From Candidatus Thorarchaeota archaeon (GTDB lineage Archaea; Asgardarchaeota; Thorarchaeia; Thorarchaeales; Thorarchaeaceae): 64,000 nucleotides of DNA. The position numbers and the translations under genes were made by a program. The notes under the pieces were generated by a model. The model made no database searches. It was not told the DNA's origin and saw only the letters and a list, made by a program, of their open reading frames with translations. The stretch spans positions 44,049 to 108,048 of the forward strand of contig JAGSHN010000005.1 in the NCBI GenBank assembly GCA_029855935.1. The letters are read 5' to 3'. Below are positions 1 through 64,000 of this stretch, piece by piece; positions within the stretch are counted from its first letter, which is position 1; the number at the start of each line of letters is the position of its first letter.

Positions 1-78
1 TCGCTCACCCGACCTCTTGAAGGCATCCTCCGGAATCTGTGATCGCGCCCGTTCCAAGAGCTTCTCGTATTCGTCCAT
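1..78 (-). CDS. eif2b: Translation initiation factor aIF-2 beta, N-terminal part (runs off the window edge)
   Basis: Manual translation from ATG at 78 gives MDEYEKLLERARSQIPEDAFKRSGER, the typical aIF2-beta N-terminus (YExLLxRA...P...ER). Not in the ORF track. Confidence 0.75.
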   Translation of the reverse strand, partial: MDEYEKLLERARSQIPEDAFKRSGER

Positions 79-151
79 ACCGACTGACGGACCATGACCT
101 CTATTGAACCTTGCGACACAGCCATTCAGCAACTGAACGTCGCTGGGTCAA

Positions 152-862
152 CTACTCGCACCTGTAGACGCCGATGGGGTCCTCAATTATCGCACCATCA
201 TCAAGCAGATCCAGTATCTTCAGAGTGATGTCATTCTTGTCGAAGCCCTTCTCGACAAAGTAGGCGATGATCTCATCGTTGGGTACTGGCCCGCCACTCG
301 AACGGATGAATTCCAGTATCTGCTTGACAAGAGGGCCAGTCATGCCCGAGGAGCCCTTGGGCGAAGGGGCAGAAGACACCGACTCTTCAGCCGAGGGTGG
401 AGATGCAACAACGAGAGGTGGGCCCTCAACACCTCCCTCGGGCTCCGCGGGCTCGATACCAGTGAGACCGCTGCGCTCCAAGATTGTCCGCAGCCTCTCT
501 AGCTTGTGTAGAGTAAGATAGTTGGAGTTGGGAATGTCTCGGATAATCTCCGGCACGATATAGCGCTCCCCCTCGTACTCACGGACACGCCCCACTACAA
601 GAGCAAGACTGTATAGGTTCACTTGGGACAGCATCTCGGCCTCTGCTCCCCAGCCCTTGACTCGAATCGTTCCTGTGCCATCATCAAGCGTGAGGGTTGC
701 ATATTCACTGGAAGAGTAGTTGCCCACTACGAACCCGATCAATACGGCTCTCCGAATCTCTACACCATAGGGCGACACCACGCGAGGGCTGTCCTCCTCA
801 GAGTATTTCCCGTGGATTATATCTGATATGTCGCAGCGGATGGCGGTCATTCGTCTTCTCAT
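152..862 (-). CDS. Replication protein A subunit RPA32/RPA2-like (OB fold, linker, C-terminal winged helix)
   Basis: OB motif TLDDGTGTIRVKGW...VVGRVREYEGERYIVPE; Ser/Pro-rich linker; wH-like C-terminus ending EDPIGVYR. Confidence 0.8.
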   Translation of the reverse strand: MRRRMTAIRCDISDIIHGKYSEEDSPRVVSPYGVEIRRAVLIGFVVGNYSSSEYATLTLDDGTGTIRVKGWGAEAEMLSQVNLYSLALVVGRVREYEGERYIVPEIIRDIPNSNYLTLHKLERLRTILERSGLTGIEPAEPEGGVEGPPLVVASPPSAEESVSSAPSPKGSSGMTGPLVKQILEFIRSSGGPVPNDEIIAYFVEKGFDKNDITLKILDLLDDGAIIEDPIGVYRCE

Positions 863-959
863 AGATCAGCACACCACATCGGATCGGAGCTCGTAGACCG
901 AGTCACGTCCACACTCTCGTAGTTCGGCCCAGTTAAAAAACTTCGACATGGTGGCGCCC

Positions 960-1994
960 CTAGAAGAAGTCGGTCAGCGAGCTCTGTGCGCCGGACTCTG
1001 CCAGTTCCTGTAGTTTCTTCTCAAGGCGTTCAAGAGCAGACTGTACACGATTCTCACTAAAGTCGTGCTCCTGGCACAGAATCTTGAATATCTCAGTATC
1101 GTTAGGCGGATGCCAGTCCAGCTTTGGGACATCGGCCTCTGGAGGATCCAAGAATATCCTACGGATCTCCTGATACGGAAACTCCAACTTGATGCCCTTC
1201 TCCCGTTCAATCGTTTCAAGATTGCCGTACTGCTTTATGAGCTTCAATGCCGTCTTGGGACCAATTCCAGGCACTCGGTCGTTGTAGTCAGTCCCCACCA
1301 AGATGGCAATATCGACCAACTGCTCGCGTGTGATCCCCAGCGCACGAAGGTTAGACTCGAGCTCGATGAGTTCTGGGTATATCACCTTGTAGCTCTTCGA
1401 ACGTCCAGACCGTCTTCGTCCTGTGATTGACAGGTTGCGGACCATTCGGGGACAGTTGTAGAGTAGAGAGTCATTGTCTTGGCTCGCGCTCGCCCACGCT
1501 ACACCCGCACGTGTCATCTGAGCAGCCAGTGCCTCGCCCTCCGAGGGGGCCTGGACAACGGGTATGCCCATTGCCGTGAGAAGACTCTTGCTCTCTTCGA
1601 TCATCTCAGCCGACAGGCGCGAACTGGCCCGGGCCGCCTTTCTTGCGTCCTCCATACGCCCCTCCTCAAGAGCACGTCTCCACTCCTGTCGAGCCTCCTC
1701 TCTGATCTTGCGACGACGTTCCTTCTCAGGTTCCTTCAGCACTGGGGACTCTCCATCAAATACGTACACAGGTCGAATACCGTGTTCGAGAAAGTTGAGA
1801 TTGCGATAGAACAGGCCCGACAGATGACTAGTGACGCGACCCTGCCGGTCCATCAACGGGGTCCCATCGGGTTGGCGGATTGTTGACAGGAACTGGTACA
1901 ACGTGTTGAATGCGTCCACTGCAATTACCCGGTCCCGCAGGTCCTCGAGAGAGATTGTCTGAGCCGTGATTATGTCGCCCAGCTTTGTTCCCAA
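960..1994 (-). CDS. fen: Flap endonuclease 1
   Basis: DAFNTLYQFLSTIRQPDGTPL, APSEGEA, SQDNDSLL, GTDYN, GIGPKTA; C-terminal PIP box QSSLTDFF; TTG start. Confidence 0.97.
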   Translation of the reverse strand: MGTKLGDIITAQTISLEDLRDRVIAVDAFNTLYQFLSTIRQPDGTPLMDRQGRVTSHLSGLFYRNLNFLEHGIRPVYVFDGESPVLKEPEKERRRKIREEARQEWRRALEEGRMEDARKAARASSRLSAEMIEESKSLLTAMGIPVVQAPSEGEALAAQMTRAGVAWASASQDNDSLLYNCPRMVRNLSITGRRRSGRSKSYKVIYPELIELESNLRALGITREQLVDIAILVGTDYNDRVPGIGPKTALKLIKQYGNLETIEREKGIKLEFPYQEIRRIFLDPPEADVPKLDWHPPNDTEIFKILCQEHDFSENRVQSALERLEKKLQELAESGAQSSLTDFF

Positions 1995-2087
1995 AGTATC
2001 AGCCCCTTGGCCTGATGATGCACGACCGTGTCTACGGCGGTGTTCCCAGCAGTAGACAGTCGGTCAGATTCCGCATCCTTCGGTATG

Positions 2088-2095
2088 CTTATAAG
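2088..2095. promoter_or_regulatory. Palindromic TATA-like box in the divergent fen / Zn-ribbon intergenic region
   Basis: CTTATAAG is the main AT-rich motif between the two divergent starts. Confidence 0.35.
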
Positions 2096-2152
2096 ATTCA
2101 CACTTAGTGGGGGCCAAGACTCTCAGAAAAAGACACCCCTGGTGAGTATTTG

Positions 2153-2326
2153 TTGTCGATGCGCGCAATCCGATGTACGTCCTGTCACAGGTCGATATCG
2201 CCTCAGGAGGACAGTGTCAAGTTCGAGTGCCCCAACTGCGGAGCCTTCACAATAAGAAGATGTGAAACATGCCGCAAGTTCTCTGTCAAGTACAAGTGTC
2301 CAAACTGCGGATTTGAGGGGCCATAG
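2153..2326 (+). CDS. Small zinc-ribbon protein (DUF1610 / HVO_2753 family)
   Basis: Manual translation [57 protein letters not shown]: four CxxC pairs, GFEGP end, GGTGAG SD at 2141, conserved position upstream of EF-1beta. Below the ORF track cutoff. Confidence 0.9.
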
Positions 2327-2372
2327 TGAGAATGAGATAGTCAGAGTCGATTCAAGATTGGAGTGAGGATAG

Positions 2373-2639
2373 ATGGCCAGAGTTGTAATGACGCTCAGGA
2401 TAATGCCCGAGGATGTCGATGTGGACTTGGAGGCGCTACTGGAGGAGATTAGGAGGAGGATGCCGGAAGGAACCGATGTCCGTGCGACAGAGATAGTGCC
2501 AGTCGCCTTTGGTCTCAAGGCTCTACGGATGAATGTTGCAAGGGAAGAGTCTATGGGAGGTCCAGATGACATAGAAGCCGCAATCTCGGTCATCAAGGGC
2601 GTGGGGCAGATAGAAGTCGAGAGAGTCTCTCGAATGTAG
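2373..2639 (+). CDS. ef1b: Elongation factor 1-beta
   Basis: LRIMPEDVDVDLEAL...PVAFGLKAL...GVGQIEVERVSR. Confidence 0.95.
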   Translation: MARVVMTLRIMPEDVDVDLEALLEEIRRRMPEGTDVRATEIVPVAFGLKALRMNVAREESMGGPDDIEAAISVIKGVGQIEVERVSRM

Positions 2640-2852
2640 GCTGTAGTCTGGGCAGACCAAATCATATCTCAGTGCTTATATTCGAAGACAGCGTAGGAGA
2701 GAACAGGGTCGGGCCGCAGTGTGGGCTTGACTGTCAACAGAGGTAGACTAATTAGATAACGTTGTGGCGACAGTGATGGTCAATGATAGCAATTGGGACG
2801 GTCAATCCTGCTTCTCAAGAAACATCAACATGCCGGAGGATGCGTATAGGCC

Positions 2853-5051
2853 GTGGTTGAGATTGTACTGAAGGTCGCAGAGGCCGAACACAGAGACATT
2901 GGACGCTTCATAGTAAGGATAGATGCCATCTCCATGGAGAAGCTCGGGATCAGGACAGGAGACATCATTCAGATCAAGGGAAAGAAGACGACCGCGGCCA
3001 TTGCATGGCCAGCCTACCAAGGTGACAAGGGTCGTGAGATAATAAGGATGGATGGCAGAATCCGGCGGAATGCTGGTGTCAGCCTTGGTGACAAGGTCGT
3101 TGTTTCCAGAGCCAATGAGGAGCCTGCACGCAGTGTGACACTGGCGCCAACATCTGTTCCGATACGACCGGAGCCACGTTTCGAGGAATTCGTGAAGAGG
3201 AAGCTGCTGAACTGTCCCGTCACCGTCGGAGATACTGTATATATTCCAATCTTGGGTAGGGCCATTCCATTCAAAGTGACAGAGGTAAAACCCAGTGGCA
3301 CGGTCCTCGTTCAGCACTCGACAATGTTGACGATTGCAGAGAAGCCCACAGGGGAAACGACAACAGCTGCGCAGGTGACATACGAGGAGATTGGTGGACT
3401 CGATGAGGCCATCCAGCGAATCAGGGAGATGGTCGAACTCCCGATGAGGCATCCGGAGATCTTCAAGAGGCTAGGAATAGACCCGCCACGAGGCCTCATT
3501 CTGCACGGTCCCCCGGGCACTGGCAAGACACTACTTGCCAAGGCGGTTGCAAGCGAGTCCGAGGCCAACTTCATCCACATCAACGGGCCCGAGATAATGT
3601 CCAAGTTCTATGGTGAGTCGGAGCAGAAGTTGAGGAAGATCTTCGAGGAGGCAGAGGAGAACGCACCGAGCATCATATTCATCGATGAACTCGATGCCAT
3701 CGCCCCGAAGCGCGAAGATGTGCAGGGAGAGGTGGAGCGACGCGTAGTTGCTCAGCTGCTCGCCACAATGGACGGTCTCAAGTCACGAGGACAGGTCGTG
3801 GTGATAGGCGCTACCAACAGAATCAATGCTCTCGATCCTGCGCTCAGACGACCAGGACGCTTCGACCGCGAGATTGAGATAGGAGTACCCGACGAAACCG
3901 GTCGACTGGAGATTCTGCAGATCCACTCGAGGGGGATGCCACTGACCAAGGAGGGCCCCAAGAAGGTCGATCTCAATCACCTTGCGAAGATCACTCACGG
4001 ATTTGTGGGAGCTGACCTGCAGGCGCTGTGCCGTGAGGCAGCTATGAAGGCTCTGCGAAGATACCTTCCCGAGATGGACCTCGACCAAGAGGAGATACCC
4101 CAGGAAGTACTGGACAAGATGGAGGTGAATGCAGAAGACTTTCAGAATGCCCTCCGCGAGATACAACCATCTGCAGTACGAGAGGTGTTCATAGAGGTCC
4201 CGAATGTCCACTGGGATGACATCGGGGGACTTGAGGATGTCAAACAGCAACTGATAGAGGTCGTCGAATGGCCTCTAAAGAAGCCCGAGGCGTTCAAACG
4301 CATTGGGATAACCCCGCCAAAGGGAGTTCTCATCTTTGGTCCGCCGGGTTGCGGTAAGACCCTACTGGCCAAGGCGGTGGCCACAGAGAGCGAGGCCAAC
4401 TTCATCAGTGTCAAGGGTCCAGAACTGCTGTCCAAGTGGGTTGGAGAGAGCGAGAAGGCAGTCCGAGAGATCTTCCGGAAAGCGAGAACCGCAGCACCCG
4501 CAGTGATATTCTTTGATGAGATTGATGCGATTGCACCGACCAGAGGCGGACGCGCTGGCGACAGTCATGTCACTGAACGGGTCATAAGTCAGATTCTCAC
4601 CGAGATGGATGGCCTTGAGGCGATGAAGGACGTTCTTGTTCTCGCCGCCACCAACAGGCCTGACCTTGTCGACCCCGCACTACTGCGGACGGGACGCTTT
4701 GACAGGCTCGTATATGTTGGAGTCCCAGACGCACAGGGGCGCAGGGAGATTTTCAAGATATATACCGCCAACATGCCTCTGGATGACGACGTCGATATGG
4801 ATAGGCTTGTTGCGGAAACAGAGCTCTTTGTCGGCGGAGACATAGAGGCGCTCTGCCGAGAGGCGGGAATGCGTGCACTGCGGGAGGACATGAATATCGA
4901 GAAGGTCTCGTGGCGGCACTTCGAGGCGGCGCTGAAGGTAATCCACTCGTCCGTCAGACCACAGGACCTAGAGCGCTATGAGCGGATGAACGAAGAGCTC
5001 AGGAAATCCGCCGTCGCTAGTACGACGGCTGAGCCCCCAGCCTACATCTAG
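2853..5051 (+). CDS. cdc48: Cdc48/VCP AAA+ ATPase
   Basis: N-domain plus two AAA modules ([16 protein letters not shown]; FIDELD, FFDEID; RRPGRFDR); C-terminal HbYX-like AYI. Confidence 0.97.
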
Positions 5052-5074
5052 TAAAGTACAGGAGGACGAGAACA

Positions 5075-5335
5075 GTGATAGCGTGGAATGTACTCCCTCT
5101 TAGAACCGTCATAATGAATATTCTGAGAAAGCGACGCGGCGTCATGCTTGATGACGAGCTGGAGAGGGCCATCAAGAAGGAGATTGGGCGTCATCCAACA
5201 GATGCGGAACTGAACGATGCGCTGATGCAGTTGGAGATCAACGGCCTGATCCACGTCAGCCAGATCACCAAGACCAAACGGAGAATCGAGATGATAGAAG
5301 AGGGAACTGAATTTCTCGCCGTCGATGAGGACTGA
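5075..5335 (+). CDS. Small conserved winged-helix-like protein
   Basis: Directly downstream of cdc48; ELNDALMQLEINGLIHVSQ helix-wing pattern. Confidence 0.6.
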   Translation: MIAWNVLPLRTVIMNILRKRRGVMLDDELERAIKKEIGRHPTDAELNDALMQLEINGLIHVSQITKTKRRIEMIEEGTEFLAVDED

Positions 5336-5370
5336 GCTAGCTGGCTATTAGCAGATGAAGGTCGCATCCA

Positions 5371-5832
5371 ATGGCAGGGAAGAGAGTACTGGCAGCAGGC
5401 AAGTTTGACATCCTTCACCTTGGACATATCGCATATCTTGAGCAGGCAAGAGAGCTTGCAGGGGAGGATGGCGAACTAATAGTGGTGGTGGCCCGTGACA
5501 CGACAATCCTCCGAGAGAGAGGCGCCCCGCCAGTCTTCCCACAGGAGCAGCGAAGACGCATAATAGCGTCGCTCAAGATGGTCGACGAGGCCGTGATAGG
5601 CTATGATACGACAGACCGCACAAAGATAGTGGCCGACTACCAACCCGACATAATTGCGCTGGGCTATGATCAGGAGATAGATATAGAACAACTCTCCCTC
5701 GAGCTCGAACGACGGGGCCTGAGGACCAAGATTGTAAGACTTGAGCGCAAGGATGCAGACGGCCTCTCTTCATCGACCACTATTAGAAGACGCATCATAG
5801 AGTACTACAAGAATAACGGCACCGTCAGATAG
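5371..5832 (+). CDS. ribL: FAD synthase (cytidylyltransferase family)
   Basis: GKFDILHLGH (HxGH), VVARD, PDIIALGYDQ, SSTTIR. Confidence 0.85.
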   Translation: MAGKRVLAAGKFDILHLGHIAYLEQARELAGEDGELIVVVARDTTILRERGAPPVFPQEQRRRIIASLKMVDEAVIGYDTTDRTKIVADYQPDIIALGYDQEIDIEQLSLELERRGLRTKIVRLERKDADGLSSSTTIRRRIIEYYKNNGTVR

Positions 5833-5833
5833 T

Positions 5834-7192
5834 TCATATGACCAGCTCGCCGCGTTCCTCCGCCTCTCTAATCAGACGAAGTCTCTTCTCTCTTCTCTCA
5901 ATGGCCTTTTTCCAGAGAACATAAGCGAGCCCGGTGAACCCAATTATGGCGGTCAGTCCAAAGAGAGAATACCATCCTGGGACAAAGTGGCTGGTAAAGT
6001 CAGGTAGCGGGCCCGTGATGAAGTAGGGCCAATTGCAGGCCACCCCTAGCGTGTACAGCAGTCCGACCACCGTCATCTCTCTCAAATAGCCGGATGCCTG
6101 TTCGTCCTTTTTGAACAACAACACTGCAGGACCTAGCCAGAATAGGTACCATGGCATCACCCAACGAAATGCAAATAGTGCCCCAGGGAGAAGATATAGA
6201 TAGAGAGGGACCATCAGCCCGAGCTTCTCTCTGATAGTGGCCTTCGTGAATTCCTCGCGCTTTGGAAGGTACCGATGAATAGTGAGTAGCATAAAGGCGA
6301 CATAGATCGTCAGCGGAATGAACCCGGGGGGCCAGAAGTAGTACTGGACGGGATCGGTGGTGAAGTCAGGCGTCGCCAGACCAAGTCCCGGGAACAGGGG
6401 GTTGACAATGTATGAACTGTACTCGGAGGTGTTGAGAAAGTGATTGACAAGTGAGCTGAAGTTTACCCCAAGCAACGTCAGTGGGATGACCGTGAGTAAC
6501 ATGGATATGAAGAACCATATGGCTGCAGTTGGAGCCTCGAGGAATAGAATTGGAAAGAAGACGGCGGGGTAGATCTTCGTCTGAACCGACAGACCCAATG
6601 TGAACATCGACTTTCCATACTGTTTCTCCTGACGCAGTACTAGCGACATCAGAAGTAGACAGTCCACTATCGGTTCCAGCTTTCCGCCCCCGGCAGACAT
6701 TATGAGCCCATAGATGAAGTAGCCCCCAAAGAATAGTCGAGCCCATCTTGAGTAGTAGATCTTGTCCCCAAGCAGTATCGCCACTAGAACAAGGTTGAGA
6801 TTGAAGGTCAATACCAACAGGAAGTTCAGCCATAGTGGTTGAAGGTCGTTCACACCCGGGAACAACCACGTGGCGATTGCAAAGAATATGAGACCAAAGA
6901 CAGGATATTCGTACTTGACATTGCCTAGGTAGCTGGGAAGCACATGCAGGCCATCGTTAAACCCCCACTCTGGTGGTAGCGACTCGGCCAGCTCTTGGTC
7001 GGTCATATTGTACACGCCAAAGCCGTAGATCCAGAATGCCTCACCGTACATCTCGTTCCTGTTCCGGTCACGCTGAATCACAATCATGTTGGCAAAGGGA
7101 ATCGCTACGATAGATATGACAAGACTGAGAACGAGATAACGCCGCATCTCATAAATCTTGAAGGAGATAGCACGAAGCATTCGGTGGACCAC
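5834..7192 (-). CDS. Polytopic GT-C glycosyltransferase (GT87 / PIG-M-like)
   Basis: Many TM segments with EYP, TKIYP and PWYLFW motifs. Confidence 0.6.
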   Translation of the reverse strand: MVHRMLRAISFKIYEMRRYLVLSLVISIVAIPFANMIVIQRDRNRNEMYGEAFWIYGFGVYNMTDQELAESLPPEWGFNDGLHVLPSYLGNVKYEYPVFGLIFFAIATWLFPGVNDLQPLWLNFLLVLTFNLNLVLVAILLGDKIYYSRWARLFFGGYFIYGLIMSAGGGKLEPIVDCLLLMSLVLRQEKQYGKSMFTLGLSVQTKIYPAVFFPILFLEAPTAAIWFFISMLLTVIPLTLLGVNFSSLVNHFLNTSEYSSYIVNPLFPGLGLATPDFTTDPVQYYFWPPGFIPLTIYVAFMLLTIHRYLPKREEFTKATIREKLGLMVPLYLYLLPGALFAFRWVMPWYLFWLGPAVLLFKKDEQASGYLREMTVVGLLYTLGVACNWPYFITGPLPDFTSHFVPGWYSLFGLTAIIGFTGLAYVLWKKAIERREKRLRLIREAEERGELVI

Positions 7193-7285
7193 CTAGTAGC
7201 GTAGCGCCTAGCGCTGTCACAAGGGCCGTGATAATTAAGGTTTCGTAACATATGGGCCACAGACATCAGGACCTGACAGCCATTC

Positions 7286-9247
7286 TCACTGCAGATAGGT
7301 CGGGCAGGGGAAGGTATCGCACTGCAGACAATGCGTGCACCGTTTGGAGTCTACTGCAATCTTACCATCTGGGCCCAGATAGAGAGCATTATGAGGGCAC
7401 TGCGGAACACAAGACCCACAGCCCTGACAGAAGAGGGCCCGCCGAACCGCACGCTCGACCGGAGTGACAAGTTTCCGAACGGTCTGCTCATCAGGGCCAC
7501 GTATTGTGAGAGAACCAGAGCTGAACAGAACAATGCTCGTCTTGTCAGTTGCAATACGGACACCGCCAAGCGACTCTGATACGCTGAGTCGTCCGAATAT
7601 CGGGAGGAGTCTACGAACTCGCTCGATGTCAACACTGGAGGAGAACTGTCCCTCCACACTGAATCCCGCGGAAACGCATGGCGAGACCCCCTTCACAATC
7701 CTAAGGCTCAGCATTTCCGTGGGGGCATCTCTCACGGGTCTGAGAGAGAGCCCCAGTCGCTCGGCAAGTTCGCGTTGGGCTGGAGGCAGATGCTTCCATC
7801 GCCAGAACCCGAGCGTTGCCCACTCTCGGGGAAGACCCTGCTTCTCGGCCCAGTCCAACAGAAAGTTATGCCAGCGGGCATAGAGGCCCGGATGAGTGAC
7901 CTTGAGCGACTCCAGCTCTGCCATCGACGAGGCTGGACATAGGTAACATCCCATTCGATGATATCCGCGCTCGTAGAGCGGGTTGAACGACACGCCCTCC
8001 CGAAATATGTACAACCACACCTCAAGGGCATTCCAGTTCTGAATCGGGTTGGCAGAAGTCTGTCCCGGCACCCACGGATTGGATGTGACACGAGGCTCCA
8101 TAGAACGCTGAAACGACTCCAGACGCCGTTGCCCCAGAAATGCCAGTGTGCGTCCCCCCATCTTCTCGGCAATTGCGGTGGCGGCCGGGCCAAGCTTTAG
8201 GACCTTACAGCACCACCGGAAGTCGCGTGCAGGGGGACCAAATGAATCAAGAGATCTCCAGAAACGACCACCAGCCTTCTCGCCGATTATCTCGACACCG
8301 TGCTCCCGTGCTATGCTCCTCACATACTCCACAGTCTCTGGAAGCTCTAGTCCTGTGTCCATGAAGAACATTGGCGGACTGCGGCCCAGTGCCTTCTCCA
8401 CAAGCAGATATGTTACAAGAGAGTCCTTCCCCCCACTGAAACCTACGACCACAGGAAGGGAGTGACGCTCCACCGTGGAGCGAATGAATTGTATTGCCTC
8501 GGCCTCAATCATCTCAAGGTCGGCCCGGTTCGCCTCCACAGCATCAGCCCAGCTACTGGAGCGGTCGTTGATTGAGGGAGGCTGGGACTCTGCCGACAAC
8601 CGCACCTTCACGGCCACACCTCTTCGCTCATTCTGCATAGACCGACCGCTCATCCGTGCGATGCCGGTTCCGAGGACTTCGTCTTGGGGGCCGAGTATGT
8701 ATACCTCATCGCCCGGCTCTATGGCGGGGTCACAGTCAGACACACCCGGTACGAGCAGACTGCCACCATTCTTGAGATATGGAATCACATCCTCGTGGCA
8801 CCTCACCCAACTCTTTCTGCTGAAACGAGCAACACGCCTCGCGCCCTCTAGGGACAGCAGGAAGTTGTAACAAAGACGAGGGATGTCAAAGCGTAGCCTG
8901 CCGACGATATGACCATCGACAACTACCTCGAACATTGCATCGATAGCCGATACTTTGTTCAACACAATCGTCTTGTTCCGCGGAAAGAGCTTCTCGCCTA
9001 CGCCAGGCCCGAACTGCCTGTCGACAGCACCAACCATCTGGACGCGATGACCATCCATTGCTGGAAAGCTGTCGCCAGGTGGCGAGATTGGTACACGGCG
9101 AGGAGGCTGTCCGCACACGCTGCAGAGGGTTTCACGGACTCGCGGTACGTTACATGTGTCACACCAGAAGAGGCGAATCTTGCCTAGGTAGGGGGCGTGG
9201 CCCCGCCTGAACTTCTTGCGCCTCCTGCGTACATGGCCAGTCCCCAG
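7286..9247 (-). CDS. PAPS-reductase-family protein with N-terminal Zn ribbon, PUA domain and C-terminal 4Fe-4S ferredoxin
   Basis: FSGGKDS PP-loop, RWCCKVLK, RMGCYLCP, CQGCGSCVPQCP. The frame stays open 43 codons upstream of the track start (PYLGKIRLFWCDTCNVP), back to a CTG at 9247. Confidence 0.85.
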   Translation of the reverse strand: MGTGHVRRRRKKFRRGHAPYLGKIRLFWCDTCNVPRVRETLCSVCGQPPRRVPISPPGDSFPAMDGHRVQMVGAVDRQFGPGVGEKLFPRNKTIVLNKVSAIDAMFEVVVDGHIVGRLRFDIPRLCYNFLLSLEGARRVARFSRKSWVRCHEDVIPYLKNGGSLLVPGVSDCDPAIEPGDEVYILGPQDEVLGTGIARMSGRSMQNERRGVAVKVRLSAESQPPSINDRSSSWADAVEANRADLEMIEAEAIQFIRSTVERHSLPVVVGFSGGKDSLVTYLLVEKALGRSPPMFFMDTGLELPETVEYVRSIAREHGVEIIGEKAGGRFWRSLDSFGPPARDFRWCCKVLKLGPAATAIAEKMGGRTLAFLGQRRLESFQRSMEPRVTSNPWVPGQTSANPIQNWNALEVWLYIFREGVSFNPLYERGYHRMGCYLCPASSMAELESLKVTHPGLYARWHNFLLDWAEKQGLPREWATLGFWRWKHLPPAQRELAERLGLSLRPVRDAPTEMLSLRIVKGVSPCVSAGFSVEGQFSSSVDIERVRRLLPIFGRLSVSESLGGVRIATDKTSIVLFSSGSLTIRGPDEQTVRKLVTPVERAVRRALFCQGCGSCVPQCPHNALYLGPDGKIAVDSKRCTHCLQCDTFPCPTYLQ

Positions 9248-9269
9248 GGCTTATCCACTCCATGCCTGC

Positions 9270-9935
9270 TCAGGTTTTGAATCCCGATATGATCTGGACG
9301 CCTCTGCTGGCACCAATACGAGTGGCGCCCGCCTCGATCATAGAGATGGCGTCCTCCAGAGTGCGAATCCCACCTGCAGCCTTGACACCCAGATGATTGC
9401 CTACAACACTTCGCATCAGTCGCACGTCCTCCACCGTTGCACCACGAGGACCAAATCCAGTAGATGTCTTGACAAAGTGCGCACCAGCCTCCTCAGCAAG
9501 GCTGCAGCCCAGCCTGACCTCCTCTGTTGTCAGATAGCCGGTTTCGAGAATCACCTTCACCGTGTTTCCCTCTGCAGCATCGACAACGGAAACGATGTCA
9601 TTCCTCACGTCGTCTGTCTGGCCCGCCTTGAGGAAACCAATGTTGATCACCATGTCAATCTCAGTGGCACCATCACTGACCGCGGTCTGTGTCTCCAAGG
9701 CCTTTGCTCTGCTGCTCATAGCGCCCAGCGGGAAACCCACAACACTACAGACCGCTACGTTCTCCCCCTCAAGGAGTGTGCTTGCCAACCTCACGTAGCA
9801 GCTGTTCACGCACACAGCGCCGAATGAGAACTCGACTGCCTCGGAGCAGAGCTCCCGAATCCTGTCCGGGGTCGCAGTGGGTTTCAGCTCAGTGTGATCA
9901 ATCATCCTTGCAAGTTCGTTTCGCGTTATCTTCAC
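9270..9935 (-). CDS. deoC: Deoxyribose-phosphate aldolase
   Basis: IDHTELK, VVGFPLG, KVILET, FVKTSTGF, GVKAAGGIR, RIGAS. Confidence 0.97.
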   Translation of the reverse strand: MKITRNELARMIDHTELKPTATPDRIRELCSEAVEFSFGAVCVNSCYVRLASTLLEGENVAVCSVVGFPLGAMSSRAKALETQTAVSDGATEIDMVINIGFLKAGQTDDVRNDIVSVVDAAEGNTVKVILETGYLTTEEVRLGCSLAEEAGAHFVKTSTGFGPRGATVEDVRLMRSVVGNHLGVKAAGGIRTLEDAISMIEAGATRIGASRGVQIISGFKT

Positions 9936-10007
9936 AGCGAGAGCACCGGGTGCTGTGCCTCGCCACCACTATTAACCGCTTCGAAACGTACCAGCGGTAT
10001 GACTCAC

Positions 10008-10346
10008 TCATCGTCCGCCGAGATAACTCCGGATGTCGTCCATCACCTCTTTCTGTAGTCGAATGACATCGTGAACCTCGATCTCTTCTGCATCCTTGAC
10101 CACGGAGTTGAGCTGGACGACTGTGCCGACAGTTTCAACCTTCGAGAAGTCAACGGGAAACTCCACCTCGGCCCCTTTCACAATGAGCTCGGACCTTGTG
10201 GGATGAAGACCTATCCGAACACTGCGGACAATTCCTATGCGGCGGGCCCTACTGTCCAGTACCTCCTTGCCAATCAGTCTTCCTGGCATGGTGAGTTCAT
10301 AGAGTTCGGCTTCAATGCTCGGTATGGTGTCCTCTTTGGCCGTCAT
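10008..10346 (-). CDS. PRC-barrel domain protein
   Basis: LIGKEVLDSRARRIGIV...FSKVETVGTVVQL pattern. Confidence 0.75.
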   Translation of the reverse strand: MTAKEDTIPSIEAELYELTMPGRLIGKEVLDSRARRIGIVRSVRIGLHPTRSELIVKGAEVEFPVDFSKVETVGTVVQLNSVVKDAEEIEVHDVIRLQKEVMDDIRSYLGGR

Positions 10347-10620
10347 CGTAATGATGCTCCTAAGATCTCAACTCTAAATGGCATAACACACGTTTTTTAC
10401 GGTAAGTATTACACAGGAGGATGAACAATGCGCACGACAGACGCACCTGACAACGGAATGAGGCGTCTTGGAACTGCAAGACTCTGTCCCTGCTGTCGTT
10501 GATATAGATTAGGCGCAGAATCGTGACCGAGAGTGCCTGTGCGTGAACATCATCAGAGAACATGTGGCAATGTCCGTCGGCCGGGATGATTCTGCACCTA
10601 TCAAGGAGAGGTAGAGCCCC

Positions 10621-12939
10621 GTGGAGCGCAGACCTGATACAATAGAAATGCCGCTGATTCGACCGAATACAATCGAGTACAGGGAATATCAGGTCAACTT
10701 GGCCAGGATTGCAGCCGAAGAGGACACACTGATAGTGCTCAGCACAGGACTTGGAAAGACCGTCATAGCAGCCCTTGTGGCCGCAATCCGGCTTGACAGG
10801 TTCCATGACTCACAGGTCCTCTTTCTCGCACCCTCAAGACCTCTGGTGGACCAGCAGGCGAGATTCCTGAGAGCCGCACTCACGCTCCCTGAGAACAGCG
10901 TCATTTGCCTCACAGGACAGGATGGTCCTGCCGCGCGGCGAGATAAGTGGGACACAGCGAGAGTCATCGTGATGACGCCACAGGCGCTACAGAACGATCT
11001 CGTCCAAGGGAGCTACGACCTTGCAGATGTATGTCTGATAGTGTACGATGAGGCCCACCGCGGCGTTGGGAACTACGCGTATACGTTCATCGCGGGGATG
11101 TATGAGAAGCAGGGGATCCACCGACGGTCTCTCGGCCTCACAGCATCCCCGGGGAGCGATAGCGAACACATCCGTACCGTGTGTAGCAATCTCCGACTCA
11201 AGAGGGTGGAGGTCAGGGACCATAGCAGCCCGGATGTCCGGCCATACGTGGTAGGGGTGAATACGGACATCAAGTATGTACATCTCCCATCGGAGATTGA
11301 GGTGCTTCGGGACATGTTGTACGATCTGCTAAAGGTCTATCTCGCTCCGTTGAAGAACTACGGCTACACCATCTCCGACCCAAAGAGACTCGGCAAACGG
11401 GAGATACTGGACCTTCAGATGCAGATTCGAAGGGAGATAGGAACGTACACGAAACCGCCGCGCCATCTCTTCACTTTGGTCAGAAACCTTACGGCGGCTC
11501 TTCGCGTGAACAGTCTTCTTGAGTTCGTCGGAACTCAGGGCCTACTACCAACATTCCGATACATCCAGGGAATATACGAAGAGGTGAGGAATAGGAGAGG
11601 GTCCAAGGGGGTAAAGGATTTGATATCAAGGTCAGAGTTCCGGGAGTTCGAGAAACTCCTGCAGGCCCTGATAGCTAACGGGATGCGACACCCCAAGGCG
11701 GACCTCCTGCTGGAGATTGTAGAGGAGCAGCTCTCTATCAATCCTGACTCTAGAATACTTGTCTTCACACGATACCGCGACACAGCATCAGAAGTAGCAG
11801 AGATAATTGACAGTCTCGATGCAGCACGCGTGAGCAGGTTTGTCGGCCAAGGTTCTCGGTCGCTCGACAAGGGCTTTACTCAGAAGAAACAAGTGGAGGT
11901 GCTGGACGCATTCAGGCTGAACGAGTTCAATGTTCTCGTGGCCACGCAGGTGGGTGAGGAGGGGCTCGATATCCCAGAGTGTAATCTAGTGGTGTTCTAC
12001 GATTGCGTACCGTCAGTCGTCCCGTTCATTCAGAGAAAGGGACGCACTGGCAGACGTACTCCTGGCCGAGTCGTGATCTTCGTTGCGAAAGGCACCCATG
12101 ATGAGTACTACTACTGGAGCGTCAAGAACAAGCTCAGGCGTATGAGTTCCACTCTCAGAGAGGTGGGAGAGATTGTGGAGGAAGAGAAACAGACAAGAAT
12201 TGACGAGTTCGAGGAAGAGGCCGCGCCAGCCATTGAGAGGGAACCAACTGAGAGAGCCAGCCAGACGTTTCGGGCCAAGTTGATAGTAGACACGAGGGAG
12301 ATGCCCACAGCAGTGGCCAGAGAACTGGCTAGGCTGGACGTCCAGATTGTCGGAGAGCAACTCCAGATAGGAGACTATGTGGCCTCAGAGGAGGTGGCCA
12401 TCGAACGCAAGGATGTGGGCGACTTTGTGCAGTCCCTGATTGATGGCAGACTCTTCTCGCAACTGACATCACTGAGAGCAGCGTATCGGAGGCCAGTCCT
12501 AATAATCGAAGGGGAACAACTTCTGGGACAGAGAGCCGTGAACCCGGCGGCAATCTTCGGTGCCTTGGCCTCCATTGCCATCCGCCTCCAAGTCCCAATA
12601 CTGTGGACTAGGTCTCCAGAGGAAACCGCCCTTCTACTCTACCGAATAGCAGTCATTGAGCAGAGAGAGGAACGGAGGACCCTGAGGACACGCGCTGCCG
12701 ATTCTAAGGCGACAGATGCAGAGGTCCTTGAGTATATATTGTCAGGCTTTCCAGGCGTTGACACTGTGATATCTCGTGCCCTCCTAGAGCATTTTGGAAC
12801 TCTGGAGAACGTGTTCAATGCCGAAGAGAGAGAGTTGCGCAAGGTCAAGGGGGTCGGCCCCAAGACTGCCAGCTCAATCAAGAGGCTATTGAGAACGAAG
12901 TATCCTTTGTACGGAGAGAGTCGGTCGGCCGATCAGTAG
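10621..12939 (+). CDS. hef: Hef helicase-nuclease (FANCM-like SF2 helicase + XPF/ERCC4 nuclease + HhH)
   Basis: TGLGKT, DEAHR, TASPG, QRKGRTGR; VDTRE, GDY, IERK; HhH repeats. Confidence 0.95.
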   Translation: MERRPDTIEMPLIRPNTIEYREYQVNLARIAAEEDTLIVLSTGLGKTVIAALVAAIRLDRFHDSQVLFLAPSRPLVDQQARFLRAALTLPENSVICLTGQDGPAARRDKWDTARVIVMTPQALQNDLVQGSYDLADVCLIVYDEAHRGVGNYAYTFIAGMYEKQGIHRRSLGLTASPGSDSEHIRTVCSNLRLKRVEVRDHSSPDVRPYVVGVNTDIKYVHLPSEIEVLRDMLYDLLKVYLAPLKNYGYTISDPKRLGKREILDLQMQIRREIGTYTKPPRHLFTLVRNLTAALRVNSLLEFVGTQGLLPTFRYIQGIYEEVRNRRGSKGVKDLISRSEFREFEKLLQALIANGMRHPKADLLLEIVEEQLSINPDSRILVFTRYRDTASEVAEIIDSLDAARVSRFVGQGSRSLDKGFTQKKQVEVLDAFRLNEFNVLVATQVGEEGLDIPECNLVVFYDCVPSVVPFIQRKGRTGRRTPGRVVIFVAKGTHDEYYYWSVKNKLRRMSSTLREVGEIVEEEKQTRIDEFEEEAAPAIEREPTERASQTFRAKLIVDTREMPTAVARELARLDVQIVGEQLQIGDYVASEEVAIERKDVGDFVQSLIDGRLFSQLTSLRAAYRRPVLIIEGEQLLGQRAVNPAAIFGALASIAIRLQVPILWTRSPEETALLLYRIAVIEQREERRTLRTRAADSKATDAEVLEYILSGFPGVDTVISRALLEHFGTLENVFNAEERELRKVKGVGPKTASSIKRLLRTKYPLYGESRSADQ

Positions 12940-13601
12940 ACCTCGGGGTTTTTCCCTGCACCTCTACGATAGGCATCTCGCAGAGCGTCCGTCACTTCTC
13001 GACTGATCTGCCAGTAGTGCTCATAGTCGGTGTCGTGGAGACTTATGATACTCAGGAGGCGCCGAAGAGCGACATAGACCTCAGGGTCGATGACGGGGAC
13101 CATCCGGAGCATCTGTTCTGCATGTCCGCGACCCTTTCGCCAGAGCTCGTCCCACTCCACGTACTTCTTGGCCAGTTCTCTGATCTCCGGCTCACTAGGA
13201 ATCGCAAATCCCATCTGTTTCATGACTGAAACAATGTTGTAGGCGGTGGCAATGTCTGCAGCGCGCCTGGATGGAAGATTATCGAGGTTCTCAGTCGCGA
13301 TAAAGATATTCTCTGCTGTGGCACGCCAGACCTTTTTCATGATGTGGGTATCGCCATTCCCCGCTGGCTCGTAGCCGTCCTGCCGAATCAGGCCGCTCCG
13401 GGCCAGTTCCTTGAGGTGATACCTCACGGTCTGAGGCTTGATTTCCTTGTTGGGATCCTGCTGTGATAGGAATTCCACTATCTCGCTCGTTGACATCCTG
13501 CGTGCCTTGAGGGCATGAAAAATCCTGCGTCGGGTTTCGTCGGATAGGGCCTTGAATGCCTGAATTGCCTCATCGCCTGTCAGTATCTTTAGAGAATCCA
13601 T
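12933..13601 (-). CDS. ArsR-family winged-helix regulator
   Basis: FKALSDETRRRIFHAL...VRYHLKELARSGLI; start chosen at ATG 13601 behind GGTGA (ORF extends to 13733). Confidence 0.8.
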   Translation of the reverse strand: MDSLKILTGDEAIQAFKALSDETRRRIFHALKARRMSTSEIVEFLSQQDPNKEIKPQTVRYHLKELARSGLIRQDGYEPAGNGDTHIMKKVWRATAENIFIATENLDNLPSRRAADIATAYNIVSVMKQMGFAIPSEPEIRELAKKYVEWDELWRKGRGHAEQMLRMVPVIDPEVYVALRRLLSIISLHDTDYEHYWQISREVTDALRDAYRRGAGKNPEVY

Positions 13602-13742
13602 CCCACAATCACCCGTCATACAAGAAGAGTTGCCACTCGATATTCCGCCAATGATCTCCCGTATCATGCGTCCCGAAGTAATCGTGACTAGGTCGGCGTC
13701 CGAGCGAGAGGAGGAGTCATCAGCAGAAGCCATTCGTCTGCC

Positions 13743-13994
13743 TCACGCCGGTATGTAGATGTACTGGCGCATGTCCTGTAGACAGGGTACTCTCTTGATC
13801 AGCTTCTTCTTGAGTAGCTTTCTCAGTGCATACCTGACAGTCCTAGGCGCGAAAGACACCTTGTCCAGTAGCTGCTTTGGTGTCACCCCGTCCTTTCCAC
13901 TGCTGCGCAGGATATCAAGGACTATCATCTGGCTCTTCGTGAGCTTCATGTCCTTGAGCTCTTCCCGAAGTTCTGCATCGGTCATCATTTCCAA
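13743..13994 (-). CDS. Small MarR-like winged-helix protein
   Basis: TPKQLL...PRTVRYALRKL...LIKRVPCLQDMRQYIY. Confidence 0.8.
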   Translation of the reverse strand: MEMMTDAELREELKDMKLTKSQMIVLDILRSSGKDGVTPKQLLDKVSFAPRTVRYALRKLLKKKLIKRVPCLQDMRQYIYIPA

Positions 13995-14183
13995 TCGGTA
14001 TCTCCTTCAAATTGTGTTATCGTGTTCCCGGGTGGCAGTCTCTTCACTGCCCCACGATACACTAGATTGTACACACAGTGACCCTTATTAATTTATCGCC
14101 GTCTGGCTATGCGTACCGCGGTCTATCACCGCGCCATAAACGTGCAAATGATTTATCCGAGAGCAGGGTGATGGACGGGCCGA

Positions 14184-15470
14184 GTGAAGATGAAGGCAGC
14201 AATCCTTGCAGCAGGCGAGTCCACTAGAATGCGACCGTTGTCAGCATATGTGCCTAAGCACCTCCTCCCAGTAGCGGGGGAGCCGATGATATTTCACACC
14301 CTCAGAGGCCTGAGGGCCGCAGGGATAAGGGATGTACTGATAGTCACCGGATATATGGAGGAAGAGCTCAGAAGGACCATTGATGATCGTGACTGGGGAC
14401 CAATGAGTATCGCCTATGTGACTCAGACCGAGCGGCGGGGGACGGCTGATGCCGCATCATTTGCAAGAGAGTTCGCTGGCGATGAGAATCTTCTGCTCAT
14501 GTATGGAGATGTCATGGTGGGACCCGGGACCTTTGAGGGGCTTGTGAGGGCCCACAGAGAGAGCGGACTGGCACTTACGCTATCAGTCATCGAGATGGAG
14601 GACCCGACCGCGTACGGGGTCGTTGTTGTTGGTGATGACGGATGTGTGAAACGACTTGTCGAGAAGCCGAGTAGAGATAATCTGCCGAGTAACCTCGTGA
14701 ATGCTGGTGTATACGTGGTAGGCCCAGAACTGTGGGAGGCTATTGAAAAGACGGAGGAGTCGGAGCGAGGAGAACGAGAGATCACGGACTCCATTAGCCT
14801 GCTCATTGAGAGAGGGGTCGTGGGAGCCTATTGGTTGCCCTCGTGGTGGATAGATGTCGGTCGACCGTGGGACCTTCTTGAGGCCAACGAATTGATTCTC
14901 AGAGATGCTATGAGAAGGGTCGATGGTGACATCGAGGAGGGCGTAGTTCTCAAGGGACCTGTGATTGTGGAGAGGGGTGCAACCGTCAGGTCGGGCGCCT
15001 ACATAATCGGTCCCGCGTATATTGGGCCAGAGTGTGTTGTTGGGCCCAACTGTTTCATCAGACCGTACACCTGTTTGGTACGGAAGGTCAAGATAGGCAA
15101 CGCTGTTGAGATAAAGAACAGTATCATCATGGAGGGCACCAATATCGGACATCTGTCTTATGTGGGCGACTCTGTCATAGGCAGGAGGGTCAACTTCGGT
15201 GCTGGGACTATCACTGCAAACCTGCGACACGACAATCGGCCCGTCAAGGTGACAGTCAAGGACCAGAGAGTGAGTTCCGGACGGAGGAAGCTGGGAGCCA
15301 TCATCGGCGACAACGTGAAGACGGGCATAGGGACCTCCATAGGACCAGGTGTAGTGATTCATCAGGACTCTAGGACGGGGATTGGCGTGATAGTTGACAG
15401 GGACATACCGCCCGGGCGACTCGTTGTGGCGGACCAGCCCCGACGCGTGCTCGACGTTACAAGGATGTAG
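14184..15470 (+). CDS. Bifunctional sugar-1-phosphate nucleotidylyltransferase/acetyltransferase (GlmU-like)
   Basis: ILAAGESTRMRPL, EKP, GEREITD, hexapeptide repeats, HLSYVGDS. Confidence 0.9.
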   Translation: MKMKAAILAAGESTRMRPLSAYVPKHLLPVAGEPMIFHTLRGLRAAGIRDVLIVTGYMEEELRRTIDDRDWGPMSIAYVTQTERRGTADAASFAREFAGDENLLLMYGDVMVGPGTFEGLVRAHRESGLALTLSVIEMEDPTAYGVVVVGDDGCVKRLVEKPSRDNLPSNLVNAGVYVVGPELWEAIEKTEESERGEREITDSISLLIERGVVGAYWLPSWWIDVGRPWDLLEANELILRDAMRRVDGDIEEGVVLKGPVIVERGATVRSGAYIIGPAYIGPECVVGPNCFIRPYTCLVRKVKIGNAVEIKNSIIMEGTNIGHLSYVGDSVIGRRVNFGAGTITANLRHDNRPVKVTVKDQRVSSGRRKLGAIIGDNVKTGIGTSIGPGVVIHQDSRTGIGVIVDRDIPPGRLVVADQPRRVLDVTRM

Positions 15471-15496
15471 TAGAGAATCGTAGCTGGTGCGATCAC

Positions 15497-17020
15497 TTGT
15501 CACAGTTTCCCCGCGAGATTAACACTGTCACCAAGGATGTGAGACAAGTCAACATCCTGTTCGCGCTCTGCTATCCCTCCACATACCGCGCGGGGATGAG
15601 CGGACTCGCAATGCATCTCTTTTATTCAGCGCTCAATGCACGCCAGGACACCTCATGTGAGCGATACTTTAGATTCGACACCCCCTCTCCTGTTCGGTCT
15701 CTTGAGAGCGGCCGTGGGCTGAGGGACAATCATATCGTTGGATTCTCCCTGACCTATGAAATCGATATTCTTCATCTCGTGCAGATGCTTGAGATGGCGG
15801 GCATCCCAGCCTTTGCATCGGACAGGGAGTGTGATGACCCCATAGTCATCATCGGAGGACCAGCCGTAAGTGCCAACCCCCTCCCCTTCTCAAGATTTGC
15901 TGACGCGTTCGTCATCGGCGAGGGCGATTTGGTAATTCACGACATAGTCGACACTGTGGGGGAAGACAAGAGTCGGAATGATATCATAGATGCAATTGCG
16001 GACATAGAGGGGGTGTATGTCCCCCACAGATCGGAGGGGCCGGTCCGTAGGCTCAAGATTGACAATATTGACCACATCTTCCATCCGACCCGTCAGATAG
16101 TCGCGGATGTTCCTGATGGGAGTCGCCATCAACCCATCTTCGGAAGAGCCCTGCTGGTCGAGGTCACACGAGGCTGTGGTCATGCCTGCAAGTTCTGTCT
16201 GATTGGCCATATCCCGGGGCCACGCAGGGCAAGGTCCCTTGAGCGTCTGCAGTCCATCATCCAGAGAGGTATTGCCGAAACGCCAGTGAAGAAGCTTGCC
16301 CTTATCGGGTCGTCGCTAGGTGATATGCCCCGTCTACAGGAACTGATAGACTGGATTGTGGGAGCGGGACTACAGCTGTCGGTGCCATCACTCAGGGCCG
16401 ACACGGTCACTCAAGAACTGGTGTCGTCCATTGCGAAGGGTGGACAGAGGACGCTCACGATTGCCCCCGAAACTGGTACCGAGGAGTTGCGCAGACGCGT
16501 AGGCAAGGGGATTAGGGACGACCAGATAGAGAGAGCAATTGACATGGCAGAGTCCGCAGGAATGCACGCCGTGAAGTTGTATTTCATAGTAGGTCTGCCA
16601 AGCGAGCAAGAGTCCGACGTTGCCGCCATAGCTGAGATGGTGAGGTCACTTGCAGAGCGGCACCGGATACGCATAACGGTTGGTGTGAACCCCTTTGTAC
16701 CGAAGGCCCATACGAGGTTCGAGAGAGAGGCCCAACCCTCGCTTGAGGTCATCCGTGCCAAGATTCGACTCGTAGAGGAACGTCTCCGCAGTGTGCCGAG
16801 GGTCATATTTGAGGGACTCGATCCTAGGGAGGCCCGAGTTCAGGCTGCACTATCAATGGGGGACGAGTCCCTCTCCGAGGTGATACTGTTGGCATCAAGA
16901 TACGGCGGACTTGGAGGATGGAGAAGGGCAGAACGTGAGAGCGGCATCGCATTCTTCTCCGTGGCAAGCGACACATCAAGGCGAGAGGGGGATCTCCCCT
17001 GGTCATTTATAGTGGACTAG
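15497..17020 (+). CDS. Radical SAM protein with B12-binding-like N-terminus
   Basis: EVTRGCGHACKFC, IIGGPAVSANP, TIAPETG, FVPKAHT. Confidence 0.88.
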   Translation: MSQFPREINTVTKDVRQVNILFALCYPSTYRAGMSGLAMHLFYSALNARQDTSCERYFRFDTPSPVRSLESGRGLRDNHIVGFSLTYEIDILHLVQMLEMAGIPAFASDRECDDPIVIIGGPAVSANPLPFSRFADAFVIGEGDLVIHDIVDTVGEDKSRNDIIDAIADIEGVYVPHRSEGPVRRLKIDNIDHIFHPTRQIVADVPDGSRHQPIFGRALLVEVTRGCGHACKFCLIGHIPGPRRARSLERLQSIIQRGIAETPVKKLALIGSSLGDMPRLQELIDWIVGAGLQLSVPSLRADTVTQELVSSIAKGGQRTLTIAPETGTEELRRRVGKGIRDDQIERAIDMAESAGMHAVKLYFIVGLPSEQESDVAAIAEMVRSLAERHRIRITVGVNPFVPKAHTRFEREAQPSLEVIRAKIRLVEERLRSVPRVIFEGLDPREARVQAALSMGDESLSEVILLASRYGGLGGWRRAERESGIAFFSVASDTSRREGDLPWSFIVD

Positions 17021-17113
17021 GTGAGAATAGCCGACAGGAATTATGTTATAAGCGTGCCAGGACTAGCTCATTATGGATGGCCGAAATGCCCCCTGTCACT
17101 GCGGTGAGCACTG

Positions 17114-17458
17114 ATGGAACGAGACGAGTTCGAGAAGGCGTTTCCAGCGCTCAGTGAGGAGATCAGGACAGGCAAGACAAAGACGTATAGGATTACTGGA
17201 GTCCGTCTGGAGATGAAGGAAGAGAGTGAGAGCGACTCGAACCAAGACCAAGGGACCTTCCTGCCCGATGTCGTTGACTACATCCGCCGATGCGACACAG
17301 TGCCACAGGCACTTGAGATAGTCGACTATCTCCTGAAACAGGGTGAGATAAGCAGGTCGGAGGCGTCATCAATCAAACGTCAATTGAAGACGCAGGGTCT
17401 CAGAAGTTTTGGTTCAAAGAAGGAGAAGGACTACTATCTCCACCACGGAATTGGCTGA
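17114..17458 (+). CDS. DUF2095 family protein
   Basis: PDVVDYIRRCDT...GLRSFGSKKEKDYY. Confidence 0.75.
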   Translation: MERDEFEKAFPALSEEIRTGKTKTYRITGVRLEMKEESESDSNQDQGTFLPDVVDYIRRCDTVPQALEIVDYLLKQGEISRSEASSIKRQLKTQGLRSFGSKKEKDYYLHHGIG

Positions 17459-17517
17459 GCGGTTCCAGACACCTTCTCACAATTGAGGTCGAATATGAAG
17501 AAAAAAGAGGCGGGAGA

Positions 17518-18918
17518 TCAGGGCGGCACATAGACACCCTTCTCTCTGGCCCACGCTATTGTGGAGGGGTCACATCTCTTCAGTTCGCGTTCAGGAAACT
17601 CGCTGAGCAGTTTCCAGCCCAGGTCGAGCGTTTCCTCAAAGGATCGGTCCTCGTACTCATCTTGACTTATGAATTCCGCCTCGAACCGGTCAGCAAACTT
17701 GAGGTATTTCTGGTCTCGTTCTGTGAGAGCCTCAGATCCAACAACGGCTACCAAGTCTCGCAAGTCGCGCCCTTCAGAGTACGCGTAGTAGAGCTGGGCT
17801 TGAACCTCTCTGTGATCGAAGCGAGTCATCCCCTTACCAATGCCCTCCTTCATCAACCGGCTGAGAGAGGGGCCAGGATCAATGGGCGGATAGACGCCAC
17901 GTCTGTGGAGTGCCCTGCTCACCAGAAGCTGTCCTTCTGTGATGTATCCTGACAGATCAGGAATTGGATGTGTCATATCGTCCTGTGGCATAGACAGAAT
18001 TGGCATCTGGGTGATTGTGCCCTTGCGACCGTGGATACGTCCAGCACGCTCGTAGATTGTACTCAAGTCAGTGTAGAGATAACCGGGATAGCCGCGTCGC
18101 CCTGGCACCTCTGACCTAGCGGCGCTAATCTCGCGAAGAGCCTCGGCATAGTTTGTCATATCAGTCAAGATGACGAGAACGTGCATGTCTGACTCGTAGG
18201 CCAAATACTCAGCTGCAGTGAGTGCTGCGCGAGGCGTGATGATACGCTCGATTGCAGGGTCGTTTGCGAGGTTAAGGAACAGTGCTGTGTGCTCAAGAGC
18301 GCCAGTTTCCTGAAATGAGGATATGAAGTACTGGGCCTCGGTGGCAGTGATTCCCATCGCCGCAAAGACTATTGCGAACTCGCTCTCCTCGCCGGGAATC
18401 TTGGCCTGTCTCACAATCTGGGCTGCGATGCGGTTATGGGGCAGTCCAGAGCCAGAGAATATGGGCAGCTTCTGTCCCCGGACCAGCGTGTTGAGGCCGT
18501 CAATGACAGAGAGGCCAGTCTGAATAGGCTGACGGGGATACTGTCGGGCGTAGGGGTTGATTGGGGACCCGTAGATGTCCCAGTGATCCTCTGCTGTGAG
18601 CGGTGGCCCTCTGTCAAGGGGGTTGCCCGAGCCATCGAGGACACGACCTAGTATCTCAGATGATACGGGGAGCTTCAGAGTTTCGCCGATGAAGCGGACT
18701 GCGGTGAGCTCGGTGTCAAGTCCGCGAGTCCCCTCAAAGACCTGGATGACCGCCCGCCCTCTTCCTGTTTCGAGCACAGTCCCGGTGAGGGTCTCTCCCG
18801 ACGGCGCACGTATCTTTACGACCTCGTTGTATGCCACATCGTGAATGTTCTCCACAACAAGAAGAGGCCCGCTGACATCGGACACCGTGCGATAAGTGAT
18901 TGTGGTTTCCTTCCTCAT
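17518..18918 (-). CDS. atpB: A/V-type ATP synthase subunit B
   Basis: [42 protein letters not shown]. Confidence 0.97.
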
Positions 18919-18993
18919 ACTAGGCAGCCGTCCCGTGAGTGCAAGCGGTAGTGACCTGTTTTAAGAATTGCTCTGTGAAGGAAACCATTTGGG

Positions 18994-19512
18994 TCACCAC
19001 AGCCATATGACTGCAGAGAGGGACACGAATATTGTCAGCACGATTAGCGAACGCACAATCAGTCTTTTTCCAGTTCGTTCCATCTCAGGGGACAGATGGG
19101 TAAAGTATGTAATTGCTCCCACAAGCACGCATATTGCACAGATTGCAGAGCCGAATGCATAGACCAGGGGAAGAGTTTCGACATCGGACAGCTTTAGCAG
19201 CTGCGCGGGAATGAAGTCCACGTTTGCGAGCAGCAGTGCAATGTTCTCAACATCCACGATGGTGCCAAGTATGTTCCCCAGTACATAGAAGACAATTCCG
19301 ATGATGATTGACCCCTTCGCGGCAGAATCGCTCAGTGTCGAGGCATAGACGACCAGCCCTATGACTAGAAAGACATAGTAGAAGCGAACGCAGAGTACGT
19401 AGGCCACAACGAGAATGTTGTAGACAGTGTCTACACCGTTGAACGAGGGAAGAGGCGTGTTCTGCAGCAATGCTCTGAAGATTGGCAGGGCTGGAGAAAC
19501 CATTGATCTCAC
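18994..19512 (-). CDS. Hypothetical membrane protein (two hydrophobic hairpins)
   Basis: About four TM segments; fills the gap between udg and atpB. Confidence 0.6.
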   Translation of the reverse strand: MRSMVSPALPIFRALLQNTPLPSFNGVDTVYNILVVAYVLCVRFYYVFLVIGLVVYASTLSDSAAKGSIIIGIVFYVLGNILGTIVDVENIALLLANVDFIPAQLLKLSDVETLPLVYAFGSAICAICVLVGAITYFTHLSPEMERTGKRLIVRSLIVLTIFVSLSAVIWLW

Positions 19513-19517
19513 AATGA

Positions 19518-20105
19518 CTAGTGCGAAGTGGCGGATATAACCCCCACTCGAATCAGCTCCCGTTGTAACACACGAAGGTCGTGGCGTAACAGGTCAAGTA
19601 TCGTGCGACTTCGGAGCGCGGCTGCAGGATGATACGTCATGAACATCTTCAGAGAGTCAGCCTCGTAGAATCGTCCGTGCGCCTCAGAAACCCTCCACGG
19701 ACCAACAACCGAGGAGATAGCCACCCCGCCGAGAAGGACGACGACCTCTGGCCGAATGATGTCGATCTGATGTAGGAGATATGGCAGGCATCGTTCGATC
19801 TCGCTAGCCGCTGGAGCCCGATTGCGCGGAGGACGGCATTTCAATACCGACGTTATGAAGACATCACTGCGGTCAATGCCTATCTCACCCAGTAGCTCTG
19901 TCAGGAGCCTACCAGAACGCCCTACGAAGGGTCGGCCAGTTTCATCTTCCCTTGCGCCCGGGGCCTCTCCCACCATCATGATCCTCGCCTCGGCCGGTCC
20001 CTCGCCAGGTACCGCGTGCTTCCGTGACGCACTCAGAGGGCATAGGCTGCACTCACGCATGTGTTGATGAAGTTGCTCAAGGGCATCAGTACGACGGGTC
20101 ATCAT
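19518..20105 (-). CDS. udg: Family 4 uracil-DNA glycosylase (Fe-S)
   Basis: CSLCPL, VGEAPG, PFVG, KCRPP, HPAA. Confidence 0.95.
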   Translation of the reverse strand: MMTRRTDALEQLHQHMRECSLCPLSASRKHAVPGEGPAEARIMMVGEAPGAREDETGRPFVGRSGRLLTELLGEIGIDRSDVFITSVLKCRPPRNRAPAASEIERCLPYLLHQIDIIRPEVVVLLGGVAISSVVGPWRVSEAHGRFYEADSLKMFMTYHPAAALRSRTILDLLRHDLRVLQRELIRVGVISATSH

Positions 20106-20152
20106 CAGACATTATTGAACGGCCAGTAATAAGGACAGAGTGATTGTGTCCA

Positions 20153-21958
20153 TCACTGTACGTCCAGAGGAGTCGCGCTCGACATCGATAACTCTTGGAA
20201 GAGTGACTCGAACTCCTGTTCCATCTTCTTCTCAATGGAGTCCATTATACCGTCAAAGCTGTCCCACGGCGCAATCTTCATACGTGCTATGTTGTCAAGG
20301 ACACTGAACTCGAGTATTCGCCGAACTGTAGCACCTATCTCCACAGCCTTGGTCATCTTGCGTGCAAAGTTGATGATGATCCTGAGCATTCTGTAGGTCT
20401 TCCTTATTGGGCAGTACGTGTCAATCTCATGAAGCGCACTCTGAGTCAGAAAGTCTTCCTTTATCATCCGCGCGGCCTCCAGAGTCGCGCGCTCCGACTC
20501 TGGCAACGCATCGGGGCCAACAAGCTGGACTATCTCTCTCAGCTCTTGGTCCTTCTGCAGAATCGCCATAGCCTCACGCACGAGATCGGGCCAGTCAGGA
20601 CCCAAGTGCTCCTTGTGCCACTTCTCAAGATTGGCCATGTACAATGAGTAGCTCGTCAGGGTGTTGATGGCTGGAAAGAATCTCCGGGCGGCGAGGTCCT
20701 TGTCCAATGCCCAGAAGACCTTGACGACTCGAAGAGTGGCCTGTGTGACCGGTTCTGAGAAGTCGCCCCCAGGGGGAGAAACAGCACCACAGATTGTGAC
20801 TGAGCCAAGACGGTCGTCTGACCCGAGAACTCTCATATGCCCCGCACGCTCATAGAACTGAGCAAGACGTGACCCGAGATACGCAGGATAGCCCTCCTCA
20901 GAGGGCAGCTGTCCAAGCCTGCCGGAGATCTCACGGAGCGCCTCAGCCCATCGGGAGGTAGAGTCTGCCATAAGGGCGACATCATAGCCCTGGTCACGGA
21001 AATACTCGGCAATGGTGGCTCCTACATATATTGAGGCTTCCCGCGCGGCGACAGGCATATTGGACGTATTGGCTATGAGGACCGTTCGCTCCATCAGAGG
21101 ACGCCCACTCTGCGGGTCCTTCAGCTGGGGCCATTCCTCAAGCGCCTCAGTCATCTCATTCCCGCGTTCGCCACACCCAACATATACAACGACTTGAGCA
21201 TCAGCCCACTTTGCGAACTGATGAAGAGTGACTGTCTTGCCAGTCCCAAATCCCCCGGGGATTGCGCCCGTACCACCCTTTGCTTGCGGCATAAACGTGT
21301 CAATGACGCGCTGACCTGTAATGAGGGGGGTGTCCATAGGGACTCGTTCCTTGAACGGTCGCCCGACACGGACAGGGGTGCGCTGCATCATAATGACATC
21401 ATGCACATCACCCACTGCATCCTTGACTCTGCAGATTGTATCGACCACCGTATAGTCACCCTCATCGACGATCTCAACAATCTCGCCCTCCACACCGAGA
21501 GGTATCATTATTCTCGACGTGATTATTCCAGTCTCAGGGACCTCTCCGATGATGTCGCCGGGAACAACTTTGTCCCCCACCTTGACAGTGGGATGGAAAT
21601 GCCATTTCTTCTTCTTGTCGAGACCCTCGACAGTCAGCCCACGTGAGATGAAGTCCCCAGACATCTTCTTGAGCTCTGGGAGAGGACGCTGAATGCCGTC
21701 ATATATGGAACCAAGAAGGCCGGGGCCCAGTTCCACTGAGAGAAGGCCACCTGTGGCAATGACGGGTTCGCCGGGGGCGACTCCGGAGGTCTCCTCATAG
21801 ACCTGAGTGGTGAACTCCTCCTCACCCACCTCGATCACTTCGCCGATCAGCTTCTCGTGCCCCACATGGACAACCTCATACATCTTGATACCGTAAATCC
21901 CACTGCATCGCACTACAGGCCCAGAGATACTCTCAATGCGTCCCACTCTCTCGTTCAT
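20153..21958 (-). CDS. atpA: A/V-type ATP synthase subunit A
   Basis: GGFGTGKT, GCGERGNE, DSTSRWAEALRE; start at MNERV behind GGTGA; no intein. Confidence 0.97.
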   Translation of the reverse strand: MNERVGRIESISGPVVRCSGIYGIKMYEVVHVGHEKLIGEVIEVGEEEFTTQVYEETSGVAPGEPVIATGGLLSVELGPGLLGSIYDGIQRPLPELKKMSGDFISRGLTVEGLDKKKKWHFHPTVKVGDKVVPGDIIGEVPETGIITSRIMIPLGVEGEIVEIVDEGDYTVVDTICRVKDAVGDVHDVIMMQRTPVRVGRPFKERVPMDTPLITGQRVIDTFMPQAKGGTGAIPGGFGTGKTVTLHQFAKWADAQVVVYVGCGERGNEMTEALEEWPQLKDPQSGRPLMERTVLIANTSNMPVAAREASIYVGATIAEYFRDQGYDVALMADSTSRWAEALREISGRLGQLPSEEGYPAYLGSRLAQFYERAGHMRVLGSDDRLGSVTICGAVSPPGGDFSEPVTQATLRVVKVFWALDKDLAARRFFPAINTLTSYSLYMANLEKWHKEHLGPDWPDLVREAMAILQKDQELREIVQLVGPDALPESERATLEAARMIKEDFLTQSALHEIDTYCPIRKTYRMLRIIINFARKMTKAVEIGATVRRILEFSVLDNIARMKIAPWDSFDGIMDSIEKKMEQEFESLFQELSMSSATPLDVQ

Positions 21959-21983
21959 CGATTCTATCACCACGGCGGGGGAG

Positions 21984-22307
21984 TCATATGTCGATCTCGA
22001 TACCAACTGCGCGGCGCACCAACTCCTTGAGGACCTTCTCGTATGCGCCAGTGGAGCCACTGCGATCGGGAATGAGCACTATGACCGGCACCGGTGACAC
22101 AGACAGTTCGAGTATGGTCTTCTCGACCGTCTTTGCAAGAGGCTCGGTGATTATTATCAGCCCCATATCGGGGTCACGAAAGTAGTCCACTAGGGCCTCT
22201 CGTGTCTCGTCCGGGTTGGACGGTATCGTTGACTCCTTGACACCAGCCATTCTGAATCCGATGACTGTATCACGGTCACCGATAACTGCGATCTTGTCAT
22301 TTATCAT
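21984..22307 (-). CDS. atpF: A/V-type ATP synthase subunit F
   Basis: KIAVIGDRDTVIGFRMAGV...VRRAVGI. Confidence 0.93.
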   Translation of the reverse strand: MINDKIAVIGDRDTVIGFRMAGVKESTIPSNPDETREALVDYFRDPDMGLIIITEPLAKTVEKTILELSVSPVPVIVLIPDRSGSTGAYEKVLKELVRRAVGIEIDI

Positions 22308-22387
22308 AGGTGGACCCGCACCACAGTTGCGTCTTGCAGGTTCCATAGGCGTCATGATAAAAACAATTTGGATTGGCGAAGTTCAGC

Positions 22388-22882
22388 TCACCGTTCCGTG
22401 AACTGACGGATGATCTCTTCCTCGTCCACTATTGTCCAGCAGTACAGGCACTTCAGGCGGGTTGGCTTTCGAGAGATCACCTGATACTTGGCAATGATGG
22501 GTTCTCGAGGCTCGTTTGTTATGCAACGGGTATTGGGACAGACCACAATGTCCGTAATCAGGTCAGGGAGCCGGACTCTGTTCTTCTCGACCACCTTTGC
22601 ATCGCGGATTATGTTGATCGTCGCCTCAGGCGCAACTAGGGCGATCTTTGCCACCTCGGGCGTTTCGAGAAACCGGTCCTCAAGCTTCACGATGTCCTTC
22701 TGACCTATTCGCGAGCTGGATATGTTCATAGCGATTGTAACTATGCTGCCCTCCTTTCCGGTGATGCCGAGAATCTGGAGGACTTCGAGGGCATGCCCGG
22801 CGCGAATATGATCGATGACAGTACCGTTGTTTATCTTCACAATACGGATATTGCCTATCTTCTCGCTGCTCAAGGGCCTCAC
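22388..22882 (-). CDS. pyrI: Aspartate carbamoyltransferase regulatory chain
   Basis: NGTVIDHI, KDIVK, CPNTRCITN, CLYC. Confidence 0.95.
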   Translation of the reverse strand: MRPLSSEKIGNIRIVKINNGTVIDHIRAGHALEVLQILGITGKEGSIVTIAMNISSSRIGQKDIVKLEDRFLETPEVAKIALVAPEATINIIRDAKVVEKNRVRLPDLITDIVVCPNTRCITNEPREPIIAKYQVISRKPTRLKCLYCWTIVDEEEIIRQFTER

Positions 22883-23045
22883 ACCGTGTTGGTCGCAGCA
22901 GACACTATATGTGACCGGCTGAGCAAACTCAGAGCTGCATTGGATTTATGGCTTGTGCAGCAACACAGCCGAGCATCACCATAACAGAACCGAAGGTTGA
23001 TATGTGGAGTCTAGAGAGGTCGAGGAGAAGACTGGTGATTGACCG

Positions 23046-24389
23046 ATGGTACTAGAGAGTCTTGGCAGGGCGCTCAACTCGGCACTGAAGAAACTCTTTG
23101 GAGCCAGCGTTATCGATGAGGAGCTCGTAAAGGAGCTGGTGAGGGATATTCAGAGGGCCCTCCTGCAGGCCGATGTCGATGTCAACCTGGTGATGGAGAT
23201 AACAAAGCGAGTCCAGGAGCAGGCCCTCGCGGAAACCCTGCCAAGAGGCATCTCGAGAAGAGAGCATATCGTGCGAGTCGTCTGGGACGCCCTTGCTCAC
23301 TTTCTGGGAGAGAAGGCCGTGCCGCTGACCATACATCCAGGCCGGCCCAATGTGATAATGCTCGTCGGTATTCAGGGATCAGGGAAGACCACGACAGTGG
23401 GGAAGCTTGCACGGTACTATCAGAAGAGGGGCATCAAGACTGGAGTAGTCTGCGCGGACAACTTCCGTCCGGGAGCATACGACCAGCTCAGACAGCTGGC
23501 CGAACGATCACACGTTCCCTTCTACGGTGATGAGAGAGAGAAGAATGCCGTGAAACTCGCCAAGCGCGGCGTTGAGGAGATGAAGAAGAAGGGAATCGAG
23601 CTAATCCTCGTTGACACCTCTGGTAGGCATCGTGAGGAAACCGGTCTAATCAAAGAGATGCGGGACATAGCCAAGGCAATCAAGCCACAGGAGATAATCC
23701 TCGTAATTGATGGGACTCTGGGGCAACAGGCTGGCGCACAGGCTGCCGCATTCAAGAGGGCCACTGACATCGGATCAATAATAGTGACGAAACTGGACGG
23801 TGGCGCCAAGGGCGGCGGTGCACTCTCTGCCGTCGCGGCGACCGGTGCGCCCATCAAGTTCATCGGCGTCGGAGAGGGGATGGATGCGATAGAGCCCTTC
23901 AACCCGACCAAGTTTGCAGGCCGTCTGCTCGGGATGTCGGACATCCGGGGACTCATTGAGAAGGTCCGAGAGGCGCAAGTTGAATTTGACGAGGACGCGG
24001 CCAAGCGTCTGATGAAGGGGCAGTTCACACTGACGGATATGATGGCCCAGCTGAGGCAACTCAAGAAGATGGGGCCCATCGGAAAGGTGATGGAGATGCT
24101 GGGTCTGAAATACAAGCTGCCTGAGGATGTGGCTCAGTTGCAGGAGCAGACCCTACGGAAGTTCGAAGTCATAATGAACTCGATGACCAGAGAGGAACTC
24201 GACAACCCCAAGATCATCAAGTCGTCACGGATTCAGAGGATAGCCCGAGGGTCGGGGACCTCACCTCAGGACGTGAGAGAGCTGCTCAAGCAATATGAGC
24301 AGATGAAGAAGTTGATGAAGAGCCTCGGAAAGCAGCGTCGCGGCAGGAGAGGCGGGTTCCCAGCGATTCCGGGCCTACCGGGGATGTAG
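23046..24389 (+). CDS. srp54: Signal recognition particle protein SRP54
   Basis: GIQGSGKTTT, DTSGRH, TKLDG, Met-rich M domain, SRIQRIARGSG. Confidence 0.97.
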   Translation: MVLESLGRALNSALKKLFGASVIDEELVKELVRDIQRALLQADVDVNLVMEITKRVQEQALAETLPRGISRREHIVRVVWDALAHFLGEKAVPLTIHPGRPNVIMLVGIQGSGKTTTVGKLARYYQKRGIKTGVVCADNFRPGAYDQLRQLAERSHVPFYGDEREKNAVKLAKRGVEEMKKKGIELILVDTSGRHREETGLIKEMRDIAKAIKPQEIILVIDGTLGQQAGAQAAAFKRATDIGSIIVTKLDGGAKGGGALSAVAATGAPIKFIGVGEGMDAIEPFNPTKFAGRLLGMSDIRGLIEKVREAQVEFDEDAAKRLMKGQFTLTDMMAQLRQLKKMGPIGKVMEMLGLKYKLPEDVAQLQEQTLRKFEVIMNSMTREELDNPKIIKSSRIQRIARGSGTSPQDVRELLKQYEQMKKLMKSLGKQRRGRRGGFPAIPGLPGM

Positions 24390-24397
24390 CATTCAAC

Positions 24398-24988
24398 ATG
24401 TCAGTCCGGCGGTTCGTCCTGTGCCTAGAGAGTCTCCGACTAGAATGGGACGCCATCAGACGCGGAGACAATCCTCGGGATGTTGTGGTGGCCTGCCGGT
24501 GTGTGAACGCAGGGCTCTTTGTGTCAAAGGATATCCGTAGGGATGTGGAGGTGGTCGTACTGTATGGCCTTGCCGATGACCTGACGGGCATAGTCTTTCC
24601 AGGGGATGGGCTGAGAAGGGTGTCACCGGACGAGAGGTCGATATCTTTCTTCCTCAAGAAGGCCAGTGAGCGTGCGGTTGACGTTGACCACGGGAGAACG
24701 AGGCGGCTTGACAACGGAATCATTGTGATCCACAGCGACATCGATACACTAGCACAAGAGTGGAGTCGTTCTGGCCTCTATGTTGTAGTCCCTAGAAGCG
24801 ATTCCTCAGGCATGGGTATTACGAGATTCCATGGGACGTTCGTCGTAGGGGTCAGTGGGACCATCTTCGAGGCATTAGTCAACCACCAAGAGGCCCAGCG
24901 AATCGTTGGTAACCATAGTCCAGAGAGATGGATTGTGGAGATTAATTGGCGGGCGGACCGCGTCCAAGGGATGACTTCGGAAATTTGA
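24398..24988 (+). CDS. TrmY-like tRNA (pseudouridine54-N1) methyltransferase, divergent
   Basis: DVVVACRCVNAGLFVSKDIRRDV, SPDERS; follows srp54. Confidence 0.65.
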   Translation: MSVRRFVLCLESLRLEWDAIRRGDNPRDVVVACRCVNAGLFVSKDIRRDVEVVVLYGLADDLTGIVFPGDGLRRVSPDERSISFFLKKASERAVDVDHGRTRRLDNGIIVIHSDIDTLAQEWSRSGLYVVVPRSDSSGMGITRFHGTFVVGVSGTIFEALVNHQEAQRIVGNHSPERWIVEINWRADRVQGMTSEI

Positions 24989-25040
24989 TAATGGAACGCT
25001 CTTAGAGTGTCGCGAGCAAGCCTTCTGGGCGTGAGTACCC

Positions 25041-26216
25041 GTGCCGACAAATGTGTCACCCGAATTTGACCGCCAGCGTCAGATATACGAGGACACAGAG
25101 GATCTTGAGCAGAGGATAATAGAGCTTCAGAAGCTGCTCGCACTGGCGCCCAATCACAAGGGCGCAGAACGTATGATTGCCGACTACCGGAAGAAGCTCG
25201 CGAAGCTGAAGGCCGAGCTTGAGAAGCGTCGTGAACAAGAGAGAGCAAGGAGGAGCGCGGCCGCTGCAGAGGGCGCGATAAGGAAGGAGGGAGCTGGTCA
25301 GGTCTGCCTCATTGGCGTGACCAATAGTGGTAAGTCGACACTCATCAATGCGGTCACGAATGCGGAACTCGAGGTTGCGGACTATCCTTTTGCGACCTCC
25401 GTGCCCATCCCCGCCATGATGGCCTACGAGGACATCAGCATTCAGCTGGTCGAGCTCCCAGGTCTATTCGAGGGCAGCTATGACTCCAGTATCGGAAGAC
25501 AAGCACTCGCACTGGCGCGCAACACGGACCTCATTGCAATAGTTGTTGATCTATCCCAGGACATAGAGTCACAGATGAAGATAATCCTTGGAGAGCTTGA
25601 TAGGGCACGAATCAGACTGAATCGCGAGAGGAGCGCCGTGAGGGTGGAGCGTACCGGGACGGGGGGAATCATGGTCTATGGTGTCCATAACTTTGAGGGG
25701 ACGCGCGAGGAGGTTGTCGAGTTTCTCAAGAGCCGCAAAATCAACAACATAATTGTGCGATTCCAGAAGCCAGCTACATTTGAGAACTTGATTGATGCGC
25801 TCGACTCGAGCGTGGTGTTCGTCCGTGCCATGATCATTGCAACGAAGGGAGATATGCCCGGCTCGAGGGAGCGTTTTGAGGAGCTGAGGGCCAAGTATGG
25901 CAATAGGTTCGACATAGTTCCCGTCAGTGCTCTGAGAGGAGAGAATCTCGACGTAATGAAGGACGCCCTCTTCGACCACCTAGACATCCTCAGGGTATAT
26001 ACCAAGGCACCAGGCAGGAAGAAGGAGGACAAACCTATAGTCCTGCCAGAGGGATCTGTCGTGGAGGACGCGGCAGCCAAGGTACACAAGGAACTCTTTG
26101 TCAAGCGATTCAGGATGGCAATACTGTATCGAGAGAATGATAGAATCAAGAGAAGGCAGGTCGGCCTGAGCTATCCCCTACGGGATGGCGATGTTCTTCA
26201 GTTGCTTCACAGGTGA
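25041..26216 (+). CDS. DRG/Obg-family GTPase with TGS domain
   Basis: GVTNSGKST, ADYPFAT, TKGD, VSA, RVYTK, C-terminal TGS. Confidence 0.9.
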   Translation: MPTNVSPEFDRQRQIYEDTEDLEQRIIELQKLLALAPNHKGAERMIADYRKKLAKLKAELEKRREQERARRSAAAAEGAIRKEGAGQVCLIGVTNSGKSTLINAVTNAELEVADYPFATSVPIPAMMAYEDISIQLVELPGLFEGSYDSSIGRQALALARNTDLIAIVVDLSQDIESQMKIILGELDRARIRLNRERSAVRVERTGTGGIMVYGVHNFEGTREEVVEFLKSRKINNIIVRFQKPATFENLIDALDSSVVFVRAMIIATKGDMPGSRERFEELRAKYGNRFDIVPVSALRGENLDVMKDALFDHLDILRVYTKAPGRKKEDKPIVLPEGSVVEDAAAKVHKELFVKRFRMAILYRENDRIKRRQVGLSYPLRDGDVLQLLHR

Positions 26217-26255
26217 GCCCTCTGTGGTCCGTGTGTATAGAAGAGGCGCTGTAAT

Positions 26256-26993
26256 ATGAGCGTGCTGTCCAATGTGATTGTTGTCCTAGTCGAGCCCGAG
26301 TCGCCGGGGAATGTTGGATTCACGGCGAGGGCAATGGCCAACTTTGGAGTGGACAAACTCAGAGTGGTTGGTAGCGACCCTAGAAACGAGGACGAGGCAA
26401 TCATGTTCTCAGTCCACGCCAACAACATCCTTCAGTCGGCTCAAATCTATCCAACGTTGAACGAGGCGATCTCAGATGTTGACATTGCTTGGGCGGCCAC
26501 AGCAAGAGCAGGAGGCGATCTCAGTGTCACAAGGGTGGTGGTGCCGCTGGAAGAGCTCCCCAGTCCACGCAGTCTGCCCGGACGCGTTGCCCTCGTATTC
26601 GGGAGAGAGAGCAGTGGACTGACGACCGAAGAGATTCTCTCCTGCGATATCACATTTACAATACCAACATCATCCAGATATAGGAGTCTCAATCTCAGCC
26701 ACGCTGTTGCGGTGACTCTGTATCAGCTCTACCTGAGGGCCACGTCTGAAGAGGAGGACATTGAGCAGGTGGCTCACAGACTGGCCTCAAGAGATTCACG
26801 CGAGCAAGTATGTGAGTTCTTTGATGAGATTGTCGACGCCATACCTCTGAAAGACTACCGTAAGCCCATAGCAAAGCAGGTGTTTCGAAACGTCGTGGGC
26901 AGATCCTTTCTGACTGGTCGCGAGGTCACAACACTGACTGGCGTCATCAGGAAGATGAGAAACTACATCCTGAAGTGCAGTCAACGGGATTAG
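26256..26993 (+). CDS. TrmJ-family SPOUT RNA methyltransferase
   Basis: GNVGFTARAMANFG, LVFGRESSGL, SLNLSHAV. Confidence 0.92.
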   Translation: MSVLSNVIVVLVEPESPGNVGFTARAMANFGVDKLRVVGSDPRNEDEAIMFSVHANNILQSAQIYPTLNEAISDVDIAWAATARAGGDLSVTRVVVPLEELPSPRSLPGRVALVFGRESSGLTTEEILSCDITFTIPTSSRYRSLNLSHAVAVTLYQLYLRATSEEEDIEQVAHRLASRDSREQVCEFFDEIVDAIPLKDYRKPIAKQVFRNVVGRSFLTGREVTTLTGVIRKMRNYILKCSQRD

Positions 26994-27541
26994 TCAGGGC
27001 CGTAGCCGAGCTTGCGTTTCAGCTCTGGGTCTATCTTTTCAAAGACGATCTTGCACGGCGTCGGAAACTTTGGAGCGGCCTTCTTCAGTGCCTCTCGCGC
27101 CACCGCGATGTGTTCGCGATTCACACGGATTGTTATCAGCGGCTGACCGGGCCGGACACGCGCTGCAGAACCGATGACCTTGCCAAAGGCCTTCCGCATT
27201 CCGTCCTGCACGCGGTCTGCTCCCGCGCCGGAGATCATCTTGTTCTCCCGCAGATAGTGGTATGGTTTCACGCGGATACGAAGATGGTAGTTCTTCCTCG
27301 TGGCACGGCGAGTCATATGACGGTTTGATGCGACACGTGCCGCCTCAAGAGCCTGATGACGAATCTGACATCTCTCAAGGGCAATCAGAGACAGTGTGAC
27401 CTCGAAGTCGCCAGAGGTGTTGCCCATATCAAAGCTCACAATTCGACTGGCGGGTCTTCTGTGGATGTACTCTTTTCGTACGAATGGAGGTCTGTCACAG
27501 AGCCTGTAACAATGACCAGGTCGTTTTCCCATATCTGCCAC
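26990..27541 (-). CDS. rpl10e: Ribosomal protein uL16 (L10e)
   Basis: KRPGHCYR, ALEAAR, LRENKM..GAGADRVQDGMRKAFGK. Confidence 0.97.
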   Translation of the reverse strand: MADMGKRPGHCYRLCDRPPFVRKEYIHRRPASRIVSFDMGNTSGDFEVTLSLIALERCQIRHQALEAARVASNRHMTRRATRKNYHLRIRVKPYHYLRENKMISGAGADRVQDGMRKAFGKVIGSAARVRPGQPLITIRVNREHIAVAREALKKAAPKFPTPCKIVFEKIDPELKRKLGYGPD

Positions 27542-27689
27542 CTAGTTTAGATGATGGTATCAGGCCTTGAGCGGCTGAAGTCAGAGTCACGCTCTGAGGA
27601 CCGAATAAAAGGATTATGGCGTGGACCGAGAACCTGCGACGATTCTCTATGCGTCCGGCCGGACCCAGCGGTGCTCAGAAACCAGTAGT

Positions 27690-28622
27690 TCAGCTGCTGA
27701 TCGAGGCCATGATGAGGATCGGGAATATTATGGTGGCGTCACCAATCACGGTTTCAAAGTTCGAGTCCTCACGTATCTTCTGCCAAGAGATTCCCTCGGC
27801 CAGTGGTGCACCACTCAGACTACCGCCCTCGGGACGGTCCAGTGTTATCTGCACAGCGAGGTCCAGACCGCCACGGAGGATGGTGCTTCCCATCGTGAAA
27901 TGCTTTGAAAGACCACCACCCAGAATGATGGCCCCTGTACGTTTGGCAGACCGCACCATCTCTGCGAGGATACGGAGGTCCTTGACGAAGTCCAGTGAGA
28001 TGGAGGTCATAGTGCTGTAGGTGAACAGATGAAACCCGAGCATAGAGTCCATCAGGCCGGGAGAGAAAATGGGGACACCGCAAACAGCTGATTGGTACAC
28101 GAATGAGGTGGGGTCATTGAGTGTCAGACCCAGATCCCGCAGGAACTCACTGGGCGACATCCCGTTGTTTCGTTGTTGGATGGTGAGTCCGTCTAGAAAC
28201 TCATAGACCTTCTTCTCGAGAGTTTCAAAGTCTTTCTCGCGCACGGAGATATCGCCGATGCGTCCCATCCCCGAATGACGAAGTGATACGTCTGTGCTCT
28301 CGTGCGTGACTCTGTAATGCGCCCCTCCGAACGCCTCGATCAGATCGTGTACAACGTTGGCACCGCTTGTGACTATCACGTCCACATAGTGTCTCTCAAC
28401 AAGATAGCTGACGATTCGACGAAGGCCTCCGGGAATCAGAGGGCCCGACATCGCCAGATACGTGAGGCAGTCTTCATCCTCAAACATCTGTCGAATAATA
28501 GATACTGCCCGACCCAGCCTACCGGCACCGAGAACGCCCACCGCACGAAAGGCCTCTCCAAGATCCCCCAGGGAAGAGATCTCTGCGGGGTCGATATGAT
28601 GGACTCTGTGCAAGAAACACAC
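27690..28622 (-). CDS. dys: Deoxyhypusine synthase
   Basis: VTSGANVVHD, RIGD, IILGGGLSKH, GSLSGA..EGISWQKI, GDATI. Confidence 0.93.
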   Translation of the reverse strand: MCFLHRVHHIDPAEISSLGDLGEAFRAVGVLGAGRLGRAVSIIRQMFEDEDCLTYLAMSGPLIPGGLRRIVSYLVERHYVDVIVTSGANVVHDLIEAFGGAHYRVTHESTDVSLRHSGMGRIGDISVREKDFETLEKKVYEFLDGLTIQQRNNGMSPSEFLRDLGLTLNDPTSFVYQSAVCGVPIFSPGLMDSMLGFHLFTYSTMTSISLDFVKDLRILAEMVRSAKRTGAIILGGGLSKHFTMGSTILRGGLDLAVQITLDRPEGGSLSGAPLAEGISWQKIREDSNFETVIGDATIIFPILIMASISS

Positions 28623-28913
28623 CCAGCTGTTGACCTGAGTGACTCAATAAAAGAGATTCGTAGCACAGAAGAATAAGGAGCGCGAGAGCAGGTCAGTTCC
28701 GGGAGGGCTCGACCGTGTCTCGCGCGGTTGGGTCAAGTCAGACGTGATTGAGCATGTCAGGCGCGAGTAGAAATGTTGCGGCGGCTGCCTGTACATCTAG
28801 ACGGACTCGTATGGCCCGGAGAGAGATGACCGAAAGTATCTGTGCGAACATGTAGCAAGTCTTAAATGTGGACCAGAAGGCGTGAACGAGAGTCCAACCG
28901 TGAGGAATTCGGA

Positions 28914-29198
28914 ATGTCCGAGAATGGTATCCTGAAAGGCCGTCGAGGTGTTGTGACGAGCTACCGCAGGGGAAAGCATCTCATTCACCCCAATCAGGTG
29001 CTACTCCAGTTCGATGGGATTGATACTAGGGCGCAGGCGGCCACGCTCTCAGGGCGCAAGGTAAAGTGGGTCTCTGAGAACGGCCGGGAGTTCTTGGGAA
29101 AGATATTGGGACCCCACGGCAATAGCGGAGTGGTACGTGCCAAGTTCAGAACAAATCTGCCCGGCCAAGCAATCGGCACTCCTGTCTACCTGTTGTGA
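28914..29198 (+). CDS. rpl35ae: Ribosomal protein eL33 (L35ae)
   Basis: SYRRG...HGNSGVVRAKFRTNLPGQAIG; start at MSENG. Confidence 0.93.
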   Translation: MSENGILKGRRGVVTSYRRGKHLIHPNQVLLQFDGIDTRAQAATLSGRKVKWVSENGREFLGKILGPHGNSGVVRAKFRTNLPGQAIGTPVYLL

Positions 29199-29370
29199 AC
29201 GCTATGTCGATGCCGTACCAAGTTTTATGAGGATTGCCGAGAGCAGTTGATGCGGCTCCAATGATGCAAAAGGCTATCCGAGGGCAAGAGCCCGACGACG
29301 AATCATAGTTAGGCTGAGGAGCCAATTCTTCAACAAATGCCGCCCATATTGCCTTGGAACGTGAGATCAA

Positions 29371-29952
29371 TTGCTGGAGTGGACGATCTACTTCTCTCTG
29401 TACTGGTTGGCTGGCTTCTCACTTAAGATTGGGGATGAAATGCTGGATACTCTCCATAGAGCACGGATGTCGCTGATCCCCCTATCACTTGCCGGACTGA
29501 CATTCGGAGTACTGATGTCCACCTCACAGTGGGACCTAGTTCTTCTGTGTGCAATCATCATAGGAGTGGTCGTTTCAGGAAAGATGAACAGAGTGCAGTT
29601 TATAGTAGGTCCTGTGGTGATTGGGATCGTTCTACTCATCTTCGGACTGCCCGAGATCACTGATGCCTATGTTCTGGTCTTCATACTTGTCGCCCTGCTC
29701 CTCGCGGCCGCGGCAGACGAGATGGGGAACGACTGGGCTGACAAGAAACGCGAGGCAGGTATCTTGGTCCGCTTCTTCAGATACAGATTCGGACTCAAGC
29801 TCTGCGTTCTCGTGATAGCAATAGGAGTACCATCATTCCTTCCAGCAGCACTGGGGCTATGGCTCTTGGATGTGGGCTATGAGATTGCAGCTGCGACTAT
29901 GAACCGCTCGTCACAACATGCTCAAAGGCCAGACTACAGCATACATCAATAA
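29371..29952 (+). CDS. Hypothetical membrane protein
   Basis: About six TM segments; LKIGDE, GKMN and ADEMGND motifs. Confidence 0.6.
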   Translation: MLEWTIYFSLYWLAGFSLKIGDEMLDTLHRARMSLIPLSLAGLTFGVLMSTSQWDLVLLCAIIIGVVVSGKMNRVQFIVGPVVIGIVLLIFGLPEITDAYVLVFILVALLLAAAADEMGNDWADKKREAGILVRFFRYRFGLKLCVLVIAIGVPSFLPAALGLWLLDVGYEIAAATMNRSSQHAQRPDYSIHQ

Positions 29953-30919
29953 ACACGGGGCGAAGACCCAATGATCTCGCAGTCTCGACACCTGCTTCAC
30001 TGGCGTAGGCTATGCCATTGACACCAGCCCGGACCGCGTACTCATCAGTGGCCCTCTTGTGGACACCAAGAGGACGAGCACATCCTAAGAGGACCGGGAT
30101 AGAGGGGAAGCCCAGCCGAGCGGCCAGTATGACGCGTCCCACGCTCTCCGGCGGCGGAGGTGACAGTCCCTCCATGGGAGTATGACGCAGAGGACTCAGA
30201 ACAATTATGACAACTGCCGCGGGAGAGAACTCTCCGACCAAGCTCAGGGCCTCAATCTCCCCACGGAGCCGCCCAAAATAGAGACCAACCATGATGTGTG
30301 GAACGACGCGAACGTCAGAGCTTCTTAGAAGCGTCAACGACTCACGGACTATCGCTGCGCCATTCTCAAGATGATAGACCTCTCTTGCGACAACATCGTC
30401 GGCGATAACATCCATCATCGCAGCATCAACGCCAACGTCGGCGAGCATCTCGGCGGTCGGCGCATCGACGAGCCCGGTATGTACAACGACTGTCAAATCG
30501 AGGTCTTCCTTGACAGTACGAATGGCATCTCTGTATCGGAGGAGTGGGACGTGACCCTGAAGATCCGATCCGCCACTGATGAGTAGGCCCACTCCGCCGT
30601 GTTCGCTGACCTCACGAGCCCGTTGAACGAGCTGCTCTGGACTCAGTGCGGGCTCCATCCCCTTCAGCAGCTGTCCCTTGCAATGCTCGCACTGAAGCGC
30701 ACACGCTTGGCCGGTTACGCTGAGAGAGATGAAGTTGTGTCGGTTCGATTGGGAATGGGATGGAATGGAATGCGGATAGGATGTGGGTCCATAACAGAAC
30801 AGCTCGCGACCAAATCGGTTAGTCCGCAGACGAAGGCCCTCTCTCAGACGGGCCTCAAACTCGGCAGACGGCACAGCAAGGAGGCTGCGCCCATCACTGA
30901 GCAGGTCGAAATCTACCAT
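29897..30919 (-). CDS. Radical SAM protein, archaeal lipoyl synthase LipS1-like
   Basis: CALQCEHC (CX3CX2C), GCARP and C-terminal CC motifs; start at MVDFD. Confidence 0.7.
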   Translation of the reverse strand: MVDFDLLSDGRSLLAVPSAEFEARLREGLRLRTNRFGRELFCYGPTSYPHSIPSHSQSNRHNFISLSVTGQACALQCEHCKGQLLKGMEPALSPEQLVQRAREVSEHGGVGLLISGGSDLQGHVPLLRYRDAIRTVKEDLDLTVVVHTGLVDAPTAEMLADVGVDAAMMDVIADDVVAREVYHLENGAAIVRESLTLLRSSDVRVVPHIMVGLYFGRLRGEIEALSLVGEFSPAAVVIIVLSPLRHTPMEGLSPPPPESVGRVILAARLGFPSIPVLLGCARPLGVHKRATDEYAVRAGVNGIAYASEAGVETARSLGLRPVFIDVCCSLAFEHVVTSGS

Positions 30920-31046
30920 TTCACAGTGGCACAGCCATGGCGGTGTTATAGAGTTGTCGTATCTTGCCAGATGAGAAGCTACAAGTACTAGATGGGGGAG
31001 GGCCGTGTTGAGGTCTAAGCAGACTATCGAGGTCTTCGCGAGGCGG

Positions 31047-32495
31047 ATGGCGGTGAGCCAGAACACGAATGATGAGATTGACATCTTCTTCAGTGCCAAG
31101 AGTGTTGCAATATACGGAGCGTCGGCCACTCCGAACAGTGTCGGACAGGCTATCGTACAGAACTTCATCAAGCCACAGTTCACGGGTAGGGTCTATGCTG
31201 TTAACCCGAAATACTCTCAAGTACTGGGAATACCATGTTATCCTTCTCTTCAGGATATTCCCGATGAGATTGATATGGTCGTGGTTGCCGTCCCAGCAAG
31301 AATCACGCCACGCGTCTTTGAGGACATTGCGGCAAAGGGTGTGAAGGCGGCAATTGTCATATCGGGTGGATTCTCGGAAACCGGTCCCCGTGGTGCGGAA
31401 CTTGAGGACCAGATAGTCAAGATTGCACGTGAGAACGGAATTCGTGTCATCGGACCCAACTGTGTTGGCGTCATCGACACAACGACCCACATTGACACCT
31501 TTTTCCTCCCTGAGTACAGATGTAGTAGGCCTCGAGCCAGCAATGTCGCTAATATCTCGCTGGTCTCGCAGTCAGGAGCGTTTGCTGCGGCGATCGCCGA
31601 CTGGACCGCCGAACTTGGAATTGGAATGTCCAAGATAATCAGCCTCGGTAACAAGTGTGATGTGGATGATGACGACCTGCTCAGATATCTCGCCGCGGAC
31701 GACTCCACACAGGTGATATGCTTCTACACGGAGGGCTATGACCCGGGGAAGGGTCGATCATTCTTCGACACAGCAAAGGAGGTGACACCGCACAAGCCAG
31801 TCATAGTCGTCAAGTCAGGCAGAGGAAAGAGGGCAAAGGAGGCGGCCAGCTCGCACACGGGATCACTTGCAGGCTCTGATCAGGTCGCGGGTGCAGCCTA
31901 CAAACAGGCGGGCGTCATAAGGGCGGACAACTTCGAGCACATGTTCGATATGGCCAGGGCACTTGCAATGCAGCCACCAGCACGAGGTGATAGGGTTCTG
32001 ATGGTAACGAACGGAGGGGGCCTAGGAGTGATGACCACAGATGCTCTTGAAGCGGAGGGACTCGCTATTCCGCACCCATCGCCCGAGCTTACCGAGAGGC
32101 TGCAGGAGAGGCTGCCGAGCTACTGTGCAATAGGCAATCCGATAGACGTTGTTGGTGACTCCGACTCATCAAGATACGACATAGTCTTCGAGGAGGCCCT
32201 CAAGAGCGGTGAATACGACATAGTTGTGGTCGGAATGCTTCTTCAGACCCCTACCCTGGGGATGGACATAACCAATGTCATCGCGAACCATCAGCGTCAG
32301 TCAGGAGTCCCCTTCGTGGCAGTCGCAATGGGAGGCGCATTCACGAGTAAGGCAGGAGAGATTATGGAACTGATGGGGGTCCCAACATACGCAACTGGCG
32401 AGAAGGCTGCAGTGGCTGCAAAGGCGTTGGCTACGTATGGTGAGATCAAGTATCGAGACAAGTTCAGGAGGACGTTGTTTCCTGATAACCCATAA
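31047..32495 (+). CDS. acdA: ADP-forming acyl-CoA synthetase, alpha subunit
   Basis: ISGGFSE, GPNCVG, SQSGA, SHTGSLAG (phospho-His), NPIDV. Confidence 0.92.
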   Translation: MAVSQNTNDEIDIFFSAKSVAIYGASATPNSVGQAIVQNFIKPQFTGRVYAVNPKYSQVLGIPCYPSLQDIPDEIDMVVVAVPARITPRVFEDIAAKGVKAAIVISGGFSETGPRGAELEDQIVKIARENGIRVIGPNCVGVIDTTTHIDTFFLPEYRCSRPRASNVANISLVSQSGAFAAAIADWTAELGIGMSKIISLGNKCDVDDDDLLRYLAADDSTQVICFYTEGYDPGKGRSFFDTAKEVTPHKPVIVVKSGRGKRAKEAASSHTGSLAGSDQVAGAAYKQAGVIRADNFEHMFDMARALAMQPPARGDRVLMVTNGGGLGVMTTDALEAEGLAIPHPSPELTERLQERLPSYCAIGNPIDVVGDSDSSRYDIVFEEALKSGEYDIVVVGMLLQTPTLGMDITNVIANHQRQSGVPFVAVAMGGAFTSKAGEIMELMGVPTYATGEKAAVAAKALATYGEIKYRDKFRRTLFPDNP

Positions 32496-32541
32496 ATAGG
32501 ACTTGAATTCAGACGGTAAGTGAAAGAGAGGTCTGCGAGCA

Positions 32542-33261
32542 ATGAAGATTGCCAAGAAGATATTCGAAACCGCACGAAGCGAGAACAGGAGTTTTGTCTT
32601 GGAGAATGAGGCCAAGGAGATAATGAGGGCCTACGGCATTCCGGTGCCCCCATTTGACACAGCAACCACTGCAGATGAGGCCGTTGAGAAGTCCAAAGAG
32701 ATTGGATTTCCAGTCGTGTTGAAAATACTGTCGAAAGACATTCTTCACAAGTCGGATGCAGGAGGGGTCAAGGTAAATCTACGGACAGAGGATGAGGTCA
32801 GAGAAGCGTTTCAAACAATAATGGAGAATGCGAGGAAGTATGGCGAGGAGCACGGTATTGATGTCGATCTGAGTAGAGGCGTGTTCGTTTCCAAGTTCGC
32901 AGACGAGGGCACTGAGGTCATCATCGGTGTCACACGCGACCCTCAGTTTGGTCACGCAATCATGTTTGGCCTTGGCGGCATATTTGTAGAAGTTCTCAAG
33001 GATGTGACCTTTAGGCTCATTCCTCTGACTGAGAGTGATGCCAGAGAGATGATTAGAGAGATAAAGGCCGCAAAGATACTCGACGGGATAAGGGGACAGC
33101 CTCCACGAGACACCGACGCCCTTGTCAAGGTGATTCTTGCCGTGTCAAAAATGGTAGAGGAGAACCCAGAGATTCGGGAGCTGGACTGCAATCCCACTTT
33201 CGTCTATGAGAAGGGCAATGGAGCGCTTGTGGTCGATGCACGAATCCTAATTGATGTGTAG
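32542..33261 (+). CDS. acdB: ADP-forming acyl-CoA synthetase, beta subunit (ATP-grasp)
   Basis: HKSDAGGV, MFGLGGIFVEVLKDV, ELDCNP, VDAR. Confidence 0.92.
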   Translation: MKIAKKIFETARSENRSFVLENEAKEIMRAYGIPVPPFDTATTADEAVEKSKEIGFPVVLKILSKDILHKSDAGGVKVNLRTEDEVREAFQTIMENARKYGEEHGIDVDLSRGVFVSKFADEGTEVIIGVTRDPQFGHAIMFGLGGIFVEVLKDVTFRLIPLTESDAREMIREIKAAKILDGIRGQPPRDTDALVKVILAVSKMVEENPEIRELDCNPTFVYEKGNGALVVDARILIDV

Positions 33262-34458
33262 TCCTCCAGCCTGTGCGTTGTACTGACGGAACATGTTTCC
33301 CAAGAGAACAAGGGCTCGCTTGATGTCCGTATCCCCGATACGACCAGCATCGGTAGTGCCAATCGCGAGAAAGAGGATCAGTGACACGAGACGTGGAACT
33401 AGCCGGGGATTATGGAGGAGGAACTCCCGCCCTTGCGACTCTGCAACCAGGCTCTCAATCCGCTGACCGAGTAGGTCTAGGCGCTCAACCGTCGAGGATT
33501 CCCGAGGCAGACGAACAAGACACTGTTCCACAAGACGGTCGTCACCGAACATCTCCGTCTTGATACCGGCAGACTCCAGAACCGACATTGCCTCGGCCAT
33601 CATAGACTCATATTCATCGGCCTCCACACGATCAATACCAGCCATTGCTGACCGCAGTTGGACAAGAAGTCGGAACGAGTTTGTCAGGACCATTCGGATG
33701 GACCGTAGAGAGCGGCCTCTCACCGTGGGGGTCTTTGTGGATTCGAGAACAGCTGCACGGGACGACTCCAGCTTTCGTTCAAACCCCGGGGAGAGTGTCA
33801 CAGATGCAATCCTAGGCAAGACTGGACTACGGCAGACTTGTCGTAGCGCACCGAGCGAGAGAAAGTCATCGGTAGGCGTGTAGAACAGCAGTATTCTCAT
33901 TGTGTCGTATGCGATCTCAAAGTCGGCCTCCTCCGTCACTGAGCGGCCATGCCCGTGACACGAGAACGCACTGAGCAGGGCCCACGAGGAGAGAATCTCA
34001 TCACGCAGTCTCTCACAGTTGCCCCGCTCACAGATATCATGTTCAGACAGGAACGAGTGAATTCGTTCGGCGGCACTGTCTATTCTAGAGAGGGTTGGAC
34101 CCGAGAAACGGACGGTCGAAGCCTCCCTGATGGACTCGCGGGGGTCGTACGAGGGCGGACGAATGATGAATCCGGGCTGCTCACGCGTCATCATCCACCA
34201 TCGTGAGGTTGAGGAGAAGTAGTCAAGCGTGTCTACACTGGCCGTGAGTGATGTGGAATCGGCATTGGACTGTGAACGAAGATAGGAAACAAGCCGGCAG
34301 ATTAGCATCATGAACCTTGAGAGATGTGACGACATCTTGTCGCCAGCAAACTGAATGTCGGAGAACTTGTCTGTTATGAGGCTCATTCTAGAGGTGACAT
34401 GGTCATCGATGAGTATGGAGATGATACCCCGGTATACCTCTAGAGGTGTCCTTGCCAA
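33247..34458 (-). CDS. Hypothetical helical protein
   Basis: 403-aa ORF filling the gap; no catalytic motif recognised. Confidence 0.6.
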   Translation of the reverse strand: MARTPLEVYRGIISILIDDHVTSRMSLITDKFSDIQFAGDKMSSHLSRFMMLICRLVSYLRSQSNADSTSLTASVDTLDYFSSTSRWWMMTREQPGFIIRPPSYDPRESIREASTVRFSGPTLSRIDSAAERIHSFLSEHDICERGNCERLRDEILSSWALLSAFSCHGHGRSVTEEADFEIAYDTMRILLFYTPTDDFLSLGALRQVCRSPVLPRIASVTLSPGFERKLESSRAAVLESTKTPTVRGRSLRSIRMVLTNSFRLLVQLRSAMAGIDRVEADEYESMMAEAMSVLESAGIKTEMFGDDRLVEQCLVRLPRESSTVERLDLLGQRIESLVAESQGREFLLHNPRLVPRLVSLILFLAIGTTDAGRIGDTDIKRALVLLGNMFRQYNAQAGGLHIN

Positions 34459-34552
34459 ACCTCATCGTCTCCTCCGACTGGAGCGGCGCGCCTGTTCTGT
34501 GGGAGTTGTCCGACAGAAACCACATATAAAACACAGTGTCACTCGCCATATT

Positions 34553-35320
34553 CTACTGACCAAAGCGGCGAGAACGACGCTCGTATGATCTCAGGGCACG
34601 CCATATGTCAATTCGCCGAACAGCAGGCCAGTATATCTGAGCAAAGTACAGCTCGGAGTAGGCCGACTGCCACAGAAGGAACCCGGAGAGACGCTCCTCG
34701 CCGGATGTCCGAATTATCAAATCGGGATCGGGGAGACCGTGAGTGTAGAGATGCTGCTCGATGACGGACTCGTCAATCCTTGAGGGATCCAGCTCACCTC
34801 TCTGTGCCTTCTCAGCAATTGCACGGACCGCATCCACGAGCTCCGCTCGTCCCGAGTACCCAATCGCGATGTTGAGAATATGGTCCGAGTAGTGGGCGGT
34901 CGCCTCTTCGGCCATCCGGATGGCCTCACGCACATCCTCAGGAAGGAGGTCGACACGACCAATTGCATTAATCCTGACGCGATGTCTATGGACATCCGGG
35001 TTGCTGACGACCTCGTTGAACTTCTCCTTAGCAATCTCCATTATCTCACGGACTTCCTGTTCGTTGCGGCGAAAATTCTCCATTGAAAACGTGTACAGCG
35101 TGCAGACCTTTACTCCCGCCTCCCATAGTATCCGCAATACCTCCATGACCTTCTGAGCACCCAGTCTGTGACCATACCACGGCGCGTCCAAGCCATGCTC
35201 TCTAGCGTACCGTCGGTTGCCATCCAGGATAATTCCGACATGCCGAGGGGCTCTGTCCTTGTTCAGCTGTCGATAGAGCACGTACTCGTAGAGGCGATAC
35301 ATAGGCCCAGTGAGATTCAA
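34553..35320 (-). CDS. uppS: cis-prenyltransferase (polyprenyl diphosphate synthase)
   Basis: HVGIILDGNRR, FSMENFRR, IRTSGEERLSGFLLWQ, RRFG. Confidence 0.95.
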   Translation of the reverse strand: MNLTGPMYRLYEYVLYRQLNKDRAPRHVGIILDGNRRYAREHGLDAPWYGHRLGAQKVMEVLRILWEAGVKVCTLYTFSMENFRRNEQEVREIMEIAKEKFNEVVSNPDVHRHRVRINAIGRVDLLPEDVREAIRMAEEATAHYSDHILNIAIGYSGRAELVDAVRAIAEKAQRGELDPSRIDESVIEQHLYTHGLPDPDLIIRTSGEERLSGFLLWQSAYSELYFAQIYWPAVRRIDIWRALRSYERRSRRFGQ

Positions 35321-35398
35321 TTGTGTGGCACACCCCTTGCAAGGGGTCCCTCTCTAGACAACCCCCTATTAGGATTGTGAATCATGAATAGAGGGGGA

Positions 35399-35770
35399 CT
35401 ATATCATCGTGGCAATCTTGCTTGCAGCCTGCTTCACGTCAATATGGACAAGCCCAATCTTGACGTTAGCAGTTGTGGAAACAGTCAGACACGCATTCAG
35501 ACCAGCCTGTACGACAAGCACCCAGCCATCGGAACCCTTGACACTGACCTGCTCGAGCTCGCCCTTGCCCAGCTCGATAGCCGCCTTCTCGCCGAGCGTC
35601 AGCATAGCTGCTGTTATCGCCGCGAGCTTTGCCTCATCTACATCTGCGGGCAACGCAGAAACGATTGGAAGCCCCTCGACGCTCACTATGGCACAGGCCT
35701 CAATCTCAGGGATATCCCCCTGAAGCTCATTGAGAATGCTTTCAAGAGTTTCGCCTCTAGACTCGCTCAT
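35399..35770 (-). CDS. Roadblock/LC7 protein (MglB-like)
   Basis: AIVSVEGLPIVSAL...LAAITAAMLTLGEKAAIELGKGELEQVSVKG. Confidence 0.92.
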   Translation of the reverse strand: MSESRGETLESILNELQGDIPEIEACAIVSVEGLPIVSALPADVDEAKLAAITAAMLTLGEKAAIELGKGELEQVSVKGSDGWVLVVQAGLNACLTVSTTANVKIGLVHIDVKQAASKIATMI

Positions 35771-35786
35771 TCTGCTCACCTGGGTG

Positions 35787-36350
35787 CTACTTGTACAGTC
35801 TTTTGAGGATTACTTCACGCGATATGGCTTGAAACGCCCTCTTAACTCCTACGCCCTGAATGGCAATGGTTTCGTAGATCGGGACGTTGCCGCCCAATCC
35901 GAGTAGGTCGAGCATCTCTTCACGCGACATCCTGTTGGGTAGGTCACGCTTGTTGAGCATGACCACTATCGGAATTTCTCTGCCAAGAGCGTCCCCGAGA
36001 AACATCTTAAGCTCTTCGAAACTCTCCACGTTTTCCTCTCGCTGGTCTGGGGAGGAGTCGGCCACAAAGATGATGCCATCAGCACCTTGGAGGACGACCT
36101 TTCGTTGATGCCGGTGCCGTTTCTGACCAGCGACCGTGAACACGTCAAATAGAACACGTCCACCTGCGCTCATCGGTGCGTAGTCGAAGAAGAGGGTGCG
36201 ATTGGTTTCGTCCTCGATCGACGTGAACTCGCCCTTCTGCAATCCCTCGACCTTTGCATAGAGCCATCGCAGTGCAGTTGTCTTCCCGCCCAGACTGGGC
36301 CCGTAGAAAACAATCTTGAAATGAATACGGCCCTTATCGTCTTTCCTCAC
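35787..36350 (-). CDS. MglA-like small GTPase
   Basis: GPSLGGKTT, RTLFFDY, TVAGQ (G3 without Asp, as in MglA), NKRD. Confidence 0.9.
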   Translation of the reverse strand: MRKDDKGRIHFKIVFYGPSLGGKTTALRWLYAKVEGLQKGEFTSIEDETNRTLFFDYAPMSAGGRVLFDVFTVAGQKRHRHQRKVVLQGADGIIFVADSSPDQREENVESFEELKMFLGDALGREIPIVVMLNKRDLPNRMSREEMLDLLGLGGNVPIYETIAIQGVGVKRAFQAISREVILKRLYK

Positions 36351-36586
36351 ACAAACACCTCACTGATCTCTGCGCTCCGTTGATGGCAGTCACACCAGTC
36401 AGTAGATTGAACAATACCATCTTGTGGCCTCACTGTGGACAAGCGTAAGTCAGTTGGGAACGACGGCGGATGCCACCATGAACGGGATGGCCTCCGCAGG
36501 CGGGGAGTGTAAGAAATGTAGTCTCATAAAAGCCTTTGTCCGTCGTCTGGCCCGACTTGACTGAAACTGTGCTGTGCCGCGGACAA

Positions 36587-37057
36587 TCACACTCTCTCAA
36601 GCTCTGCAAGCGCGGACTTTAGATCTTCCTCGTCGAGCTCTCGGTCCTTTGAGGGTGCTCCGGGCTCCACAGCCAAGAACTTGTCGAGCTCCTCGGCCAG
36701 CTGCTCACCTTGCTTCTTCATCACCATTCGTATGAGGCCGATATTGACCTCCTTGGCCTCGGAAACCACGCATAGCACGCCCTTGCCGCATGCGGATGCA
36801 AAGATCTTGCCCTCTGAGAACTCCGAGGTGACAATCTCAAGCTCTCCAAGCTGCAAGTTCTTCCCCTGTTCCTCGCTTGCACAGAACACGGCACTGGCTA
36901 TGGCCCCAATGCTATCAACATCAACTGCAAAGTAAGCCAACCGAGATACGTGGGCAATGGTCAGGCCAGTCTTGTCAACCAGGATCACCCTTCGAATACC
37001 GCGGTCCTGCCTGATGATGTCCGTGAGAATCTTGTCGAACCTCTTAGGATCGCTCAT
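36587..37057 (-). CDS. Roadblock/LC7 protein with acidic C-terminal helix
   Basis: ILVDKTGLTIA, IGAIASAVF..SEEQG, NIGLIRM; tail ELDEEDLKSALAELERV. Confidence 0.88.
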   Translation of the reverse strand: MSDPKRFDKILTDIIRQDRGIRRVILVDKTGLTIAHVSRLAYFAVDVDSIGAIASAVFCASEEQGKNLQLGELEIVTSEFSEGKIFASACGKGVLCVVSEAKEVNIGLIRMVMKKQGEQLAEELDKFLAVEPGAPSKDRELDEEDLKSALAELERV

Positions 37058-37070
37058 GCGTCATACCCCT

Positions 37071-37370
37071 TCAATTTGTGCTCTTCAGAACGACTAGTAT
37101 CAGACCCTCCTTGACGTCGGGTGCAATGTTGATTTGACCCTTGCTCGTGTCAAGCGTTAGGAATGATAGAGAGCCCTCTCTCAGTTCCCGAACCGCCTCT
37201 AGCGCCTTTCCGACAAGAGAGGTCACAATTGCAGCAACAATCTCTGTGGTCTCGGGGTCGAGGTCGCTGCTGAGAGGAAGCCCCTCCATATTGGTGACGA
37301 CAATTCCTCTGACACCCTCTTGGGCCTTCAGTCTTGAAAGAATTGTCTCGAGCTTCTCTTGGCTGACCAA
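37071..37370 (-). CDS. Short roadblock/LC7 protein (DYNLRB-like length)
   Basis: GVRGIVVTNMEGLPLSS...LSFLTLDTSKGQINIAPD..LILVVL. Confidence 0.9.
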   Translation of the reverse strand: MVSQEKLETILSRLKAQEGVRGIVVTNMEGLPLSSDLDPETTEIVAAIVTSLVGKALEAVRELREGSLSFLTLDTSKGQINIAPDVKEGLILVVLKSTN

Positions 37371-37652
37371 CCGTCGATCCCCACTATGATTTGTTGTATT
37401 TCAGCAGTCTGTACCTCACGCAGGGGTATTTTAGACTTGTGGCAATGTGTACTTGACGGAGGCCACATTTTGCGCATTTTGACATATTCCAAATGTACTG
37501 CCTGATTCCGTCATCGAATACTCAACAATACGCGTACATCGCGATAAGGGACGGTAGAGGTGAGGCGTTATTAAATGGTAGAAGATATAAACAGGACGTG
37601 AGAACAATTCAAGCAAGCCAGTCCACGCGATGTGGCCCGGAGGACCGTCACA

Positions 37653-38021
37653 ATGGTTGACAAAGCGAAGGTCGAGAGCATTGTAGCAGACGTGATGGCG
37701 GCCAACGCGGACATCCAAGGAATAGTTGTGTGCAACGCGAAGGGCGAGGTGATCTTTGGTCACACCATCACTGAGGACATCAAGCATGCCGATGTAGCCA
37801 AATTGGCCGTCAAGATAGCAGGGGACTCTGCGGAGCTTGTCGCGGGCCTCGATCAGGGGGGATTGAAGGAGGTCACGATTGCCTCTGAGAAGGGGCTGGT
37901 TGTCATCCTAGGGGACGCGGAGATAATCCTTGCAGGTATCGCCGGAGAAACTGCACGTGAGGCGATGGGTCTCATACGGATTGCACTGCGAAGAGCACTC
38001 CTCAATATGGTTGCAAAGTAA
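37653..38021 (+). CDS. Roadblock/LC7 protein
   Basis: GIVVCNAKGEVI...LDQGGLKEVTIASEKG...MGLIR; GGAGG SD before ATG 37653. Confidence 0.85.
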   Translation: MVDKAKVESIVADVMAANADIQGIVVCNAKGEVIFGHTITEDIKHADVAKLAVKIAGDSAELVAGLDQGGLKEVTIASEKGLVVILGDAEIILAGIAGETAREAMGLIRIALRRALLNMVAK

Positions 38022-38222
38022 CCTTTCAGCAGCGGCTGCTCTATGGAAACGGCGTTGTTGCTTGCAAGAGTGAGGCGCAGTCGTTTGGCGCCATATCAGA
38101 TATGCTAATATTGTCTTGATAATACGATGGTATTACCAAGTGTATTTAGTGGCACGTATCTTCCAGATATATCGGTGCCACGAGAGAACAGGGTGCCTCA
38201 ACCGACCGGACGGGATTGTGAC

Positions 38223-41200
38223 GTGGTCTACATCGATAAACTAGTGTGCAGAGGCTTCAAGTCTTTTGGCCGTGATACCGTCACAATCAAATTCCACCCG
38301 GGCTTCACGTGCATTGTGGGGCCGAATGGTTCCGGAAAATCCAATGTCGTTGATGCCCTTCTATTTGTACTTGGACAGCTCAGTGCAAAGACTCTGCGGG
38401 CAAATGTCTTCTCGGACCTGCTATACTCACCACCAAAACCGGGAATGCCACCCAAGGCGAAGTCTGCTCTCGTTCAGGTCCACTTCAACAATAAGGATCG
38501 AAAACTACCAGTCGATGCAGACAAGGTTGTGATAGAGCGAGAGCTCGACGAGTCGGGAAAATCGGTGTGCCGCGTGAATGGCAGGGTCGTCACTCGCTCT
38601 GCGGTCCTTGACCTTCTGAGCAGCATTGGAGTCGACCCGAACGGGTACAATCTCGTTCTCCAAGGTGAGATAGCTCAGATGGTCCAAGTCAGTCCGACAG
38701 ACCGCCGGAAGCTCATAGAGGACATAGCCGGAATCTCAGCCTACGACGAACAGAAGGAACGCGCTCTCAAGAAGCTGCAGGAGAGCGAGGCCAACCTCTC
38801 AAGAGTAGAAACGCAGCTTCAGGAACGCCGTCACCATCTGGAGAAGCTCGAGAATGAGCGTGAAGACGCCCTGAGATACGAGAGCATAAAGGCGCAGATT
38901 CGAGAGATTCGTATTGACCATCTCGCTTGGACAATAGTGAGGGCACAAAAGAGGATAGCCACGATCGACACCACACTGGCCGAACGCGCCCAAGAGGCCG
39001 AGGATCTCGAGAGACAGCTGAGAGAAACCGAGAGAGAGCGCGCCAAGATTGAGCAGGAGATTGGGGAGATAGAGGAGGAGATTGACAGAGTCACTGGTGG
39101 AGAGTCCGCCAGAATCTCAGAGAAGTTTGGAGTTCTCTCCTCGGCCGTCGAACATGCCCGACACAGCCTTGAAAGAATGGCTGAAGACATAGAGGCCAAG
39201 AGAAAGGAGAAAGAGGCCCTTGAGAGCGAACTTGAGGAGCTTCGCCGTCGGAGAGAGGCCAGTGCGACCCGAGTCAAGGAGAAACAAGAACAGCTTGAGC
39301 AATTGGAGAGGGAGATTGCTGAACGGGAGGCGCACCTCTCAAATCTGCAGAGGGCACTCCAAGAAGAGCAGGACCTCTACTACGAGACTCAGCAAAAACT
39401 TCAGGCGCTCAACGACAAGATAGTGTCACTTGACGAGCGCATTGCAGAGGTAAGGTCGAGCATCAAGACAGGAGAGCGTGAATCTCGGGCGTTGGAGGAG
39501 GATCGAGAACAGGCAGAAACTGCCCTAGAGAAGACCGCTGAGAAGCTGAGTGAGCTTGAGCACTCTATTCCCGAGATTCGAGAAGAGCTAACAAGACTTG
39601 AGGAGATGGAACAGGCCAAGCGAAACGAGCTGGAAGGTGTTGATAGACAGCTCAAGACGCTTGATGCCGAGATAGCCGAGACCCAGAAGATACTCACTGC
39701 AACCAGAGAAGAACTAATCAAAATCAAAGCACGTAGAGACGCACTGAAAGAGGCGGAGGAAGCATTTCTCAAGCGCAGGAGAGCCATCGCAAGAGTCCTC
39801 CAACTGCGTGATGAGGGTGTAGTGAAGGGCATATTTGGGACCGTCGCAGAACTTGGAACGATTGACCCTGAACTGTCGACTGCACTGGAGATAGCGGGAG
39901 GCAGCAGACTTGGATACATTGTTGTTGAGAACGAGGATGTTGCTACGGAGTGCATCGAGATTCTAAAGAGAGAACGTGCGGGTAGAGCATCATTCATCCC
40001 TCTGAACAGGATAAAGAGCAGAAAGCCCTCGTATGTGCCAGATGACGAGAGAGTCATAGGCTATGCAATGGACCTTGTCAAGTTCAACCCACAGGTTCAG
40101 CCTGCATTCGAGTTCGTGTTTTCAGACACCATTGTCACTGAGGACTTTAGCACCGCAAAGAGGCTCGGCTTCAAGGGATGGAGAGCAGTGTCTCTTGATG
40201 GTGATCTCGTGGAGAGGTCCGGATTGATAACTGGGGGATATCATCAGCGGACACCCACCGGACTCTCGTTGAAGATAGAGGACAGAAGTCCCGAGATTGA
40301 GCGTCGCCTCCAAGGACTTGAGTCGATACTTGACGAGCTTGCCGACAAGCGGAATTCGCTGGCGCGCACTCGGAGGGAACTGGAGAGGGAGATACAAGAC
40401 CTCACGAAGACGAGCTACCGTATGAGAATCAAGGCCCAGCTATTTCAGGAGCAGCACACCGAACTCGTGAGCAGGCAGGAGTCCCTGAAACAGAGAATAG
40501 AGGCGATGGGAGAGAAACTGGAGAAGATACGCAGGCAGCTCGCGGAGCTCCACGAGGAGGAAAAGAGTCTCTCCCTGAGGCGCGAGAGCCTTCTGGCAGA
40601 ACGGGAGAGGTACAGTGAGCGCATTGCCCAGTCCCGTGCTATGCAGGTCGCCCGGGAGATGAGAGAGCTCCAGAAAATAGTTGAGGACCTCAAACATGCA
40701 CGTGAGAGTCTGCATAGTGAGGTCACAGAGCTGACCGTGGCGCTGAGCCAGAGATACGAGCCGAGGATAGCCGAGATTGAGAACAGAATAGACGCAGTCT
40801 GTCGTGAGGTAGAGGCCCTGAAAGCAAGAGAGGCCAGTCTGCGGCAGGAGCTCGATTCCAAGGAGAGAGAACTCGAAGAAACAGGGCGGGCACGCGAGAG
40901 AATTGAGGACAGGGTCAAGGACAGACGTACACAACAGCTTGAGCTCAAGGAGCGAGCCCGAAACCTACGGTTCCGACACGAGCAAATCAGAGATGCACAG
41001 ACAGCAAATGAGAAGGCGGTCTACAGACTGCAGACAGAACGGTCCAGACTTGAAACTGAGATTGAGGGATGGAGGGCCGAACTCGACACGCTCTCAGACT
41101 GTGAAGCGGAGATTCAGAAGAGGAGCTCGGAACGCGAGCCAACGTATAAGGAGCTCGACCAGCTGACCGACAAGATCAGGGAGCTGGAGAGAGAGCTGGA

Positions 41201-41813
41201 GGAGATGGGACCAGTCAACCTGAAGTCGCTCACGGACTATGATGCTGAGAGGGAGCGATACGAGGAGATAGTGGACAAGAAGGCTCAGCTCGAGGAGGAA
41301 CACAAGGAGATACTGCGATTCATGGAGGAGCTTGAGAGAGAGAAGACACGAAAGTTCCTTCAGGTGTACAATGAGATTGCTGACAACTTCTCAAGAGTGT
41401 TTGCGAAACTCTCTCCGGGCGGAGAGGCCAGCCTGATGCTGGAGAATCCAGAGCATCCGCTGATGGGTGGCGTCACAGTACGGTCGAAACCGCGGGGAAA
41501 GGAGGTCGTTTCTCTCACTGCAATGAGCGGAGGTGAGAAGACGCTCACGGGACTCGCGCTCATATTCGCGATTCAGATGTACAGTCCCGCCAGCTTCTAC
41601 GTGTTCGATGAGATAGATGCGGCACTCGATGACGTGAATGCGCACAACGTTGCACTTCTGATTCAGGAGATGTCCAAGTCGTCCCAGTTCATAGTGGTTT
41701 CCCTGAGGGATGTCACCGCTCAGAAGGCCGATGTGTTGGTAGGTGTTTCGAACCAAGACGGAATCTCAAGAATCGTCGCGGTGGACCTAGAGGAGGTGGG
41801 GGCGACAGCTTGA
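38223..41813 (+). CDS. smc: Chromosome segregation protein SMC
   Basis: GFKSF, GPNGSGKSN, long coiled coils, hinge, MSGGEKT, FDEIDAALD. Confidence 0.97.
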   Translation: MVYIDKLVCRGFKSFGRDTVTIKFHPGFTCIVGPNGSGKSNVVDALLFVLGQLSAKTLRANVFSDLLYSPPKPGMPPKAKSALVQVHFNNKDRKLPVDADKVVIERELDESGKSVCRVNGRVVTRSAVLDLLSSIGVDPNGYNLVLQGEIAQMVQVSPTDRRKLIEDIAGISAYDEQKERALKKLQESEANLSRVETQLQERRHHLEKLENEREDALRYESIKAQIREIRIDHLAWTIVRAQKRIATIDTTLAERAQEAEDLERQLRETERERAKIEQEIGEIEEEIDRVTGGESARISEKFGVLSSAVEHARHSLERMAEDIEAKRKEKEALESELEELRRRREASATRVKEKQEQLEQLEREIAEREAHLSNLQRALQEEQDLYYETQQKLQALNDKIVSLDERIAEVRSSIKTGERESRALEEDREQAETALEKTAEKLSELEHSIPEIREELTRLEEMEQAKRNELEGVDRQLKTLDAEIAETQKILTATREELIKIKARRDALKEAEEAFLKRRRAIARVLQLRDEGVVKGIFGTVAELGTIDPELSTALEIAGGSRLGYIVVENEDVATECIEILKRERAGRASFIPLNRIKSRKPSYVPDDERVIGYAMDLVKFNPQVQPAFEFVFSDTIVTEDFSTAKRLGFKGWRAVSLDGDLVERSGLITGGYHQRTPTGLSLKIEDRSPEIERRLQGLESILDELADKRNSLARTRRELEREIQDLTKTSYRMRIKAQLFQEQHTELVSRQESLKQRIEAMGEKLEKIRRQLAELHEEEKSLSLRRESLLAERERYSERIAQSRAMQVAREMRELQKIVEDLKHARESLHSEVTELTVALSQRYEPRIAEIENRIDAVCREVEALKAREASLRQELDSKERELEETGRARERIEDRVKDRRTQQLELKERARNLRFRHEQIRDAQTANEKAVYRLQTERSRLETEIEGWRAELDTLSDCEAEIQKRSSEREPTYKELDQLTDKIRELERELEEMGPVNLKSLTDYDAERERYEEIVDKKAQLEEEHKEILRFMEELEREKTRKFLQVYNEIADNFSRVFAKLSPGGEASLMLENPEHPLMGGVTVRSKPRGKEVVSLTAMSGGEKTLTGLALIFAIQMYSPASFYVFDEIDAALDDVNAHNVALLIQEMSKSSQFIVVSLRDVTAQKADVLVGVSNQDGISRIVAVDLEEVGATA

Positions 41814-42526
41814 GCGATGGTCAGAGTGACGTGCCGTTCTGGGTCCAACCACCCTACATCCTCCTCACCGATGTTCTTCAACTCGACAAGGTGCAGCCAT
41901 GGAACGTCAACGTGGGGCGTCTTGTTTCCGAGTTCCTGCGCGAGATGCGGCAAATGGGGGATATAGACTTCCGTGTGTCAGGTAATGCTCTGTATTCTGC
42001 CTCAGTGATATTCATGAGGAAGACGAGAGAACTCGTCCAGATGGGAGTGCTCCCCCAAGAGGAGGAAGAAGACGAAGAGGAGCTCGAGATTCCACTCATT
42101 CGCCCACCATTCAGACTAACGAACAGAAGAGTCACGCTTCAAGAATTGATCATTGCAATGGACCGGGTGTTGAGCCGTGGCCCGCGTCGTCGAGCCCCAC
42201 CCAAAAAGAGGAGGACCAGATCGCCTCTCGGGCCACTGTCCTTTGCCGTGGACTCTCAGCGGGCTGATGCGGAGGAAACTGTTCTGCAGGTCTATTCTGA
42301 CCTCAGGGAGATGGTCGGTATTGGCAAGACGGTGCGGTTCTTCGATGTGATTATGAGCAGTACAAGACGTGAGATTGTACGCGTCTTCTTCGCTCTGCTT
42401 CATCTCTATTCCAGGTCCTTTGTTGATATCTGGATGGACGAGGAGGATGTCATCTGGATAAGATTGCTCGACCCTCCATCGGATGAGCAGGGTAAAGACG
42501 AACTCGCAGCCGTGGCGAGAGAGTAG
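41810..42526 (+). CDS. scpA: Kleisin ScpA
   Basis: QPWNVNV, SGNALYSAS, FFALLHL; overlaps the smc stop. Confidence 0.88.
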   Translation: MSDGQSDVPFWVQPPYILLTDVLQLDKVQPWNVNVGRLVSEFLREMRQMGDIDFRVSGNALYSASVIFMRKTRELVQMGVLPQEEEEDEEELEIPLIRPPFRLTNRRVTLQELIIAMDRVLSRGPRRRAPPKKRRTRSPLGPLSFAVDSQRADAEETVLQVYSDLREMVGIGKTVRFFDVIMSSTRREIVRVFFALLHLYSRSFVDIWMDEEDVIWIRLLDPPSDEQGKDELAAVARE

Positions 42527-42534
42527 GTGGTCAT

Positions 42535-43086
42535 ATGGATGACGACATAGTCACTCTTGAGGCGGCACTCTATGTTGCCGGACGGCCGCTCACAATCACA
42601 GAGCTGGCAGCAATAATTGGCAAGGCCGAGTCCACAGCCGAGAAGCTACTCGAAGAGCTTGAGTATGAGTATCAGAAACGCAATGGAGCGCTAGAGATAG
42701 TCAGGCTCCCGCGGGACCGCTATGTGATGCAGCTCAAGCCCGAACTGACCCCGCGTGTTGGAAAGTTGATACCCGGCGGGCTTCTGTCTTTCGCCACACT
42801 TCAGACCCTAGTCTACATTGCGCTGAAACAGCCAATCCTCCAATCGGAGCTGGCAATGCAGCGAGGTACACAAGTATACGACCATATCAGGGAACTCGTA
42901 GAGAAGAAGTTCGTAGAGGCCACCCCACAGGGCCGTTCGAAGATTCTCAGGACAACCACACTCTTCGCGGACTACTTTGGTCTCGACCACGATGTGGTCA
43001 GGATGAAGGCTCAGTTGAGGTACAAGATGAAGCAGATCCTGCAGCAGCAGTCTGCCGAAGGGATGACAGGGGGGAGGAGTACCTAG
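42535..43086 (+). CDS. scpB: ScpB
   Basis: LEAALYVAGRPL, TLVYIALKQPI, TTTLFADYFGL. Confidence 0.93.
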   Translation: MDDDIVTLEAALYVAGRPLTITELAAIIGKAESTAEKLLEELEYEYQKRNGALEIVRLPRDRYVMQLKPELTPRVGKLIPGGLLSFATLQTLVYIALKQPILQSELAMQRGTQVYDHIRELVEKKFVEATPQGRSKILRTTTLFADYFGLDHDVVRMKAQLRYKMKQILQQQSAEGMTGGRST

Positions 43087-44093
43087 CAGACTCGAGGCAC
43101 GGGCTCACCATACGGCACCTGAACCACCTTGCGCCCCCCAATGCTGGTACGCATGACAACACGGCCCGGCCCCTCTCGTACTGTCCCAATTGCCTTGGCA
43201 TCAGATGTGGTCTTGTGAGTTCTTAGAGCCTTCAGGACCTCGTCGGTCCTATCAGAGTCCACTATGATGATGGCCGTTCCCTCGCAGCTCATATGTAGCG
43301 GATCGAGACCAAGAATCTCGCATAGAGAACGTACAGCGGGGCGTACAGGAATCTGCTCTTGATCTATCTCAATTTCTACGTGCGACTTTGATGCTATCTC
43401 ATTGAGCGCCACCGCAGAACCACCACGTGTTGGATCCTTCATCGAATGAATGCCACCTACGTCCAGAGCATCGCGAATCGGTGACCATAGCGGTGCGACA
43501 TCGCTCTTTAGGGAGGTGTCGAAGGCAAGACCCTCACGATGCGCCAGTAGGGTGGTCCCATGGTCGCCAATCGGGCCGGTGACAATGACATCGTCACCAA
43601 CCTGTGCACCACTATCCGAGACTGGTGTGTCTAAGTACGTCCGACCGATGCCCGTGGTGGAGATCACCAGCCCATCCAACGTTCCACGTGGCATCACTTT
43701 TGTGTCGCCAGCAATCATAGCGACGTTCAAGGGGGCAATCACCTCATTGATGGATGACAGTATCCTCTGGAGGTTGTCGATGCCGAACCCCTCTTCCACG
43801 ACTACCGTGTTGGTCATTGCGATTGGCTGTGCGCCCATCACAGCAAGGTCGTTTATCGTCCCGCAGGCAGACAACTTGCCTATGTCCCCACCGGGAAAGA
43901 ACAGGGGCTGCACCGTGTGAGCATCCGTACAGACCACAAATTGCCCCGTTGTGTCAAGAGTCGCTCCGTCATCCATCTCATCAAGACCAATCGCACCCAG
44001 CCGTCGATGTGAGAACGACGGAACTATCACCTCTTCAATGAGTTTCTGCATCACTCTTCCGCCAGCGCCGTGAGCGGACTCTATGCGGGCCAT
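43083..44093 (-). CDS. hypE: Hydrogenase maturation protein HypE
   Basis: HGAGG, FFPGGDIG, GDTKV, DPTRGG, C-terminal PRVC. Confidence 0.95.
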   Translation of the reverse strand: MARIESAHGAGGRVMQKLIEEVIVPSFSHRRLGAIGLDEMDDGATLDTTGQFVVCTDAHTVQPLFFPGGDIGKLSACGTINDLAVMGAQPIAMTNTVVVEEGFGIDNLQRILSSINEVIAPLNVAMIAGDTKVMPRGTLDGLVISTTGIGRTYLDTPVSDSGAQVGDDVIVTGPIGDHGTTLLAHREGLAFDTSLKSDVAPLWSPIRDALDVGGIHSMKDPTRGGSAVALNEIASKSHVEIEIDQEQIPVRPAVRSLCEILGLDPLHMSCEGTAIIIVDSDRTDEVLKALRTHKTTSDAKAIGTVREGPGRVVMRTSIGGRKVVQVPYGEPVPRVC

Positions 44094-44240
44094 GGACGTG
44101 TCTCCATACTGTCTTATGGCGAACTCCACCCGTAGGACTATTTGAACAAGTCGTTGTGTTCACACAGAAGACGGCCACTGAGCAAGATTTAAAACACGTC
44201 TACAAAGAGCGACAGTGACCTATTCGAGAGGTAGTCCAAG

Positions 44241-44618
44241 ATGGGTGTCTGGCATAGAAGGTCGAAGCGGATTGCTACTGGAGCACGCCTCAGGGAGTTT
44301 AGAAGTAAGAGAAAGCACGAGATGGGGCGTACGCCCACTGAGACCCTGATGGGCGAACCAAAGATACTCGTTATTGACAGCAAGGGTGCAAGGAAGAAGA
44401 CCCCTGCGCTCCGGGTAAAGTACGCCAATGTCACTGATCCAAAGAAGAATCAGACCTTCAAGGCAGAGATACTGGATGTTGAGAAGAACGAGGCCAACAT
44501 GGACTACCAACGACGAAAGGTCATCACCCGAGGGACCATAATCAAGACCTCTAAGGGACGCGCGCGGGTCACCAGTCGGCCCGGACAGGACGGCATCGTC
44601 AACGCAATTCTGATTTGA
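44241..44618 (+). CDS. rps8e: Ribosomal protein eS8
   Basis: RSKRIATGA, KRKHEMGR, VTSRPGQDGIVNA. Confidence 0.97.
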   Translation: MGVWHRRSKRIATGARLREFRSKRKHEMGRTPTETLMGEPKILVIDSKGARKKTPALRVKYANVTDPKKNQTFKAEILDVEKNEANMDYQRRKVITRGTIIKTSKGRARVTSRPGQDGIVNAILI

Positions 44619-44880
44619 GTTCCATTTTCACTAATGGCTATTCTTGTCAACATTGACTACTCAGGCTTATTGGCCGAAAGTATCTACCAACATCCACCGG
44701 GACCGAATACGGGGTCTTTCGTCGATACGGCGTGCCCCCATCATAGGAGCGGATGGATCGCTCGTTGCCACTGTTCTCCACGGTTAGAGAGCCGAACGTG
44801 CTGTTTTGTGTTACTCGTAGTAGGGTGGTATGGAGGCCACGAATTTGAATCTTGTCGTAGGCGCGTGTCATCAAAATGCA

Positions 44881-47800
44881 CTACCTAACACTAATGTAAC
44901 CTAGATTTTCCCCTACTCGTACACCAGATATGTGCGGTATTTCGGGCCTTGCTAACGCGAAACACCTCATGCGTTGATGATCCGGCCATATCCACGATTC
45001 TTCACGACGAAGATAGAGCAGGATTTCGGCTAACTTGTTCTTTGAGAACCTGCGTAGTGATGCCAAATCAAGGGGATGATCCTCAAAGAAGAACTCAAAG
45101 ATCTTCCCCCAATCACGGGTTGTCACAGGATAGACGTGACTATGATCTTCAATCAAGAGGGCAATCGGTGTGCCGGTTTCGTCTTCAAGCAGACGTACCG
45201 GCAGTGTTCTATTGCTCGCAGTGTGTGCGGCCTCCAGTTTCTTTAGTAAAGGATTTCCTATGCTCACGAAGTCATCATCAACGGGATCGACACTTACCCG
45301 CTCGCCCTCGATCTCGACTGTTGATTTGCTCTCAGACCTAACAGCCAGCCCAGACTGCACCGCAGCCCGCTCAATGACACGAATGAGATGAGCATACGGC
45401 GACTTGTCAATAATAGTTTGAACATCTTTCGAGTCGGCATGGAGGATCTGGTTCTTCCTGTATTCTGCCCTTGCACGTTCTATCTCTTCCAATGTGAGAT
45501 TCACTATGGGAACCCTGCCATCTGCAAGCGATGAAATGACTCGCTTCTGCTGATCAGTGAGTATTTCGGGAACTTGGCCCACGACAGCCCTGAAATCGGT
45601 TCTCCTATCTTCTAGGACTCTGTACATCCTCTCTTCAATCGAATTCGGATAGTATAGGTTTATCAAATAGACATCTTTGGCCCTCTGTCCGAGCCTGTCA
45701 ACTCGTCCAAACCGCTGGAACAGCATAGCGGGGTTCCAAGGCACATCAACGTTTACCACTTCATTTGCATAGTGAAGATTCAATCCCTCGCTTGCTGCAT
45801 CGGAACAGACAAGGACCCTTATCGACCCCCTCTTCAGCAAGCTAACGATGTCCTTTGGGGAACATTCGTGCAGTATTGGCCTTGTCCCATCCCATGCATA
45901 GGTCCCGACACACTCGCCATCGTATCGGCCCACCCCAAAAGTGTCCACGAGCACTCCAAGCATCTCGATGATGGCGTCGGTCGTCGAAGTGTACCTGCTA
46001 AACACAAGAACTTTTCTGCCTCGTGAAACGTGGTCTGACAAGATCTGCCTCAACCCTGTCATTTTCGGGTCCACCAATTGGCCACCGCTCTGAAACGCAC
46101 GTTCGATTAAGTCCAAGATTCGTTGAACTGCGTAAAACTCCGTTTTGGCCCTTTGGACTGAAACGTTGCTTAGTTCACCATTGGAGGCGTCCATATCGTA
46201 CTCAAGGTCGCTGTCCAGTTCGTTTTCACGTTGATCGTTTCCAGTCAACGGAGAGAAACAACCACGATCTACGATTGACTGAAGATACTCTTTTCTGCGC
46301 CGCAGTGTGTCAACTGCGGCTCTGATTGAAGAAACAATCCTTTGCCTATACAAGCTTCGCACAAGCCCAGTCCTGTTTCCATAGTACGACTCTGCATAAG
46401 CGAGATGTCTGCTGACGAAGTCCTCAAGTTCTTGGAGGAACTCTTCCTGCTCCTTGGTGACATTGATTCGTGGACTATACAAGTGGGGAGTTGGAAAGCG
46501 GTATCCAATGCTAGATAGGGTTATTCTTTCGCTCCTTACTGCCAAGAACGTAGCGGGATGTGTGGCAATCACAACTTCTTCTGGCAACGGCCGTACTTGC
46601 CGTGCAATCGTTTCATAGAACTTGGTATCTTTGTCGCATTTCTCAGTGGAGAAGCACTCAAGAGGCCCCACCAGACCGTGTCTTTCGCCCAGTTCATATT
46701 CTTGGGCAAATTGATGAATATATCTGAGGTGAGTTACTACAGTGCTCAATACACCGTGTGGGATTTCGCCTCGAAACCACCTTGAATAGTAGTCCAGTGC
46801 CTCTTTGAAGCCCTCAGGGACACCAAGGATATCTAACAGGGAGTAGTAGTCCATGATGTTCGTCTGGTAGGGCGTAGCTGTGAGGAGAAGGATATGCGGG
46901 ATATGCCTCTGCATATCTTTCAGTAGTTTGTATAGCCGTGTTGACCGCCCGTCTGAAGTGTCATCATGAATCCTGGCGTGATGCGCCTCATCAACGACGA
47001 GAAGGTCTGGCATATCTTCCAGATCAAGTTGGGGATTGCTTCGTGAATCACCTCTTAGCCAGTGCCAAGACATGATCAGCAGATTAATTCCGTTATCGCA
47101 ACGGAAGGGCTTTCTCCCTACTTGTATTGAGTCCAGATCGGTTTGACAAGTCTGGGTTCTCGAGTCATATACCCAGAAGTTCAGGCCAAATAATTTCTTC
47201 AGTTCCTGCTGCCATTGTTTCATAAGAGAAGCTGGTGTGAGTATGAGAACGCGACGGACACCGCCGAAACGCAGCAGATAATGGATGATAGACCCAGCCT
47301 CAATCGTCTTGCCTAGTCCAACTTCATCCGCAAGAAGAATCCTGATTGGCCATCTGCTTAGAGCTTGGACATACGCGTGGATTTGGTGCGGTAGCAAGCC
47401 CACATAAGGAAACGCAAGCGCACAATAAAGAGGTGAGCGCGAAACCGCGTCCGCGAAAGAGGCCCAAGAGATCCAATCTTGTCCCTCATTACTGTCAGTG
47501 CGTGCTTCGATGGGGGCGTGCTCAACCATTTGTGTTGCGGTGGAGCCGACTCTGTTTTTGCGAGATGTCAAAGCATGGTTGTATTCATCAACTACAGCAC
47601 AGAACTCGTCCGTAAAAGGCATGGTTTCAACATCAGAACTTACGCAGTTCCACATCTCCTCGAAGCGCTTCAAGAAGTATTCGCTTACTTCTCGCTCATG
47701 CGGAATCCAAGAGCGGTGCAGAACAGCATCTTCAATATTCTTTGTAAGACCCCTTACCGACTCGTTCACAGACCCAGTTATGACAGAATATCTCAGCCCT

Positions 47801-48393
47801 TGTCGGCGCCTTAGAGAGAGAGACTGGTAGTACCGTCTACCAGCCCAGCTGAACAAGCGCCAGATCTTCGATCGTATTTGCCGAGGCTCTCTATCGTTGC
47901 CCTCATGATGGATTACCATGAACTTGGAATGGAACAGGGCAACTTCGGGATTGGGCCAAGTGCCATGTCTTTGATAATAGTCTATGTTAGCCCTTGGCGT
48001 TACCAGTCTAACCTGCATGGCATGTTGATTGAACATCTCCCGGAGTACTGATAGAATGTCACCGCTCTCTTGACCAAGAAGAGTCAAGAGTTCTTCTGTA
48101 TATCCTCTCAGAGCCTCTGCGACTGCTCTCTTTACAGCATCTGTGACTGTGAGGCCGGGCCGGAGAGCAGGTACAACGGCCTTTGACTGGTGAAAGCCAA
48201 CAATCAATCTTACGAAGCCACCTCGTTTCCAAATCGCAGCCAGCTCCCGGAGCAAAATGAGAAGCGAGTAGGGATCATAGAATGATGTGACACGGTCGTA
48301 CTGATAACCTTCCCGCAAAAGAGGCCCGATCATTCTCCTATAGATCTCTTCTCCACGTCCACTAATGGCCCGATACGGGGGACCTGATGTCAT
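44881..48393 (-). CDS. SNF2 (RapA/DrmD-like) helicase with N-terminal PLD-like nuclease domain
   Basis: PLD: FHSKF...TGSVNE. SNF2: LADEVGLGKT, DEAHH, TATP, SEGLNL, PWNP..QRFGRVDRLGQ. Start uncertain (48393-48453). Confidence 0.9.
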   Translation of the reverse strand: MTSGPPYRAISGRGEEIYRRMIGPLLREGYQYDRVTSFYDPYSLLILLRELAAIWKRGGFVRLIVGFHQSKAVVPALRPGLTVTDAVKRAVAEALRGYTEELLTLLGQESGDILSVLREMFNQHAMQVRLVTPRANIDYYQRHGTWPNPEVALFHSKFMVIHHEGNDREPRQIRSKIWRLFSWAGRRYYQSLSLRRRQGLRYSVITGSVNESVRGLTKNIEDAVLHRSWIPHEREVSEYFLKRFEEMWNCVSSDVETMPFTDEFCAVVDEYNHALTSRKNRVGSTATQMVEHAPIEARTDSNEGQDWISWASFADAVSRSPLYCALAFPYVGLLPHQIHAYVQALSRWPIRILLADEVGLGKTIEAGSIIHYLLRFGGVRRVLILTPASLMKQWQQELKKLFGLNFWVYDSRTQTCQTDLDSIQVGRKPFRCDNGINLLIMSWHWLRGDSRSNPQLDLEDMPDLLVVDEAHHARIHDDTSDGRSTRLYKLLKDMQRHIPHILLLTATPYQTNIMDYYSLLDILGVPEGFKEALDYYSRWFRGEIPHGVLSTVVTHLRYIHQFAQEYELGERHGLVGPLECFSTEKCDKDTKFYETIARQVRPLPEEVVIATHPATFLAVRSERITLSSIGYRFPTPHLYSPRINVTKEQEEFLQELEDFVSRHLAYAESYYGNRTGLVRSLYRQRIVSSIRAAVDTLRRRKEYLQSIVDRGCFSPLTGNDQRENELDSDLEYDMDASNGELSNVSVQRAKTEFYAVQRILDLIERAFQSGGQLVDPKMTGLRQILSDHVSRGRKVLVFSRYTSTTDAIIEMLGVLVDTFGVGRYDGECVGTYAWDGTRPILHECSPKDIVSLLKRGSIRVLVCSDAASEGLNLHYANEVVNVDVPWNPAMLFQRFGRVDRLGQRAKDVYLINLYYPNSIEERMYRVLEDRRTDFRAVVGQVPEILTDQQKRVISSLADGRVPIVNLTLEEIERARAEYRKNQILHADSKDVQTIIDKSPYAHLIRVIERAAVQSGLAVRSESKSTVEIEGERVSVDPVDDDFVSIGNPLLKKLEAAHTASNRTLPVRLLEDETGTPIALLIEDHSHVYPVTTRDWGKIFEFFFEDHPLDLASLRRFSKNKLAEILLYLRREESWIWPDHQRMRCFALARPEIPHISGVRVGENLGYISVR

Positions 48394-48412
48394 CGGATGT
48401 AGACCCCCAGCT

Positions 48413-49111
48413 CTATACATCTTCGAGTAGGTCAAAATGTCTGTATTCGTCAAGGAAATCTTTGACTATCGCAACCGCTTCGGGGTATTCTTTCTGTAAC
48501 GCAGGTGAGGTAAACACGCCAAGGCCGAGTTCAAAGTCGTGAATTATTGCACGTTCCAACCACATCAGTTGGGACTCCGAAGCATCATGCCTCTTTATGG
48601 TCATTAGCAGTGATCGAAAACGCTTCGTAATGGTGCCATTGACAATATCCTTGTCCTTGAGTAACGAACTTACAGCGGCCCAGTATTCCCTGTCGATCCG
48701 ATCATATAGGTCACGGATGCGTAATCTCCAGTTACCATTCTCTACAAAATCAATGATATTGGAGAGAGGTCGTTCCCCCTTCAACAAGTCATCAAGATGC
48801 TCGTAGACAACGGTGCGAACCACCGGATGCAGCAACATTAGTGTTCGAATAACTCCCGTGTCCAGGTTCTTTTCAAGCAAGATTCGTCGCTCATCATCAC
48901 TACACTTACGCAATTCGAAATACATCCGAACAATCTGGGGCGGTACGGCAAACGCTTGCGACAGAAAGTGTTCATTTGGCAGCCCGCCATGGGAGGTGTG
49001 AAGGTCATATCCCATCTCAATGACCCGATCTTCAAACGTGTGCAGCCGTTCCAGTATGGACTTGCTGTCATCCATCAGACCGTAGGGATCCCGAATGTGG
49101 TCAGTCGTCAA
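48413..49111 (-). CDS. Hypothetical protein with ParB/Spo0J-like HTH segment
   Basis: TTG at 49111 overlaps the upstream stop, directly after a GGGGTGAGG purine tract; segment LSQAFAVPPQIVRMYFELRKCSDDERRILLEKNLDTGVIRTLMLL. Confidence 0.6.
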   Translation of the reverse strand: MTTDHIRDPYGLMDDSKSILERLHTFEDRVIEMGYDLHTSHGGLPNEHFLSQAFAVPPQIVRMYFELRKCSDDERRILLEKNLDTGVIRTLMLLHPVVRTVVYEHLDDLLKGERPLSNIIDFVENGNWRLRIRDLYDRIDREYWAAVSSLLKDKDIVNGTITKRFRSLLMTIKRHDASESQLMWLERAIIHDFELGLGVFTSPALQKEYPEAVAIVKDFLDEYRHFDLLEDV

Positions 49112-50720
49112 CCTCACCCCCATAAAGGGTTGCGTGCCACTTATTACGCAGCGACAAGGCATAGTTGGGATCCACTGCCATCTCATTTACTAGACAGAAA
49201 TATAGTGAGTCAACAATCGCCCAATTTACGATAAGACACGATATTTTCTCATCACCTTCACGGACTGCCCATTGCCAAAGCGCGGAGGCCGTATTCACAA
49301 AGACACACATTTCGTCGGACTCCGGCCTATAGCTGTATTCCCAGAACAATGAGGGGTCATCGTATTGCGTCTGGGCTACTGAAATCAGCAGCCGACGACT
49401 ATCGTCAATCGGGACACAGTTCGTAGTGTCAACATCTCCACCCGCCGCAGTTTCAGAAAAGTCCTGAGAGAGTAAGGATACGGCTTGTTTCGCGGCGCGC
49501 CTGAGACCTTGAATGATCTTGCGTGACTTTGCCCCTCCGTCGGTCGATGCACGATACTCCTTTGACGCTTTCAACATCCGCTCAAGGATTGGCTGTAGTG
49601 CTCTCTGTGCGTCCTTCCACGACTGCAGCTCCGTATTCCATCCGACCTTCGTAAAATTAGGATCACACATGTCGAGGTGTACCTCGCCGTGTAATCGGGC
49701 ATATGTTGGATGTGGTCTCTTTGGCAGTAGCCCGTTCTCATCAGGACCAGCCTTGTGAAATGCTTCGACCAATTGCCCCTTGCGAAATGTGTGGATACCC
49801 CAGAGACCAGAACCCGAGGCACTCGTCTGACGAAGAGCCAGCCAGCCCCTTATTTTCATAGGTTCTCCTCGCTGTCCGCCCCCATAGTCTGGACGGGCCA
49901 CTAGGTCCAGTTTGTCGAGAATGACCTTTGTTCCCGGTACAATAGGAATTTCGTCTGGCTCACAAGGAGCTAGTTCCCGCTCATTTCCTGAACTGTTATC
50001 AACAATAATTATCTTGATGTTATGATACTTGATCTCAGGCGAGAAATTTCGGCCGAGTTCTTCTCTCCATATCTCAGGCCTATGATGACGCTTGTGAAGA
50101 TGCTCAATACGGATGTACGTACCGCTCTCTAGGCTGCCAAGAGGTCCACCAAGATCCGGTTCCTCGGAAACGCGGCCAATGATGCTGCCTAACTTCAAAT
50201 GTCCGTTCTCGATTTCGTGGGTATCAATCTCTATCGAACTCTCCGTTCCATCTATAAGCGATCTAGTGCGGATCGCAAATTTCCAGCCAAGACCAAGAAT
50301 CCCAACTTTCATACCCATTCCGTACATTCCCTTTCGGGACCGGAGGGGTATCCTCCGCTCATCAGAGGCGCCCCTAAGACGGAGAGCCATCTCCAGCTCG
50401 TCCAGTGTCATACCGATACCATTGTCCCAAACCTCAATGCTGTCGCCGTTATACCGTATCTTGATGACAGTTTCGGCGGGGCCAGCATCAATCACTCTGC
50501 GATATCGCCTGACGAATTCTTTGACATCAGGAACACCACGTTCCATATCCTCTTTGATGCGCAGGATCTCGTCTGCGCTGGGCCTTCGCCAGTCCAAAGC
50601 GTTTGCTACAAGCTCGGACAGGCATTGCACCACGCCAATATTTAGGGCTCCAACTCCACGAGGTGTGAAGATCCTATCATCGGCCGTGATGTCGAGCTCC
50701 CGTTCTTTGAACCCCACCAT
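49101..50720 (-). CDS. MORC-like GHKL ATPase (HATPase_c_3 + S5 fold + C-terminal domain)
   Basis: LSELVANALD (N box), VWDNGIGM (G1), GMYGMGMK (G2), GTYIRI; S5-like RLHGEVHLD..PNFTK. Confidence 0.85.
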   Translation of the reverse strand: MVGFKERELDITADDRIFTPRGVGALNIGVVQCLSELVANALDWRRPSADEILRIKEDMERGVPDVKEFVRRYRRVIDAGPAETVIKIRYNGDSIEVWDNGIGMTLDELEMALRLRGASDERRIPLRSRKGMYGMGMKVGILGLGWKFAIRTRSLIDGTESSIEIDTHEIENGHLKLGSIIGRVSEEPDLGGPLGSLESGTYIRIEHLHKRHHRPEIWREELGRNFSPEIKYHNIKIIIVDNSSGNERELAPCEPDEIPIVPGTKVILDKLDLVARPDYGGGQRGEPMKIRGWLALRQTSASGSGLWGIHTFRKGQLVEAFHKAGPDENGLLPKRPHPTYARLHGEVHLDMCDPNFTKVGWNTELQSWKDAQRALQPILERMLKASKEYRASTDGGAKSRKIIQGLRRAAKQAVSLLSQDFSETAAGGDVDTTNCVPIDDSRRLLISVAQTQYDDPSLFWEYSYRPESDEMCVFVNTASALWQWAVREGDEKISCLIVNWAIVDSLYFCLVNEMAVDPNYALSLRNKWHATLYGGEVDD

Positions 50721-51002
50721 CTGAAACCAACCAGTTAGTTACAATTGTCTATACATATCTTTCTTCGACATACTTGGTACTCTGGCTTCTCCAGGCCAAC
50801 ACGGACTGAACGGAAACTTTGCATCATCATTCGAAGAGTGATCGTGCCGCATTGGCAGTCAAATGTAGGAGAGTTAGGTGCCTCACTCAACGACCCACTC
50901 AACCCCTACCCTAGTTTGTGGGCCTCATGGGACCATTGGGATTGTGTTTGAAGCACTACTTGGAATTTTAGGGTCAGAAACTCGCCCAAGCCTCTATGGA
51001 TC

Positions 51003-51392
51003 CTAGCTAGGGTCCTCAACCTCAACCTCGATGTCACGTATGAAGAACTCCTTACCTCCAATGATCTCTGTGGCACTGCTCCCACAACGCGGGCATTTCA
51101 TTGGGGCAAAGACGGCGAGTTCAGGAGGTAGGCTCGAATCAGACTGGCTCTCACCCTCGAACCCGCAATCCTCGCATTTCAGGCGACCAGGTACAGGAAC
51201 TATGTTCAATTCAGCGCCCTCAAGGAGCGTATTCTGAGATGCGATTTCGAAGTTGAATTTCAGCTGTTCGTGAACAAGGAATGTAAACTCCCCCACCTCA
51301 ACATTGACACGATTGACCCGTCTTACAGGATGCTCCTGTAGTGCACTGAGTGCTAGCTCTACCAAGGACATTACTGCCGCAAGCTCGTGCAT
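51003..51392 (-). CDS. hypA: Hydrogenase nickel chaperone HypA
   Basis: MHE start, CEDC...CPRCGS, GGKEF. Confidence 0.95.
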   Translation of the reverse strand: MHELAAVMSLVELALSALQEHPVRRVNRVNVEVGEFTFLVHEQLKFNFEIASQNTLLEGAELNIVPVPGRLKCEDCGFEGESQSDSSLPPELAVFAPMKCPRCGSSATEIIGGKEFFIRDIEVEVEDPS

Positions 51393-51512
51393 TTTGACAT
51401 CGAAAAGAGTACAAAAGATATTGCATATGCAACTTGCGATATGAGCTAAGCGTATCGGTGACTGGAAAGAGTGGACTTATCAGGATAGATCTGCAAAGTT
51501 AGATCGAGTTGC

Positions 51513-52370
51513 ATGAGAGGTCCTGTACCGCGTCCCATCGTCAAATGGGCTGGAGGCAAGGCTCAGCTACTTCAGGAGCTGGAGGATAACCTTCCAGCCT
51601 CATTCGGTACGTACTATGAGCCTTTCTTTGGTGGGGGCGCACTCTTCTTTCATCTCTCAGCCAAAGGAGTAGTGAGGCGGGCAATCCTTTCAGACCTTAA
51701 TAGAGATCTTATGAATCTCTACACGGTGGTAAGAGATAATGTAGGGGACCTGATTACAGAACTGGCATCAGGGAAGTACAAGAACGAGAGAGATGTCTAC
51801 TACAAGATCAGAGGAGAGGAGCCAACAGACCCCATCAAGAGAGCTGCAAGATTCATCTACTTGAACAAGACCTGCTACAACGGACTGTACCGTGTCAATG
51901 CTGCAGGGAAGTTCAATGTCCCGTTTGGCAGATATCGAAATCCCAAGATCCTAGATGCGGAGAACCTGAGAGCTGCGAGCCAAGCCCTGCAGAGAGCCAG
52001 ACTATTGATTTCCGATTTTGAGGATGCAGTGCGTTCAGCCAAGGCAGGAGACCTTGTGTACTTCGATCCGCCGTATGACCCAGTGAGTGACACAGCCGAC
52101 TTCACATCATATACAGAGAGAGGGTTCGGAACCGAGGAGCAGAAGCGTCTTGCAAGAGTATTCAGAGAGCTTGACGAACGGGGTTGTTTCGTACTTGAGA
52201 GTAATTCATCCACCGAGTTCATCACGAGGCTGTATTCAGACTATCACATCGTACAGGTGTTTGCGAAAAGAGCAATAAGCTCCGACGCCTCCACAAGGGG
52301 GCCCATCCAAGAGCTCATAATAAGAAACTATGAGATCACCACCCCCCAGACACGCATTGATGAGTTCTAG
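51513..52370 (+). CDS. dam: Dam-family DNA adenine methyltransferase
   Basis: KWAGGK, EPFFGGG, NGLYRVN..GKFNVPFG, YFDPPY. Confidence 0.95.
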   Translation: MRGPVPRPIVKWAGGKAQLLQELEDNLPASFGTYYEPFFGGGALFFHLSAKGVVRRAILSDLNRDLMNLYTVVRDNVGDLITELASGKYKNERDVYYKIRGEEPTDPIKRAARFIYLNKTCYNGLYRVNAAGKFNVPFGRYRNPKILDAENLRAASQALQRARLLISDFEDAVRSAKAGDLVYFDPPYDPVSDTADFTSYTERGFGTEEQKRLARVFRELDERGCFVLESNSSTEFITRLYSDYHIVQVFAKRAISSDASTRGPIQELIIRNYEITTPQTRIDEF

Positions 52371-53869
52371 GTCCGCTTGTGATAGATGAGGAGATAGTCA
52401 TGAGTGATACTGAGAGGGGCCATGGGAGAGGTCGGTACTGGCGGATTGTCATTAGCCACAACCACAATTTCGCGAATATCGAGTGCTGGAATGGGCTCTC
52501 GCCAAACTTCAAGGGCAGGGCTAACAGTCATCCCGTCTATCCTGAAGTCACGAGTGTGAATGACGAGATGACCTCCAGGAGCGACCCGCTGGATGCCGTG
52601 CCGGATGGCCATTCGAAGCGCATCCACATATTTCCTGATGCTTGAGGGGAGAATGGACTCCATAGATGATGACTTGATATATACTAAGTCGACTGGGAAC
52701 TCATCTGGTTCAACGCAGTTTCTGATAGACGGAGAAACCACAATCTCTAGAGTATCGGAGTCGCCCCCATATCGATAAGTAACATTCTGATCCATCAGAG
52801 AGGACTTCTCTGTACAAGGGAGAATCCAAGTCGTCTTACACTCGACCACAGGGGGCTCCAGGTGGGTGGAAATGTAGCGATAGTTGATCCCCACATCCTG
52901 TCGCATTTCATCCGGGATGAGTGAAGTAGTTGGAGGCACAGTAGGATGGGATTTCACGAACACAGCTAGATATTCGTGGGATAGTAGAAGGAAATTATGT
53001 TTCACACTGCGGGAATACCAGAAGCCAGTTGTACGACAGTTATGTTGCCGCTTGATTATCAGATCCTTGAGAAGAAAGCCTTCCCGGAGAAATGTTTCGA
53101 TTGTCTGAAAGCCCAGAGGCACAACGTGTCGGTGTTTGCGGAGATCCCCAATCAGAATTGCAGCATGCCCCAAGGATTTCAAGACGCGATAACATTCTCC
53201 AGCCACCACCTTCATACTCTCGACGAATGCGGTGGGATCCTGAAGCGATAGGTCGTTCTCAATACCTGATGTATACCGGACAATGTTGGCGTAGGGCGGA
53301 TGTGTGCAGATCAGGTCAACGGTCCCGTCATCAATACAACGAAGGTCAAGCGCGTCACCGACCTCTACACAGGGTTCGTACGTCGTTGGCGGTGTTTCAC
53401 TTGTCAGCGTCGTCTGCATAGCGTGGCCGAAGTCCAAGTTCTTCCTCGTAAGAAGAATCGCAGCAGGGTTTATGTCCAAGGCGATGCACCTTCGTCCTAG
53501 AAGCTTGGCCTCTATGGCGGTGGTTCCTCCACCACAGAACTGGTCTAGGACGAGGTCACCCGGGGAACTGTATCGCAGAATTATGTTTCTTGGAATGTAG
53601 GGGGACCAATTTCCCCGATAATTCCCGGAATGTGTCGCCCATTTGCCGCGTTGTCTGAAGCTCCACACGGTGGTGGTTTCCAAGTGAAAGTCCTTTGGAG
53701 CGTAATGAGTGATCTCCTGTGGTCGGAAGAGATTGAGATTAACACCTGTCTTCTCAATTATGGCCAGCTCAATCTCTCGAAGACTTACCGAGAACTTGCT
53801 CATTATCGCCTCATCAGACATCCCGCGCATCTTGGCGGCAAGAATCTCGTCACTGAGGCTGCGGCTCAC
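52367..53869 (-). CDS. Amino-(N4C/N6A) DNA methyltransferase with N-terminal HTH and degenerate second MTase domain
   Basis: DQFCGGGTT (motif I), THPPY (motif IV); the C-terminal third repeats the fold without the catalytic motifs. Confidence 0.85.
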   Translation of the reverse strand: MSRSLSDEILAAKMRGMSDEAIMSKFSVSLREIELAIIEKTGVNLNLFRPQEITHYAPKDFHLETTTVWSFRQRGKWATHSGNYRGNWSPYIPRNIILRYSSPGDLVLDQFCGGGTTAIEAKLLGRRCIALDINPAAILLTRKNLDFGHAMQTTLTSETPPTTYEPCVEVGDALDLRCIDDGTVDLICTHPPYANIVRYTSGIENDLSLQDPTAFVESMKVVAGECYRVLKSLGHAAILIGDLRKHRHVVPLGFQTIETFLREGFLLKDLIIKRQHNCRTTGFWYSRSVKHNFLLLSHEYLAVFVKSHPTVPPTTSLIPDEMRQDVGINYRYISTHLEPPVVECKTTWILPCTEKSSLMDQNVTYRYGGDSDTLEIVVSPSIRNCVEPDEFPVDLVYIKSSSMESILPSSIRKYVDALRMAIRHGIQRVAPGGHLVIHTRDFRIDGMTVSPALEVWREPIPALDIREIVVVANDNPPVPTSPMAPLSITHDYLLIYHKRT

Positions 53870-53987
53870 TTCCTGTTCACCCGACTGCTAGCTAGGTGAA
53901 ACGCGAGTCTGATTAACACCACGCTTTCTTCACGATACCCAACCCATATAACTGACGGGATCCAATAAGAAAGAGAGGGGAGAAACA

Positions 53988-55115
53988 ATGGAGGAAGAGG
54001 CAGAGGCGGGTGTCTTCGTCACCCTCTACGACCGGGAAACTCTTGAGATCTACCTCAAGAACGGTGTATACGGGACGTTGATGCCTCCAGTTGACGGAAT
54101 GACGCTTTCCCGCACTAGACATTTTCATACTCTCGGAGACTATTCATGCCTCCGTGGAGGTATGCACTTGTTCTTCTTCTTGAAACGGTTCATAGTCTAC
54201 GGCGGGCGTATCAAGGGATCTAAGAAATACGGGGCGTTCTATTTGAATGGCATGCAGAGCCCACTGGGAAAAGCGGCAGAGGCGCCATTGGTGTGGGACG
54301 AGTCAAATAGAAGTAGATATACACCAACCAGTGAAGAAGGGCTCTTCGAAGTACCAGATGCTGGCCGACGCTGCCAGCCGTACTTGGTTCTGTTTGATGA
54401 TGATAGTGGACTGAGAGGAAGAAAAATCCGGTCTGATGAACTCTATTTCAAACTAGGGAGATTTCCATATCCACTACCCTCAAACTCTATCCAGGGAATG
54501 AGCTTCTGCGTTCTCACACCTGGTGAAACTGACATACTGTTGGATCTCATGAACATGAGCGATGAGGTAGTCGACTATGCGAAAAGCCAAGAAATGAGGC
54601 TCGAAGACACGCCCACACCATTTCATCCAAAATGGGGAATTGGCAGTGTGAAGGAGGCGTACGAAGCTTACGAACTCTTGAAACAGAGGCATAGAGGTCG
54701 TGAAACAGAGGCCTTACTACGAGGTGACGTGCTCATAAATGAGGCGCATCTGGAGGCATCTGTTTTGGCCAACCCTGAACTGCTTCCCAGGGAGATGCAA
54801 CCGCGCAACCATACTCTTAGCAGGCAAGTTCCTATCTCACCCTTCAAACCGTTTCAAATGGATAGAGCGGACATCTGCTACTATTCAAGAGAGGCCCCCA
54901 TCGGCAATGGCACTTTGCCTAGTGTCATCATCGAATTGAAGATGAAGCAGGCAGGCAAAGCAGAAGTGGAGCAAGTCGAACGCTATCTGGATTGGCTATT
55001 CTTAGTTAGGCCAGAAGAGGCACGCCAAGTTCGTGCATTTCTGTATGCTCCAATGTTTTCAAGAAGAGCTGAGGTAACGAAACATAGGGGACAGGTCAAC
55101 CTCATTACCTTCTAG
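53988..55115 (+). CDS. Putative restriction endonuclease: EVE/PUA-like N-domain + NucS-like PD-(D/E)xK domain
   Basis: NEAHLE...DRADI...IIELK...QVERY; N-terminal ETLEIYLKNGVYG...LRGGMHLFFF. Confidence 0.65.
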   Translation: MEEEAEAGVFVTLYDRETLEIYLKNGVYGTLMPPVDGMTLSRTRHFHTLGDYSCLRGGMHLFFFLKRFIVYGGRIKGSKKYGAFYLNGMQSPLGKAAEAPLVWDESNRSRYTPTSEEGLFEVPDAGRRCQPYLVLFDDDSGLRGRKIRSDELYFKLGRFPYPLPSNSIQGMSFCVLTPGETDILLDLMNMSDEVVDYAKSQEMRLEDTPTPFHPKWGIGSVKEAYEAYELLKQRHRGRETEALLRGDVLINEAHLEASVLANPELLPREMQPRNHTLSRQVPISPFKPFQMDRADICYYSREAPIGNGTLPSVIIELKMKQAGKAEVEQVERYLDWLFLVRPEEARQVRAFLYAPMFSRRAEVTKHRGQVNLITF

Positions 55116-55199
55116 AAGATCTAGAGCACCCGAGAAAAGCAACGAAAATAAAGATCGCCGCAGCTCTGCCCACATAGTGATTCGACACTGAGGGAAGCA

Positions 55200-56408
55200 G
55201 TGATGGTATGGGATCTTATTATCGCCGGGGGAGGCCCGGCCGGTGCAACCTGTGCACGGAGAGCAGCGCAACTCGGCCTTGACGTGCTCCTAATCGAGAA
55301 ACAGAATCACCCACGCAGAAAGGCGTGTGGCGGTGGACTGACTCCGCGTGTTGGAGATGCACTGGACTTGGACTTCTCGCCCGTGGTCGAGAGGGAACAA
55401 GGAGGACTCAGACTGTTCTCGCCATCGGGCCTCGCAGTCACCGAGAAACGGGCGGAGCTCACTGGCTACTTGGTCAGAAGAGAGGACTTCGATCACCTCC
55501 TGTTGAAGAAGGCAGAGGAGGCGGGGGCAACCGTATTGGAGGGGATCACCGTTCTGGACGTCATAGAGACCAGCAGCGGTGTTGATGTCGTCACCGATGA
55601 CAAGACGTACACTGCACGACTGCTTGTGGGTGCGGATGGGGTCAACAGTACTGTGGCACGAAGAACGCAACTCAAGCCGAGGTGGAGAGATGACGAGATC
55701 TGCCTGTGCATAGAGGCCTCGGTGCCTATGGACTCATCAGACATTGAGAGGATATTTGCTATTCCAGACAGCAGTGGTAGGGTCTTCATCGAGATCTATT
55801 TTGGCGCCCTGCGACACGGTTATGCGTGGGCCTTCCCGAAGAGAGAAGAGATCAGCCTGGGAATTGGGGTCCTGGTCAGCGAGCTTGAAGACCTTAGGGG
55901 CGTGTGGAAACGATTCGTTGCATCGTTTGAGGACAGATATGGTGTGAGGGTTGACCTTTCAAACACAACAGCAGCGCGTGTGCCGCTCAAGGGCCCCATC
56001 AAGAACACTGTGACGAAGCGAGTGATGCTGGTCGGTGATGCTGGGGGCTTTGTGTCACCCGCCACTGGTGAGGGGATATACTACGCTATAGAAACTGGCA
56101 GGCTTGCGGCAGAAGTCTCCAAGGAGATACTGAGTGGTGCAGAGGGTATGACGACGCAGACCTATCAGCAGAGATGGAGAAGAGCGTTCGGGAAAGACCT
56201 TGATGTCGCGAACTTCCTAGCAGGCATGATGTTCCATTCCATCGAGAATATGGAGGCGGTCTGCAGGATGGCACATGACGACCCAGTCATGCGCAGTCAC
56301 ACGTTCGAGATGATCACTGGAGCAGTGACTTACAAGGAGTCCAGGAACAGACTGATCAAGAGGATGTTGCGAAAGCATCTTGGGACTGCCGTCAAGATGG
56401 TGTTGTGA
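55200..56408 (+). CDS. Geranylgeranyl-reductase-family flavoprotein
   Basis: GGGPAG, KACGGG, GADG, GYAWAFPK, VGDAGGFVSPATGEGI. Confidence 0.9.
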   Translation: MMVWDLIIAGGGPAGATCARRAAQLGLDVLLIEKQNHPRRKACGGGLTPRVGDALDLDFSPVVEREQGGLRLFSPSGLAVTEKRAELTGYLVRREDFDHLLLKKAEEAGATVLEGITVLDVIETSSGVDVVTDDKTYTARLLVGADGVNSTVARRTQLKPRWRDDEICLCIEASVPMDSSDIERIFAIPDSSGRVFIEIYFGALRHGYAWAFPKREEISLGIGVLVSELEDLRGVWKRFVASFEDRYGVRVDLSNTTAARVPLKGPIKNTVTKRVMLVGDAGGFVSPATGEGIYYAIETGRLAAEVSKEILSGAEGMTTQTYQQRWRRAFGKDLDVANFLAGMMFHSIENMEAVCRMAHDDPVMRSHTFEMITGAVTYKESRNRLIKRMLRKHLGTAVKMVL

Positions 56409-56422
56409 AGAGAGGGGGTTGC

Positions 56423-56443
56423 GCGGCATGAGATTCATGCCGC
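56423..56443. terminator. Perfect 9-bp hairpin between convergent genes
   Basis: GCGGCATGA-GAT-TCATGCCGC. Confidence 0.5.
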
Positions 56444-56462
56444 ATACTACGGAGGACTGACA

Positions 56463-58028
56463 CTAGTCCTCAGCATCACCCTTGCGATAGGACTCGGCCA
56501 ACAGGTCTGGCAGATACCTTGTCGCGATGTCTGTGCCCTTTAGAATGTCCCGAATCTGGATTGTGCAGAAGGGGCACTCGGTTGCGACCATGTCAGCACC
56601 AGTGGCTTCGATGTAGCCCCGTTTTCGGGCGGCAATCTTCATGGAGATCTCACGTTGACCCGCACGGACACCTCCACCTGCACCACAGCACCGATTCTTG
56701 TACGGGTCGTCGATGTATTCAACGCCCGGAATCATCTGCAGGAGTTCGATGGGCTGCTCGACAACCCCCTGACCACGGCCGAGATGGCAGGGCTCGTGGT
56801 AGGTCACTCTCAGATTGACCTCACCCTTCGGTGGGACTATGTTGTCCTTTCCGAGAACATCAATCAGGTATTCGGCGAGGTCGTACACCTTGAACTTCGG
56901 TGGCTCGCCGCGCTCGCTCTCAATGAAGGGACGATGATCCTCGCGGAGCGTCTTTCCACAGCCTGCACAGGCGACGACAACTGTGTCGAGGTCATACTCT
57001 TCCATCACTCTCTCGAATATCTCCGTCACACGCCGTGCAGCATCGTGGGCGGTTTCAAGATCGCCAGTACGGAAGGCAGGGCTCGCGCAGCACCACTGCT
57101 CCTTCGGCACAATCACATCAATACCGTTACGATTTAGTACCTCAATGAGCGAGCGGCCCGTGTCCTGCATCCTGTAGTCAATCAGACATCCTGTGAAGAA
57201 AGCAACACGGCCCCGTGGGTTCTCGACCAGAAACTCCTCAGACTCCAGACTCTTCAGAAGGGGAGTGTCCTTCTCTGGGACAGAACGGCCAGTCCGGTTT
57301 ATGCTATCGATGAAGCCCTGCTGACCCTCCACCAGTGGGTAGCCGGCCTCGACAGCCTTTGCCCGCAGCAACTCCACAGCCAAGCTGGGAATCTTGATGT
57401 GTTTCGGACAGCTGTCCTCGCACATCTTGCAGGTGGTGCACATGTAGACTGCCTCATCAAGAGCCATACTGATACGGTCCTCCACGTCGCGCGGGTCCAT
57501 CTCAAGACGTGCCAGCTGGCGGATTATCATGGGACCGGCATAGTCCCAAGTTTCGCGCACAACAGGGCAGTTGGACAGACAGGCACTGCACTCTATGCAC
57601 TTCCGCAACTCTCGAACAATCTCAATGTCCTGCTGATGGATTATCTCGGGACGTGGTGCAGGCTTGTCCCGCGCAACGTATGGACGCACACGGGTCAATC
57701 GTGCCTGAGTCCGTGACATATCCACGACGAGGTCCTTGATCACCGGCATCTTCTCAAGAGGCTCTAGAACGAGATCTTGGTCTGGGTCGACCTTGGCACG
57801 ACATGCGAGACGTGCTATAGTGTTCACCCTGACGGCACAAGAACCACACTGACCACCTCGACACTCCCATCGGAAGGCAAGGCTGGAGTCGTACTTATCT
57901 TGAATGTAGAGGAGGGCGTCGAGAACAGTCATCCCGGGCTCGTACTCAACGTCAAACTCTTGGAAGTGGGGAGCATCATCAATATCGGGGTTGTATCGCA
58001 GAACCTTTGCCTTGAACGTTCTTGCCAC
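56463..58028 (-). CDS. tfrB: Thiol:fumarate reductase subunit B (SdhB-like Fe-S domain + two CCG domains)
   Basis: CRGGQCGSC, CIECSAC, CTTCKMC; FTGC, WCCA, YHEPCHL, CCGAGGG, CPFC; GTG start behind GGAGG. Confidence 0.88.
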   Translation of the reverse strand: MARTFKAKVLRYNPDIDDAPHFQEFDVEYEPGMTVLDALLYIQDKYDSSLAFRWECRGGQCGSCAVRVNTIARLACRAKVDPDQDLVLEPLEKMPVIKDLVVDMSRTQARLTRVRPYVARDKPAPRPEIIHQQDIEIVRELRKCIECSACLSNCPVVRETWDYAGPMIIRQLARLEMDPRDVEDRISMALDEAVYMCTTCKMCEDSCPKHIKIPSLAVELLRAKAVEAGYPLVEGQQGFIDSINRTGRSVPEKDTPLLKSLESEEFLVENPRGRVAFFTGCLIDYRMQDTGRSLIEVLNRNGIDVIVPKEQWCCASPAFRTGDLETAHDAARRVTEIFERVMEEYDLDTVVVACAGCGKTLREDHRPFIESERGEPPKFKVYDLAEYLIDVLGKDNIVPPKGEVNLRVTYHEPCHLGRGQGVVEQPIELLQMIPGVEYIDDPYKNRCCGAGGGVRAGQREISMKIAARKRGYIEATGADMVATECPFCTIQIRDILKGTDIATRYLPDLLAESYRKGDAED

Positions 58029-58043
58029 TGGTATCGCCTCCAA

Positions 58044-59732
58044 CTATGGCGGATTCATCCGCGTGATGACGAGCGGCACCTTCTGGAGTTCCATCTCTCC
58101 ATCCTCACCCTTCCGGATGACAATGTTGTAGTTGCCGTCGTCGTTCGGGTCAGCATCAGTGCGATAGTGCGCACCACGGCTGCCCTTTCTCATCAGTGCT
58201 GCCTCGGTTACCATCCGGGCAGTGATCACCATATGGCCAAACTCAATTGCTTGATGCCATCCAGGGTTAAAGCGCCTGATTGGCACATCCACCTTGATCT
58301 TGGGAACAACCTCTCTCTCAATGCGGCGGAGCTCTCTGACGGCGTACTGAAGGTCTTCCTCATTGCGGAAGATCTGCACCTTCTCCCACATCAGCGTTGT
58401 CAGTTCCTCGCGAGCATCGGCAGGAGAGATTCCCTCTTTGCGCTCGAGCATAGCCTGAAGCCGCTCGAACTCGCTCTGAACCTCAGACCTATCAAAGCCG
58501 GGCAGGTCGTGCTCCAGAGCGAAGAGCGCTGCATTCTTTCCGGCGAGAGCACCGAACACTTGCGTGTCAGCCAGTGCATTTCCTCCGAGGCGGTTTCCGC
58601 CGTGGACACCACCAGTACACTCGCCAGCAGCAAACAGACCGGGGATGGTCGATTGGGCATTCGTGTCAATCCTGATTCCGCCCATAAAGTGATGAGCTGT
58701 CGGGGAAACCTGCATTGGCTCCTCACGGATGTCCACACCCGCATCCTCAAACTGCTCAATCATGCTCTCTAGACGAAACTCAATCACAGAACGAGGTAGG
58801 TGAGCAATACTCAGATACACACCGCCATCTGGTGTGCCTCGGCCCTCTAGGACCTCTGTCATTATTGAACGTGCGACTTGGTCCCGGCCCGCAAGCTCCA
58901 TCACCTGTGGGTAGTAGCGGCTCATAAACCGCTCACCGCGATTGTTCAGCAGAATACCACCCTCACCACGGACAGCCTCTGTGACAAGACGGCCCTTGGC
59001 CGACTCGGGTTTGACCATGCCGGTGGGGTGGAACTGAACCATCTCCATGTCTATCAGCTCGCAGCCCGCCTCATAGGCCATGGCGTAGCCGTCTCCGACA
59101 TCGAGCTGGGCGTTGCTCGTGACCTTGAAGATTCGTCCTGCGCCGCCAGTCGCCATCACGACAGACTTTGCTCTGAAGACAAGGTAGTCACCGTGCCTCA
59201 TGTCAATGGCAGTCACACCAGCAATACGTCCGTCGTGAACCAGAAGCTTGGTCGCAAAGACCTCATCAAACACACGTACAGAGGTCCTACGAATTGCCTC
59301 CACAAGCGTGACCATAATCTCAGAGCCTGTACGGTCGGACGCATACGCAGTTCGACGGTAGCTCTGTTTTCCAAAGGGGCGCTGCGCAATCTTGCCCTCA
59401 GGTGTTCGGTCGAAGACTGCGCCCATCTCCTCAAGGTCGTATATTCGCTCAGGTGCATCGTGAACCAGAATCTCGACAAGCTCTTGGTTGTTGAGGTAGT
59501 TTCCGCCAACTACTGTGTCACGAAAATGAACGTCAGGGTTGTCGTCGGGGTCGACATTTCCGATTGCAACGTTGTATCCGCCCTCGGCCATGGAGGTGTG
59601 CGCCTTGCCGACAAGCTCCTTGCTAATCATGACAACATCCACGTTATGCTTTGCTGCCTCAATTGCCGCGCGGCAGCCAGCACCACCAGCACCGACAACG
59701 AGGACATCACAGACGATGGTCTTGTACTCCAA
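58044..59732 (-). CDS. tfrA: Thiol:fumarate reductase flavoprotein subunit A
   Basis: GAGGAG, HTSMAEGG, QFHPT, TEAVRGEG, HHFMGG, HGGNRLGGN, SRGAHYR. Confidence 0.9.
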   Translation of the reverse strand: MEYKTIVCDVLVVGAGGAGCRAAIEAAKHNVDVVMISKELVGKAHTSMAEGGYNVAIGNVDPDDNPDVHFRDTVVGGNYLNNQELVEILVHDAPERIYDLEEMGAVFDRTPEGKIAQRPFGKQSYRRTAYASDRTGSEIMVTLVEAIRRTSVRVFDEVFATKLLVHDGRIAGVTAIDMRHGDYLVFRAKSVVMATGGAGRIFKVTSNAQLDVGDGYAMAYEAGCELIDMEMVQFHPTGMVKPESAKGRLVTEAVRGEGGILLNNRGERFMSRYYPQVMELAGRDQVARSIMTEVLEGRGTPDGGVYLSIAHLPRSVIEFRLESMIEQFEDAGVDIREEPMQVSPTAHHFMGGIRIDTNAQSTIPGLFAAGECTGGVHGGNRLGGNALADTQVFGALAGKNAALFALEHDLPGFDRSEVQSEFERLQAMLERKEGISPADAREELTTLMWEKVQIFRNEEDLQYAVRELRRIEREVVPKIKVDVPIRRFNPGWHQAIEFGHMVITARMVTEAALMRKGSRGAHYRTDADPNDDGNYNIVIRKGEDGEMELQKVPLVITRMNPP

Positions 59733-59917
59733 CTGCAGGCCTCCGATTGATGGCTCAATCGTCTGCCCCGCATCGCATTCGGTTTAAAGTTGTTACTGTT
59801 TGCGGCCAGAAACGACAGGGCCTCTCGTGAGTGCTACCTCTAGGCCTAGTTATGGACATCCGAGCTATGTCTATATTCATCTTGATCAGATGTATCATAG
59901 TGTCAGGGGGTCAGTGG

Positions 59918-60019
59918 ATGAAAGCAGGGGACATTCTGCTGGGGATAGCCCTGTTCGTAGTGATACTGGTGATCCTATACGGCATATCAATACAGGTACT
60001 TAGCGCCCTTGGGCGATAG
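59918..60019 (+). CDS. Possible 33-aa single-pass membrane peptide
   Basis: MKAGDILLGIALFVVILVILYGISIQVLSALGR; GGGGT upstream; hairpin downstream. Confidence 0.45.
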   Translation: MKAGDILLGIALFVVILVILYGISIQVLSALGR

Positions 60020-60075
60020 ATGACTGAGTTCAGCCTCAAGAGAAGTGGGCAGCAATGTTCGTCTGGCGGAAATAG

Positions 60076-60098
60076 GGGCGGCAGAGAGCCTGTCGCCC
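60076..60098. terminator. GC-rich hairpin downstream of the fumarase beta gene
   Basis: GGGCGGCAG-AGAGC-CTGTCGCCC (9 bp including one G-U). Confidence 0.4.
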
Positions 60099-60120
60099 AC
60101 TTACCCCAGTCTGACTGCTT

Positions 60121-60729
60121 TCACTCGGAGATGCCAATCTTGGCATAGACCTCTGAGCGTACAGACGCCACCTTCCTGTCCATCTCATCGTGGAGGCTGT
60201 TGCCGTGGGAGTCCATGGTGACCAGAAGTGGACCGAAGTTCTCTGCAGTGATCACCCACAGAGCCTCAGGCATTCCCAAGTCCCGCCATTCATAGGCACG
60301 TACCTCCTTCAGCCCTCTTGCAGCGAGAGCCCCACAGCCTCCAGTGAAGCTGCAGTACACGGCACCAACCTCCTTCAGTGCCTCGAGTGTCTTGGGGCCC
60401 ATTCCACCCTTCCCGATTATGATTCGGGGCTTGTACTTGCGGAGGAACTCCGCCTCGAACAGCTCCATCCTGATGCTCGTTGTGGGACCAGCTGATACAA
60501 TCTGCCACTTCCCGTCTATCTGTCTGGCCACAGGCCCGACATGATACACGACGCTGCCCTCGAACTCGACAGGGGGTTTCTCGCCCTTCTCGTATAGTTC
60601 GAGCGCCCTCTGGTGCGCCTCATCTCTTGCAGTATAGACATGCTCACCGGACACGTAGACGATATCGCCCACTCTTAGTCTTCGAGCCTCCTCTTCCGAG
60701 ATTGGAGTTGTCAGATGATACTCAGCCAT
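60121..60729 (-). CDS. Class I fumarate hydratase, beta subunit
   Basis: TARDEAH, AGPTTSIRME, IGKGGM, LGMPEA, DSHGN. Confidence 0.92.
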   Translation of the reverse strand: MAEYHLTTPISEEEARRLRVGDIVYVSGEHVYTARDEAHQRALELYEKGEKPPVEFEGSVVYHVGPVARQIDGKWQIVSAGPTTSIRMELFEAEFLRKYKPRIIIGKGGMGPKTLEALKEVGAVYCSFTGGCGALAARGLKEVRAYEWRDLGMPEALWVITAENFGPLLVTMDSHGNSLHDEMDRKVASVRSEVYAKIGISE

Positions 60730-60730
60730 T

Positions 60731-61618
60731 CTACCTTCCCTCCAGCGGATGAGTGACGTACTGTACCTCCAAGTCCTTCGTGATTGTGGCCGTGCTGCGA
60801 CGAGCGGCCCAGCACTGAACAGCAACGCCGACAGGTAGACTTGCAGGGTGACGCATTGCATAGTCCACCTTCACACCCAGCACGGTGGTATCGCCCCCAA
60901 GACCCATTGGGCCAATGCCTGTAGCATTTAGTGCCTCATATAGTTCCTCCTCAATCTTTGCAATCTCCGGGTCGGGATGCCGATCATTCAGCGGACGCAA
61001 AAGCTGTTGCTTAGCAATCTTCATCGCAATGTCGGATCCTCCACCAATTCCGACACCGATGATGTTTGGTGCACATGCCTTCCCCATATAGCTCATTGCA
61101 TTGTCAACGACCAGTTTCTTGACGCCCTTAAGGCCGACCCCGGGCTTGAGCATTCCTAAGATAGACACATTCTCGCTGCCGCCCCCCTTGGGAAATGCAG
61201 TTATCTCCAGCGAGTCACCGGGGACGAGCTCCCAGTTGATCCACGGAATCTTCTCGCCCGTGTTGTTCCCTGAGTTGCCACCTACAATCGGGTTGACGGC
61301 ATTCGGACGCAGAGGGACCTTCTCGGTGGCCGTGATGGTTGCCTTGGTCAGCGCGTCGCGTATCGCTCCGAGATGGGGAAACTCGTATCCGGCCTTGACG
61401 TAGAAGATTATTATCCCAGTGTCCTGGCACATAGGAATGCCGCCCTTTGCTAGCTCGATGTTCTTCAGGATCGCCTCAAACTGTGTCTTGGCAGTCGGGT
61501 TGGTTTCTCGCGCATAGGCAGAACGCAGTGCCTCCTCAACATCGGCAGGAAGGACTGTCGCTGCCATCTGCAGCAGACGAACGGTCGTATCGTGAATGAC
61601 TTGAGCAGGATCTTTCAT
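60731..61618 (-). CDS. Class I fumarate hydratase, alpha subunit
   Basis: PMCQDTG, KGGGSEN, GIGPMGLGG, HPASLPV, CWAAR. Confidence 0.92.
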   Translation of the reverse strand: MKDPAQVIHDTTVRLLQMAATVLPADVEEALRSAYARETNPTAKTQFEAILKNIELAKGGIPMCQDTGIIIFYVKAGYEFPHLGAIRDALTKATITATEKVPLRPNAVNPIVGGNSGNNTGEKIPWINWELVPGDSLEITAFPKGGGSENVSILGMLKPGVGLKGVKKLVVDNAMSYMGKACAPNIIGVGIGGGSDIAMKIAKQQLLRPLNDRHPDPEIAKIEEELYEALNATGIGPMGLGGDTTVLGVKVDYAMRHPASLPVGVAVQCWAARRSTATITKDLEVQYVTHPLEGR

Positions 61619-61788
61619 CCTAGTTCAGCCTCCTGGCTGTGTACGGATGTCGGGGAACTAGCCCCCGGCTGTGTGCGTTGACCATATATGCCCCTAATCT
61701 GTCTTGCTGTCTGGAGACCTGCTCCCGTTGGTCACGGCTGCACGGCGGCCACAGCAAGAGCAGGTAGACACAGATTGTGTGATGGACA

Positions 61789-62268
61789 TTGCTCCAAGCG
61801 TTGGTACTCTTTGCATGCAGCGTGGTTGTGCTCGCAGTGGCCAGTGTCACGGACCTTAGAGATAGAACTGTACCAAACTGGCTGTCAGCCACTGCAATGA
61901 CAGCAGGAGCGAGTCTCTCAATTCTCACTGGTGACCTCTTTCTGAGGCTTCCGGTCTACATATCAACCATCTTGTTCGTACTGCTCATCGCGTACGTCCT
62001 GTTCCGAATCGGCGCCCTAGGCGGGGGGGATGCCAAGATCCTACTTGCTGTTGCCATTATCAGCCCCGGCACGGTGTTCGTCGAAGTCGATTCCGCATTG
62101 GCCCTCCTAGAGGGAGTGGTCCCCTTCGGTCTGATGCTAGTGTTGACTCTTGGTATGGGTCACATCTATCACCGAATGAGCAACTCAAGCCAGCAGACGC
62201 CGCTTGTACCATTAATGCTCTTGTCTTATCTTATGGTACAGCTCTTCCCCATAGTGCTTTGGCTCTGA
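61789..62268 (+). CDS. A24-family prepilin/preflagellin peptidase (minimal)
   Basis: SVTDLRDRTVPN and GGGDAK catalytic aspartate motifs. Confidence 0.85.
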   Translation: MLQALVLFACSVVVLAVASVTDLRDRTVPNWLSATAMTAGASLSILTGDLFLRLPVYISTILFVLLIAYVLFRIGALGGGDAKILLAVAIISPGTVFVEVDSALALLEGVVPFGLMLVLTLGMGHIYHRMSNSSQQTPLVPLMLLSYLMVQLFPIVLWL

Positions 62269-62297
62269 CTGCGTGACATAGATGCCAGATAGCAGTG

Positions 62298-63017
62298 TCA
62301 CGTGAGGGGATCGCCGATATGTATCCCATCACCCTCAATTGTCAACTCGTGCCACCTCAGGGAGTGGGACGTGTGACGCATCTTCCAGACGACTATGCTT
62401 CTCCGGAGAGATAGATTGGTCATATCAAGGTGGAGTATCACTAGACCCTGTGCGACATGATGCCCGGCCGTGGGCTGGGAGAGCACGCCGTTCGGTGGTG
62501 TGTCGGATATCAATAGTGATGTCAGACCGAGTTCGTTGAGGAGCGCACTTATTCTCAGGACCTCGCCCCTCACTACCGAGGGGGTCGTCGAGGGGAGGTT
62601 CAGTGCAGAGAAACTATCGATTGTCAGACGTTTTGCACCAGATTCATTGACGACAGTATAGATCTCCTCCGCGAGCGTTGCTAGGTCGAATCCACGACGC
62701 AATGCGTGTTTTTCGGATGTGGGGAGACCAGCCCGATTTGACGCGGCATCGATTATGACAAACTTCCCGTCGGCCTCAAGTCTTGACAGGTCCCATCCGA
62801 AGGTGGTTGCTGTCCGTCTCACCTCCTGAGGCCTAGACTCAAGAGTGACAAGGACCCCGGGCTCATCGTATAGGTCTGCCCCTTTGTACAGATACTGCAG
62901 TCCAAAGATCGACTTTCCCGAGCCTGTTGGTCCCACGACCATTGTGGAGACGCCCCTGGGAAGGCCCCCGTCAACAAGGGCATCGAAACCCGGGATTCCC
63001 GTCTTTGCACGGGTCAT
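62298..63017 (-). CDS. Single-domain KaiC-like RecA-superfamily ATPase
   Basis: TGIPGFDAL.GGLP, GPTGSGKS, LTIDS, KMRHTSHS. Confidence 0.9.
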   Translation of the reverse strand: MTRAKTGIPGFDALVDGGLPRGVSTMVVGPTGSGKSIFGLQYLYKGADLYDEPGVLVTLESRPQEVRRTATTFGWDLSRLEADGKFVIIDAASNRAGLPTSEKHALRRGFDLATLAEEIYTVVNESGAKRLTIDSFSALNLPSTTPSVVRGEVLRISALLNELGLTSLLISDTPPNGVLSQPTAGHHVAQGLVILHLDMTNLSLRRSIVVWKMRHTSHSLRWHELTIEGDGIHIGDPLT

Positions 63018-63550
63018 TGCCTGTCACTTCCACTGGGTGGCGGTCCAGCAATCTCCCAACCCTTCACTATCGAGCTGAGCGGGGTCAATGAAACCTCGAC
63101 TATGTCAGGGCGCTTCCTCAGAGACTCCACAGTCTTCTCGACCCCAGCCTCGTCAGGTGCCACAATGAGTGCATAGAGTGTCATAGGCTCACTGCTCACG
63201 CCAATCCACTGAAATGCATCCTCCGTCGATAGTTCCTCCGCAAGCGTCTGAGTCCTATTGCTGCTGATTGATGGGAGGATGTGGCCGCCAACCTTGATCC
63301 TGACGAGCCCGGCTGCGTTCAGTCCGAGCGCCCGCGGATTGAGTAGCGCGGAGAATCGTGAAACTATCCCGGACTTGAGAAGGCGCCGCGTTCTGAAGTG
63401 AACTGTTGTGTCGGGCTGGTTGAGCTCTCGTGCAATCTGTGTGAATGGGAGGCGTGCATCTCGCTGTAGGATGCGGATAATCTTCCAGTCTAGGTCATCC
63501 ACGGTGGGCCACCCGGGATAGTCTATCAAGGGTAGGCCATGTTGCCCCAT
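63014..63550 (-). CDS. Lrp/AsnC transcriptional regulator
   Basis: DDLDWKIIRILQRDARLPFTQIAREL..TVHFR. Confidence 0.9.
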   Translation of the reverse strand: MGQHGLPLIDYPGWPTVDDLDWKIIRILQRDARLPFTQIARELNQPDTTVHFRTRRLLKSGIVSRFSALLNPRALGLNAAGLVRIKVGGHILPSISSNRTQTLAEELSTEDAFQWIGVSSEPMTLYALIVAPDEAGVEKTVESLRKRPDIVEVSLTPLSSIVKGWEIAGPPPSGSDRQ

Positions 63551-63603
63551 TGACCTATTAAGACTTGCGTGGTTCGCAAAACGTCGCGTGATGATTGAGA
63601 GAT

Positions 63604-63981
63604 TCACAACATGTGGGAGATGATTACCACAAGAAGTCGCTCATACACACGTGCGGGGGCGACAAAGACGTAGATGAGTGTCCAGAGCAAGATCCATAAT
63701 AGAAGGTACGACGCTAGGGAGTCTGTCACCAGTTTCTGGCGGCCACCAATCTCTGACGGGTCTATGTCCATCACGTAGACAATCACGAAGAGTGAGAGTG
63801 TATACACAAGGAATCCAAACAGAACACCTCGCACACCAGCGAAGGCTACTCCATTGAGCCCGCAGACAATTGCGCTGATTGTCGCAAAGAGCATCTTGAC
63901 GTAGAACGACTGATCCTTGGGGCGATCATCCCACCGTCGAAACATCATCTTGAAAGCGGTGCTGAGTCCCATCTTGGCCAC
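63604..63981 (-). CDS. EMC6/Rab5-interacting-protein-like three-TM protein
   Basis: Three TMs ending SLASYLLLWILLWTLIY, like the EMC6 C-terminal TM (F/Y..FWT.LY). Confidence 0.65.
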   Translation of the reverse strand: MAKMGLSTAFKMMFRRWDDRPKDQSFYVKMLFATISAIVCGLNGVAFAGVRGVLFGFLVYTLSLFVIVYVMDIDPSEIGGRQKLVTDSLASYLLLWILLWTLIYVFVAPARVYERLLVVIISHML

Positions 63982-64000
63982 CAGTCAGAGGCATCGTCAA

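Follow-up and report, generated by a model that had tools for sequence, protein, structure and literature searches.

A PIP-like C-terminal tail on a Dam-family methyltransferase of an inserted, likely defensive cassette in a Thorarchaeota genome

The window analysed here, a stretch of 64,000 nucleotides from the 2.97-Mb, 97% complete genome of a Candidatus Thorarchaeota archaeon, encodes a DpnM/Dam-family adenine methyltransferase (hereafter Dam; 51513–52370, + strand) that ends in a motif resembling the PCNA-interacting (PIP) box. Its gene is part of an insertion with a patchy distribution, a cassette that is likely defensive. The explanation we favour, and hold to be fairly probable, is that Dam would be the clamp-tethered, self-marking methyltransferase of a three-gene defence cassette, with its tail docking on PCNA.

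The 285-residue protein belongs to the D12 (alpha) class of adenine methyltransferases (PF02086, E = 3.5e-66), and in a profile scan it scored 300 bits against TIGR00571, exceeding the curated family cut-off of 115, with motifs X/I and DPPY intact. It was the only PF02086 gene in the source genome, and its closest named relatives among the best 120 of 7999 matches were Thorarchaeota. The best solved relative was DpnM (2dpm; E = 4e-68), to which residues 7–274 aligned; this alignment stops one residue short of DpnM's own end, so the last 11 residues of Dam appear to lie beyond the known fold. The original prediction had described the end of the protein as a PIP-box-like tail, and positions 52347–52370 (+) do translate to QTRIDEF and a stop at the end of the 285-residue ORF. 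The motif (residues 279–285; 52347–52367, +; from translation and alignment) sits in a terminus outside the folded domain, as judged by the alignment to DpnM, with Q279 at position 1, I282 at position 4 and the aromatic F285 at position 7. The second aromatic of the classical PIP consensus (position 8) is missing, the chain ending at position 7; this makes the motif less canonical but not less PIP-like, because one-aromatic boxes bind PCNA in Hef/FANCM. In Thermoplasma acidophilum Hef, such a C-terminal box (residues 502–508) binds PCNA with a KD of 1 μM, and binding is lost in I505R/F508S (PMC4838364); like it, Dam has a seven-residue, one-aromatic Q-x-x-I-x-x-F at its extreme C-terminus, outside the fold. 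The convergent gene downstream overlaps only the last 4 bases of Dam, and the tail is therefore not forced by the overlap.

The same heptapeptide had also been claimed to lie, with different codons, in the linker of the Hef helicase-nuclease, and FEN1 had been claimed to end in QSSLTDFF. Both peptides are where they were said to be. Hef (10621–12939, +; NF010337, 818 bits vs a cut-off of 610) carries QTRIDEF at 12190–12210 (+; Hef residues 524–530), between the helicase Pfam match, which ends at residue 479, and the ERCC4 domain, which starts at 556, while FEN1 (960–1994, −; TIGR03674, 453 bits vs a cut-off of 352) ends in the canonical two-aromatic PIP box QSSLTDFF (963–986). The codons differ at two of the seven positions but not at all of them, and 18 of 21 bases are identical. 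A six-frame scan of the 2.97-Mb genome found QTRIDEF at only two sites, the Dam tail and the Hef linker, compared with ~0.0009 copies expected from residue frequencies in an ORF set of 891,400 residues. Across relatives, the Hef linker motif was present in 26 of the 27 loci in which the region was locatable (30 were fetched), with Q at position 1 in 26, L/I at position 4 in 26 and F/Y at position 7 in 26, and no second aromatic was seen; the one-aromatic form is thus the lineage norm at this linker. The exact identity of the two peptides becomes less remarkable if both belong to one lineage-wide motif, and we infer that the two agree because both follow the PIP consensus of the lineage, with no special link between Dam and Hef.

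Conservation of the tail was assessed in the best 120 of 7999 matches to Dam, drawn from 8000 scored candidates. The pattern Q-x-x-[ILM]-x-x-F ended the window's own Dam and the next 16 homologues (63–84% identical), with variation at positions 2, 3, 5 and 6, and an 84%-identical orthologue had the very same heptapeptide; in 14 aligned Dam sequences Q279 was invariant and F285 was kept in at least 90%. The strict form Q-x-x-[LIM]-x-x-[FYW] occurred within the last 20 residues of 18 of these best 120 homologues, own protein included; when the tails were shuffled 2000 times, the count averaged 1.75 and never exceeded 7. This excess overstates independence because the homologues are related. A looser pattern was found in 19 of the best 120, and the C-terminal motif was absent from 101. 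Among the seven class genomes with a close Dam, three had the full motif, three a truncated Q-x-x-L and one neither; the full motif is therefore not universal.

A tree built by a quick method from 118 of the 120 rows placed the tailed homologues in ~7 distinct lineages; the tail-trimming rule fails on some rows of a large, distant clade, whose tail labels are thus unreliable. The clade next to the tailed one (10 rows) had mostly truncated Q-x-x-L ends. A clade of nine rows (support 100; two members named Heimdallarchaeaceae), sister to the C-terminal-motif clade on this quick tree (support 91), had no C-terminal tail and carried an N-terminal extension of 34–39 residues, with the strict motif in seven of nine and a near variant in the other two. 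An N-terminal motif was also present in all six family-f5 genomes with a Dam match (start codon checked for all but two). Counted over the best 120 rows, the N-terminal motif occurred seven times, which is not above the shuffle maximum of 8. Other conserved C-terminal extensions were seen on homologues in the P0042–P0118 clade (some named Micrarchaeia) and on P0111, P0113 and P0120; their Q-x-x-L or Q-T-L cores fall outside the strict pattern. The conservation pattern, position and relocation of the motif, together with the published one-aromatic precedent, give good support to its description as PIP-box-like, and on this sequence analysis the Dam tail very probably acts as a PCNA-binding PIP motif.

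Within the source genome, 24 of 2584 mechanically called ORFs ended in the motif, and 11 of these, picked by eye, were profile-scanned. Five were NreA, the DP2 subunit of PolD, a Hel308-like helicase, FEN1 and a FEN1-like protein; two, a RuBisCO-like protein and an ABC substrate-binding protein, are unrelated to DNA; three had no match; and the last, encoded on contig C3, was an unrelated DNA methylase of the beta class. Only 2 of ~18 candidate DNA methylases in the genome carry the motif. Of 120 homologues in the family of the C3 methylase, 12 had the strict tail (mean 0.85 and maximum 6 on shuffling), which indicates that the tail is optional there too. The C3 gene itself (G000:C3:39417-40553, locus L032) is convergent with another methylase, and its family both gains and loses the tail, with many truncated forms.

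The original prediction went on to propose that coupling to PCNA would make Dam a domesticated host gene rather than a restriction-modification (R-M) component, and the distribution and setting of the gene argue against this. A close Dam, taken as a PF02086 match at E ≤ 1e-45 in 87 genomes of the class, was present in 7 of 87 and in 5 of the 24 high-quality ones; for comparison with core genes, PCNA was found in 45 of 46 genomes of the family and Hef in all 27 of those examined for it. No intact Dam match was found in four congeners (66–98% complete); one of them, G003, carries at a different locus a Dam copy whose coding sequence is broken into three frames, perhaps through faulty assembly. 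In the window, the insertion is flanked on the left by hypA (51003–51392, −; PF01155) and on the right by a geranylgeranyl-reductase-like gene (55200–56408, +; labelled from sequence motifs). In congener G001, rps8e, hypA and the orthologous reductase gene (78% identical) are contiguous, and the hypA and reductase matches lie ~230 bases apart, vs 3.9 kb in the window, so that the cassette is absent in G001. A 6.4-kb stretch with the SNF2 island is likewise missing in that genome. A separate three-gene insertion on the other side of hypA (44881–50720, −), encoding a GHKL ATPase, an unknown protein of 257 residues and a PLD-SNF2 helicase, is absent in G001 and adjoins Dam in G005; with 34 GATC sites in 5.8 kb it lies above the genome average in GATC density. 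The cassette genes have a GC content of 49–51%, vs 54–56% in flanking and measured core genes, and the neighbourhoods of Dam differ among relatives, with no fixed position among core genes. Among the sequencing runs listed as containing the stretch there was none of RNA and one of DNA; the DNA reads, possibly of the source run and thus not independent evidence, matched the window stretch without differences and contained no joint that skipped the cassette.

What does accompany Dam is a second methylase and a nuclease. The second amino-methyltransferase (52367–53869, −; 500 residues; PF01555, E = 8.7e-28; PADLOC MTase_II PDLC03376, E = 8e-81), in which motif I precedes HPPY, is convergent with Dam, overlaps its stop by 4 bases and adjoins Dam in nine other genomes (G016, G032, G035, G011, G005, G040, G081, G087 and G244). 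An inserted loop of this protein holds a Q-x-x-L half-motif without an aromatic (residues 152–155; 53405–53416, −). Six forms were aligned; the half-motif was present in all four long ones and was lost with the loop in the two short ones, and it is a possible weak clamp site.

The third gene (53988–55115, +) encodes a protein of 375 residues predicted to join an EVE/PUA fold to a NucS-like PD-(D/E)XK nuclease (AlphaFold pLDDT 94.4; structure model built from an alignment). The model matched 1wmm (Z 10.9, rmsd 3.2, 129 aligned), VcaM4I (6yex; Z 10.5, rmsd 4.1, 144 aligned) and NucS (2vld; Z 11.7, rmsd 2.8, 103 aligned), the residues of catalytic type (D292, E316, K318, Q329 and Y333) were kept in at least 90% of 55 sequences, and both a PUA-superfamily domain and an intact PD-(D/E)XK domain appear to be present. 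On the model, the protein is a candidate restriction component. In 4 of the 87 class genomes, and in G244 as well, the gene was found, each time next to both Dam and the second methylase; the one further locus in the genome collection, in a Deltaproteobacteria record, adjoins a methylase and a MutH-family gene. In all, the family lay next to methylases at five of five Asgard loci and at the one bacterial locus examined. At E ≤ 0.001, 114 relatives were found in a set of sequences reduced to representatives at 50% identity. Fusions of EVE with PD-(D/E)XK domains have been proposed as type IV restriction enzymes (PMC7641849), and EVE-nuclease fusions are described as generally modification-dependent, with a DNA methylase within 3 kb in <6% of 350 cases of PUA-superfamily nucleases (PMC6765204). 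Because EVE fusions are rarely near methylases, the neighbouring family is atypical and could be a partner or a passenger. The nuclease's own Q-x-x-L-x-x-F end was considered and rejected as a PIP box: it forms the last beta strand (pLDDT 98), and this C-terminal pattern was matched in only 3 of 49 full-length relatives.

The specificity of Dam is likely GATC. Its Y-N-G-L-x-R and N-V-P residues, which we take to be those of the target loop, align with EcoDam and DpnM. Annotation to the D12 family does not in itself prove GATC, because M.CbeI, annotated as D12, makes m4C in GGCC (PMC3425538). Relatives of Dam lie beside genes for DpnII (G032, G048), MutH-family (G081), BglII (G005) and DUF7226 (G005, G011, G076) proteins, a setting that speaks for a site of the GATC type and for descent from an R-M system. 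The source genome (G000, 97% complete) had no matches to DpnII, MutH or DUF7226 family genes; for this reason, and since EVE fusions generally depend on modification and rarely lie near methylases, Dam may lack a cognate restriction enzyme here. GATC was depleted genome-wide (observed/expected 0.57); this was rejected as a sign of GATC restriction either way, since relatives without a close Dam were equally depleted (0.47 in 192 kb, vs 0.52 in 40 kb with Dam). The genome contained no dense GATC cluster, the best being 8 sites in 300 bases. The most depleted 4-mer genome-wide was CATG (0.41), and CTAG stood at 0.62; both were less depleted in sampled loci of relatives (0.82 and 0.94, respectively), and the depletion may mark resident R-M specificities.

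Two congeners without Dam carry a different kind of domain. Next to rps8e, G001 encodes a nuclease that joins PLD to a winged helix of the DpnI type (L189:1272-2045), and fusions of this kind are reported to be toxic in Dam+ E. coli (bioRxiv 10.1101/2023.06.07.544091); the G001 protein is of a family that targets methylated GATC. The DpnI-type winged-helix domain was found in 4 of the 87 class genomes (G001, L189; G002, L195; G026, L197; G012, L198), all four without a close Dam and two of them, G001 and G002, congeners. The domain (DpnI_C) and Dam never occurred in one genome (4 and 7 of 87), which is not significant, the expected overlap being <1. Closely related genomes thus appear to have opposing relations to GATC methylation, a pattern that defence genes would be expected to show, although four cases are too few for a statistical test. 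A DpnI/DpnII-like alternative at one hotspot is possible.

A different arrangement was observed in family f9. In a survey of 301 phylum genomes at E ≤ 1e-70, Dam matches were found in 53, including 35 of the 68 genomes of f9. No C-terminal motif was present in any of the 35 f9 Dams examined, and 14 had an N-terminal motif, several with two aromatics; 13 of these 14 need a TTG or GTG start, and in the long forms the N-terminal PIP-like motif follows a TTG start. Within 1.5-kb flanks, 20 of the 35 adjoin the same AAA ATPase and/or PFL-like gene (loci L147, L150–L162, L164, L165, L167, L168, L170 and L171), nine with the motif and 11 without. The stand-alone f9 Dam with an N-terminal motif is a better candidate for domestication than the window's Dam. 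It is possible, if doubtful, that Asgard archaea repeatedly attached PCNA-docking motifs to Dam, C-terminally in one clade and N-terminally in others, that f9 reached a stand-alone, replication-coupled Dam with a fixed place in the chromosome and often a two-aromatic N-terminal motif, and that the cassette in the window represents the mobile, defensive start of this path. If so, the prokaryotes most closely related to eukaryotes would have DNMT1-like maintenance methylation of adenine, achieved in f9 with an enzyme of a different class.

For the window's locus, we favour tethering of a self-marking methylase to the clamp, which would work as follows. The tail peptide would bind the PCNA pocket like the same 7-mer architecture in Thermoplasma Hef, and clamps remaining in the wake of the fork and at sites of repair would concentrate Dam on hemimethylated host DNA, where it would re-methylate sites (probably GATC) on newly made strands. 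Host DNA would be favoured over incoming, clamp-free DNA, sharpening the marking of self and non-self, and incoming DNA, methylated more slowly, would stay cuttable. Cutting would fall to the EVE-NucS-like nuclease, or would have fallen to a restriction enzyme that the genome no longer has. Docking on the clamp does not conflict with a role in defence.

Three other explanations were weighed. The one raised by the original prediction, that Dam is a domesticated orphan that maintains methylated GATC sites at the replication fork, as its gammaproteobacterial counterpart does or in the manner of DNMT1, agrees with the conserved PIP-like tail, with the lack of DpnII, MutH and DUF7226 genes in the genome and with the state of f9 (Dam in 35 of 68 genomes, 20 of 35 in a shared neighbourhood and 14 of 35 with an N-terminal motif). 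For the window locus, however, it is contradicted by presence in only 7 of 87 class genomes, by the lack of an intact match in any of four congeners and the empty site in G001, by two congeners with a domain type that senses methylated GATC, by the absence of a dense GATC cluster and by the constant association with a nuclease and another methylase; we consider it very unlikely there. It is rather unlikely that the tail binds PCNA for some other purpose, be it titration or turnover, re-marking at repair patches or the stability of a selfish cassette without a restriction partner. That the motif is optional and often truncated would fit such a role, as would the lack of a classical GATC restriction enzyme in the genome; moreover, hemimethylated GATC resists MboI, so that rapid methylation at the fork may be of minor importance. 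Nevertheless, the repeated gain of the motif, at either end and in two unrelated methylase classes, is most simply explained by targeting to replicating or repaired DNA, and the usual PIP clients are enzymes acting on DNA (PMC4929162).

The remaining explanation, which we regard as unlikely, holds that the tail is no functional clamp motif at all, having been inherited in one clade, and that its likeness to Hef is a coincidence or a short copied stretch. The relatedness of the homologues, with only ~7 distinct lineages among the tailed rows, is in keeping with this, as are the 18 of 21 bases shared with the Hef stretch and the occurrence of the pattern at the end of RuBisCO-like and ABC substrate-binding ORFs and in a beta strand of the nuclease. 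Yet only positions 1, 4 and 7 are conserved among variable ones, the sister clade and f9 carry the motif at the other end of the protein, the 84%-identical orthologue has the same heptapeptide, and the shuffle controls were exceeded for both methylase families.

Both parts of the proposed arrangement, the PIP box and the DpnM-type enzyme, are already known, and the new elements are the lack of the cassette at its site in G001, the nuclease of opposing type in congeners, the relocation of the motif between N- and C-termini and the f9 candidate. Dam resembles DpnM (M1.DpnII) in being paired with a second amino-methylase and in having relatives beside DpnII-family enzymes, whereas DpnM ends where its fold ends, without a tail. 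Unlike in the DpnII cassette, the window genome has no DpnII-family endonuclease, the nuclease is an EVE-NucS fusion and, in the second methylase, motif I precedes motif IV. The pneumococcal DpnII and DpnI cassettes are alternatives, a situation mirrored by the DpnI-type winged-helix nuclease of Dam-less congeners; unlike those cassettes, the alternative genes of G001 lie one gene away, on the hypE side of rps8e, and not at the same site. EcoDam is of the same family, with aligning target-loop residues; unlike it, the window's Dam scores 199.5 vs an E. coli equivalog cut-off of 441, is not lineage-fixed and has no MutH. Eukaryotic DNMT1 is brought to replicating DNA by a PCNA-binding PIP box, but it differs in enzyme class and in base (5mC vs a predicted m6A), so that the likeness is an analogy and not homology. 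The neighbouring nuclease shares its domain architecture with the EVE-PD-(D/E)XK candidate type IV enzymes, and, unlike published PUA-superfamily nucleases, its family is steadily found beside methylases; the locus thereby draws attention to a family of EVE-NucS nucleases with an unusual association with methylases.

The ability of R-M methylases to keep pace with the fork is usually credited to diffusion and enzyme dosage. A clamp-docking tail would be a simple physical answer to the problem of methylating at the pace of the fork while sparing invading DNA; if this is correct, defence methylases would join the list of archaeal PCNA clients, and PCNA-coupled DNA methylation, thought to be eukaryotic, would have arisen several times in Asgard archaea. 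Unlike Hef or the clients NucS and NreA, Dam is a methyltransferase of a patchy cassette and not a core replication or repair enzyme. The nearest published statement is that, in P. abyssi, a putative adenine methyltransferase co-purifies with PCNA and NucS; the passages covered describe no PIP box on it (PMC4929162). In searches of the openly available literature aimed at links between methylases and the clamp, we found no report of a PIP box on an archaeal DNA methylase, although subscription papers, supplements, REBASE and early PCNA screens may mention such motifs; the passages covered of PMC11529989 and PMC7776575 contain nothing on methylase PIP boxes.

Several further observations concern PCNA and other proteins with PIP-like ends. 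The host PCNA is encoded by a single gene (G000:C17:15661-16410), and two tandem PCNA genes were seen in three genomes of genus g5 (G023, G032 and G081). A DUF2797 protein of the source genome (G000:C15:25674-26747, L028) has a two-aromatic PIP-like end and is a candidate new PCNA client, and a second, divergent FEN1-like gene, which scores under the family cut-off, also has a PIP-like tail (G000:C4:181584-182561, L034). Finally, a B12-binding radical SAM gene with a PIP-like end lies near the Dam cassette in G011 (L041:3312-4604) and G035 (L038:13804-15137); in G035 the PIP-like end sits in the ORF that follows the B12/radical SAM ORF.
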